DNA of 64,000 nt, taken from Tubulanus polymorphus. Lineage: Eukaryota > Animalia > Nemertea. A program made the position numbers and the translations under genes. Positions 1-64,000 of this stretch are shown piece by piece (the first letter of the stretch is position 1; every line of letters begins with the position of its first letter). The DNA lies in the NCBI RefSeq assembly GCF_964204645.1, contig NC_134032.1, positions 8,792,275 to 8,856,274 on the forward strand. The letters are read 5' to 3'. The notes under the pieces are model-generated. The model was not told the origin of the DNA. It saw nothing but the letters and a program-made list of their open reading frames with translations, and searched no databases.

Positions 1-89
1 GTGTTATGTACATATTTCGTGAAATCGGGCACAGGCGAAACTAAATTGCGGTTTACGAGTTTCTAGCCCACGTATTTGCAGTTTTATCA

Positions 90-3000
90 ATGGACGACAA
101 TTTCTTCGTAACCTTAAAAGCGACGACTCGCTCGCAAAGCGACGTAGAACCCGGGTCCTCCGTTCAACAACAGATCCCATCGCTAGATGATGAAGCAGTC
201 CGCCAGGCGGCAGTAGAGGACGGTGATACGGCACTAGGCGGGTCGGCTGAGGAAGGGAAGCCACTAGATGGCGATCAACCGATAGACGGCGCTAGCGAGG
301 TCGACGACGCCCCATTATCGTCGCGCCTCAGCCACGCTTCGATGATTCACTATCTGTGCTCGAGATGCGGGTCGGCGTACAGTTACGACAGTTGGGTGTA
401 TCGCGATCGTGCCGCCGGCGGGGGCGCTGCGATCGACTTGGGCTGGGAATACGAATCGCTACTCGGCGACGAAGAGCCGTGGCCCGTCGGTCTGGTCGAG
501 TCGCTCACCGAGGACCAGTGGACGTACGCCTTCAGCAGCCGGGGTACGTGTTTGTTGAAATTCGTAGCGAGAAAACTATAACTTTAGCAAAATCTAGATA
601 TTAAAATTTGAGTCAAATCGATATCTGAAATTCGGTTTTCTTCCACAGAAACTTAGATTTTAGTTCAACTGAGATTTCTAGAAAACAACATCTTTCTTTT
701 TTTCAAACCCTTGATAAATTATTTCTACTAAATTTCCAAATTATTCAATCAGATTTGACTATTTTGGCCTGAAACGGAAATATTCGCTAAATGCGTCTAG
801 AAAGATTAAATATGCGAAAATAATGTATCGTAAAATCTGTGTTATTATTGTAAAGCTCAAAAGCTATTGCACCGTTTGAGATTTGTTTGATGTGTCCGTT
901 TTCACGTGTTTTAAATGTCCGTTTGTCTTTGCACGCGCACAGAGAGCACGTCGCGTCTCACTAAAAGTGAAGAGGCTACCATGGAAAGCGAGGCCGGTAT
1001 ACAGGAGCAGGTGCGCAGAGAGGCTATGTACAGCCTCTATCAAGGTAAATGTTATCCGTGAAGCCTCGAACCGTCTGTAGATACAAATAGCGATGCTATT
1101 CGGGGACGTCTAGCTACTTTACGTGGGGGGGGGGGGCAACAAGGGAGGGTAATTGTTCATGTCATGCATTCATTTATGAAGGCTCATCTTATCTGAGAGG
1201 AAAATTCCCGATGGTGTCATAGTAGTCAGCCATCTGACAGACTGTATGACATCTAGAATTTTTGGGTAGAAGCTTGGCACCAGGAGGCAGCCGGCTTTTC
1301 TTGAAGTGTTCATAATATGAGCAATTTCAATTGATGTCAAAGGGGAATTTATGAACGCAGCCATTTTGTCGATAATAGTAGAGGTAATTTGATGATGTCA
1401 TAGGGAGATATATTTCTGAATGGCAATGTGATAGGAATAATTCTAATTTGATGATGCCATGAGAAAATTATGGAAGCAGTTATGTTTTCCGGATGGATTT
1501 ATAAGGTTATTTCGATGACGTCATAGAGGGACGACAATGAAATTTTCTTACTAATCTGATCTCTCCGCAGTTCCGGCGCCATTTCGAGTTATGCCGACGG
1601 AAAAACCGCCCACTATCGCTCAGGACCCGTTCTCGAAAAATCGCGCCCTGAAAATACCGCAATACAGCAAGTTCTCGACCCAGAAACCCCAAGGCGAAGC
1701 GATTTACGGCAAAAACCCGTTCGGCGGAGACCGCGAGTTCGACTTGCGACGCGAGAAGATGCGCGACGCTCAAGGTCGCGGAGACCGGAAATCCCGCCTG
1801 CCGCCGATACCAGCGCAGGAACCTTACAAACGACCGGTAATTTGATGAAATTCTTAATTTCTGGAAAACTATACTTTTCTTATAAAGGAGAGGATATCTA
1901 TAACTGAACACAAGACTCATCGGGAAAACTGTTCATCCACATATGAAATGAATTTATGTTAATCAAAATTCAACCGAACATAAAATCATATTTTTAATAT
2001 TCAAAATGATCCCCGGGAAAGTCCGTAAATCTATCTTGTTCATCATCAAAAGACTAGTATTTCTTGAAATGAAAAAAAAAACTTATTATCAACAGCAGTT
2101 AATTCCTTTGAATTCTTAAATACGATCTTTACCGAAAATACGAATTTGCGAAAACGTAGATTTCGTATTTCATTTTTTCTCAATGTGACGTTTTCAAATT
2201 CCTTTAATGAAGAAAATTTTGTTTGAAAGTCGTTTTGAATTCATTCTTACATTATCAATATTAATATCAATAATTGATTTCAATCAGATTTGTATCGTTT
2301 TTTACATTTCGTGAATATTTCAAATATTGATTTTAGTTAATTTCGTGCTGAAGTTAATCCGCCTACTTCCAATTCCATTACAAAAAATATAACCATTTTG
2401 GCAGCACGAAAAATCGGGGTTCATTTTCTATATTTCAGACTAAAAAGCCCGCGGCAAGCGAGGTATCGAAGAAGACGCGACGGAAAGTTGACGATTCAGA
2501 AGAGAAAGATGGCGCTGCAGTAGCGAAACTAAAGTCTTCCGTACAGATTGTAAGTTGAATACAATAATTTTCGTTACGTTGAAATTTTCGCTCCTAAATT
2601 ATTTTCGAAATATCTTTTTCTTACGCATATATCATAATCCATAATCTACTTTTTAGCCAATGGACGACGAGGACCGACATCGACCGAGGTAAAAATGTGG
2701 TCCATTAAGAATTTGATAGAAGTTGCAAAAAAATTTCTATAATCGGGGGCGGATCGGTGGGGGGGGGGGGGCGGTAGGGTTAGGGGTCTCGACCCACTGC
2801 TCGGTAATCGAAAATTTTCTGACAGTGATATCACTAACCACAATGCTAATCTTTATCGATCGCTATTTCGGCGCCTGCCAGAAATTACTGTAGGTAATGC
2901 ACACATTTTTATGCGCTTGAACCCTATCTGGCCAAATTTCTGTATCCGACCCTGAAGATATTTCCATTAAGGCACAGCTTAAAATTGAAGATTCACTTGA

Positions 3001-6000
3001 TCATCGTATAAAATGTTTGGTTTTTCTATACGTTACCTTCATTTCTGGATAAGTGCTAGGATATCGGGCGATAAAGATATCTGAGGATAAAAAGTGGTTT
3101 CAACAATCATATAATATCGTATCATGTTCATAATTTCCGACGAATAACTTCCCGAAATTGGAAAAAACTGTATTTTCTTAATATTCTTGGGAATGTTTTT
3201 TAGAAGAATTTGCTATTTTCTCCTTCAATTTTCAGCTCAACTGATTCTGGGGTCGATACTTCAGCTACAGGTATTTCCCACCGTGTCCTTCACCTTCCAA
3301 CTGGATGTCACGTGACTTCCCTAACACACAAATACTAAATTGATTCTAAGGTTTAGAAATTGATACCTTGTTTCTCATTTCTGCTGATTTTAAATCAACC
3401 TATCTACCCTTATTACTTTCACAAATACATCCGGCAGTTATTGAGATGAACCGATGACCGGGCCGATTAGGAGAAACACGATATCATTATTAGGCTAACA
3501 AACACGACCTTTTATCGAAGCTGCTAAATTATATTTAGTTTCCATTATTTAATTTCTTTTTTCCCAATCCTGAATTTTTGATTTTTTTTGTTCTGCAAAT
3601 TTCATATAATTAGTTCAGGATCGGGTGTAACGAAAAATTTCAACTCAAAATAAATTTATCATCAACCGAACTTTTCGAATTGATTTCAGAGTTAAACGTT
3701 TTCGTGAGCCCAGTTCAGTACTAAAGCTTTGATTAATTTATAAATCAAGATTAAACCTCAATTCGGCTTTGGTTAATTCTGCTTTGCTTGTTTTTAACCG
3801 CGAAAAATACGCTTTTTAAGTTACGTTTCTGGCTTGTAGGTCGCTTCGCTTCGTTTAAGAAATACGTCATCGCCGAACGACAGAGGAGAGGAGCCACCGG
3901 GCGTCAATCATCCAGACGACCGCAGTCCGCTTTCTCAGATCCGGATCACAATGACGTATTCGATTTATTGATCGACGCCGCGCAGACGACGACGCGTCTC
4001 TCGTCTGCCGGAAGTCAATGCGCTAGTGTGCGGAGCACGCGCAGGAGCACTTCCGCCGACGCCGTATTGGAACCGAATCGGCAGCGACGCGAAACCGCGG
4101 AGGAAATGATCATTCTCGAAAAACTACGCAAGAAAAATAACACAGATATTACGAAAAAGGTAGTTAACTCGCGAGATGGCGCTGTGATAAAGAACACCAT
4201 AGGTACCCTAGAGGGCACTGGAATCAAGGGGACAAATGACTCACTAAATGGCACTGTTGACTCACTAGATGGCACTTTTTCAAACAATTCATTAGATGGC
4301 GCTGAGCCGACGATACCATCAGTTAGAATAGAGATAGATATGCGGTCCCTGTTTCCAAAGAATGTTGACGGCGAAACCGCAGAAGGTCGCACCGGGAGAC
4401 GACTGACTAGAAAAATGAGAAAATCTAAGAGCGTATCTCCCGGAATGGCCGGTAGGCGTCGCCGTAAGAGAGCATTGACGTCGACCGATGTCGGTATTAA
4501 AGTGCGTTCGGAATCAGTCGAAAGAAAGAATCGACTCGAAGGGGTAGATCAGAAGTGGCGATTAGATCGTAATGAGCATATGCTGGATGACGTCATTAGG
4601 GGGAAAGCATCGGAACGGGGTCAGCTGCCCGGGATTGAAGATGAGCTTCGGAGACTAAAAAAACAGCGCAGTAAAAGCGGAAAAAACCACGAATCTGAAA
4701 GACCCAGGTCATGTAGAGTTTATAAACCAATCGGGGATAAACACAAACCTAGGAGATCTAAATCGGCAATAGGTGGCGACTTACATAGCCTGACGTCACC
4801 TAACGATGGATCCCGTGAAGATCATTATTATTCATGGAACGCCGATGAAATGTTCTTGAAAGCTACCGGTAGGGGGAGCTTTACAACAAGCAGTTCCCAG
4901 AGCAGTGGCCGAACCGTGTCGGCCTCGAGTTCGAATGAACTGCTGACCCAGTTTTCGGACAAGTCGTCCAAGAACTCGTCCGACAAGTCGTCCGACAAGT
5001 CATCTGACAAGTCGTCCGACGAAGGTCAAGGTGAACCGCAAATACGCAACGAACGTGGCGGAAGTGCAACATCACAACCGAAAACGTCAGATATCGAGAA
5101 ATACGCGAAAAAAAGAAAAAGAAAGAGGAAGCCGAAAAAAGAAATCGCGAATTTGATAGGGGAAGAAGAAATAAACCGAAAAGAGGCCATGGTCGCCACG
5201 ATTTTGCAGGCGGTTAGCAGTAAATTGCGGAACGTCGGACGTTCGAAGTCTCGACAAAAAAGTCCGGTCAATAGCGTCGGCGAATCGGTAGAAAACGAGA
5301 ATGGAAAGAAGGAAACGGCGGTAGTCGATGATGGGGAAGATTTCTCCAAATTACCGAGTATTAAGGACATGCTGAAGAAAATAATAGGAGCCGAATCGGC
5401 CCCGAGCGAGCCGGCCGCACCGGTAAACGAGGTAGATTCCGATACGAAAGCATTCAATAGAAATCTATCGGATTTTGTTTTGTTTTCGAAAGAAATGAGT
5501 GAAAAACTGAGCGCGCAACAATCGCGGCGGCCAGACGATCCGATGCCTTGCCCGAGAAATAATCGATACATGCAAAGAGCTAAGAGTTTCAGCGCATATA
5601 CGACGAAACAACCCGAACAGCGCACGCGCAAACAGTCGCTGTCGGCGTGGAAGGTCGATTTCCGCCAGGGGGCGCCGCTCGTCGAGAAAGGGTCAGAAAC
5701 AGATTGCGCTTTAGACGGTGTAATGGCGCACGGAAAGAAGAAAACACCTAGAAAATCTCGCGCCAGGAGTAAGGAAATTCATAAAGAAATTGATTTGAAA
5801 AAAAAAATTTCAAAATTAGGTTTATTAGATGCATTTTTTACTATCATTTCTCAAAATTTGAAATCAATTTTTTTCATTTCAGTTTTTTCTATTACTTGAA
5901 GTTTCGCTATAAATTCTAATCATAATTTATTTCTAATATGTAAATTTCATTAACATTTGCTTACGTCATTTGCATCTTAATTTTTCGCACTATCGCTTGA

Positions 6001-9000
6001 TTCCATCTGATTTATCAAATCCTTGTTTAATCAATTACCTCTGATGACGATCCCGATAAAATTGTTAACAGATCCGCGTCGAGTACGAGGTAGACCGCTG
6101 AAAATGACGAACATTCGGGACACGGCAGGTATAGCATAGTTTAACCCCCTAACACCTATCACCACCTAACCGACCCCTTTTCGACCTGCATTCGATAGCA
6201 AACGGATCGATCTGAGAATAATTGCCTCGAAAATAAAATTTGAAAAAAAAATCTTTAAATGAAATTATTAGACTCATTATCGTTATCATCGTCTAATCTA
6301 TACGTATCACGCATATTTTATTCAACTCCAAATTTTTTTTTCGTATGTGAATATCTTAGATACGGACATTTTTAAATTCGGATACTTTGAACCTCGGAAA
6401 AAATCTGTGCCGTAATAACTTCAGTGAATGGATTCATTCAGGAATATAATTCAATTTTGATTATTTTTTTGGAAATCTTGAACAGTCTTTGTACATTTCA
6501 TTTATTCTCTTTTATCATTTTCGGCTTGATCAGATTTGTTTTGTTTAATAAACTTGGTTTTCAAATTTATTTAAGACTCATTTGATGTAAAACTAATTCA
6601 ATGATTTAGACATTTTAAAATGTTAATCAATCCATTAGGAATTTGACTACAAATACGTTTGTACAGTGTTTAAAAGAATTCATTTTACCTAGAATAATTA
6701 AATAACGATAATGCCCCACAATGATGATTTAACAATAATGCCCCACAATAATGATTTAACAATAATGCCCCACAATAAACACGTTCCCAAATGTTTTGAT
6801 ACTTTCTCAGTTTGTATCAAAAATATTGCCAATTTCTGGTCCTTGAGTCCTGAAAAATGATAAATTTACAGCGCAAAATCGTACAAACGTGTCAATTATA
6901 CTTCTAAACACTTTATTCGCGGACCAGTTTATGAATTGAGCCTGGGCCATAGAGCGCTTTATCCGCCTGTGATCTCGACTTTCAATTTATTACGTAAGCT
7001 ATTCGTGGACAAAATGCGGCCGGCGCATAATAGAAACTTCGCTCTATGTATTCTTTCATTACCGCCGACAAAGAGGACCGATATTTCGCAAATTGGATTC
7101 GGGAGGTTTAAACCTCCCAAGGTCAAATCACTAAAATTGTGACCTTCGTGGAGATTATCTAAAAAGCCGATGGTAATCAAATTTAGCAGAACTTTTTACC
7201 CAAACGTTCAATGGTTTGAAAATCTTTCAATGGCATTCCTAAGTATTTGATGAAAGTTGAGAAATCATAAGATATTCATAAAACAATGGACTCTAAAACC
7301 TAAATCGTTTAAGAGTCCCTGATATAAAAAAAACTTCGCATAACGAAGAAGCAAAAATTCGAATCTGATTCATCTGTTTGGAATTGATTCTTATGAAATG
7401 GAAACAAATGCGTGAACACTACTCATTGATTCGTTCATTATTGTACAATATGTTTTATTTGTTGACCGTAAGACGTTGACATTATGTCAATTTCATTCAA
7501 TTTACTTTGCGGCTTTACAACGGCTATTTCACTGGTTCTGCGTGATGAGATAATTCTGATTAAAGTTATTGTATTAATTTCTACATGTATATACGTAATG
7601 ATACTCTTTCTGAATAAAAGATGCACGTTATTCGAATCCCCACCATTGTTCTCTACAATGTACGTTAATCAAACTCACGATAAAACCAGAGCCAAAACCA
7701 TGGACTCAAAAACGAAGAATCCGTGGTCAAACATGCAATTCTAATTTCCCCGTTAGTTCACTGATGCCGTCAGTTTCTATCGAATGCAAGGATTCTAGCC
7801 AATCAGAGAGGCGCATGTACACATCCATTGGCATGTTAGTTATAGTACAACTTAGATAATAATCAAGGTTCGAGCCAATGTCAGTATCTAGAATATGTTC
7901 TTTCATCAAATACAAATAACTCAGCAGTAGTCAGTTAGTTGAGTTTGTTTGACTTGTTTTGTATTTCATCAATCAATCTATTTCATTTTAGTATCAAGTA
8001 CCATCTAAACGCTTGAATTGCTTATAACACGACCAGGTATGAATTAGAATAGATCGGCTTAATATTTCGAATGCAAATTTGCCGATTAAGCAATCGGAAA
8101 TTCGAAGTGCTTGAGAAATTTTTCAATACGCACATTACTTCGAATAGCGATAAGTTCATTGACACATGTGACAATTGTTTTGTTACTTTCGATAGCGAGT
8201 CGAATAAGCTATGCGACAGCTAACGACAGCACAATCGCAATATCAACAGAAGTTCATTTTATCCTACACGATGAGGCTAAATTCAGTGAAATCGATCCTG
8301 TTCTGAAATAAATATTTTCCTTGATACATTTTGTTTATTGTAGCGATTCTATGCGGTTTATACATTAACCTACTATAACATATTTGACCGTTTTCAAGAA
8401 CCCAAAAATTACAATTTTCTGGGAATCTGTTTTTTTTTCAAAAACAACCCAAACCCGAAATTGTGTACAGTTAGTACGCAGCGTATATAATGTCGGATTA
8501 GAGAATATTGAAAAAACTTAGAAAAAGTTCAGTGAAGGAAAATAAGCTCAGCAGTGACAAATTGTCATTTCATCCCCTTCACGTGATTAATTGATGTCCA
8601 AATATGTTCTACCGTGAAAACTCTGCATTTAGTGTCAAACGAATTTTTGTATACGTATCTCAGGATGCATTCTCTTCAAAAAGGTAGCCTATTAGGAAAA
8701 AACTTACCCGGTAAAATCCTAATTTGTCCTAAACGATATTCCAACTATTATTTTGTTAATTATTCAACTATCATCACTAACTGAGTAAGTTAGTTGAACT
8801 TACATAAAGATATTTCATTAGGGACACTTCAATTTCACACCATTCAATATCATAAGGGAACAAAATTCTTTGAAACTTTGTAGTTCTTAAGACTAGGTTT
8901 TGTTTCCGAAATTTACTAAATGCACCAATTCTAATAATTCACTCATTGAAGCTTCTATACATAAGAAGCGAAAGCTCGTGCGTCGAAATAAAGAGTTTAA

Positions 9001-12000
9001 CCTTTAAAGTACTACTCGTCTCTTCATTTAAATTCAAATAATATAAGTCTTTGTTGATTCTTTTTTGTTGGAATATGCATAACTTTTTCTGGGCAAATTT
9101 CTATATTCTGTCGAGTCATGGACTCTAAAACGATGGTCAAGGTATTTTGGCTATAAGGAATATAACTAACTCCCTGGGGCAACGATGTGGCTGATGAAAT
9201 GATCTCTCCCATTGTAATCCCACCATTTAATCACTCATTGTATAACAATCTCTCAATTAAGCCTCGGACTCTTAAACGAATTATGAGTGCATGCTTTAGT
9301 ATAGGCTCTGATATAGAGCATATTGTCTTGATTTAGAACATGTATGCATAAACTCTAGGCTGCAAAGAAATACGTTTTCAGCGGCTCTAATCGAGTTAAA
9401 TCTTTCGTGATAGATTAACACAGAGAGGCGGCACCCAATCGCTGCTTATTGACATTAGGCACAAGCCACTGTTATGTTCATTAGTAAAACTAATATAGAA
9501 TGAATAAGTGAGGAGGGAAAATGTATAAATTAGATTTATAAATGAATTTATAAAAATTTAGCATGCATCGGAGTGCACTTAAATTGGATTATTACAAAAT
9601 AACTCACTTCAAAATTTATGATATTGTTTCATTGATATTTATTACTTTAAAGCAATTCACTTTAAGAACTTTGGTCAACAATAAGTCTGACCTGCAAATC
9701 AAATCATCGGGAGACAAAATACTGCTTCAAAAAATTATATTGCTAATACATTCCTAATCTCAACCTTTCGCCATAAACCTACTGGATTTAGGGCCTGGGG
9801 CATTTTAGATGGTTGTAGGTAAAAATCCCCTAGGTAAAATCCTCACTTGGCGATTTTTCAAGAACGTTTGAAAGCACGATATTTATTCAAACATATTCAT
9901 TCACAATAAAACTGCAATATATTTTAACTGTGCATTGAACTCTTTTGTTGAAATAAATCTTTAAATAAATTTATAGAATAAATGAAATTAATGAACTTTT
10001 TATTCATACTATCTTTTAATTCGAACTAAATAACTCTTTTTAACTTGTGGTATATTTCACTGTGCTGTGCGATAAAATATTAGAAATAAAGAACTCTTAA
10101 TTTGGAATATCTTAACTTCGAGCTTGTAATATATTTTAATTGGCGATGAAATCTTTTTAACTTGCGAGCGATGTGAACTGTGCGATAACTTTAAGCATTA
10201 TTTAAGTATTAATGAACTGTTAATTTGTCGTATTTCCTAATTTCATTTGTACAATAATAAGTATGCTTATGATATGGATTCGATTTACGTATCAATATTT
10301 TCATGTTGACGGGGGCCTGATGATGGCTAATAGCATTAGCCGAAACATTGCTCGTAGAACATTTGATTTTTAGCTGAATTCATTGTGGGATTTGTCTCGT
10401 TATTCACCATACACGGATATTGTGTATTTTCTTCTCATTTTCATGTTGGTTTTGAACAACTTAAATTTTGCGATTCTAAAACCTTATTAACTTTAGATGA
10501 CAGTAATACCTTCAATTTACATGTAAAATATGATCACTGCTGAAAGTGTAATAAGGAATATATATTTACTCCAGTGACAATATTTTGATTCAAAGATTTA
10601 ATTCAATCATCTAGTCTGAGTCTGTATGGTAAAACTTCTGGCTAACCAAGAGCTAACCGAATACCGGTATATAGAAGGTGGTCGCTTGAAAATTAGTTAA
10701 TTTACGCAACAGGAATCTATCTTGATTTCAAGGGCACTCCAATTAGGCCTAATCGTTTCAATAGTGACCACTGTAAATTAGCCAGTAGTTTAAATGACCG
10801 AATTCAATCAACCGATTCGTATCCTAAGAATGAGAATTGTATCTAACCACAGTAGTTATTCCTCATCAAACGTTCGGTCATCATATTATACATCTATACA
10901 TCATTACTATCATCTTCAGTTAATAGAAGTGCAATAAAATCTAGAATCTATGAGTTGAGTTTTTTTGAACATAATAAATTGTGTTGATTTTATGTTAGTT
11001 AAATCAAATATTTGGAATATTTTACCGGGGGATTTTTACTTTGGGGATATAACCTAAATTATTTTATATCATCGGTTTTCATTAAAAAAAAAAGAACTAT
11101 TAATCTTAACTACACTTATATTCCTTTTGGAACATTAAGATTCTTTCATTGAATTTAATATGTTATTTCGTACAATAGTTCATCACAGTGCGTCATTCAC
11201 GCTTAAATGTACAAAACTTCTTTACAAAGTTCAAAATATAAACCAACAATCTCATCTCAAGCATGTACTAGCGCTGACGCTATGGGATAAAACCAAGTCT
11301 CGATTCATTGCCTAAAATGTGGGTACATTCATTCAAATCAGGACTAAAATACGCTTATATGAATATCTTGCATGATATCATTTTACAGGGTGTCTCATAG
11401 GCCTGGTTTTACTTGTACATTGTCATCAATTAATTAAACATCCCAAGTAACTTCTTTATTTACTTATGGCTTAATCACTGGTATTCAATAGCTAGTCGGC
11501 TATAGAAAGACTAACCCGATAAAATTCCATTAACCGTTCGTCCAGAGTCGAACACTCAGGCGTTAATTCGCAACGATTTTAAAGAAAGAAAATGATTGCA
11601 TGAAATCTAGTTTTGGTATCAATCGGCGTCCAATCTCTTAAACCATCCTAAACACAGAAGGGTAGTAGTTTGTGTCTATTTGCTTTTGCTGATGTCATTT
11701 AACATAACAATGGAAATGTATTCGTTTATTTGGAAATTATATGAAGATATGGAGTAATCATGTGACAAATCAAATTATTACTGCAAGGCAAAACATAGCG
11801 CACTTCAGATATATGATATGGCCTTAAAGACTTTTCATATATTAACAGTCCATTTTAACGTCTATTGATATGAATAGTCCAGTTTTGATATGACTGTCGC
11901 AACAGTTGGAATAAAACCTATGAAATCTAGGAGCATTTATCTCATGAAATTTAGATTTGAGATAATTGTATTGTATTATATGAGGATTAAACATTTCAAT

Positions 12001-15000
12001 GGCTGGTGATTATTTGTGATTAAGTAATCAGTGAGATGGACTGTTGATGTAGCCCTGATTGAGGCACTCGGGTCAAATAATATTTTTAGATAAAACAGTG
12101 CATCTGTTAAAGCAGAACACATGATTTTAAACTAAATACAAGTAGCTAAACCTTTAATTTTCATTCCTAACTTTTCATCACTCCTGATTATCAAAAATAA
12201 TTCAACAGTTTGATTAACGGATAGTTGCAGTTAACAACATTTCTATCTGATAGAGAAGGTATACAGGTATACAGAGGAACAAGAAAAGAACATCCAACTA
12301 GACACTGAAAAATCTTTCTTCGGGTTTTCTACCAGGGGCCTTTACCTTGGGGTATATTTAACTAGGGGATTTTTACTGAAAGGGACCTTTACGGGGCGAG
12401 TTTTTACCCGATCACATCGATTATTGAATGACATGTTCGATAAAATCATGACAAAAACTGGCATCACTGGTACAATTGGCTAATTTTCGCTATTCGGGTG
12501 GTTCTGTAGATTATTGGCTATACCGTTGGTAACTGAGTAGCTATTTGTATCACTGATCGGACTGTGAAAATATAGCTTTGACAACACCACAACGGGAAAT
12601 GAATCAAATGCAATATTTTACTCGAAAACGAGCTAAACCATGGAATCAGTAACGTTTTTTTTACAGTCCATGGCTGAAATGACGCTATTGAAAAAATCTA
12701 TGAGAAATACTGCCTCCGATTTTTATGAGGAAAATATAGGAATGAATTACGAACAGAATCAAATCAGGTTGCTCTTATTGGTATTGTGTATACATTTCAT
12801 TTAGTAGATATTACAAGTAATTCGTGTAATTAGGAAAAACTCGATCCAATAATGGGTTTTTCTTTCGGTTATAAGTAATTTACAACTTACCAAATATGGA
12901 CTACATGGTTTGAGATTAAAACCAGTGAGCATTATGGTATCAAGTTCAACCAAAATTGATTACGATCGGCCTTTCGTAGAATCTCCCTGAAGGTCACAAT
13001 TTTAGTAAATTGACCTTGGGAGGTTTAAACCTCCCGAATCCAATTAGCAAAATATCGGTCCTCTACGTCGGCGACAATAAAAGTACCTTGCGCGGAACTT
13101 TCTATTGTGCGCCTGCCGCGTTTTGGGCACGAGTAGCTTACGTAATCTTAATTGAAAGTTAAGATCACAGGCAGATATTGAGGTCTATGGCCCACACATA
13201 ACATCATAAATTGGTCAGGAAATAAAGTGTTTTGTGGTATAGATGACACGTTTGTACGATTGTACACTGTAAATCTATCATTTTTCAGGACTTGAGGACC
13301 AAAAATCGGCAATATTTTTGATACAAACTGAGAAAGTATCAAAACATTTGAGAACGCGTTAATAATGATTTAATAATAATGCCCCCTATAATGAAATAAG
13401 TTGAGTTCTATGAATTCCATATCTAGAGCCGATTGAATTAACTAAAAGATTGAATAACTATTCAAAACAAAAAACAATTCACGTACAACACATTAAGATG
13501 GTTTATTATTTTTTTCAAATATAGAGGCTACAGCCCGGGACAAACAGCTGGGTTTGGTACTGAAACCGACGGAGGAGACGTCTGACGACGAGACCGAAGC
13601 CGAGGACGGGTCGCCTGGTGTCCGAATGACGGCCGCAGATTTACTCTCCCAGATGAAAGCCAGGCCGGGTGTGAAAACGCAAGCTACCCCATCGGGGGCA
13701 GGTAAATATTTCGAGATTCTCACGCGCACCACTTTACTGTGGCACGTGAGTATCCACCAGGTTCGCTAGTAGATAGTCTCGTCTGGGACTGCGCTTCGAA
13801 TTGCTATACGCATTTTTTTAAATACGTCATATTGACCGTCAACAATGACGTTATACTTCAGTTGACCGCTGCGCATGCAAATATGTATACAGAATTTGCG
13901 AAATCATGGATAGATTTTAATTGAATTCTAGAGAATTCCGGCATCGTTGTACGAATATGCACCAGCGAACCTCGATTGCCGCAGTCGAATGAAGAGTTCT
14001 CATAAAGCAACGCTCGTTGAAATGGGCATAAAATTCAACAATTTCTCAAACCCTCCTTCTCCATGTCGTCTTATTCGTCCGACATAAGAAAAAATCTAAA
14101 AATTCGGCACCTTCTCGATTCTTTCATTTCTATAGTTTTATACCCATGGCGACTAATCCCAGCGCTGCTATTTGCTCCGATTCCATGCTGCCTGGCTAAA
14201 TCAGACTAAATTAAATCTTCTTACCACCGCACTCAGGTTTCCATAACAAATAATTCGGTGCTCTGGCGTCGCCATTCGGGAGACCACGCGACCGGCCACA
14301 CGCCACTAAATATATGAAACTTTTCGATCCAATAATCCGGAGTTGAATACCTCGTATTGTAACCCCGATAAAAAGCCTCATTAGCTCGAACGCGACGCTA
14401 AATTAAGCCCTGGAAAGCGAGTATTAATTGAAATGAATCGGATAAGCAGCGCACGTATCGATTCTGAAAGGAAATATCGAATGTTTCCGTACACACAGAG
14501 ACCGGCTCTATTGTAAACAAGGCAGACGGACTCAGATAGTTTAGAAACAGGGCGGTTTATACCGTGTCTATATTCGCTATCGATTCAATTCGTTTTTTCG
14601 ACCATTCAATCCACGCGGCTCCGATGCAAAGGTGGATAAGATCGCGGTATCGGGGCCGGAAATTTTACGGGACAGCTTATTAACGTCGCTAACGGGTGTA
14701 GAGACATTTCGCGATGGAATACCTCAGAGTAATCGCCGATGCTTTGCTGTTTAAAGGTAACGTGTCGCGTGCGTGTATGTTCGGATTTTATTGGCGCACC
14801 GAAAAAAACTAGCTGAATTTTCCGACGATTATTTCTGGCATAAGGAGAGGGTAGAGCGAGTAGGAGAAGGGAACGGGAGATCACTTGAAAATGACTAATA
14901 GAACATCTCATAGCTAAAAGGTTTTTCAACGCGGGACGGATTTCCGTAGTGTTGTGGAAAGAGTATCTATAAATCTAATTTGACTCAATATTTGACAAAT

Positions 15001-18000
15001 TCAACACTATAAAGATATAATATAACATTTATTTCTGTATTTGATAACGTATTTTTCTCCTTTTTTAAGATGAAGATATTGCACGAAATTTGACACAACT
15101 TCTTAGATATTTTCGATATACAAATAACTTTTATTTTCTTCTTGAATATTTCCAGACAAATCGGTCAGTTCGTCAGAACTCATCGCATCCAGCAATGAAA
15201 TCATTGTGGACAAAAAACGTAAGTTGATTTACTGTATTAACTGGTAATGAACTTGTCTTTCGACAGTGTTTTTATACGTCCAGTATTTTCAAAACAGTTT
15301 CAGCTGAATTTTCAAAATTCATATCAGTTGTGTGTACAATGCCTAATTAGGGCCACATTAAAAAAACAAAATCCGACGTTAAAGCGTCATTTTTCTTTTT
15401 ACATTTTTTAATTTTCGTTTTCACGCTACGTTGCAAAACCGACCACTTGTTCTAACATAGCGTTAAAACGAAAAACTAGTTTTAACCTGGCGATTCTTAT
15501 CAAAAAGTGTAAACTGTAAAGAGAAATAGTGTGGATATCGAGTGTCATATTCTTTTCAATCAGCCATAGGCTATCAATCATAGTAGGCTATCCGTTTAGA
15601 AAAGGACGAATTTCCTTTAGAGAATTTCGCGATTTTCAAATGATTATTAAATGACTTTTCTTTATGATTTAATGAAATTTCAGCGAAACGGACGAAAGAC
15701 AAAGAGCAGACGATGAAGAAAAAACAAACGACTAAAGACAAAAAGCCAACGGGTAAACGGAAAAATAAAAACAAGAAGAAAGGTGGCGCTAAAACCGCAG
15801 CCGGCGAAGATGAAGTATCGATGATGGAGATGATCGAAGCTGATCAGGTGAGTTAACCATAGAATGTATAGAAGGATATGTACATACTGTAATTATTCCT
15901 AGTTTTCTTTCTCGACATATATGTAAAAACTGTATCTCTTAAAACATGATTGCGTCATATCACTATCAATGTATGTACCTTCATAAACTCCTGTGAAACT
16001 ATTTTTGGTATTTGGCCACCTTGTAGTAATTTGTATCGTATGACGGGATTATCTGTGCTAAATTCTTTATTTGTTGTTGTGAAATATTGAGCAAAAACTT
16101 TATGAAACCTTGGAACTTTGAGACGGACACCTTTTGAGTAGAAAAGCCACAGACAGACGTAGAGAATTGATAATAAGTGGCCAGATCAAAACAAAAATCA
16201 AACGAAATCTATCAGTCAAATAAGTTAAGGGGTCAATCCCTATTTTAAGATCAAAAACATCTATGCAATGAAAAGAATTAATCCTTTAATAAAACAAATT
16301 CAAAATGTTTAAAAATGTTTTTGCCATGAATTTGAACAGAAAATCAAGTTACGCCAAATTTCCGTCTTTGCCTCGCCGAACGTTGATTTCTAAGTATAGG
16401 GCGAAGCGTTATTTTGTACATTTTCGGTTTTAATCGTTTCAGAAATCGTTTTTTTTTTCAACTTGCAAATTGATATTTACGAATTGATCGATATGCGAAA
16501 TCCGCCATTTTTACAGAAAAGTTGATTTTTGAAGATTGTTTGGAAAGTCGATGAAAAATTCGTAGTGATAATTCGTTTCATATGGTACATCTATACCATG
16601 CTGGTTCCAACAATCCCAAGGTCCCGGTTGCACTTATGGCTTTAGTCTAAAAGTAGTACTAAATCTCAAGACTGGCCTTAAGTTTCTAGATTGGCCATAT
16701 GACTAAGATTGTTTAATTTTTTTCAATCTAAGCCATGACTGGTCGGCGATGACCTAATCAAATTCCTCCGATGAGGCAATTCCAGAAAATATGTTTGCCT
16801 TGATCAAATTGCCCTTCATTACCCTTCCAGCGATATGGCTACTTCCATATTACTCTACCAACAATCCGATGACTTCATATGAGGATTGTCAGTGGACATT
16901 TTTCTACAGTGGAATAAATGCCGTTGATTTCAGGAAAAAACACGAGGTGGCGTAGGTGATGACGTAAAGCCCGGTGAAGCAGAAGGTTCAGATATCTGCA
17001 GCGATGACTACTCGGGTGACGAGGATTTCGAATTCCGCGATGCTAAATCAGAGGACGAAATGAGCTTCTATTTTCCGACACCGACGCCATCTAGCGAGCG
17101 CGATGGTTACTCGCCTGCTGCCGGATACGGAGTGCCTCCGCTGCCAGAGATAGTGATCAAATCGCCGGTAAGTTTGAACGTTAACTCAACCCAATGGGTG
17201 CATATCCAATTTCAACTCAGGCGAGCGCCCCTCACTGTGGGTCACTCGGGTGATTATAAGTAGTTTCAATATTTGCTCTCAACCCGCTAAGCGCCATTTA
17301 TACTAATATTTGCAGGATCGGGATTTTTTAACGCTGCAAAAAACCATTACGACTGCTCATATGCATTGATACATACGTAGTATGCGTCATGCAAGGGGTT
17401 CTGTTTGAGTCGATGTGCACTACGTCATCGATATTGGCGCTTAAAAATAGCAGTTACAATAAAGTGAATGTTGGTGTTTAATTTGTAATTGAGTATATTT
17501 CATAACTCGTATTTCACATTTGATAAATTTCAATTATTGTTTTTGAGAGGATGTGCACAACGCCATCAGTATAGCGGGCTAGACTGGTTGCCGGTAAATT
17601 CAATTCAATTTCAAAATTACTAAGTTTTATTCTTAAAATTATGTATGTTACTACATATGTTATATAATTTATTGTCGACAATATCAAGCATTATATGTGT
17701 TTTTTTCGAGGTGTCAATAAATGTTCAAGCTAGAACGTATTACTCACCTCGTATCAACTTAGGGCATTATTCGCAAGTGTTACGCATAAAGGATCTGGCC
17801 AAAAGTGGACTAAGTATATCGGTCTACTGGTTAGCGCGGTTGCGTACTCCAGGAGACCCGGGTTCGAATCCCGATTAGCGCGCTCAATTTCACTGTCACT
17901 TCTCTTAGTCGTTGCACAGGCCCAAGACTTTTCCCCGTGCCCGCTTGGCTCCACTTAAGGCACCTTAAATCAACTTAGGGCCGAAGGAATTTCTTCCCCT

Positions 18001-21000
18001 AAGCCCACTGGGCGCCACTGACACCGCTATTAGCAAAAGGTCTTCCTTTTTCACTGTGTATTGCTGATTATATCCCGCTAAATTCAGTACCCGGTATTTA
18101 TACCCACACTGGCAAATCAGTGGGAAAAAACACGTGCATTATCGAAATTACCATGTTCGCAGGAACAGATACGTCAAACCTAAAAATATAACTGTTTCTC
18201 GAATGTTCAGAGTATTGTTTTCTTATAGTTTTGTGTCGTTTATGGTAATGGCTGCGCTATCGAGCATCGACTGAAGACTCGGTTCTGGTGTGAATACCGC
18301 AAGCCTATCTTTGATATACACATATTGTAAAAGCTACAAAAAAACAAAGAGAGTTCCAATTCTTATTAGAAATGAAATGCTGCCTGCCTGGGCAATATTT
18401 AAAGAAATTCATGTTTCTGAAAGAAAATAGATAGAAATGAACGCCATTTTAAGGAATTTGAAAATGAGAAACAAGGTATCATTCTTTCGGGCCTTACGAA
18501 TTATATCTGTACGCTGCAACATCATTTCCATCCACTGAATGAAAATCTCTACATGCTCGTCAGTACCTATTTTTTTCGATCAATTCAATTTTTGAAATTG
18601 TTCATATTATTATCCATCCTCCCTCGGCAGGAATTCGAACCCGATGGCATCGCTACACTCAGCCACGGCACGAACCCCTGCCACGCTAGACCGGATGTGC
18701 AGGTACATGCGCAGCTTTGCCGCACGAAAACTTGCGGCACCGATCAGATTGCTCGTTGTATAATCGCTGAGGTAGATTTCAGGGAAGAACTATAAATGGG
18801 AAACCCTGGGCTAGAATAAAACGGGATTTCTGATTGGCTAATAATGACATCATCCAAGCTGCGCATGTAGCTGCGCACTCGGTCTAGTGTGGCAGGGTTT
18901 TGTACCGTGGCAATCTCGATGTCATCAGGTTCGAATCCCAGCCGGGGGAGGATAATTATTATCATTGAATAAGTTTATTTACTGCAATTGTTTTTACATT
19001 ATATATTCATACGATGACGGTACAAAGAAAGCTTGATGCTTGTGTTATGTATCACCCCCACGAGTTACAAAAGAACAAAACAAAGAAAACTTTTAGAAAA
19101 AAATCATGACAAAAACGTATAAGTATCAAGAACACATTATGTATCTATAACTTAATGCGACGAGTAATGTAAACGATGTTTTCAAATTAAGAGAATAATC
19201 CATGAAGTACGTTATCAAACAAAAGGAACATAAACATATGCACACACCTACACATGCATATACATACTTACATACACATCAACTCATTGTCAGAGTTCGG
19301 AACAACCTTTCGGATAAACAGCCTTCTAGGCTCTGTTTATGTCCTGTCGTACTTAACACATTAGAAATTAATCAATCTATTATGTTTGTGTGAAGAAGAA
19401 AATCTTGCACGTATTCTCGGTGACAAATGAACTACTGACTGGTGTCTATTTCAAGTTGACTTGGGAGCACATCAGGTGGCCTAGCGCAGTCAGTTTTGAT
19501 GGTTTTTGATATTAGATAATACTCACTGACTTCAGGAAAAGAGCCACGTATCGGACAAGTCGAGACGATCGGGAATCGAGGGTCTACCCGATATAAAACA
19601 ACAACCACGGACAAAAAAGCGAAAACCGCCGCCGAAAGTTAGGAAAAAAGCTCGCGAAGCCCCGTAAGTGTTTTTAAACCATGGCAAACACGATAGAAAT
19701 AGATCTAGCTGGTCTCTGTTAAAGTGTTGAAAAAATACAACATATATCACAACCATTTCCAGACCACTCCTCATAATACGATAAACGGCTATTCCTCCAT
19801 GAATCCGTCTATGATATCAGTCATCAAATTGTTCCTATGTATTCTTCTAGAATAGATGTCGACCCTCATAAATCCCTTACATGATTCAATTGCTATCGAC
19901 ATATTCAGAAAGGATGGCTTGCTCCACGAATTCCCGATAATATCGACATTACCTTTATAGATCCTTTTGGGAAAGATTGCTGCCTTCAAAAATTCCCGAT
20001 GACGTCGTTGATTTACCTCTATAGGACACTTCCAAAAAGGCAACTTTAAATTATGTCATAAGAGAATTTCTTGGAGGCCGCCATATTTTCCCCAGGATTT
20101 ATTTCGTTGTTTTCAATTTGACAGCAGCAACGATTATTTTCAAAGCAGAAACTATGAATCTAAAATCTGTTTCCTCTACAGGGAATATAAAAGAAAGCGT
20201 AGACCAAGGCCGGTTTTGAATCCACAAGCGCCATCTGTCGACGAGGAGTTGAGCGTAGCAGCCGACCCGTTGGATTATTTGGCTAAATACTGTATCATCC
20301 AGTAAGCATTCATTTTACGGAGTGATGCAAACCGAAAGGGCAATCCAGCATTGATATCCCACTGTACACTGCAGCCTCCCTTGCAACAAGTGGAAACCCC
20401 TATTGCCACAGTAGTTGATTTCCGACTGCCTTTAAGCACAGGTGGATCCCCACTTGTCACGAGTGGAATCCTGTATTGCCACAGTAGTTGATACCCCCAT
20501 ACTAAGACTTCCTTGTGGATCTTCAGTTGCAACAAGTGGAATCTACTGCCATAGAAAATGATAAGAGTACTTGCCACTATCGCACCTGGTGGATCCAAAC
20601 ACGTCACAAATTGCTCGACTCGTTTAGGCCTATCAATGTAAAAGGTCAAGATCATAAGTTTGTAGTTGATGTGACCTTAGGCCCTACAAGTTATTTCTAT
20701 TTCAGTCCTGATCGTCTGCCATTTTACGAACGCATATTCGACGCCATTATCTCCAAGCAGACGCCGAAGTTCCCGGATATCGTGACTTCAGAACAACAGA
20801 CAGTAGCGTTGGCAGAAAGTAGGCCACCTGGTGGCAGACTGACGCAACACGAGTATTCAATGATGCGCGACATGACCGTATTAACGCGCGCACCACGTGA
20901 CCGGAACCTCGTTCAAATGGCTGTAAGTTTTTCTTTGCAATATTTCAAATTCAATCTCCAATTATCGAGCTCACCACCAGTTGGCGTGACTGACGGTCGG

Positions 21001-24000
21001 TCTTCGTTGGTCAAAAGTTTGTTCATTTTGACTTTTGAACTTCTGACCGGGTTTTTTGATCCCCGAATCTGAATATAATCAAACGAGAAATATGGGAAAT
21101 TCACTTTTATTCTCTCGGGTATTCGGTATAGTTTTAAATGATCTACTAGAAGAGAAGTAAAGTTTATTCGATTAGTCTGAAATGTAGAAGAAATCGAGGG
21201 CCAGGAAACCGAGCAGCTACTAGCGACACCTGGCGGATCCTCGCTTGCATAAGGAGGAATCCTCACTTACGATGATAGGATAAGTTTCGACGTGTAGTAT
21301 TAATGCCGGTATTTCCATTTCATTTTTTCATCATCAGGGGGAGGGACCGACCGACCGGCAAATCGAGAAGCTGCTGTACACAATCCACGACTTTCACGAC
21401 AAATACGAAACATTAGAAAAACAACTGAACGAGAAACAAGGTAACAATTGAGCATCGATTAATTATCTATCAATAACTGACTAATTGCATAGCTTTTTCA
21501 GTGACTTTTCTTATCATTGGTTATCAGTAAATATCAATTAATTGCTCATCGATAGGGAATCATTTTACGATCATCGATTAACGATGAATCAGCTGCTTAA
21601 TTAGAATGACGCTTAGGAAGTGATGACGAATTACTTCGTCGTGTTATATATAGACTGCAGATTCTATTAGTCTATGTGGTCACGCGTAGATGGAATTCAG
21701 GTTAGCTTTGGTTACACCTCGGCATCATTATCTTTACAAGACAATCAATTCAAGGGTACATCTGTGTTCTGGAGGAGACATCCGACAAAAACACGCATTG
21801 AGCCTTGTCACAAATCAATGAGGGGAAACGCCTAAAATGCGTGAGTGGCATGAAAACATATAACATCATCACCTGTACGGGTAGAACCTTCTTCCAAATA
21901 ATTGAACACATCTAGTAGGTAGAATTTGAAACTGCTGAATTCGGTTCCACCGAAATTGTTGAACGGGGTTCACTAAAACTGTGGAATTGGGGAACACGAA
22001 CTCTGTGAAATATTCTACAAGTCAGTGGGATGGGGATTTCCATAAAACTATTCAACCAGGATCAACCATGGTTATAGGGTTACACTGTGGAACTAGGACT
22101 GTGGAACTGTGGAACTAGGTTTCATAAAAACCGAGGGACATGTATTTACTGAATCTATTTATACTCAATTTTACAGATAGACGGCTGACAATTCTATCGA
22201 GTTTAGCGCGCCGCGATTTTCCGGACTTAACGAAAACTGAATTCGACTCCGGGAAACGCGGCAAGAAAAGAGAGTCATCGAATAAGAACGGAAACGCAGT
22301 TAAAAACGTTAGTAGTTTCTGATATTCTGATACTTGAATAGTTCCAAAATTTCCAAAGGGTCCCCAAGTTAGTTCTAGCCCCAAAGTTCGGCTTTAGAGA
22401 CAAGATGGCCACCTACATCACAGCCCGTATGACATCATCAAATTTCCTCTATAGACCCGTTCAGAAACGATGACTGCCTCCATATATTCCCCCATGACAT
22501 CATGAAATTACGTAACGATTTAATTCAAAACGAAACGCCGAAGGGGGATCTTTCATATAAGTATTATATGAATATTCGTTTAGAAGTCGCGTAAACTGCA
22601 TGACGCACTTAGTTACTGATGTCAGAGGTAAATGTTAGTTTGATACAAATCTTTTTCGTCAAGCTATTACATTACTTGTTTGAATTCATGATATTAATTT
22701 GAAATGACAATATGAAAGACGGCTACGTAGTTGATACTGGTTATATATGTGTCGTTGCTCGTCAACAAGAAACCCCATTATTTCACTAAACATCTTAATG
22801 AGATATTTCCATGTTGTTAACGTCATATTTTGAGAGCTAGTGCTCAATAATTCTATGAATTTGAATGGCGAGGGATTTTGTCGAAAATTTTGAGGGAGCA
22901 TATCTTGTTTAGTTTAATCGCGTAAATCACAATGAAATATAATATTCGTCCTCATTTTGGTTATCTCGACACAGAGACAAAGACAGCCTTCCTTGTGTAT
23001 AAGCAGTCACCGATTCTTGAAGACAAGTGTCTATGCTTGGAGTAATCATTTGGCAAATGATTACTCCAAGGTCTATGCAAGGAGATATTTCGATGATATC
23101 ATAGGGTTGGGCAGTGACACAGCATACAATTCGAGCCGTGTACGGGATCGCATTGTGGACAAAATTGCCTTAAGCCCGATGTTGTATTTTGTGTTCAGGG
23201 CAATTCGGAAGACGAAAGTCTGGAAACGGAAGATTCCGGAACAGTCTGGAAGAACAGACCTCCGTTAGCTGACCAGGACATCGTGAACAGACTCGACCAG
23301 AAAAAACTGAAACTCGTAAGTGGAAAAACTAACCTCCAAAAATTCATCCAGAGCAAGTTCTTCGTGTCAAACGTGAACCATAGACTTTGATTGAGCGGTT
23401 GCCTCCGTGATTCCTCGCTTGCCAGCGCAGTGAAACTCTTTGCGTATACAAAGAGGGAATACTGAAAATTATTTTGTTGAATATTTTGTGTTCGAAATTT
23501 TGTCAAAATGAGCAAAGAATGAATTTTCTTGAGATCGAAAAATTGTGCGGTAATTTTCACCGGCGTTTTGTTTTGACAGTTGAGTAGTGACCCGGATGTG
23601 GCGTTGCTAGATTTGGAAATATCGCGGATACGACACAAGCTGAACGAGATCGATAAACGAATCGATCATTTGGAAGGTAATGAATCATACAATAAATGGG
23701 GATGAAAAATACGGGTGGGGGTTACCAGTAGGTGGAATCAAATGATAGGAGGAGGGAAGAACCCAGGTGGATTGATGGTTCTTCGTATATCACTATATCA
23801 TATCACTTATATCGCTTAACTTAATGTCCGCCTCTATAAACCTTAGACAAATGTTTCAGCAATAGTTAGGCGAATTTAGCAAAACGAATTCGGTTCTGAG
23901 TACCATATGAGTACCGTATTTATCGACGAAAATGTACTCGTTTTCGAGTATGGTACTCGGCACATTTATCCAAGGAACTCAATTTTGGGTACTCTACCCG

Positions 24001-27000
24001 CCTTACCGCGCTAAGACAGCATGGTATCCCTGGGTGGTATACCTGAAACAAAGAAAATGGCGGCGACTCATCTACACTTCGGCTATATTTGTTGAAAAAG
24101 AAAATCAACATAACTCATTAATCCACAATTAGATACTCGGAATCTAGTACCCTATACTCGTCAAGTGCCGTGCCCAGAATTAAGTACGCCCCAATAAATT
24201 CGCCTAAAATGTAAAGTTGAGCCTCGTTGATCATTGCGGGCAAAAGTGAAATTGTCGTATTAAAACTGGTTTCGTATTACACACAAATCGTAACTGATGT
24301 TATCTGGGACATGCTGCTGGAAATCATCGCGATAAATGGGTTTCGTCTAAAACGGAATCGCATTTACGAGGTTCAACCGTATTTCCTTTTGTTCAAATAC
24401 GTTGTGCTGTAGTATATCAATGCATTTTTCGAGATTTTAACTTGGACCTCGTCGCTTCGAAAACCGACTACACATCAGTAGTTTACCAGTCATGTACGAA
24501 CCTATATTTTGTGATTTGCGCATGTGTAATTCATGTGCGGCAGCTATAAACTAATCGTTATTTCACTTGCGATAAAAAAAACGGAAAAATTATCCAAGTC
24601 AGATGGAACAATTTGAATCTGATATCGAAAGTGCCGAGCGGAGTTTTTTTGTTTCCAGGTCGGTATCTATGTTAATGCTCATGTCACGCCTTTATTTTTA
24701 TTTGTTTACTTCCCGTAGACCAGAGAACGCTTCTGAATTTATACGCGCGTGAGATCCACCAGCAGGAGCAGACATACGGAATCAGAGACGAGTACAAGCG
24801 AAAACAGAGTTTGCTCTTTCAAACTCTTCATCCTCAGCCGGTGAGTTACAGCGGCATCTTGTGCACACAAATCGTCCCCACTGCTGTTCATCAAAAATAC
24901 CCCCTTGAAGACTTCCAGAAGAGATAACTGCCTCCATAAATCACCCTATGACATCATCAAACTACCCGTATAGAAATTTCCAGAACAGATGACTACCATC
25001 CCTATGAAATCATCTTAAGTCTTCTCAACATCCGGAAAAGGTTGCTGCATTCACGATCTCCCCCTCAGACATCATCAAATTACCCCTGGATGCCCTTTCA
25101 GAAAAGATAGCCCTCTGCACAAAATCTTCCTATGACATGGCTGTCTTCAAAGATTAATTTTCCCCAATGACATCATCAACATTCGTTCAATTTGCTTTTT
25201 TTACATACGAATAGCGCTCGCAAAAAGAATGTTTATAATGAAAAGTGTGTACAAGTGCGATGTTTTTACAATTTTGTAGGATTATGAGATGAATTTGTCG
25301 GAGTTGGAAGAGGCTTTGAAGATCATCAACCACAACCTCATCACCGAAAATGAGTTGAAATTCGTAATCCACGTGAGTAATTATAGGTGGCACTGATTCT
25401 GTTGAAAAATGAAACGAGACGGATAGTACTTTATAGTTTAACTAGTGTATTTTACACACGAGCTTTCGCTACTAGTGCATAGTGGCTTCATCAGGTGCGA
25501 ATTCGCCCGATAAAACTACTTTAAAGTTTAGTTGCGAAGACTCTTGCGAACGCCTTTTACTTGTTATATGCGCAATCATTGGGCAAGGCAGTCTCAGGCC
25601 AACATAAGCATGATTCATATTTATCAGAAAACCTTATAGTGTTTTCATGGCGAAGAATTCCACAGTAATAACGAAAATATATTACAAAGACCGAAAATGT
25701 TTCCTCGAGTTAGTAGTTTGTCATCCTCCCTCGGCCAGGGATTCGAATCTGATGGCATTGCTACACTCAGCCACGGCACGAACCCCTGTCGCACTACCGG
25801 GTACGCAGGTACGTATGTGCAGCTTTGCCACACGAGAACTTGCGGCACCAATCAGATTGCTCGATGTATAATTGGAGGTAAATTTCAAGGAAGAACTATA
25901 AACGGAAAAACCCGGCGCTAATATAAAACGGGATATCTGATTGGCTAGTAATCATCTAAGGCCAAATTTGGTTTCCGTATCTAGTCGACTAGTAGTCGGA
26001 ACTAATAACCGAATGCGCTTGATTTTCGAACTATTTCCGGAATATAGTTCCGACTAACGGACATTCGGTTTCCTTTAGTTCGACTAGTCGACTAACTCAG
26101 ATAACCGAAGGTGACCTAAGCTGTGCGTGTAGCTGCGCACTCCGTCTAGTGCGGCAGGGTTTCGTACCGTGACAATCTCGATACCATCATGCCATCGAAC
26201 CCTGCCGGGGGAGGATGGTAATTTGTTCGACGTTTCGACTATATTCTATAGTCATTTCCAGGAAAACCGACAGCTATACATCCTACGCATTTTCACTTTA
26301 GGTCTATTAATCACGTACCGTATTTTAATCTTATTGTGAATCTGAAATAAGCTCATTGTTTACAGTAAATAATGCAATATTCTCCTGTCATGCCTAAACA
26401 TATCCACATTATAGGTATTTGAACTGCTAGTAGATTGGGCGACTAATTCATACAATGGATTCTTTTAAACGACGTTTTGCGGTGTCAAAAGTCTTATCAC
26501 GGTAATCTACGGATGTCGTGATGAACGGATATACGATAGCTGTCGCCGGGGCGGATCTTGCCTAGGTTTCTTACTACTCATCTGTGGAAGGGCAACTACA
26601 TCTTCGTCCAATACGGGGGTCAGTAGACGCTCCCCAAAAGAATTTTGAAGGTGAAGTTTTAGGGGTCTGGAATGCAATTCGAGCACATCTGGGGCATCGA
26701 ATCTATCAACATAATATGCCATTTTGTTTCATTTATAAAAGAAATAAGAAGTTTACCACATTTGGATTATTGAAATATTGACCGTTTCTATTACTGTGAC
26801 GAACAATTTGAAAAGTAGAAGGGTATTTCCACAAACCTGGGAACCGCTGTTAGCGGAGTAGTAGCGGTAGGCTGCATCCGCCCTTGTGCCGTTAGAACCG
26901 CAGAATATTCTTTTCTCTGGTCGATCATCTCCTGCCTTATACCACAGCGCGCCCATTACATGACATTTGGGATTCGATAAAACTATGGAATAATTTGTCT

Positions 27001-28219
27001 TAAGATGATATGTCAAGAAAGTTTACTCCAAGGAAAACTGAAGTTATCGTTGTTTTACGATAGAGAAATTAAAAAGAAAATCTGAGTCACCTTAGAATAA
27101 TCGAGATTAATTTATTTCATGGACATCCCTTTTTGTATTGTAAATCCAATCAGTGGATTGAATAAGAATGGAATACCGGCACCGCTACTGCCGCAATCGA
27201 AGATTCCACGTATGGCAGGCGAAGATCCGCCAGGTTCGCTAGTGGTTACACGGTTACATTGTTTCGATTTCTTCTACATTTCAATTGAATTCGAATCAGC
27301 TTTTCTCATTAGTAAGTCAATTCCCAGCAAAACAGCAAAAGTATACCGTACACTCATCGGGAACGCCAGCCTCATTTCTATTTGACGACCTGTTTTACAT
27401 TACATTTGGGAGCCAAGTCTAGTTCTAAAAGACAAGTCCAGTTCAAAGTTCTTTTGAAAATCAACTAATTTTCAGTAAGTATAATAATAATAATAATAAG
27501 ATAAATGTATTCATCCTGACAATTTCAATTGTATAAGGATATAGAAAAACATACATATTAATACACTGTAAACAACATATATTTACAGAACATTTCAATA
27601 TCTATAATATCCAATGATAATTTAGGGTCCATCGTATTCAAAAGCTTGTAGCATTTAGCTCGGTTGGATTTTCGTGTAATACCTAGTAAGGTATTTTCTT
27701 CTCAGCTCGGTGCGAGAATGACAGATCATTAGATAAAGGTATCCATCAAGAATTTCACCTGAATTACATATTGTACATGGTCTTTCTTCTTTCTTTTTCG
27801 TTTTTCTATCCGTCTCAATCGGTAAACAATGATTATTGGCACGGTATCGTAGTAGCACAAATAGTGACACTATTTTGGCAGTAACTCTAAAAGGTATTTT
27901 TAAGACTCGGAATTCTTTCTAACCAGTCTATAATTACAATGGGTATCTTTGGTATGTAGCCATTTCATTCCGCCACTGTTGAATAAATGGATTTTAAGGA
28001 ATAATTTCGTATTATATAAGTGTATTCCTGTTACGCCATCTGGTGTGTGTCGGTGTACCCAATTGGGCGTCACGTATCGGCTTCCAACTTTCGTTATTCA
28101 AATTTTTCCGCAAAATAATTTAAGTATTGCCTTTTTCGTCGACAAAGTATAAAAGATGATACACAACGAAACTGAATTAACTAAATGATTAAATGTGAAT
28201 GCCGCACCTACATTTAAAG

Positions 28220-28280
<61 letters not shown>

Positions 28281-31200
28281 GGATCTGGGTGGATTGCTAG
28301 GGCGTTCACCGGAAAACACATAAAATGAACAACACGACGAGGATTTAATAACTAGTTGTGTTCGCACGTCACATTCTAATAGGTGTATCACCGCCCTTTC
28401 CAGGCTCAACTGTGTTGACCCTTATAGAACGTTTCTGAAAGTAACTTTCGGTCAGCTCTTGTTGGCACAAATTGTAACCACTGGATATAAACAGATGATA
28501 TTTTGTCATCAGGATGGAAATAGGGGTTGGAATTGATATGGCAAGTTTCGTCCATCAGTTCCTAGCCGTATGGGACTCCTGGGAGAAAAGGTGCAACATT
28601 TCAATGAATTTTCCCCGCTTATCGATGCTTGACCTTGTTTCTGGATAATGACATTACTGGGAAAGCCCTTCAGAAGGGTATCACTTGGAAAGCTGTTTAA
28701 ATGGGTAAACCGAATCATCAAAGCTGTACATGCTGACTACGCAGTGCACCAGGATTTCTTCTTTATCAGCTGCTGACGCGTTTTGTTATCGCAAGTCCGA
28801 AAACAAATCCATTTTTTGGTGCTCAAAAATAAAATGTACTAAGTTGATCCTACTAGAAAAAAATTCACCAGCATTCATCAGAGCTCCTACGACGATGTAC
28901 GTATTGAAGTGAAAGACCGATAGTGGGGAATTCCCAGGAAACCGCAATAAATATAGTGGATATTTTTAAAAATCCCATTTTCTTTCGTGCACTAAGTGCC
29001 TTCTATAAATATTAACCCTCCTCTTAGAAAAGTGTGTACGCTTTGAGCTCACCCCAACCCTCCCCTTCCTTCCCCTGTACGCTTTTGTACGGATTTCTAA
29101 AACGATCCCCCTTCTATATGCGTGCATCGTTTTTGCACGGCCTCTAAGTACTCTGCTGCCTGTACATTCCCCTCAAACAGTCAACGTTTTGAGTGAGCCA
29201 TCTCCCTCAACCAACTTTCTGGTCTGTACTTACCCTCAGACAATCGTCCGCCTGTACCTACCTATCCCATTAGACAAACCCCGCAGAGTGAACATACCCA
29301 TCAGAAGATGACTATTAGTTTATAGTCGAAACGTCGCATCGGTATAAACTATCAGCTTGATGTGGAAACTTTTCCGGCTTCATCTTCCTCGTCGCGTTAG
29401 TCTTAATTGTAACGTCAAAGCGCGGATATAGTGTTTTATTATAGCTAAACAGGCCGATACGTTACTGCTGCGTGAATATACAGGGCGTAAATGTCAAACA
29501 ATTCAAAACGTAAATACGTTTTTACGTAAAATAGATTTTATCGAATCGAACCTTTTTCTCTATATCATCGAAGAATGGACGATCCTACAATTTTCGTCAG
29601 CGTGTTTCATACAATCCCACACTACGAACATTTACCATCCCTTTACTTCATAATTGTATATATTGAATGATTTCCTATGTGACGTAGCGGGATGGAACAT
29701 TTAGAATTTGATAATTGATAATGAGCCAAATTGTCGGTTTTCGATTCGAAATTTTCTATTACTGTTGAAATCTGCAAGGGTCAGTTGCTCGAAAACTGCA
29801 ATTAACCGGTGGATCGTTGACATAGTGATAACATCAATGATCATTTATTCCACCCAAAATCCATATAAAATATGCTGATTTGCTTTGCATCATATATAAA
29901 AAGAGAATATAGAAAGAGACTAAAAACTAAAACGAGTTTAAAAGCTTTGAAGAAAAAATGGGTTTTCAGCTTAGATTTGAAAATATCGATTGAAGTGACA
30001 ATCAAAAGTTCATTGTAACTATGGTATTCATCCACCGGTTATCTTTAACCAAACTTTGAGCAACTGGTTCCTGGAGTTCAACTACTCCGAAAAACAACCG
30101 ATCGTTTAACATTTCAGACGACATCTACGCGTGACGTCATATTGGCCGCCATGAGCGGAGAGGTATCCGAAGTAAAAAGCCACATGCAGGCCAATATGAC
30201 TCGAGCGAAAAATACGCGCGGCAAAATTAGCTTCGGATGAAAATTGTGCTATTATTTCTATTATTTTGAAATGAAATTTGTTGATTTTCCTTGTTTTATG
30301 ACAGATTTTACAAATACCAGGGCGACATCGAATCAACGTGAAGCTGTTCAGCGCAGTAGCGGCGCTTTCCGAACGGGTTGCGCAACTAGAGTAAGTGAAA
30401 TATGCTTCGCCTCCTAGAATCCCTACATCCATAAATCCTACATCCAAAAACCCCCGATGACATTATCAATGGCTCTACCGACTCTTGAAGAAAAGATCGC
30501 TTCCTCTATTAGTCCCTTGCTATGACATCATCGAATTCGCTGTACCGACTATTCAAGAAAAAACGGCTGCCTCTATTAGACCCCTTGTGACATCATCGAA
30601 TTAACTGTTCCGACTTTTTAAGAAAAGTCCCTCTCTAAAAGTCCCCCTATGACATCATGTAAGAATAGCCATAAATATCGCAGCCTGTGATGTAACATCA
30701 GGTTAGGATCTCTGTATATATTTCCTCCGATACAAAAGTTTACAAAAATCTTACAACTATATAATGTTTGAATTTTGCAAATTGTCAGGCGTTTTCTTTA
30801 CACAATATACAGAATGTCAAATATAGCGTGATCGATGATTGTAGCCTCGTCGTGACGTATCTATATATTACGTGTAGTGTCATATCTTTCGTAGGCTCTT
30901 TTTCGTATTTAGAACAGAATCATCACGTTCTGAACACTATATATTCCATAGCAGCAGATTGGGGTTCAGTGTTACATATAGAAGTTCTTTTACATAGAAG
31001 TAGCAAGTTTTATCTGGAGTGGGTAATAATTGGTTAATGTCATAGAGAGGTCAGCATAATTTCTCAAAAGATCTATCGGGGTAAGGTCAGGAGGATTTTA
31101 AGGCAGTTATTATTCCTGGGCGTTTAGAAATAGGGATGAATTGTTAAAGGGAGACTATACCTTGTATTTTTCGACGGCCTTTTCCCCGAAAAGACCATTT

Positions 31201-32382
31201 CTACTGCTCGTAAATATGATTAAATATCGTATTTCTATTTCACGCAGTCCAATCATCAAGAAGCTCATAAACAAATTGGATTTCGAGGCGCTCGACGTCA
31301 AAATGGAACGATGCAAGGTACGAAAAATAAACACACCAGGACCCGGTTTCATAGACTGAGTATCAAAGTTATCCCTAGGGGTAAATCCTCAATTTGGGTG
31401 ACAGCCACCACAGTAGCAATGAGAAACCATAGACAAATAATAGACAAATTTCAAAATGTTCCCAGGGACTATTTTCTTCCGCATCTATGAAACCGGGCCC
31501 TGGAAAATAAAAGGAAGAAGCAAAATGTCAGAGTGTATGTGGGCTTAAAGTTGTTAGATAAGTTTTACGAACAAAAAAAAATGAACCGAGGCTGGTCTGA
31601 CATTGTGGTTGCGCAAGATTGGTTACAGAACTAAAATGAGCTTAGACCGGTGTCAAGTCGTTAGAGAGAGTTTAGAACCAAATTGAGCTTAGGCTTTTCT
31701 TTAATTAGCTAGATTGCCTATTGAAAGAACATGAGCTTAGACTAGTCTCAAGTTGTCAAAGTGACTATATTGGGCTAAAATGAGCTTTGATTGATCTGTA
31801 AGTTGTCAGATTGGTTATACGGCCAAATGAACTTACAATGGTTGTGCGTATAGATATATTGGTTTTAGAATCACTGTTAACTCTGACCTGTCTTACCTCT
31901 TAGAATGGTTATAGAATCAACAAGAAATTAGGCTTGTCTCCGCTTACAGAGTTTGGAGGAAATATCTTAAACTGTTGGCTTTTTTGTAGGAGCTGTTTTT
32001 CTTGTTGGACCAAGAAGATGTGGAGGTGGCGCCGGGTAAGGTAGCAGCTAGGAGTCTCGGAGTGGAACTGGCAGCCGGGGGATTATCCTCCGATCATACT
32101 AAATATGTAAGCATTTTACCGGAGCCGTCCAGTCTTTTGAAAATCATCCTTTCTAATAGAATTTTCGTTTTCGCTCACGTCGAACAATGAAACATAGGCC
32201 TATTATTGAAAAGTCGTTGCATTCAACTTTTTTCCACGTCATCGTTTCAGGTTGTGAATAAACTGAACCGCGAGACTAAGGGTGAAGTGGACTTCGTCGA
32301 TTTTTTGACCTACGTTCCGCTATTCATCGAAATACACGACCGAATCATCAGTGACCCTTTGAGTGAATACAGAAACTTCTAG
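90..32382 (+). CDS. Multi-exon gene: large low-complexity (K/R/S/D/E-rich) protein with coiled coil and C-terminal degenerate EF-hand-like domain, ~1718 aa, uncharacterised
   Basis: 25 exons joined by GT-AG introns with consistent phases and no stops: 90-543, 943-1044, 1571-1836, 2439-2549, 2657-2688, 3236-3270, 3840-5768, 6072-6128, 13525-13701, 15156-15218, 15684-15847, 16934-17167, 19536-19663, 20182-20301, 20706-20922, 21338-21440, 22177-22307, 23199-23315, 23580-23676, 24719-24840, 25280-25372, 30305-30390, 31248-31317, 31990-32106, 32251-32382 (TAG); total 5157 nt. Structured C-terminus DPLDYLAKYCII...LSELEEALKIIN...KLFSAVAALSERV...KLNRETKGEVDFVDFLTYVPLFIEIHD resembles EF-hand pairs. 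An acceptor (tttgcag) ending at 81 with an open frame means the true start could lie upstream of the window. Confidence 0.85.
1145..1530 (-). repeat. Dispersed ~60-bp-unit minisatellite family (core ctgcctccataaattcccctatgacatcatcaaattac), reverse orientation
   Basis: Repeated tgatgatgtcataggg / tttatgaacgcagcc units; same family at 16740-16900, 19760-20095, 22405-22512, 24895-25183, 30445-30660, 52720-52860. Confidence 0.7.
2742..2955. mobile_element. Short MITE with ggggcggat...atccgaccctg termini
   Basis: Imperfect terminal inverted repeat (cgggggcggatc / gtatccgaccctg) and G-run; non-coding. Confidence 0.5.
6709..6777 (+). repeat. 27-bp tandem repeat (aataatgccccacaataatgatttaac), interrupted by the 6.6-kb element and resuming at 13361-13390
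   Basis: About 2.5 units before 6778; the partial unit continues in register after 13360. Confidence 0.8.
8938..9025 (+). mobile_element. Penelope-like (PLE) pLTR remnant with decayed minimal hammerhead motif
   Basis: cac-tcattga-a-GCTTCT-atacata-AGAAGC-GAAAGCTC-gtgcg followed by aataaa and the same tail as 43624-43685; core CTGATGA mutated. Confidence 0.7.
10309..10356 (+). ncRNA. Minimal type I hammerhead ribozyme motif (near-intact)
   Basis: CTGATGA (10317-10323), T, stem II GGCTAAT/ATTAGCC, GAAAC-ATT, stem I GGGC/GCTC; stem III palindrome ACGT appears decayed to ACAT. Confidence 0.7.
13740..13985. mobile_element. MITE-like repeat with aggttcgct termini (family end tggcaggcgaggatccgccaggttcgctagt)
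   Basis: Inverted aggttcgctagt / accagcgaacct; same end motif at 21215-21252 (rc), 27211-27245 and 37887-37920. Confidence 0.55.
17810..17885 (+). mobile_element. tRNA-derived SINE head or tRNA pseudogene
   Basis: A-box-like tcggtctactggttagcgcg and perfect B box GGTTCGAATCCC (17861-17872) in a T-arm; acceptor and anticodon stems do not close, so not a functional tRNA. Confidence 0.6.
18614..18953. mobile_element. ~340-bp MITE with ~100-bp TIRs (ccatcctccc...gggaggat), copy 1
   Basis: Left arm atcctccctcggcaggaattcgaacccgatggcatcg is the reverse complement of right arm cgatgtcatcaggttcgaatcccagccgggggaggat; second copy at 25722-26217. Confidence 0.85.
20340..20595 (+). repeat. Degenerate ~70-bp tandem repeat (ttgcaacaagtggaa...tattgccacagtagttgat)
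   Basis: About three recognisable units within an intron. Confidence 0.55.
20965..21252 (-). mobile_element. Dispersed ~280-bp repeat, inverse homolog of 37887-38130
   Basis: ccaccagttggcgtgac...ggtcaaaagtttgttcatttt and ctagcgacacctggcggatcctcgcttgca match the reverse complement of 37887-38130. Confidence 0.65.
21920..22120 (+). repeat. Degenerate ctgtggaact-type tandem repeat
   Basis: Recurrent actgtggaact(ag/gg); reverse-complement family at 42245-42390 (agttccacagttgtg). Confidence 0.55.
23866..24207. mobile_element. ~340-bp MITE
   Basis: TIR ttaggcgaattta / taaattcgcctaa; internal repeated gagtacc/ggtactc motifs. Confidence 0.7.
25455..25499 (-). ncRNA. Minimal type I hammerhead ribozyme (intact core), PLE/retrozyme type
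   Basis: Minus strand reads CGCAC-CUGAUGA-A-GCCACUA-ugcac-UAGUAGC-GAA-AGCU-C-GUGUG: stem I CGCAC/GUGUG, canonical CUGAUGA and GAAA boxes, palindromic stem III AGCU, NUH triplet CUC; embedded in PLE pLTR-like sequence 25405-25550. Confidence 0.8.
25722..26217. mobile_element. ccatcctccc MITE, copy 2, carrying a nested insertion
   Basis: Collinear with 18614-18953 apart from an insert at 25960-26116. Confidence 0.85.
25960..26116. mobile_element. PIF/Harbinger (Tourist)-type MITE with TAA TSD
   Basis: ggcc...gacc termini with ctagtcgact inverted motifs; TAA at 25957-25959 and 26117-26119; empty site seen in copy 1 (catccaagctg). Confidence 0.8.
26226..26264 (-). ncRNA. Hammerhead-like motif, second PLE family, variant core
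   Basis: Minus strand UUC-CUGGAAA-U-GACUAU-agaau-AUAGUC-GAAAC-GUC-GAA; same stem II as 29294-29345; core deviates from CUGANGA. Confidence 0.6.
27480..28200 (-). mobile_element. 3' remnant of a non-LTR retrotransposon (RTE-X-like C-terminus)
   Basis: Minus ORF 27655-27870 RYRANNHCLPIETDR...ERPCTICNSGEILDGYLYLMIC...RRKYLTRYY matches the H-x-L-P-I-E-T-G-R...CxxC...C tail of these LINE ORF2s; (ATT)n tail at 27480-27498. Confidence 0.7.
28221..28276. repeat. (TA)n microsatellite
   Basis: Direct. Confidence 0.95.
29294..29345 (+). ncRNA. Hammerhead-like motif, second PLE family (U4 to A in core)
   Basis: atacccat-CAGAAGA-T-GACTAT-tagttt-ATAGTC-GAAAC-GTC-gcatcggtat; palindromic stem III ACGT and GUC triplet; partial stem I atacc/ggtat. 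Confidence 0.6.
29775..30073. mobile_element. MITE (gggtcagttgctc...gagcaactggttcc) containing an L2/CR1-type LINE 3' fragment (~29840-30020, - strand)
   Basis: TIR with internal aaccggtggat/atccaccggtt; insert translates SIDIFKSKLKTHFFFKAF, typical of a LINE ORF2 C-terminus. Confidence 0.65.
31336..31503. mobile_element. 168-bp MITE
   Basis: 20-bp TIR ccaggacccggtttcataga / tctatgaaaccgggccctgg. Confidence 0.8.
31580..31945 (+). repeat. Degenerate ~45-bp tandem repeat (ggttatagaactaaaatgagcttagactggtctcaagttgtcagatt)
   Basis: About eight diverged units in an intron. Confidence 0.65.
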
Positions 32383-33175
32383 AAATATACGAATGTGGCA
32401 TCTTATGCGAATATATGAACTTCTTGAATGAACAGAAGCGACCTTTAGTGATAATTTACGAACTACTACATAGATGAATGCCTAATATGGAAGCAGACGT
32501 TGACCTCTATCTATCGGGATTACAGCGATGAAAAGGGCTTATAAGCCGAAAAATGGCAGGTCCACACCGCCAAGATGGGTCTGGAAATCTTTTTGAAATT
32601 TCATACAATTTCCAGGCATTTGAGGGACATTTATTTAAGCGCCAAATCTTGCGGTTGCGGACTGCCTGTCTAATTAGTTGCGGGTCGAAAAAGCGGGATT
32701 GTCTCTATACACTTGTTGTCGTTGTTCTAGCGATCATCGTGATGGCCGCATTGGCAGAATTTAGAAAAACGCAGTGAGATTCTCATCGAGTTCAGTTCGA
32801 CTCCTTTATTAGATATTTCACTTGTTTTCATAGATACAACGGCAGTTTCCATATTGATAAGTATGTTCTCATCATTATGATCATTATGCGTGATGGGGCT
32901 AGGGGTGATTAAAAAGGCACTGTTGTCTGCAAGGGAGGGAGGGGTTGAAAATCGGCTCTTACTGCGTACGTACTAAAAAGGAGATCTAAAAAGATCACAC
33001 ATTGAAGTGACCCATAGAGCGACATCTAGAATACGGTAAATACAACGAGAACCGACCACCTCTGGTGTGCTCTATCAGATGGGAGATTTCAAGTTATGTA
33101 AAACTCAAGATACCGTGATTTTGCACTTGTATCAGTGTGTAGAATACACTTGTAACTTGAATGGCTTCCAGTAGA

Positions 33176-33181
33176 AATAAA
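33176..33181 (+). terminator. Candidate polyadenylation signal of gene 1
   Basis: AATAAA about 800 nt after the stop codon, followed by an A-run. Confidence 0.4.
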
Positions 33182-34088
33182 TACTCCTGAAAAAAAAAAC
33201 AGTTGCAAGTTCCTCTTAAATTCTCATTTCAGTCAGGATGCGCGTTGCTAGGAATTCACTTCCACGTGTGTGCGTTTGTTTGTGTGCGTCTAGCGAAATC
33301 AAAAGAGTCTCATGACAAATATAAGTCCATTACACCATAGATTCTAAGACGAATCCATGGAGTCTGTAAAAACGATCAAAATCGCAGTCATTTACAGTTT
33401 CATTTCGGCAAAATTGGTATTGGTCAGACTGCCAACTACTCAGTTAACCGGGCTAATTGATAAACGATCATCAATTAAAAGTCGAATATGGTTCCCCCTT
33501 GTTTCTATTTTTGGCAAACCGTCGTATACCATATGCGGGCATTATCTTCAGATTACTTCAAAATCAGATTTTTGAAAATGGAGTCGAAATTCCAGACTAT
33601 ATCCTAGTTTATTTTTCTTACTGTGGGTTTATCGACTTATTAACATTACACAGACACTTGTCTTTGAAAACCAAAATGGTCGCTCCAACTGAAATGATTC
33701 GAATATGGCGTCCCCTTTTTCTCCGTTCAAATACATCAGTCATTTCTGGTATTTGCTTGTTAAATAAACATGCAAGATCAGCTTACAGTAACTTAATATC
33801 CGAGGTAAATGAACCTAATGTTGGAAACTAGAGCGAGAAAAAGTTTAAAAAAGATTTTTTCTCAGTTTCAACGCGAGTGCATATTCGACGACAGTTCGCC
33901 AGAAAGCCAGCGGATTACTCTAACTTTACAATCGAACGATACTCTAACCACGGACTCTATAAATTCTTCATTGATTACTTCGTCCGTGTAGATTTATAAA
34001 CCTACTTTCGAAACATGACTTCGCGACTAGATGGCTTTGACGGGGTTCGAACCCAACCGTATCGATCGACATGAAAATGAATCTCGAA

Positions 34089-35273
34089 AGCCGCGATTAC
34101 ACGGGTGCGTTTATGGCCTGGGCCGACTGTTCAGATGGGTGCCAAATGGGCCAGTGCCTGTGTGGCCAGACCAAATACATCGGACTACGGCGAGCCAAAT
34201 TTTAGCACGGGACAAACGATTGCGTTTGAATTGCAACTGGCTCCAGAAGTGACTCACTCCGCTTTGTTTAAGCATTTTTTGACGCCTTATAAAACGTTAC
34301 CATTATGAAAGCTAAACAATGTTAACCATTCAGCGTCATTTTACAAACGACAGCCGTAAATCGATGTGCAAAACGTCACAGGTCTATGTGTACACAATCA
34401 AGCTATTTGGCAAACTATTATTGACAAACACTTAGAATGTCTTCCTTTGATTATATAATGAGCTATATTTGAACGTCGAAATTGTATGATGCATTGAATA
34501 TCATTAGAAGACGTATTGTTATGGTAATGGATGTATGATTATATCAGAAGCGGCAGGCATAAGTCGAAATGATAAGTAAATCGGATTATTCGGTCAAAAT
34601 GGCGGATGTATACACGATTTGGAAGTCTGATATAAAAGTAAGACCCTGATATGGAGATGCTGGCGGAATGATGAACCTAACTACGATCTGTGTAGGGCCG
34701 GCGTGAATTTCATCGGCGGCTACAAGCGGTCAATATAAAAATGTGTAAGCATATAACTTCAATATTCAAATGTTTTAGAAAATATGTTCGATATATGGGG
34801 TATGCAGGTTTCATGAGATTATTGAGTGAGTGGTTTTAACGTGTGAGCGCGCTCTCTAATTAAGCCGCGATCACACGAGTATTTTTGGCCCGGAACAACT
34901 GTTCACACGGGTGCTAAATGGGCCCGAGCCTGTTTGGCCCGGGCCAAATTTGGCCCGACCAAAAACGTCGGACCAGGCCCGAGCCAAATTTTAGCACCAG
35001 ACGAATGATTGCGTTTGAATTGCAACTGGCACCGGAAATGATCCACTCCGCTTTGTTTGAGCATTGTTTAGTAACGAGTGAATGGTTTACGTGTGAACGC
35101 GCTCTCTAATTAGGCACGGGCCAAATTTGGCTCGATCCTGATCTGTGCCAATTTGGCCCGGGCCAAATCGTGTCCTTTCGATCGATTGCGGCTTTAGACA
35201 CGCGCTTAATTTGCCTCGAGTCTGATCCGTTCCAATTTTGCCCGGACCAAATCGTCTACGTGCGATCGCGGCT
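34089..35273. mobile_element. PIF/Harbinger-type MITE (agccgcgatcacacg termini) containing a second copy of itself (34863-35193, TTA TSD) and a truncated copy of another element (34279-34821)
   Basis: Outer and inner copies share ends agccgcgat(t/c)acacg ... cgat(c/t)gcggct; TTA at 34860-34862 and 35194-35196. Confidence 0.8.
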
Positions 35274-35694
35274 GTAAGTCTTGTAAAACGCGATATTTCA
35301 CATGCATCGACGCTGTTTTGGTGATAATTTCTTTCTCTGGATATTTCGCATTAACTTATATAACGGGGTTGGGCGACGATGATATGTATCGGGTCGAATT
35401 TCCGGCTGGTCACGAACAACTAAATTAACTTTTACTTCGAAAATCTCGCTGCGCGCGTAATCCGATATTAGAAATGTATATTGCGTAATCGGAGCCGCCA
35501 CACGCGCGAGAAATGTCAAATCACGATTGGTCGGATGCCGCGAACTACGCCCTCTAGTGGTGGTGTAATCAAGCAGCGCGTGTCCGGCTCGATTCGCGTT
35601 CAGATATCGGGATTTCGTCGCTTCGGGAAGACCCATTTCCGAGGTAGAACTCGAGCCAGGAATTTGAACGTTAGAATTGCCGTATTTGTACAAG

Positions 35695-38600
35695 ATGACC
35701 GGCACGGTGGCGCTCGATCAAAAGAATGAGGTTAGTTGATTATATTTCAAACGAATGAGTTTTGTTATATCGAATCGGACTCAGACTTGTTTATCGATGA
35801 AAAAATAAGCGCCAAATCGAATTGTCGATTTCAAATTGATCAGTAATCTGTTTAGCAAAGTGAAATTGATATAAATGAGTATTATTGACGCAACTTAAAT
35901 ATTGACAAAAATAACAACTTCGATTTTTTCACCTCATATGAAACAAGTTTAGTTATTCACATTTACAAGAATTTGCAGGGTTTAGACATGCATAGTGGGA
36001 CGTAATACGAGCCTGTGGCTGTTCTTATCGGCATTTTCAAGGCATTGTGCCCACGCGCTTTAATTAAGTGCGAAGTTCAATAGAATTAGAATCCTATAAT
36101 TGATGATAATACTAATAATTGATAACGATTAATTATTATAGTTCTCAAAGTAATAGATAGTAATTATTAACAAAAATTATAATAACATATATGATGAAAA
36201 TTTTAGTAAAAATATCAACAACGATAATGATAACTAATGATGTTAAAATGATAATGGCGACAAGAGTCAATGACAGTGACTGTACGAATAATTGTATAAA
36301 AATTGTAATAATAGTACTAATAATTAATGAAAAATGATTATTATTATTACGGTACTGATAGTCAATAGTCTTGTGGTACTCATTTGAAATTGATACCATA
36401 TTAAAATCAATTCGATGATTGGTTGATAGTCAATATTAGGGCGGTACGTTATTGATATCACATTCGATTGCAAATTGATTATTGATTAGACTGATATCAA
36501 ATTGATTTTAAGAAAACAATGTAAAATGGAATTGATATTAGAAAAAGAAAAATTGAAATTCATATCGATTGATTAAGTTTTAACATAAAACCTTAATGTT
36601 GCGGTTTATAATTGTTGATATTTCTTGTTCGGCACATAAATGGTATAAGAAATCGATTGTTTCAAACTAGCGTCCAAACCAAGAATGATTATTATTATTA
36701 CGGTACTGATAGTCAATAGTCTTGTGGTACTCATTTGAAATTGATACCATATTAAAATCAATTCGATGATTGGTTGATAGTCAATATTAGGGCGGTACGT
36801 TATTGATATCACATTCGATTGCAAATTGATTATTGATTTGACTGATATCAAATTGATTTTGAGAAAACAATGTAAAATGGAATTGATATTAGAAAAAGAA
36901 AAATTGAAATTCATATCGATTGATTAAGTTTTAACATAAAACCTTAATGTTACGATTTATAATTGTTGATATTTCTTGTTCGGCACAGAAATGGTAAAAG
37001 AAATTGATTGTTTCAAACCAGCGTCCAAACCAAAATATTTAAGTATGGGACCTTAGTATATATATTACTCCCTAAATTTTGTGAAATACTGCTGATAAAC
37101 GGCATCTCAAGGACGAATAAACTATTTTGATCTATTTTTCCGTTTCCGGCCAGAAGTTGCGATGTTTTGCTGAATTCCATGGTTGCGTTTACTACGTAGC
37201 TTATACATTGAACGGATATCTTTATAGAAACAAATTCAGGCTATGTACAACTGAAACCTTCACACGACTGAGACGCTATTTTGAAATTAATATTAAAATA
37301 TTTATCAAAAAATACGTTTATTTCTTTTTTCAGGGTGAAAACGCTTCGTCGGCTGATACTTCAACCGTTACCATGGAAACGACATTCACACCGGACGATA
37401 CTACGTCAGAGCCCTCTGGCGGATTGACGCGTACTAAACACGATACGAGAAGTAAGTGAAACCCGGAAAAGATACGAAATAATTTCTGTGTATCGATTGT
37501 GCAACTGAGCCCTAGATCCAGTGAACGTGAATTAGCCTAGCCAGCGCCGCACCTAGAATTTCCATTGGGCTGGGTTGGAAGGGCAGAGAAAACCGAAAAT
37601 GGGAAATAAGGATACAGGGAAGTTAGGATTAAACGATGATATTTGCAAAAATGGCACTTTCCGAAAATTTCTGCGACTGCACCCTTTGACCCCGCTGAAT
37701 ACGGCCCCGATGGGTTTTACGATCGTTCTAAACGCGGTTAAAGCTCAACAAACCAGCCAAACTCTTTTGTGTTCGGAAATGTAATTAATCTTACTAATAA
37801 CCAGTTTAAAATTATTAGAGTGCTTTTGAAACAGGGTTCTCTGTGGTATTCGCAGCGCTACTGCTGCAAACGAGGATTTCACTTTTGGCAGGCGAGGATC
37901 TACCAGGAGTCGCTTGTAGGTGTAGTTGGTCATCCCCTTTTTCGTCTACGTTTCAATTAAATATGAAGGAACTTTTCTCTTAAATGAATCAACTATTTTT
38001 GGTCGAGTATATTTGGTGGGTGCTGTGATAGTATATGGATTCGGGAGCCTAAAAATCGAGTACAAAGTTCATCAAAAATGAACTACTTTTGACCGGACGT
38101 CCTACTGCTCGTCACGCCATCTGGTGGGATGGCTGGTGTTGCGGATTCCCCAATGCCTTCCTGATCGAAATAACGCATTTCATCGTTCCTGTTGATTTAC
38201 AGAGCTGAAAAATACCAAGCGACTGTCGGCGTCTCAACAAGGTGCCGGCCTGGCAGACAACGAATCCGCAGGAACTACAAGTGTCAACAAACCCGGGCGA
38301 AAATTCAACAAATTCTGCATAATAGCCGCATTTTCACTGGGAATTATTATTGTAGGCAGCGTAGCTGTATTCATCGGTAAGTATAATAGAGTTACAGTGG
38401 AGCCCCAATACAGCAAACTTGACGGGACCAGAATATGTTCGTTATAACCGACAGTTCATTATATGCAGTGTGGAATCAATTAGATTTTTTTAAGTACTTG
38501 GGACGAAAGTCTATATTGGTTATATCCGATGAATCGTTGAATGCGAGTTCGTTATATCGAGGTTCCACTGTATTTCCCAAACACATCGGTTCACCAAGAA

Positions 38601-40644
38601 CCAACGTGTCTGTTCTAGTCGCTTACTCGTGGTTGTTTACACCAAAATAGCCACTAATCTTAATCTCTAGTCACTTGATAGTTCGGACTATATGGCCTTA
38701 ACGGTCATTCCAAAATACAATACTGGACCAAACGTAGTATTTGCAGAACTATTTCATTATAAAGAGCTCGTCTTGTAATCTAACATTGATATTCTTTTAG
38801 TATTTAGATTCCAGCAGCCGAAACAACAGCAGATTACTTCTACAACACCTGGCGCAGACCCAAATCCAGGTAAATATGATAATACTGCCGTCAATCGGCA
38901 CAACTCGGAATCGCCCCTTAAACTTGAACCAACCACACCTTGGAACCATAATTCAATTCTTAACTAATGCCGGAAGCGTCCTTTCAACCCAGTACCCCCC
39001 CCCCCCTATCATGGAACCAGCTCCAACTAGAACCATGCACCGAGACACACCGGAGGTACCCATGCATCTTAGAACGTATTCCTCTCATATTGTGAAACTA
39101 TTCCCTCAGCTAGGAACTACCCGTCAACCGAGGACAATCCCATCAGCTACCATGACCTGCCTCCTGGAACTAGCCTCCCATCAAATTCCTTTCATTCTGG
39201 AACTCCCAGGCTTACAACTAGCAGTACATTCAATCCATTGCAATATCAGAATGGTACAAGTGTCGAAGTGCATTTCATATTTAGAAATGTATATCCAATT
39301 ATCAGACATACCATGGTATAACTGGTTAGATATGACAATGAGTACGTAATATGATAGTATAATCTCGGTAGTATTTGAAAATCATATCAGCCTTGAATAG
39401 CCCCTGCCCCATTTCCCTGGCCCGACTAAACACTAATTGGTCAATTATCTGCTGTTTATGACTGTCTTGTAGGAGGAATTCCACTCCCCAACAACGGCTC
39501 GCGTCAAGTACAAACTGCAACAACAGCAACGCCACCACCGCCACTGCAACAAACTACAGCGAGTATCGATGACGTCGCAACGCCACCATCGTCCACTAAC
39601 AATACGGAAAACCAGGGCAATGATAGAACAACGGATCCTATAATCGGAGGACAAAACTCAGGGTCTGATAGGATGAGGCCACCTTTAAATCGCATGCGTG
39701 GTGGCCCCGGACAGGGTACAGGTCTCCGTGCCATGGTATCTCCATTAGGTGGCAACACAAGTCAGGGTGCAGGTGTTAATACCAGAATTTCCGCTTCAAC
39801 TGGCAGTACTGGTCAGGGAGCAGGCGTTAATAACAGGATCTCCCCTTCAGGTGGCAGCACTGGTCAGGATGCAGGTGTTAATACCGGTGTTAATACAGGT
39901 GTTAATACCAGGATTTCCCCCTCAACTGGCAGTACAGGTCAGGTTGCAGGTGTTAATACCAGGATTTCTCCATCAGGTGGCGGCACGGGACAGGCTGCGA
40001 GTTTCAGAATGAGGGTGTTTCGAGGAAGGGGCAGTATTGGTAGTAATTCAGGCGGTGGGAGCACAGGTGGAGGGAGCACCGGCACTGAAAACACAACTGG
40101 AGGGAGCACGGGCATTGGAAACACAACTGGAGGGAGCACGGGCACTGAAAATACAACTGGAGGGAGCACGGGCATTGTTAATACATCTGGAGGGAGCATG
40201 GGCACTGGAAACACAACTGGAGGAAGCACGGGCACTGGTAACACGGGTGGAAGGAGTACGGGCACTGGAAACATGGGTGGAGGGAGCACGGGCACTGGAA
40301 ACACGGGTGGACGGAGCACGAGCCGCACGAGACAGGCTGCGAGTTTTAGAATGAGGATATTCCAAGGAAGGGGCAGTATTGTTAGTACTTCAGGCGGTGG
40401 GAGCACAAGTGGAGGGAGCACGGGCACTGAAAACACAACTGGAGGGAGCATGGACACTGGTAACACGGATGGAAGGAGCACGGGCACTGGGAGCTCGAGT
40501 GGAGGCAATATGGACACTGGTAACACTGGTGGAGGGAGAACGGGCACTGTTAACACTTTTGGAAGGAACATGCGCACTGGGAGCTCAAGTTCTAATATGA
40601 CGGGTAACAGTAACCCAGACACCGGGGATTTTTTCAACATTTAA
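35695..40644 (+). CDS. Type II single-pass membrane protein with Gly/Ser/Thr-rich tandem-repeat ectodomain, ~522 aa
   Basis: Exons 35695-35730, 37334-37451, 38203-38376, 38801-38869, 39473-40644 with GT-AG junctions and matching phases (1569 nt); basic stretch then hydrophobic segment KPGRKFNKF-CIIAAFSLGIIIVGSVAVFIVF; last exon includes ORF 39673-40644 with GGSTGTGNTT-type repeats. First exon is the least certain. Confidence 0.75.
36333..37033 (+). repeat. Near-perfect direct tandem duplication, 351-bp unit x2
   Basis: 36333-36683 vs 36684-37033 differ at only a few positions. Confidence 0.9.
37887..38130 (+). mobile_element. Dispersed repeat, homolog of 20965-21252
   Basis: Shared tggcaggcgaggatc end and gtcacgccatctggtgg motif. 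Confidence 0.65.
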
Positions 40645-40719
40645 CTGTTTAACGTAACTCTATTGCGTGTAGTGGATTCGAAACCCAGTAATGTGCGCTA
40701 TTTTCAGGATATGTATACC

Positions 40720-40896
<177 letters not shown>

Positions 40897-41033
40897 ATAT
40901 TTTGATGTGAATTGATGGGTTTTTATTTTCATGTCTAATTCAAGCTTAAGAAATTGTTGTACGTGATTGTATAGGAAATAAATACGCATGAGAATAATTC
41001 TATTGTTTAAAACAATTGGTGCGTTATTGTTTT

Positions 41034-41644
41034 TTGACGCCTTATAAAACGTTACCATTATGAAACCTAAACAATGTTAACCATTCAGCGTCATTTTACA
41101 AACGACAGCCGTAAATCGATGTGCAAAACGTCACAGGTTTATGTGTACACAAACAAGCTATCTGGCAAAATATTATTGACGTAGATGTAGAATGGCTTCC
41201 TGTGATTATATAATGACCTATATTTGAACGTCGAAATGTTATATTGCATTGAATATCATTAGAAGACGTATTGTAATAGTAAAGGATGTATGATTATATC
41301 AGAAGCGGCAGGCATAAATAGAAATGATAAGTAAATCGGATTATTCGGTTAAATGGCGGATGTATACACGATGCGGAAGTCTGATATAAAAGTCAGACCC
41401 TGACGTGGGCATGCCGGTGGAATGACGAAGCTATCTACGATGTGTGTAGGGCCGGCGTGAATTTCATCAGCGGCTACAAGCGGTCAATATGAAAATGTGT
41501 AAACATATAATTTCAATATTCAAACGTTTTAGAAAATATGTTTTATATTAGGAGTATGCAAGTTTCGTGAGATTAGCAATTTATAATAGCATAGCTGTCA
41601 TATACGGCTCCATGTCCTCTGATGGCATGTGTATAAGGTGACAA
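41034..41644. mobile_element. ~610-bp non-autonomous element with 13-bp imperfect TIRs in a T-rich site
   Basis: ttgacgccttata ... tataaggtgacaa; about 540 bp closely match 34279-34821. Confidence 0.8.
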
Positions 41645-42958
41645 TTTAATTCAATTCTTTATTGATCCTTATTACATTGATATTCCGGGATAAAATTCCC
41701 ATATTCAATAAATACAAATTTTAAGATAAATTAACACAACATACATGACACACGGGTAATTCATACAGAACAACATAAGCATGTTATTTTAAATGACAAT
41801 GTCTACTTCAACCCACCCAGACTCAAGACTCTAGGATATCGAGTGACAGCCAAACCCGTGGCCCGGGCCCGGGGACCGGGCCGGCTGGCTAGGCCACACG
41901 ATATGCTCGAAGTCATAATGAAGCAGACATCAGAATAGCTCTTTCTTCATCCATGGAGGCAATGAAGTTGCAGACCAGCTTAGAGGCATAAGTAAATGAA
42001 GTCGGTCGCAAGTTCGCGATCAATTATTGAGAATTTTCAATAAAAAAATTTAAACCACTACTAGAGTCGAAGACCTGTATCATCTACCCAATCGCCAAAT
42101 CTCATCATTCCCCAAATTTCTTAAAACTTCGATTTCAAATTTGCAATTCCACATTAGCTTAGTTCAGAAATTCTACATTTTTTTCCCAGGCGTCAAATAA
42201 TTTTCTAAAATTAATTTTCTTGTTAGATATGTGTACGAATCCCGTCAGTTCCACGATGGTGTGGGTTTAATTTGACTCTGAATCCGTTTCCACAGTTGTG
42301 GGAGTGTAATCTGATTCTGAATACAGTTCCACACTGTTGTGTGGGTTGAATCTGATTCTCAATACAGTTCCACAGTTGTTCCCAGTTCCAAACTAGTTCG
42401 CAAATGAATTTATGTCGAGATAATAACTCGACATGAAATAAAATGGTTTTTTTTCATAAAAGATGTCCCCAGGACGGCGGTGGATCTCGACGGAAAATCG
42501 AATTATGAGGAAAATTTCTGAATTTATGTCGATATACTAGCCGCTTTCATCAGCTTTGGGGTAATGACGCATGCGCATTGCGGAACAATACGGCGCAAAA
42601 TGAGCCCAGTTGCCGCACAAGAAAGCGCACTTTGCGCTGCGTCGAAAAAATATCAAACATCGCCAAGAGCCGAATAATGCGGACGCAAAGTGCGCAGCGC
42701 AGTTTTCGGCTCGTGTGCTGGTGATTTTTCCGGCGCATTTTGCCGTTGTTCGCCAAATATCTGACATGTTCGACATTTTTCGACGCGTATACTATCACGT
42801 GGGAGGGGAATTCTGACTCTGACTCTAGTTCAACAGATACGTCGGTTAAATGCAACTCTTTTTTATCGTGAATTCGCTGGATAGTTTTGCCTTTACTACT
42901 GGGCTGGTTATCAAATATCATTACACGGATAAAATCGTAGAGGAGCCATGTAGGCCAG

Positions 42959-43699
42959 GTGTAGAATAAAATCAACGAGACGAGTAGTACTGTATACCTT
43001 TTAACTGTTTAATTCAACGCACGAGATTTTGCTTCATCGGGTGATTCAGTAGATGAAGCTGTGTATAGTAGCTTCATTGGGCGATTGAGTAGATGAAGCT
43101 ATAGTGTGCAGTAGCTTCATTGAGTGATCGAGTAGATGAAGCTATAGTGTAAAGTAGCTTCATTGGGTGATTGAGTAGATGAAGCTATAGTGTAAAGTAG
43201 CTTCATTGGGTGATTGAGTAGATGAAGCTATAGTGTATAGTAGCTTCATTGGGCGATTGAGTAGATGAAGCTATAGTGTGTAGTAGCTTCATTGAGTGAT
43301 CGAGTAGATGAAGCTATAGTGTAAAGTAGCTTCATTGGGTGATTGAGTAGATGAAGCTATAGTGTGTAGTAGCTTCATCGGGTGATCGAGTAGATGAAGC
43401 TATAGTGTGTAGTAGCTGGGTGATCGAGTAGATGAAGCTATAGTGTGTAGTAGCTGGGTGATCGAGTAGATGAAGCTATAGTGTAAAGTAGCTTCATTGG
43501 GTGAATGAGTAGATGAAGCTATAGTGTAAAGTAGCTTCATTGGGTGAATGAGTAGATGAAGCTATAGTGTGTAGTAGCTTCAACAGGCGAATGAAGCCGA
43601 TGAAGCTACTATACATCAGCAGCGAAAGCTCGTGCGTCAAATAAAATCGTTAACCTATATATAGTAATATATACTTGTCTCGTTGTATTCATTCTATAC
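42959..43699. mobile_element. Fold-back element with inverted PLE pLTR-like arms bearing hammerhead motifs around a 43-bp satellite
   Basis: Left arm gtgtagaataaaatcaacgagacgagtagtac...caacgcacgagattttgc is the reverse complement of right arm gcgaaagctcgtgcgtcaaataaa...cttgtctcgttgtattcattctatac; right arm reads CCGATGA-A-GCTACT-atacatc-AGCAGC-GAAAGCTC-GTGCG. Confidence 0.8.
43030..43610. repeat. Tandem array, ~13-14 units of 43 bp (gtagcttcattgggtgattgagtagatgaagctatagtgtaaa)
   Basis: Period 43 (43068, 43111, ...); two adjacent units share a 5-bp deletion; each unit contains the inverted pair tagcttcat/atgaagcta. Confidence 0.95.
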
Positions 43700-44409
43700 G
43701 GATAGGTGTAATCTGCCCCCTGGAGGTAATTTCATAATCATACCGACTGCAAAATAATGCCTATAATAGCGTAGTTTCCATGTCCGGACACTACGGGATC
43801 CAGTTTTACGAATCAAAAATAATTTCGCTGCGGCAAGAGTAATAACCACAATTCAGAGACACCGATGATTCGTACACTATTCCACGATCGTGTCCCTTGA
43901 TCAACCATCTCAAGCCGTAATCCGCAAACAACCAATTAGTCAATTAAGTAATTAATGGATTTCGAAACTCGCGCGGGGTGCTCGCCGTCTGCCGGCTGGA
44001 GGGCGGAGTCATGTTATCAATTATTTTGACGAATGATAATTATCATCATTATTATCATCGTATTATCAGCGTCTAGATCCTTGAAAGACTGAGCCCGTTT
44101 GGCACTTAAAACCTAGGTTATTTTTGGGATCGGTATCGTCTTAAAGGAAATTCAGTTTTATAATTCAATTCGCACCGGATGAGCATGATAGGAGTCTTCA
44201 AAGTGGTCCCTGGTGTTTTTCAATTTATCTTCGTTTTGCAGAACTTTTCAGAGGACCCGGTTCAAACGAGGGATTAAAAAAAAAACGGCTGATTTTCGAT
44301 GAGCTGGTCTAGAGTCGATTTTGAATATCGGCCTAGCCTCAAATTTGTTGAATAAGTTTGATGCTATGGTATAAATTAGTTCATTTTTAATGTCTTCTTT
44401 ACTCAAGAA

Positions 44410-44562
44410 CCAGGGACCAGTCGCATAGTAATCGCTTAGATTTAAAGCCAGGCTTAAGACCAACTTAGTTCCATAGCTAATCTGACAACTAAAGACTAGT
44501 CTTAATATTTAAGACCACTTTCGGACTTACGTCTAGTAAACCACTGCGCAACTAGGCCCAGG
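44410..44562. mobile_element. MITE (ccagggaccagtcgca...tgcgcaactaggcccagg); related fragment at ~16620-16745
   Basis: Imperfect TIR; internal sequence matches the reverse complement of 16620-16745. Confidence 0.65.
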
Positions 44563-44636
44563 TTTTAACTGAGATCCTGCTCTATTCAGTCATTGGATAA
44601 TATACCTGACCCTTTGAGTAATAGATCTATATCTTA

Positions 44637-44721
44637 GGGCTGGCTTATGTCGACAAGCAACCCGACGCCTACCGACGCAACTGGGTTTATCGCCGAATAA
44701 CTTGTCGACATAAGCCTGCCT
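44637..44721. mobile_element. 85-bp Tourist-like MITE with TTA TSD
   Basis: TIR gggctggcttatgtcgacaag / cttgtcgacataagcctgcct; TTA at 44634-44636 and 44722-44724. Confidence 0.8.
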
Positions 44722-45637
44722 TTACGGGTTTGAAATTGTGTAATCAAGTTAAGAAATATTCTTCAAAAGGATGCTTGTGGGTTGAATAGCTTTCTGTGGG
44801 CCTAACTAATAATCTATCCGGCTGTGTGGTTGCAGATTGTGCGTACTTCAATTTGAACAGAAAATTCTGTAAATTCGACCGCCGATCACACAACCATATA
44901 TCTGTACTTTGTTTTCCGCGATTTCAAAAACAAACCCCCTGTTTCACTCCCGGCAGGTGCGGTGGCTTTTTTACGGGACACCAAATCATAACAGATCTAA
45001 CCAAATCTACCAATAAGATAAATAACATCCATACAATCCCTATTTTAAGATCAGAGAAAAAAATTAAAAAAGAATCCTCGCGAGATTCTTCAATTACTGA
45101 AATGATACTTCGATGCCTTGTATCCACGAATACTAGCTTAAACGCACGGATCTTTGTCGCTATTTTGGGATCCTTGTGGGTGTCGGCGTATAGAAATGAT
45201 ATTGAGTTAAAAGGTAACCCGAATCATCGTTAGGATCGTAGAGTCCTGCTATCCTACTATTTTTGAAGCGAATGTATTTTCTAACAATCCGTACGGGGTC
45301 TCAATAAATTCAGATCACCCGGTCACTGGGGGTCCATAGCTTTTATGGAGGGTAGCGAAATGTCTTTAAACGGCGGCTAAATCCTCGATGAAATTTGAGA
45401 GTTTGGAGCCTTGTCCTCTTAAGGCAATTCCACACTGTCCGGGGTCCCCATCAATTAGGACAGCAGCGGTATTTGAGTCGTAAATCGGCCGCCGACTCCA
45501 GGAGTTACATCGAATCACCCCCACCGGCGGATTAAAGCGGGTAAACAGGTAGTTATACAGCAGAGTAAACATACATGTATAAATTATAGGTTCAATTAGT
45601 CGTGGACGATCGGCGATCGCCCCGGCTATTGTTAGCG

Positions 45638-45649
45638 GATTGGCCAATC
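45638..45649. promoter_or_regulatory. Palindromic double CCAAT box (gattggccaatc) upstream of the zinc-finger gene
   Basis: CCAAT on both strands about 270 nt before the ATG at 45915, in a CpG-richer stretch. Confidence 0.5.
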
Positions 45650-45914
45650 AGAAACGGCCGATGAGACTGCACCGCTCTGACCATCAAAAACCACCTATAG
45701 CCACTTGAGGTCCATTCGATATCGAACCCCCGTACTCAGGTACAGATATCTAACCGAACGAGAGATTTTCGAGAAAATAAATCGGCAAGAATTAGAAAAT
45801 CAACTCGAAATATTCGACGGCCAGCGCGAGTTCGTTATCTGAGAAATTCGTTTCCAGAATTTCTGCCGGAAAGTTTGATAATTCTGCGAATAATTTGCTA
45901 AACCAGGACGAAAG

Positions 45915-48900
45915 ATGTCGACTGAATCGACGCGACTGTCGCCCGGTGAAGAATACGTCGGATTTGCGAAAAAGAAAAAAGTAAAAGTTCTCTTTCATAA
46001 AGAAAAAAGCGGCGACGATTCGATAAAAGGTACGTGCGATTTTGATTAGCGATTTACTACTCTGGATCTTCGAGATCTTCGTTTTGAATTCCATTTATAT
46101 CACAAGATCCGCAGGGAATAGATAAAGATATAAAATCCCAAACTTGCAGATAGAAAAATATTTCTTTTTATTCGAAAAATCGTTAGGAACCACCCGAAAT
46201 ATTATTTCAAACAATTTAAGAAAAAACAGTCTTTATCTTTCTAATCAGTGGGATATTACATCGTTCTCGTGTAGAGCGTGCCGACCCTATTGGTTCTGGA
46301 ATAAGGCACCTTCGCGATAATAGAATTTCGAAAACGTATCCTTAAAGTCGTTTTATTTTAGAAATGCATTCGGTTATTATTCCTTTACGAAGTTTTAGGG
46401 CTGAACGGCATTTAAAGTTGACCTTATGTACTTTTTCGATTTTTAATTCAATCGATTTCTTTGTGGAAGTCATATAGCTGATTTGTGATGGTTGAAGTTC
46501 CTTGGAGCTATTTTCAAAAGTCGAACATAGCACTGAATACGGTAGATTTGATGATCAAATTGAGCTTGAATAGAAACGTTGATTTCATAGTGAATGAAAT
46601 TTATCTTATTTTACAAGTGAAACACTTTGTAAAGAAGGCTTTGATAAATTGATTCGAAGCCGTTGCGATTCGAAGCGATGAGTTGCGTATTAGATGACTA
46701 CAGAATTTCTTACTCTGCGAGAAGTTTCTTCGTAGAGTTTTATTTCATTCAATAATAGTTCAGTCAATGAAATTCATTTCTTTTAGGCAGAGCTATTCCG
46801 CATTCAAAACCGGTTTAGAAATACAAACTTGTTAAACAAATTCGAAATTCCATATGCATCAATTTCTTTTTGAAACAAGACTGCGGATACTTAATTTTTT
46901 CAATAATTTCTTTCTTTCTTTCTTAGTAAAACTGATAATAAAGTGATATTAATTGCTTTCTCTAAGTTTTTTTAAATCAGTAACATTTTGCTCCCTACAG
47001 TTTTGCTGCGGCTTTCGTTTGAACACAGTGTATAAGGCCTTATTTTCGTAACTTTCTTTGCAATTTTTCACCCAAACGTACCGGAGGCTTTCGCTTTATT
47101 AAACTGTAATAATTTCTCCCCAAAAAAATCGAAAATCAGATCGAAATTCAAAATCTTTAAAATCTAATTACAAGTGAATTCGTGAAACTCCCACCGAATT
47201 TCGCCGTAAATTAAGTACAAGTTGACACCTGGTGACGTTGATTGAACTGTTTATATTACGATTCGTCCGAATTTGTTCTTCTTTCAAATGCTGAACATCG
47301 AACGAAAATCGAAATCCAAACGCGACTCGTCACCGACCGTTGTGTGGACGTATCCTGAATTTGCCTAGGGGTATTAGTTTTGAAATTACCCCAAAGTCTA
47401 ACATACATATGTCATCTTTCCCCTCTTAGATAGAAATAGATATGTGCGCATTTCCTTATTTTTGACGTACAAAACACGACTGTTTTTCTTTTCTTTCTAC
47501 GTCGCAGGTGACAAGTCAAAGAGGGTAAACTATACTATGTATTGCATGAAATGTGTTTTTTAATGTTTAAGACATCTACTCCACGAATGCCCCGATCTTT
47601 TTGATTGAAGAACTTTTAACGAGGTTCAATAGAATTTGTCCAATCTCCTAGGGCAGGACTTTTTAGTCCACCAACCCTATACTCAGACCGGGTAATTTCG
47701 ACAGCCGATTTTACGGACCACGTTAAAACTGCAAGCCTGCTGGGGCTGGTTTTATGGATCATTTGGTCGGAGAGAAACTGCGTAAATTGCAGGGAAAGAT
47801 GGAAACAAGAGACGGCAACATGTTTCCGAGCGTTTCACAGTGGCGATTATGAGAAACGATAAACATGATTTCCGGAACGAATTTTCTGAGATTAAACATT
47901 TTTTTACGTGTTTCTGCGCATAGTTAAAGCTGTCCTATAAAACCGGGTCTAAGTCGGAACTAGTTGATAAACCCACTCAGAGGTTTGTTTCCTAATTCTC
48001 GACCTGCCCCATGATTAATTCATCTGCCTATCAACCTTGCTAATTAGCTGAAATTATTCATTAGGCGATGGCAGTAATTAATAAGTTCAGTAATTGACAG
48101 TAAGGTCCCTGTGAGCGATCGGTGACCAGCAGTCTGTGCGCGCCGTCGCAGGAAATATCGCTAAAAACACAGATCAATTTGAAATTCATGGAGGACATTT
48201 CAACACTTAATGAACTCTAGCAGAGATCGCTGTGAAACGATACCACAATAGTAGTATACTTGTATATGAAACAACAAACAAGTTTTGTTCTGCGTTATTA
48301 TCGTTTTCAAAACTCCCTAATCATCCCTCATAATGCCAACTAAAACTCCCCGACTCTCCGCTCACCTTGCCAAACTCGATTAATCGATTTATCGATATCC
48401 GTGATACTGGAAGATGACTTAATTTCAAAATAACTGATTAGATATCTTAATGAGAAAAATTTCAAAAACTTCAATGCAAATCTGATAATCTGAAATCAGA
48501 AAACTCCTTGTATTTCCAAGTCAAACTATTCAGGCCCGTGGGGGGGGGGGGGCAGGGGAGTGAACGCGTGATCAGAATACCAGATATATCGAAACCAAAA
48601 AGTAGAGCTGACCTCGCATCAAACTTCGAGCCCTCACCGCTATATACAAGTCGATTTTGAATTCAATGTACTTTCTTCATACAATTTGGTACAATACAAT
48701 TTTATATATACAATTCATTTCTTGAATTATCTTTTGTTACAATTGCGTACGAATCGGAAATGTAATTCGGATTTTATTTCGTTTTTGTTACGCAAAGTAA
48801 AAAAAAAAAGCAGGGCTAGGGGTTAATTTGTATCTCTACATTCTACGGAAAAGTGCCATTTTACATTTTTCAACTGAAGTCAATTCGATGAAGTCACCCG

Positions 48901-51900
48901 AGTCCGAACAATGGCGCGGCACGTGGGGCGATTTGTTCAAGCACGGTTTAACTAAGCGGTTTGCATCATACGTCCCGTTGAAATGAAACCTTCCGGGCAA
49001 ATACGGTCGTTGCGTAATTACACCGATAGAGTCAACTGGGATTACTAGCCGAGAGAGGTGTCAGGCTTACTCTTGACAATTCAATACCGGCCGCCGTTGT
49101 GTTGATGAAATAGCGGTGGTTTATAGGCGTGCGCTCTGTGAACGCTCTCATGCTCTCCCGATCGAGAGAGGCGGTTAATGAATTATAGAAACACCGAGTA
49201 GGTAAACACGCCGTAAGATCGGCATCCTTCGGGAATTGTAGTTGTTACAAGTGCGCGGCGGACCACCTGTCCACTTTCAACACGTAACACCTCGACGCTA
49301 AGTGTTAGAGTTAATATTTTCTTCCGGGTTATTGAAAGTTGTTTGGTAATATTTTGAAAGGTGTTTTCGAGTGGCGACTCCCCTCCCCCCTTATGTATCT
49401 CAATTTAGAGTAATTTGGTGGCAAAACATAAGCGACAATACGTTTGGTAAAAAGGCAGCTGCTCGAGTGGTTTGAATTAAGGAAGCTTTCGCTACGTTTA
49501 TGCGGCTTTTCGAAATCTGAATCTGGGAGTGGCTAGATCCCGGAAATCCCATTGTAGACCCAGTTTTACAGTTGCGAGTTAGAGTTAACTCTGAGTTAAA
49601 ATTAGTTCATTTTCATTTAGTCAACCCCGAATCAAATCTTAACACAGTGTTAAATCTTAACTGTGGAACTGGGTCCGTTAGAATGAATTCAATAACAACT
49701 AAAAGCAGAAAATTGCTTTGAATTAAATCCTTTAATAACTTTGAATGTTCCTACCATTGGAAGTGGATGTACGTTTATCTTATAAAAACCGGATTTTGGC
49801 AGCTGGCAGGACACGGACCCGCTTGTTACTCGGTACTATCGATAGTAAATGCAACTGCATTCTGCCTTATCCCTGCTAAACTACCGGACCCAGTTCCACA
49901 GTCGTGAGTGGCTGAGTTAAAACATTAAAAATGAACTAATTTTAACCCAGAGTTAACTCTAATTCACAACTGTGGAACTGGGTCCAGATGCCGTTATTCG
50001 ATGTCTTAACATCGATTTTCTTTAACCAGTTGACTAACGATTTAGCATGCACGTCCGGCATTTGGCAATCGCAAAATATTGAATGTTGAAACATATTTCT
50101 AATTCGATCTTTCGGTTTTCGTCTAAAAAATCATTTCTTGACAATGGTTTTTTAAGATGAAAATAAAAAAATTCGGATTCTCATAAATATATTTTAACCT
50201 TTCAATATTCTAACTTTTCGCGACTCATTGCGAATTGTTTTACCTCGACAAGGATTTAGCATTTTTTAAACGGATAATTTTTACAAAACTATGCAATCTT
50301 TCTTTCCTTCGCTGTTCCCCGTTTCTTAAAAGAACATCGAATTTAGTAGAACGACAAAAATATACGGGTCTAAACAAATAACGTTCGTTTTGGATTATTC
50401 GAACATAACGGTTCACGCGATACGTGACCGCCGGTCGTAATAGCGTACGGTTCTCCTTAGAAATTCAGTCGAGGTCGATGAATCATTAACGCGAGGCCGG
50501 CGCGTTTTGAAAAGCGCGAAGAAACGTTTATCTATAATCCCGGCCGAATTTCTAATGCGGGATGCGGATTAAATCTTCGCGAAGAGAAAAGAGAAAGTCG
50601 TCGGAACATCTGTCCAGGATTCGGGACTATATAGTTAATTGTCGTTCCCGTCAAAAGTAACGCTATTCGAACTCGGCGCTCGATTCGGCGTATGGCAATA
50701 AATGAAAACATTATCAACGTCACGCGACTTGCCGTTAACGTCTAATTGTTACGACGTGACGTGCGACAATGCGTCGGGTGGTTGTTTACGTTAGGTATTG
50801 TAGTGGCTTTTTAAAGAAGCCGCCCGCGCAACCACCTGTTTGATAGATGAATCTTGTTTGTGGCATTCCGCGCAGCGTCACAAAAACGTGGTTTGAAATG
50901 TGATGTTACAAAATTTTCTTCTTTTTTTTCAAACGATCAATATTTATTTCACTTTTCTTCATTTGATATTATCACATTTTTAATGTATTTTCTTATTGAT
51001 TTATTTTGTAAATATTTAACCTGAAAATGAATCATATCATATCAAGAAAAACGTTTAGTGAAAACAATTACGCGCGTCCTTAATTCGTCATGCATACGGT
51101 TTAGCTACGAGCAATTATCTAAAGATAGATAATTGCTCGTAGGTTCTAGCAAGACGTAAAAACGTATGATTAAATCAATAAAAACACAGATAGTTCATTG
51201 GACACGGAATAGATGTAATATGAATAAATAGATAGATGGATTATAGTGATTATATTGGTCTTTTATGTGAATTTGTAGTAAATGACGAAACGAGTAGTAA
51301 CACACGCGGCGCCCAATTTAGCGATAATATATTGTTTAGTTTCTCTGTAAATAGCAACCAGTCCTCTTTAAAAAAAGGATCTGCTTTCGTTCCTGTCAGT
51401 TAACGCAGGTAACGGACAACTGACAAGGCACATTAAAAACGTCGATTCCGTAACAAGGTCTGCAGAACCTTCGAGCTGAGATTTATTTTACAACGGACCA
51501 AGAATTAATTCCCTTTGATTTCAAAATTCTGGTTTTCTGATTTCAGGAGAGGGTAATGCCATTTCCGGTTATGGCGGAAGTTATAAATCGTCTTCGTCCG
51601 CGGCGATATTTGAAACGTCACGCGACTCCGTGATAAGTGAAGTACATGGCACACCGCAAGGCGGCGACACAGTATGCGACCGTACGGTCTTCACATCACC
51701 TGATTCGGGTGTGTCATCGGCGGACGGACTCACTCCGATTAAAACGACGGATCATTCCGCATTTTCTCACGTGAAACATAACCGCCAGTCTTCATCTCAG
51801 GAATCGATTCCCGCGGGGTCTTTTCAACACGGTCCATCGTTTCCGCGGCCTCCTAGCAGCGCTAGTTACTGCCATGTGCAGCCCCATATAGCCTATTCAC

Positions 51901-54328
51901 TACCACCCCCTATGGGTATCATACCAAACTACTTCCTGGCGCATCAAATATCACCATTTCAGTATACCTCGTTCATAAACTACGGGTATTCGATGTACCA
52001 TCGCTGTCTACAAGACGGCATCCGTACACGACCGCCAGGTGGGGCGATTGCTAACGAAACCACTGCGCCACCACACTGGAAATATTCGCACCATGATTCA
52101 ACGCTAGAGGGCGACGATAGCGTCGACGGTCCGATAAGCTCGGGATCGTCTCCGGAAACAGCCGACGACGACGACCGAGACTCGCCGATCATTGTAGATG
52201 ACGATTACTCGCCGTTGATTTACGCCAAAAACAAACAATCGACGCCAGACGATATCAGTTCTTCTAGTGACTCGCAGAGGGCGCTCGCATTCGAATCCCG
52301 ACTTACCTCGACCCCGATGCGCGAAACACCGGAGCGCCTGGCTACGAAACCGAAACAATTAGAACTAACAGTGGCGACGTCTATGAACGAAACCTCGAAA
52401 ACCAGCGACAGTTCCGAAAACTCTGAATCGAGCGCCAGTAATAGCGAGTTACAACACGCAATTAACTTATGGCAGCCGTTGAGTGACAATGAACGAGGCG
52501 TCCGGCAAATTAGCGCAATGCCTGTCGGGATGTTCTTGCCACTCGTTTCGAACCATCACCAGACGGCACCACTGACCGGAAGCAGTGCGATTTCACAGAA
52601 GCCGCCGCAGCCGAAGAAATACAAATGCGACGTGTGCGACAAAGCATTTTCCAGAAGCAATACTTTGGTCACTCATAAAGTAAGTGTCTACGATCACTCA
52701 AGATTGGAGAGTAAATCATAAGGGTGATTTGAGGATTTCATTGGGGAGGGTATATGGAGGAAGCCATCTTTTATGAATGGGTCTATAGGGGTAATTCGAT
52801 GATATCATCGGGGGATTATATATGGAGGCTGCATCATTTCTCACAATTCCCTTAGAAATGTTGCGTGTTTTCAGAAGTTGTGTTTCTATTTTCAGCGCAT
52901 ACACACCGGCGCCAAGCCGTTCTCCTGCGACCAGTGCGGCCGCGCGTTCCGACAACCGGGCAACCTGACCAGACACAAAATGACGCACACTTCTCACAAA
53001 CCGTACGTGTGCACCGTGTGCGCTAAAGCGTTCAACCGCGCGTCGAACTTACAGACTCACATGCGAACGCACACCAACTACAGGCCGTTCGTCTGCCCGT
53101 ACTGCGGTAAAGGATTCCACCAGAAAATCGATATGAAAATACACTGTTACACGCATACAGGTATTAACCCCTCTCCTACCTGACTCAACAACGCGATCAG
53201 TTCTTCTCAAATTAACCAAAATTTGATTCTTTAACCGAAGAAAATAAACCCCTTTGACGAGACGAGTTCATTCAGCTTATCCAGCTCAATTATTTCACTC
53301 AGCTTTAATAGATGCTTTAATTCCTACGTTTAAGTAACGTGATATCATTTTCATTTGAATATCACTTTTTGCAATCAAATTTTTATTCGAATTGGAAGCT
53401 GTTCTCGAAAAGGAAACTTTGTGGTGAAACGACCTATTTCTCAACGTCAATAGCGAAAGCAGACTTAGATACTGTTCTAAATCTAATTCCAGGGGTTTTA
53501 TATTACAATATGAACTTATTTAACTCCCGAGCCAGTTTCAAAGCGCTGATTTGAGATTTAACTTTGAGGTTTTTAAGCAGTTGAAATGAAAACTACGTCG
53601 TTCACTACAGTTTCTAGATATCTGAAAACGAATTCAACCAACTCATTCAAACATTTCTTTAGCTATATTTCGTGTAATACGAATGTATATATTTCTTAAT
53701 TTGTTTCAGGCGAAAAGCCTCACAAATGTGGCGTTTGCGGAAAAGGTTTTAAACAGTTGACGCATCTGACCTACCACATGCGAACTCATTCCGATAAAAA
53801 GCCGTTCCATTGCCCGATCTGTGACCGAGGATTCAACCAGAAGGGGAACCTACAAACTCACATGGCCACTCATAATGACTCAGGTATATAAAAGATAACG
53901 ATTAAATTCATTTTTAAGTCCACGGGTCCGTATCAGCAAACGACTTCCCGTTCCAATGGGATTTGTTCCGTGTTAATTCGTTAAAACAACTAAAAAGGGC
54001 ATGCCGTGAAACGCTCCCCCCTTGCGCACCTCTAGAGCCGTGTCAGATGATATTGAGCTTGTAATGTCGTTAGGGATCAAGGAAAAATAGAGTATTCTTA
54101 GAAAATAAGTAGAAGCGAATAGCCACGCAAAAATGCCGCCCATTGCGTCCTGGCGTTTTCGCTCGATTTTGAATTTGAAAATAAAAAAAGACTTGAACCG
54201 GAACGGCCACACGAAAAAAATATCGATTCTTTGTAAGTCAATAAATAATCAATCGGTTCTATCTCTTCTTCCCTGTAGATGGCGCAATGGTGAACATTCC
54301 GGCGGTGACAGCGAGCACGCGGACCTAA
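45915..54328 (+). CDS. Six-finger C2H2 zinc-finger transcription factor, Fez/Gfi-related, ~578 aa
   Basis: Exons 45915-46029, 51547-52679, 52896-53160, 53710-53883, 54279-54328 (TAA), phases consistent (1737 nt). Fingers [102 protein letters not shown] with TGEKP-type linkers. Confidence 0.9.
49556..49985. mobile_element. Two short MITEs (49556-49676, 49886-49985) with ggacccagttccacag...ctgtggaactgggtcc termini in opposite orientation
   Basis: Each has TIRs; interiors (gagttaactct, aattagttcattt) are reverse complements of one another. Confidence 0.75.
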
Positions 54329-55239
54329 TATAGCCGACCTTTTTAACGAATGCACTGCCTTTAAATGGCACGATTGTGGCAACATTGTCTCGTCATTGAA
54401 GTTCAATACGAAAAACCGTTGGAATCGAATAGGAAAACCGGTGTTACGTCATATAGAATACATTTGCATGTATTTGCATATATAATGAGGCGCAGATTTT
54501 GCTTGGTTGGTTCTTCGAATCCCGATTAAAGGATAACTCGAAATGTTAGTTTTTTTCTTTAAATTATAAGTGATGATGTAAATATTTTGAATATTGTAAA
54601 CATTGTGAAAAAACACATATCTTCTAACTTCACACGATTGAATATAGATATTCTTGATTCTTTTTATCCCGCAATTTATCATGTTATTAAATAACTTGGA
54701 AAACAAATATCGATAGTTGCTTTCATTTTATTTGATATTCAATTTTTGATATTTTGATCTTAAAATAGGGATTGTCCCTGTTATTTATTTGGTTGATAAA
54801 TATCGTTTGATATTTTGATTGAGTGTCCCTTACAGACCCACCACACCTGACGGGAGCGAAACAGGAGGTTTGATTTTGAAATCGGAAATCGACGTACAGA
54901 TATAGTTGTGTGATTGGCGGTCGTGTTCACAGAATTTTTTAACATTACCTGTACCTCAGATTGTCCCGCCAGATGGCACCACTTGAACCTTACACGAATC
55001 AGCATTTTCGATTGACTTTCACCTAAATTCTAGCCCCATACAACTGAGGTTGGACAAACCACGCCTATGGCAAATTGGGACAAAATCTAACTTTTTTCTA
55101 TAATTTGGCCTCAAATCTAGTTAATTTGGAAGCATGTAAATTTTTGAGCGAAAACGAATGAAGAAGTGTTACCAATGTCCAGTTTAGGCTGGCCTTTGGG
55201 TGGAACTTCGTCAGTGGGGGTTCCTTCGTCCCCTGAATA

Positions 55240-55430
55240 ACATAGTGCCATTTAAAACGATTAAACCAAATAGGCCACTTAATGTGCGCACCACGCCTTG
55301 TAATGTATGGCCAATGGGCCGGGCAATTCAGGAATACAATATGACTGGGGCCTAGAAAGTGAACGAAATGGCTGCAAAAACCAAGTAGCGCAATGGACAC
55401 CATCAACCATATTGATAGTAACTTTTTGGG
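55240..55430 (-). pseudogene. Isolated GPCR fragment (TM4-ECL2), near-identical to 59056-59246
   Basis: About four differences in 191 nt by eye; flanks unrelated to the receptor. Confidence 0.85.
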
Positions 55431-55719
55431 CCGGGTGTAGCTGGTTCCAATTTGCATAAGTCATGAATGTGTTTGAATCTCAAGATATAAGACCAGTCTT
55501 ATAGCAAGACAGTTTTTGTCAATTGGTATCAGCAAGAAATTGCTTATACCCGTGCTTGTGTGTATTCAAATGACCCATATCTATAGACCTGGGGTTTAAC
55601 TGAGTTGACAAATAGAATGTTCGCAGCAATTGAATCAGACATTTTACACATACTTTAGCAATGAGCTTCTAAATTACTTAATGTAACGTTTGACTCAACT
55701 GATATCTTTATTGTTTATT

Positions 55720-56037
55720 TTGACTATTTCAAAAGCTACTTTTCTAAATTCTAAATTCGTCACGAAATAGACCATAAAGTTTACTGATGAGTTTACTTAC
55801 GATAGAAAATCCCAACGCTATTTGTCTCATTGTGTCAATTCTAGGGATATGTTTGTAACCCATTAAACGGTCGATAAAACCAAAACCTTCACAAACAATA
55901 ACGAACGCCAAAACTACTGATACAACCATCCTCAAAACCCTCATTTCCCTTTGCGAAGATTAATCAGTTACACCGAGCTGTGAACGTCGAATAACCCGAC
56001 GGTAAAATGTCACCGAAATTAGAATAGAATTAAAGAC
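55720..56037 (-). pseudogene. GPCR pseudogene remnant (end of TM5 to TM7)
   Basis: VTFYRRVIRRSQLGVTD*SSQREMRVLRMVVSVV...RQIALGFSIV; in-frame TAA plus a frameshift in TM7. Confidence 0.85.
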
Positions 56038-56221
56038 ACGGTGATTAAAATAAGAATAATAAAGAGGTCTATGATTTTCTCTCCGTTTCGCGTTGGCCAT
56101 TCAAATAACTAATGACTTTACCTATAGATATTTCATTTGCTATACGCCGCTGATGATTAGAACACTGCAATAATTTGAAATGGTCACTCATTTTAAGCAA
56201 TGCAGTTGATTTGGACTAATT

Positions 56222-57268
56222 CTATATTTTAGTGTTCCTAACTATTTCAAAAGCCACTTTCCTAAATTCGGCATTCGTCAAGCAATACACGATAAAGTTT
56301 GCTGACGAATCGACGATAGAAAATGCCAACGCTATTAGTCTCATATCCACAAATCGTTTTGTACTGCTCACAAAAAAGGGTATACGATCGACAAAACCAA
56401 AAATTTCACAAATAATAAATAATAAAACTACCGATAACACCATCTTTAGAACCCTCGTTTCTCTTCTAGACGATTCGTCGGTTACGCCGAGCTTCGAAAG
56501 TCGAATAACCCGACGGTAAAATGTCACCAACATCAAAATAACATTGATGACTACTAAAATGCAGATTGGAATCAAGACAGTAAGATACATGAATAGAAAA
56601 CGCACGGAAATTACATGTTGCCATTTAGAACGATTAAACCAAATACGCCACTTTATGCCCGCACCACGCCTTGTAATATATGGCCAATGGGTGGGGCAAT
56701 TTAAGAATACAATATTATGGGGAGGTAGAAAGTGAACAAAATGGCTGCAAAAACCTAGTAGCGCAATGAACACCATCAACCATATTGACAGTAACTTTTT
56801 AGGAAGTCCTCGAGATTTCATTGGAAACAATACGACGATCAACCGCTCTAGACTGAGCAGTACAGTGCACCAGTTACGCGTCATCTGGAATATGTAGAAA
56901 AATGGCAAAGCAGCCGAGATGAAAATTACACCAAAATTCCAGTTTTCCGATCGAAACAAAATATCTCCCAAGACGGCGTAAATGTACACAGTTCGTAGCG
57001 GATAAAGAATGAACGTAGCGATCATGAACAAAAGGTCGTTTAAAGCGAGGAGTTTGATGAGAAAATAATTATCAGATTTGAATCGCTTGAGAACAAACAA
57101 CGTGAATACGTTGAATATGATACCCAGCACGGACGCCGGTAGATAACAGCCCAAATATGTAAGAACACTTAATTTGTATTTCCACTTTACTGGTCGAAAT
57201 CCATACCTCTGACACAGGCTGTGCGTTGTCAATGCGACGCTTGTACTCGTAATGTTGTTATCGAACAT
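56222..57268 (-). CDS. Intronless class A GPCR, FMRFamide-receptor-like / putative chemoreceptor, 348 aa
   Basis: Seven hydrophobic segments; TM1 GIIFN, TM2 LALNDLL, TM3 SLERLIVVLFP, TM5 IPICILVVIN, TM7 DSSANFIVYC; N-glycosylation site NIT. Start set at MFDNN (57268) by comparison with the paralog; ORF is open to 57475. Confidence 0.9.
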   Translation of the reverse strand: MFDNNITSTSVALTTHSLCQRYGFRPVKWKYKLSVLTYLGCYLPASVLGIIFNVFTLFVLKRFKSDNYFLIKLLALNDLLFMIATFILYPLRTVYIYAVLGDILFRSENWNFGVIFISAALPFFYIFQMTRNWCTVLLSLERLIVVLFPMKSRGLPKKLLSIWLMVFIALLGFCSHFVHFLPPHNIVFLNCPTHWPYITRRGAGIKWRIWFNRSKWQHVISVRFLFMYLTVLIPICILVVINVILMLVTFYRRVIRLSKLGVTDESSRRETRVLKMVLSVVLLFIICEIFGFVDRIPFFVSSTKRFVDMRLIALAFSIVDSSANFIVYCLTNAEFRKVAFEIVRNTKI

Positions 57269-58661
57269 CTCATAAACTGTAAGCCACGATCTCTGTAGAG
57301 ACAGTTTGATTAATCCATTGTTAACCTCCTTTTGGTCAAACTTGAAATGAAATTGAAACTGAATGAATGGATAAAGGATTTTCTCTTCGTTTCGCGTTTC
57401 CCATTCCAAAGCTAATGAACAAATGACATTATCTATGGAATCTGATATCCTTTGACGGATACATTCAAGAGCCATTGGATATGATTAACGCTTTAGGTAT
57501 TTTGTTATATGATTTATTTGTTAGATCTGTTCTTCTATGAGTTTGTCTCAACGAAGTTTCACTTCGGGAACTATTTATAAACTATATTCAATGAGCTTAG
57601 CTTGGTCTAATTGTAAATGAGGACATAGACCAGCTTAATATGGTTTTAGGGGGTCTCAGCTGATGATCTTGGTCCTAGGTTCTTTTCTGGAGCGTCTCCT
57701 CGTTTAAGTAACAAAGTGAAACTGGGCGTAGCAACTCACAACCGTAGAAGTGATCTAAAGCAAGCTAATATCGTAGAAGATGCTTAAGTTTATAATTCCA
57801 TCATTTCACTCTCATCCCATTTTTTCCCTTTAATAGTGCATTTCATTGCCGATCAGTGGCCGCTTTTCTTGGAATATGGACAACCACTGAGCTGTATAGT
57901 TTCTCACATTTATTGGCTTTGTTTAAGAGCCACACTCCTCTCTTCCCCCGCTCACTCTCACCGACCGTAGACTCGAATAAACTTGCGTCTACGGTGCGTT
58001 GACTCATCACTGAAAGGTTTTTGATTAGCTCACGGTTCCAGCAAGTTATCAGTAAACTGTAATTGACTAAATATCGTTCAAGTTAACACGGATTTATGGT
58101 CTCCCTCTATTGAGACACGATCGGCTCTGTGTTCTGTATCCAGTAAAGATTGAATTCCCCCCAATAGCGAATATCGGAGGTTCTTTGCCATAACCGTCTT
58201 TAATTTACTTATCATTAATTGACAAAATTCATCTCCGTAGGTTGCCAAAATTTCGACATTCGACTGGCTACATACGATTTGTTTGTATATTAAAGATTCG
58301 TTTTGCCTGATGAAGAGCTTCGGAAGAATAATCGATTCCGACAGGGTTTGAACTCATCGCGGTATCGATTGAAAATGGCTATCGTTTATAAAAAAGCAAG
58401 CTCTCGTGAAGAGAAATTTGTCTCTATCTTCCTTTTACATTGAAAAAGCAACAGCATTTTCACCACAACTGTCCGTAGATGTAAACGACGGGTAAACTCC
58501 TCTATGTCTAGCCGTAGCTTGAATCTATCGGTCATGGAGCCGGGTAAAAAGGCCTCGGCCAAGGAGGTGAAATCAGTGAAATCTCGTCGTCAGTGATGTT
58601 TCTTGACGATAGGTTTACAATCGAATTGTTTTACGTATTACGTAATGCACTAATATTTGAT

Positions 58662-59711
58662 TCATATTTTCATTTTGATGTGGTCAACTATTTCAAAAGC
58701 TACCTCTCTGAATTTCTCATTCGTAACGCAATACACGATAAAGTTTACTGATGAATCGACGATAGAAAATCCCAACGCTATTTGTCTCATGCCCGCAACG
58801 TTTCGCATATATCCTAAAGACTGTAAACGAGAGATAAAACCAAAACCTTCACAAATGATAAACAATAAAACTACTGATAAAACCATCCTTAAAACCCGCA
58901 TTTCTCGTCTAGACGATTCATTAGTTACACCGAGATGTGAACGTCGAGTAACCCGACGGTAAAATGTCACCAGAAGCAGAATATTATTCATGATAACTAA
59001 AATGCAAATTGGAATCAAGACAGTAAGATACATGAATAGTAAACGCGCGGAAATTACATGGTGCCATTTAAAACGATTAAACCAAATAGGCCACTTTATG
59101 CGCGCACCACGCCTTGTAATGTATGGCCAATGGGCCGGGCAATTCAGGAATACAATATGACTGGGGCCTAGAAAGTGAACGAAATGGCTGCAAAAACCAA
59201 GTAGCGCAATGAACACCATCAACCATATTGATAGTAACTTTTTGGGAAATCGTCGAGATTTCATAGGAAACAATACCACAATTAACCGCTCTAGACTGAG
59301 CAGTACAGTACACCAGTTACGCGTCAGCTGAAATATGTAGAAAAAAGGCAAAGCAAACGAGATGAAAATTGCACCAAAAATCCAGTCACCCGATCGAAAC
59401 AAAATATCTCCTAAAACGGTATATACGTACGCAGTTCTAAGTGGATAAAGAATGAATGCAGCGATCATAAACAGAAGATCGTTTATAGCGAGAAGCCTGA
59501 TGAGAAAATAACTATCAGATTTGAATCGTCTTAGAATTAACAACGTGAATGCGTTGAAAATTATACCAAGTACTGAGGCCGGTAGATACCAGCCCAAATA
59601 CACAAAAACACTGAATTTGTGTTTCCACTTTACTGGTCGTGATTCATACCTCTGACACAGGCTGCGCGTCGTCAATGCGGTGCTTGTACTCGTAATGTTG
59701 TTATCGAACAT
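58662..59711 (-). CDS. Intronless class A GPCR, tandem paralog of 56222-57268, 349 aa
   Basis: Same motifs (LAINDLL, SLERLIVVLFP, DSSVNFIVYC); high identity to its neighbour, including upstream non-coding DNA. Confidence 0.92.
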   Translation of the reverse strand: MFDNNITSTSTALTTRSLCQRYESRPVKWKHKFSVFVYLGWYLPASVLGIIFNAFTLLILRRFKSDSYFLIRLLAINDLLFMIAAFILYPLRTAYVYTVLGDILFRSGDWIFGAIFISFALPFFYIFQLTRNWCTVLLSLERLIVVLFPMKSRRFPKKLLSIWLMVFIALLGFCSHFVHFLGPSHIVFLNCPAHWPYITRRGARIKWPIWFNRFKWHHVISARLLFMYLTVLIPICILVIMNNILLLVTFYRRVTRRSHLGVTNESSRREMRVLRMVLSVVLLFIICEGFGFISRLQSLGYMRNVAGMRQIALGFSIVDSSVNFIVYCVTNEKFREVAFEIVDHIKMKI

Positions 59712-60851
59712 CTCATAAACTGTAGCCCCCGACCTCTGCAGAGACAGTTTGATGAGTCTATTGAGAACCTATTTGGTCGTACTTCCATCGAAATTGAAAC
59801 ATAATGAATAAATCTAGATCTTTCTCCACGTGTCGCGCTGCCCATACAAAAAGCTAATGACCTTATAACGTTTTCTCTCTTGAATTTCAGATCCTTTGAC
59901 GATTATATATTCATTCAAAGCGCCACTGACAATGAGTACCGCATAAGCTTTAGGTATTTGGTTACATGATATATTCGTTAAATTTGTACAAAATGAAAAG
60001 ATAAGCTTAGATGTATCTCATCATAGGTATAGGTCTCAACCTTGGAACCAAACGTACCACAATGTAACCTTCGCCTGGCCTAAACTGTGAACAAGAACAT
60101 AAATCAGATTAGCGTAGTCATAGTAATATCTTGGGAGGTTTCAACCGTGGAAGCGGATCCAGGCACGGATTCAGACGCGGGTCAGCTACCAAAAAATCTT
60201 TAAATCGTTTTCTTGAAGGAATGTACTCAAGAAAAAGCAGGCGGACGGTACCACCATAATCTACAATATCATTTCATGTTTGGCCAAGCAATAAGCCGTA
60301 TAGGCCCCCAATGATTAGGGATTTTAGTCGGCAGTTTCTTAAGTGTTTCGTTAGCAAAGTCACGGCTGTAGAAATAGGCGAGGCAACTCATACTCGTAAA
60401 ATTGATACGTAATACGGTTTATTATAAAAGATGTGTACGTCGTTTGTAATCACACTAAATCTCAACTTATCTCTAGAACGTTTCATAACAACAGCCGGTC
60501 AGAAGGTGCTGCTCTTAGAAATAATTAATCCCTGAGTTGTAGTAGTTCGCAAAATTAATAGAACGGAGCGGAAAAAAATCCTCTGACAAGGTGAAGAAGC
60601 TATACTGCCAAAGTCGGGTTGTTCGTGGTTCTAATCCCGATTCAATGAAGGCGCTCGAATGTGTTTTCCTTAATCATTAGTCAAAATTACCTGTAAATAT
60701 TATTTTTAAAATAAATATCTTTAACTTCACACGATTGAATATATGAATATTGTTACTTCTTTTGATATTGCAACTTATAATTGTTATTAATAAGCTACAT
60801 GTATTAAGAAATTATATCTCTTCGTTGCTTTCAATTTATTGACTAGTTTTT

Positions 60852-60992
60852 AATAGGGAAGTTTCCAGTTACCAGGCGCCATTTTGAGAGCGATGGACGA
60901 CGATTAATCGCGCTAGAGGTTTTAGTTCAAAAAGTGTTAAAATCTGTGGGACCGCCTCAAAATGGCGCCGGGTTACTGGAAACTTCTCTATT
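60852..60992. mobile_element. 141-bp MITE with ~37-bp TIRs
   Basis: aatagggaagtttccagttaccaggcgccattttgag / ctcaaaatggcgccgggttactggaaacttctctatt. Confidence 0.85.
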
Positions 60993-61839
60993 CAGTGTGG
61001 TATACAAATACCGGCCCGTCCCGCCAGATGGCGTCACTTTACCATTTAATATATTCGATTAAAATTTCTTATCAACTTCCGTCTAAATATAAATAACTTA
61101 AAAATTAACTTGAATACACGTGTATTTTGACAATAGGCATGTTATATGGATGTGTATTTTGAAGTACACTTGCAATACACGTGTATTTTGAAATGACAAA
61201 TCAACAAAATACAGCACGAGAAAATTCCTTTAAAAACTGCTATCATACACAGAACAAGAAGCTTCCTTTCTTTCTCTTTTAGAAATCTTAATTTCGTTGT
61301 TTATTTTTTAGTCTTCTTTAATGTCAAAACTCATTACAACTTCTGCGAAAAATCAACTTTCCAATCGCTAAAAATATCAAGATTGTGAAAAAGCGTACTG
61401 ACGGAGTCGAATGGTTCTTTCGTTAGAAAATGCGGCGCGTGATGTGTTTCAACATACGAACGTGTACACCATCGATTTTAAAAATGTCAACCTACACCAC
61501 ACCGCACAGCCATATCACTCCTAATGATACAAAATATAGTTACATCATGAAATTTGAAATTCAAGCTTACCGAGCAATTACGATATCATTTAAATGCCGA
61601 TTTAATTAACCAATTTACTGCTTTGAATAAATGCCGATGTTTGAGTAGTTGATAAAGTTTCACACCAATACCCTGAACAAATCATTTGCAGTCTCTACGG
61701 ATGTCACCACGTATAAAATGGTTCAAACGGATTAATGAACCAACTAATGGTATTTTACACTAGCAAGTGACATTTTGGACTTAGACTTGAATATCGCAAC
61801 CAGCGGTAGACAAGAATTCAACGAATTATTTGAGTAATT

Positions 61840-62600
61840 AGAACGAAGACGTTGCTGGTAACACAGAATTCGGAACTATGATTAATACTGTCTATTAATC
61901 AGATATACTGTACCAAGAAAAGTGTAGCCGTTGCAAGATACGGTTTCAGTGCAGTCCTGCCATTATTGCCTGTCCGTAATCTAATTGAAGCAATTTGTGG
62001 TACTGCAATCGTCGTCACCCCCGATTTCATTCAACAACTTCCGAATAAATCCCCAGAGAACCAAACAGGTAACTATAAAGGTTTCGATTACTTGAGTTTC
62101 TATGAATTTAGGACTGATTATATCTCACCATTCCAAGTGGTAGACCTATACTTACCCTTAAATACGGAATTGATCCGGTTTGGTCTTCAAACAGCGCAAG
62201 CTATCTTCGTGTCCAGGTTTGCGTCATTGTGGTGGATTCTGACGATTGCAAATTCTTCAATAATCGGATTTGCATTGTTGATCGCAGCTAATGCCGGTTC
62301 AAAAATGATATTTAATTAGTGCTTTCGAAAATAAATCGAACAGTTGTTGGCATTTGCGGTTGGTTTCGCGATTGTTTTGTACGCGCTTCAATCGATCGGG
62401 TGCGCTACTCCATTTTGGATTCTCTTTGCTGCATTAGACCTAACCATAATTATTCGTGCCTTCTTTGATATACCGAACAACATCGACGATTCAAAAACAG
62501 AAACAACATAATTCCAGCTCAGTGTTGTGAAAGGAATGCTCAACGTCAACATAATAGATAGCCTCATAATTTTTGACGCCATAAAAACCGTTACAATGAT
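61840..62600 (+). pseudogene. Degenerate MFS (SLC18-like) transporter copy
   Basis: EKCSRCKIRFQCSPAIIAC / LIEAICGTAIVVTPDF aligns with the ORF at 63733; later FAIVLYALQSIGCATPFWILFAAL resembles the SLC18 LYxxxGxxxPF segment; several stops and frameshifts. Possible further fragment at ~63295-63500. Confidence 0.6.
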
Positions 62601-63732
62601 TTATTTTCGTGCGATAGTATATGCGTTATTCAATAACTATCACAATTGTAAATTTTGGCGTTTATTTTGTAATTAGATTTATTTCATAACTTTAATTGAT
62701 TTTATGTAAATCAACATCCGAGACGATATTAAAGACGGCTTTAGATATTTCCATAAGTCGGGTCTTTATCTTACTATTGATAGTTGGTGCCATACACTAA
62801 TATGTCGTAATGAACATCAATGTTGATTTCATTGGTTTTAGAGCATTCTCAATTCTGAAGCCTTTCTGGCGGATAACCGTTTAGATAGCACCACGCGAAG
62901 TGCCAATTAAATAGGACTTTCGTACATGAAAATTAATTGGGCCGATACTGAGTCTGGTACATCTGTCGCCTACATGAATTTGGTTACGTAAAACACGTGT
63001 TTAATAATAAAGCTAATCCATCAATTCAAATTTATTCTAATTACCATTTAAACTACATTAGTTCTTTGAATATATCGAAACAATTTAGTACTTTAAAGAA
63101 TACTGTCGACTCACTTTAATATTTTGTCGTTTCACACCAAAAAACACACGTGGCACACATGCGTGGGGCTGTCCATGAGACGTCCAAGAAGCTCGAAGGG
63201 GGGGGGGGGGGTTGTGAATTTGTCTGCTATTCAAGCTCGGTTGTCAGATGTTCGGTATTTTTGAACTTTTTTTTCCAACCTCGCATTCTCCGAGGCACTG
63301 GGATCCATCTGGTTGTCTATGATATGTTTTCATTATGTTGTGGTTGCTGTCCTGGATTTCATTACCAGCGAGGTCCTGTGGGCCTTGGACGTTTATCATA
63401 TCAATGTGGTCTCTTCCGGACAATCCAGCACATAACAAGACAACTGCTTATGATACCGTTACTCCTACTGGTTTATTCAGATTATTTTTACAATCCATGT
63501 CATGCAATGAACTTAATCTATCATTCTAGCCGCGCACCTATACGAACGTCGCCACGCAAGGTTTTGAGAAGAAAAGACAAAAGCAATCGATTTGTTCATA
63601 CGATGACCATTACTGATTACCACGAAGGATATCTCGTTATCTAGATAACAGCAACTGAGCACGGATCTGGTGATTATGAACGTTTTTGCGTAATATTTCA
63701 ACAACTCGAACCCACCTGTTGTCAACAACGAT

Positions 63733-64000
63733 ATGATGCTGCTCAATGGATTGAAAGTGACGATGGATGATAACGATGCGGATAGAGAAGTATTGGTTGA
63801 CAATGGCGCAACTGGCGAGGAATCTGAATACGGAGCTGTTGATACTCTCTCTAAAGTTCCAGAAGAAGGAAAGTGTAGTTCTTGTAAGATGCGGTTTCAG
63901 TGCAGTCCTGTAGTTATTGTGTGTATTGTTAGTTTAGCATTACTGGTACTCGAAACAACTACTGGAACTGTAATTATCGTTACATCTGATCTCCTGAAGG
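63733..64000 (+). CDS. 5' part of a membrane protein, probably an MFS/SLC18-like transporter (runs off the window)
   Basis: Open frame MMLLNGLKVTMDDNDADREVLVDNGATGEESEYGAVDTLSKVPEEGKCSSCKMRFQCSPVVIVCIVSLALLVLETTTGTVIIVTSDLLK with a first TM segment; absent from the ORF track because it has no stop. Confidence 0.6.
   Translation, partial: MMLLNGLKVTMDDNDADREVLVDNGATGEESEYGAVDTLSKVPEEGKCSSCKMRFQCSPVVIVCIVSLALLVLETTTGTVIIVTSDLLK

Follow-up and report, generated by a model that had tools for sequence, protein, structure and literature searches.

Endonuclease Penelope-like elements (PLEs) form insertions with inverted pLTRs (Evgen'ev and Arkhipova, 2005; PMC3846280; PMC8557442). An inverted, 5'-truncated copy is found beside the element, a tail of 30 – 40 bp is present at one end only, target-site duplications (TSDs) are about 8 – 10 bp long, and palindromes occur at the inverted junction (PMC8557442; PMC3846280). 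The protein of a lizard PLE was shown in vitro to cleave and extend both target strands and to start reverse transcription at two adjacent internal sites, the spacing of which equals the tail, with uncleaved RNA as the main substrate (PMC11167929). Minimal PLE hammerheads are recognized by a CUGANGA...GAAA core with H17 and an extra nucleotide between A9 and 10.1, and further by a G10.1-C11.1 pair, a helix II of 6 – 8 bp and palindromic 15.x-16.x positions that replace helix III and allow dimers; their cleavage is weak and occurs in dimers only (Cervera and de la Peña, 2014; PMC4209133). Tandem DNA is also derived from the PLE hammerhead region in metazoan non-LTR retrozymes and PLE-derived arrays, where the units are direct repeats, each with a whole hammerhead (Cervera and de la Peña, 2020; PMC7229834; Li et al., 2026 preprint, 10.64898/2026.07.22.740005).

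The window analyzed here is the whole of a 64,000-nt stretch of the Tubulanus polymorphus genome. At one locus within it, two inverted arms with hammerhead remnants flank a 43-bp tandem array (Table 1). This locus and its relatives in the genome share with the published inverted-pLTR insertions the head-to-head inverted ends, the tail at one end, TSDs of a similar length, junction palindromes, a hammerhead in the repeat, and an open reading frame (ORF) with reverse transcriptase (RT) and GIY-YIG segments. They differ in that most copies are end-pairs only (~200 – 230 bp, without an ORF), more than ten times as frequent as copies with an ORF, and in that the junction of the window copy has been amplified into the array. 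The type I layout, CUGAUGA, the bulged nucleotide, a 7-bp helix II with G10.1-C11.1, GAAA, AGCU in place of helix III and a short helix I are shared with the minimal dimeric PLE hammerheads; in contrast to these, the window copies are mutated, and the motif is missed by Rfam models. Unlike the units of retrozymes, those of the array are palindromes taken from the junction, in which two half-hammerheads of opposite polarity are combined; they lack GAAA and are confined to one locus, and direct tandem units with a complete hammerhead, by which a retrozyme would be recognized, were not found in the array. We consider it highly probable that the locus is an old, decayed insertion of a hammerhead-bearing PLE 3' end, placed head to head, and that a local minisatellite later grew out of its centre.

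The array was delimited by Tandem Repeats Finder (period 43, 13.1 copies, 91% matches) and parsed at each GATGAAGCT into 13 units (starts 43052...43555), ten of which were 43 bp, one 40 bp and two 38 bp long. A 43-bp tandem array between hammerhead-bearing inverted arms had been proposed in a preliminary description of this DNA and was recovered by both methods. The arms, given there as ~75 bp, were real; their length had been understated. Arm limits were set by sequence and BLAST, with the left arm taken from 42932 (including a ~30-nt terminal extension) and the right arm to 43697. Identity between the inverted arms was 82% in an outer block (42959 – 42986/43672 – 43699) and 73% in an inner block (42985 – 43033/43621 – 43669). 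The motif of the right arm reads CCGATGA-A-GCTACTA..CAGCAGC-GAAAGCTC-GTGCG. The left arm had been described as the reverse complement of the right with stem II deleted, and was read in this way, with the GAAA box lost as well. Folded as single-stranded DNA, the whole element reached -125.9 kcal/mol, compared with -58.7 ± 2.8 kcal/mol for shuffles. A second, unexpanded head-to-head pair, also reported earlier, was present in the window; its left arm had 82% identity with the family reference, whereas the right arm was strongly decayed. The 7-bp candidate TSD of the array-bearing element is weak by itself, since repeats of at least 7 bp were common to 10.6% of mismatched control flanks.

Table 1. 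Positions in the window of arms, array and associated features of the PLE arm family.
Feature	Position	Strand	Basis or remark
Candidate TSD, left copy (ACGGATA)	42925..42931		7-mer repeated at right arm edge
Long arm, PLE 3'-terminal ~126 nt	42932..43047	-	Minus-strand sense; BLAST q31-123, 78%
Tail of long arm, ~30 nt	about 42932-42963		Part of the 42932..43047 arm
Hammerhead remnant in long arm, predicted dead	43018-43043		Without helix II, without GAAA box
43-bp tandem array, 13 units	43031..43582		Tandem Repeats Finder and unit parse
Short arm, without tail	43583..43697	+	BLAST to family reference q5-99, 75%
Hammerhead remnant in short arm	43597-43638		CCGAUGA (U4->C), helix II 5/7 pairs, GAAAGCUC
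Predicted cleavage site, short arm	between 43631 and 43632		Helix I 5' strand missing
Candidate TSD, right copy (ACGGATA)	43698..43704		Abuts right arm
Second head-to-head pair, unexpanded, same family	25400..25550		Junction palindrome GCGAATTCGC
Second pair, minus-strand arm	25400-25499	-	Canonical CUGAUGA, GAAAGCUC, 5-bp helix I
Second pair, plus-strand arm	25500-25550	+	Decayed
Solitary decayed arm, same family	8947..9022	+	BLAST q7-81, 76%; CTCATTGA replaces CTGATGA

The arms were confirmed, by collinearity with longer copies, as the 3'-terminal ~126 nt of a PLE of this genome. The right arm had at least 540 candidate matches in the 268-Mb genome, and those that were scored lay nearly all in minus/plus pairs, a few bases apart. 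A 23-mer that covers the GAAA box together with helix I had 586 genomic matches with at most 2 mismatches (reversed control, 0), giving a family of at least 586 arms, mostly in head-to-head pairs. In a few copies with long centres the arms ran on further 5', and an upstream walk from one such copy led to copies with at least 1.77 kb in common. One of these (L111:30-1400) carried an ORF of 456 aa, cut by the edge of the locus, in which the FIDD motif of RT and a GIY-YIG segment of the YIGETG type were recognized. By BLASTP it aligned over 453 residues with an 817-aa PLE ORF of the same genome (E = 7e-32), in which Pfam found both RVT_1 and GIY-YIG. When Pfam was run on the 5'-cut L111 ORF itself, RVT_1 scored 27.3 bits, below the cut-off, and GIY-YIG had no match in the C-terminal 116 aa. 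The arm starts ~295 nt past the stop codon of this ORF and forms the end of the element. Because the longer copies continue upstream into an RT + GIY-YIG ORF, the arms were assigned to the 3' end of a PLE; a PLE origin of the hammerhead ends had been anticipated in the preliminary description, as had a partner of the autonomous type with the same end, which L111 provides in ORF-bearing form. ORF-bearing copies of the arm family number only ~20 – 25; almost all of these are interrupted by stop codons, and the best frame that is still open has 626 aa. A search for the arm in 30 loci centred on GIY-YIG matches returned only one unrelated solitary fragment; the PLEs at these loci are of other families, in which the hammerhead differs.

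Other PLEs of the genome were seen alongside this family. A second family with intact 817-aa ORFs (RVT_1 + GIY-YIG) was found at L066:3439-7490 (G000:C1:15.22 Mb) and L067:3237-8046 (C5:7.31 Mb), with copies arranged both in tandem and head to head and a minimal hammerhead (CTGATGA-T-GGCTAA..TTAGCC-GAAACGTT) ~326 nt past the stop codon. Open PLE ORFs of 830 aa, with only 34% identity to the arm family, recur every ~4 – 6.3 kb in long tandem arrays, all on one strand, close to contig ends (G000:C4:5184-70285, and the ends of contigs C30, C54, C63, C65, C10 and C34); these look like subtelomeric PLE arrays.

The hammerhead columns were read from an alignment of 107 arms (A1), in which the solitary arm at 8947 – 9022 was a row. 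The CUGAUGA box was CTGATGA in 40 and CCGATGA in 17 arms, and was cut by the junction in the remainder. A bulged A followed A9 in 101/107 arms, the G10.1-C11.1 pair was present in 92/106, each of the GAAA columns (G12, A13, A14 and A15.1) was retained in at least 98/107, and the palindrome AGCU (A-GC-U) stood at the place of helix III in 104/107, as did C at the cleavage-site position H17 (C17; 104/107). Helix II has 7 pairs, which were paired in 87 – 91% of the arms. At position 10.4/11.4 of this helix, A-U was found in 39 arms, U-A in 32 and the intermediate U.U in 20. These counts amount in essence to a single compensatory change that splits two subfamilies, and covariation is thin. The L066/L067-type family has the motif CUGAUGA-U-GGCUAA..UUAGCC-GAAACGUU, which is of the same architecture with different helices and the palindrome ACGU. 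Since the architecture is kept despite different helices, this second family supports the hammerhead call better than does helix II covariation. The majority of arms retained CUGAUGA and GAAA with paired helices, in agreement with the earlier hammerhead reading. The features of the arm family agree with the four criteria for PLE minimal hammerheads (PMC4209133), and its motif is thus predicted, at the family level, to be a PLE-type minimal type-I hammerhead; the core is broken in the two arms beside the array. Rfam hammerhead models (RF00163, RF00008 and others) matched neither the window regions nor consensus-like copies, whether the gathering threshold or a cut-off of E<=10 was applied, as is expected of a motif without helix III. 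Rfam returned only miRNA-precursor hairpin look-alikes, which were caused by the fold-back.

The two arms that flank the array are judged to carry hammerheads dead by sequence, since the right arm has C at U4, 5/7 helix II pairs and no helix I 5' strand, and the left arm is without helix II and the GAAA box. An RNA fold of the short arm did not contain a hammerhead. A functional retrozyme-like ribozyme repeat that yields self-cleaving or circular RNAs would agree with the fit of the family motif to PLE minimal hammerheads; it is barely credible here, given these defects of both arms, the absence of the GAAA box from every array unit (0/13, as the preliminary description had stated) and a locus present in single copy. 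The locus likely has no present function. Were it transcribed, its RNA would be strongly self-complementary and would form a hairpin.

The form of insertion was examined at 68 loci, 40 of which were taken by position from the list of exact matches, and 49 head-to-head pairs were obtained in all. The position-picked loci held 27 pairs, in which a tail was present on one arm in 22, on both arms in 0 and on neither in 1, that is, on exactly one arm in 22/23 classifiable pairs. In one-tail pairs, the tailed arm extends to the distal end (...CTCTACGAATATTC) and its partner ends ~32 nt sooner (...CGTCTCGTTACTTA). Across the full set, the longer arm was complete (q123-126) in 38/49 pairs and both arms were complete in 0/49. 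Direct repeats of 9 – 14 bp, scored as TSDs of at least 9 bp, flanked 11/37 elements as against 4/714 mismatched control pairings (0.6%), so the TSDs for which the preliminary description had proposed a search do occur in the family, where their length varies from 7 to 14 bp. Pair junctions of the family are palindromic. As this matches the published signature of PLE insertions, the fold-back shape is read as the normal product of PLE integration and not as a MITE. The window element, with its left arm tailed, its right arm untailed and its 7-bp candidate TSD, has the same ordinary form.

The locus had previously been called a MITE-like unit. Inverted arms, short flanking direct repeats and a strong fold-back potential would likewise be seen in a DNA transposon of the MITE or fold-back type that looks like a PLE end without being one and is moved by a transposase acting on its inverted repeats. 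We regard this as very improbable: the arms line up with the 3' end of an element that encodes RT and GIY-YIG, they are consistently unequal, only one of the two being tailed, the length of the TSD is not fixed, and the inner ends are spread from -203 to +90 relative to C3. The equal terminal inverted repeats and the fixed TSD expected of such a transposon were not found in the arm family, and the arms belong to a retroelement where a transposase partner would be expected. What had been taken for a MITE is better described as a PLE end-pair.

The inner (5') ends of paired arms are clustered, 24/54 of them lying 8 – 10 nt upstream of the CUGAUGA box, and long copies have a conserved TATA box (TATAAATA) ~31 nt upstream of the cluster. 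None of the examined arms had its 5' end at the predicted ribozyme cleavage site, which agrees with the use of uncleaved RNA as the main substrate in vitro (PMC11167929). We infer, as to both start site and template, that a short transcript from the repeat's own promoter would have been copied in its full length into many of the arms. A more specific reading is that several hundred pairs are full-length cDNAs of a ~135-nt transcript from the pLTR promoter, with the hammerhead at its 5' end, and that they were made by symmetric two-strand target-primed reverse transcription with distal and proximal starts; this we put forward tentatively, as possible and on balance doubtful. If it is true, the pairs would constitute a natural, genome-wide record of a mode of PLE integration that until now has been observed in vitro alone, and their palindromic junctions, including the 13-unit array, could be sources of hairpin small RNAs. 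With at least 586 arms, one tail per pair and well-defined 5' ends a short way downstream of a TATA box, the arm family is a large natural sample of PLE end-pair insertions, on which the two-strand, two-start-site model from the lizard PLE could be tested. Arm identity was 88% within pairs and 85% between elements, a slight difference that is too small to tell a single-template origin. Identical junction types recur across loci, and some fold-backs could have been copied as fold-backs and not formed anew.

Two further pair types were noted. In one recurrent variant the second arm is only ~32 nt long (AACCTATA...GTTACTTA; L095:281-446, L107:282-445 and L094:285-443), with clear TSDs of 12 – 13 bp (TTGTATTTTTAAT and TGTTTCATCTAT). 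At L002:1470-1790 (G000:C6:9.759 Mb) there is a nested fold-back with two tandem hammerhead units per arm and a very short inner unit (~26 nt from the cleavage site to the next CUGAUGA), which suggests an inverted pair copied from a tandem template.

Minisatellites associated with palindromes or hairpins can in general be expanded by replication slippage or unequal exchange. The array shares with this general process the flanking short direct repeats, higher-order units and identical neighbours; it differs in that its direct repeats arise only through a self-complementary ribozyme helix present in two inverted copies. Each array unit consists of an antisense-type helix II hairpin, an antisense CUGAUGA box, a junction of 6 – 8 nt and a sense GAUGAA, and corresponds to the centre of an ordinary head-to-head pair. 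Because helix II is self-complementary, its two inverted copies show the same 7-mers (GCTACTA and TAGTAGC) in direct orientation. In compact ordinary pairs, helix II halves of the same polarity have a modal spacing of 43 bp, equal to the array period. This spacing and the unit parse both place the repeat junction inside helix II, where it had been placed before.

The array was compared with itself and with the family. Self-identity was 96.1% at offset 172 (four units) versus 93.0% at offset 43. Three sets of units are each identical in sequence (3, 4 and 7; 9 and 10; 11 and 12); units 9 and 10 are adjacent 38-bp units with one 5-bp deletion common to both. Most units have CATTGG where the family has CATC(A/G)GG, and the left edge of the array is still CATCGG. 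In nearly all units the C of GCTA[C]TA is lost and TAGTGT stands for TAATGT. On the strength of the offset-172 identity, the identical neighbouring units and the contrast of CATTGG with CATCGG at the left edge, we suggest that the array grew stepwise, by duplication at the DNA level after insertion. The last unit and the right edge have the junction variant GAATGAAGCC, as in L005, L011 and L019, and internal units have GAATGAGTA; simple duplication of the element's own centre does not fully explain this difference.

Template switching at stem II had been invoked earlier to account for the array. Under such an account, the array would have been made in a single insertion step, with the PLE RT switching template back and forth between the arms at the helix II hairpin. 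Self-priming and template jumps are both known possibilities in the formation of PLE junctions (PMC3846280), small extra pieces are present at the centres of five other pairs (L008, L013, L023, L092 and L098, the most that was seen in any), and the two founder changes, loss of the C and TAGTGT, are common to nearly all units. However, a sense-to-antisense junction through helix II was seen in 0/~75 other pairs examined, and a general pattern search for any such join found none elsewhere in the genome. The four-unit period of variants, the identical neighbours and the common 5-bp deletion fit the successive duplication of diverged units, and CATTGG in most units suggests that amplification followed a mutation acquired after insertion. 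Single-step synthesis is therefore unlikely in our judgement, and template switching is not required, as the repeated unit variants point to stepwise duplication of DNA.

The array was also sought in the whole 268-Mb genome. A 172-bp piece of it matched this locus only, and the unit-specific junction had 12 matches, all inside the array; of the two sequences for which a genome search had been envisaged, the arms were thus abundant and the array was found nowhere else. Neither many arrays nor a high unit copy number, as would be expected of a satellite, was found. The array is a private minisatellite and not a satellite family or a recurrent route. The preliminary description had called it satellite DNA and had seen in it a route from a ribozyme retroelement to a satellite or fold-back transposable element; since the array occurs at one locus only, no such general route is shown. 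For the same reason, an array without these arms, which had been named as counter-evidence to that proposal, does not arise.

Taken as a late amplification of an ordinary pair, the locus could have formed as follows. Short templates would have begun ~9 nt 5' of the hammerhead, ~31 nt downstream of TATAAATA, and would have been reverse-transcribed from both cleaved target strands, one strand using the distal start site and the other the proximal one. The two cDNAs would then have been joined head to head, so that the inverted helix II copies offered 7-nt direct repeats (GCTACTA, TAGTAGC) ~43 bp apart. Slippage or unequal exchange between these repeats may have doubled the centre, and more unequal exchange may have brought it to 13 units. 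With both hammerheads broken and the units without a GAAA box, the locus would now be inert.

By itself, the locus is a decayed transposon remnant with a private minisatellite, a curiosity of a known kind of element, and does not open a new class of element. Its value as an example lies in a self-complementary ribozyme helix which, present twice in inverted orientation, gives rise to the short direct repeats from which a tandem array grows.

Other repeats were noted in the window. A 41-bp x 2.9 tandem repeat (42259 – 42374) lies 0.6 kb upstream of the element and is by eye unrelated to it. About 2.3 kb upstream of the element, an open frame of 323 aa (39673 – 40644) is composed of Gly/Ser/Thr-rich repeats of 30 bp and 51 – 126 bp (GGSTGTGNT...) and possibly represents an exon coding for a secreted protein of repetitive sequence. 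A 351-bp unit is present twice at 36333 – 37033 with 97% identity, and perfect (TA)n microsatellites are found at 40727 – 40891 (82 units) and 28221 – 28276 (28 units).
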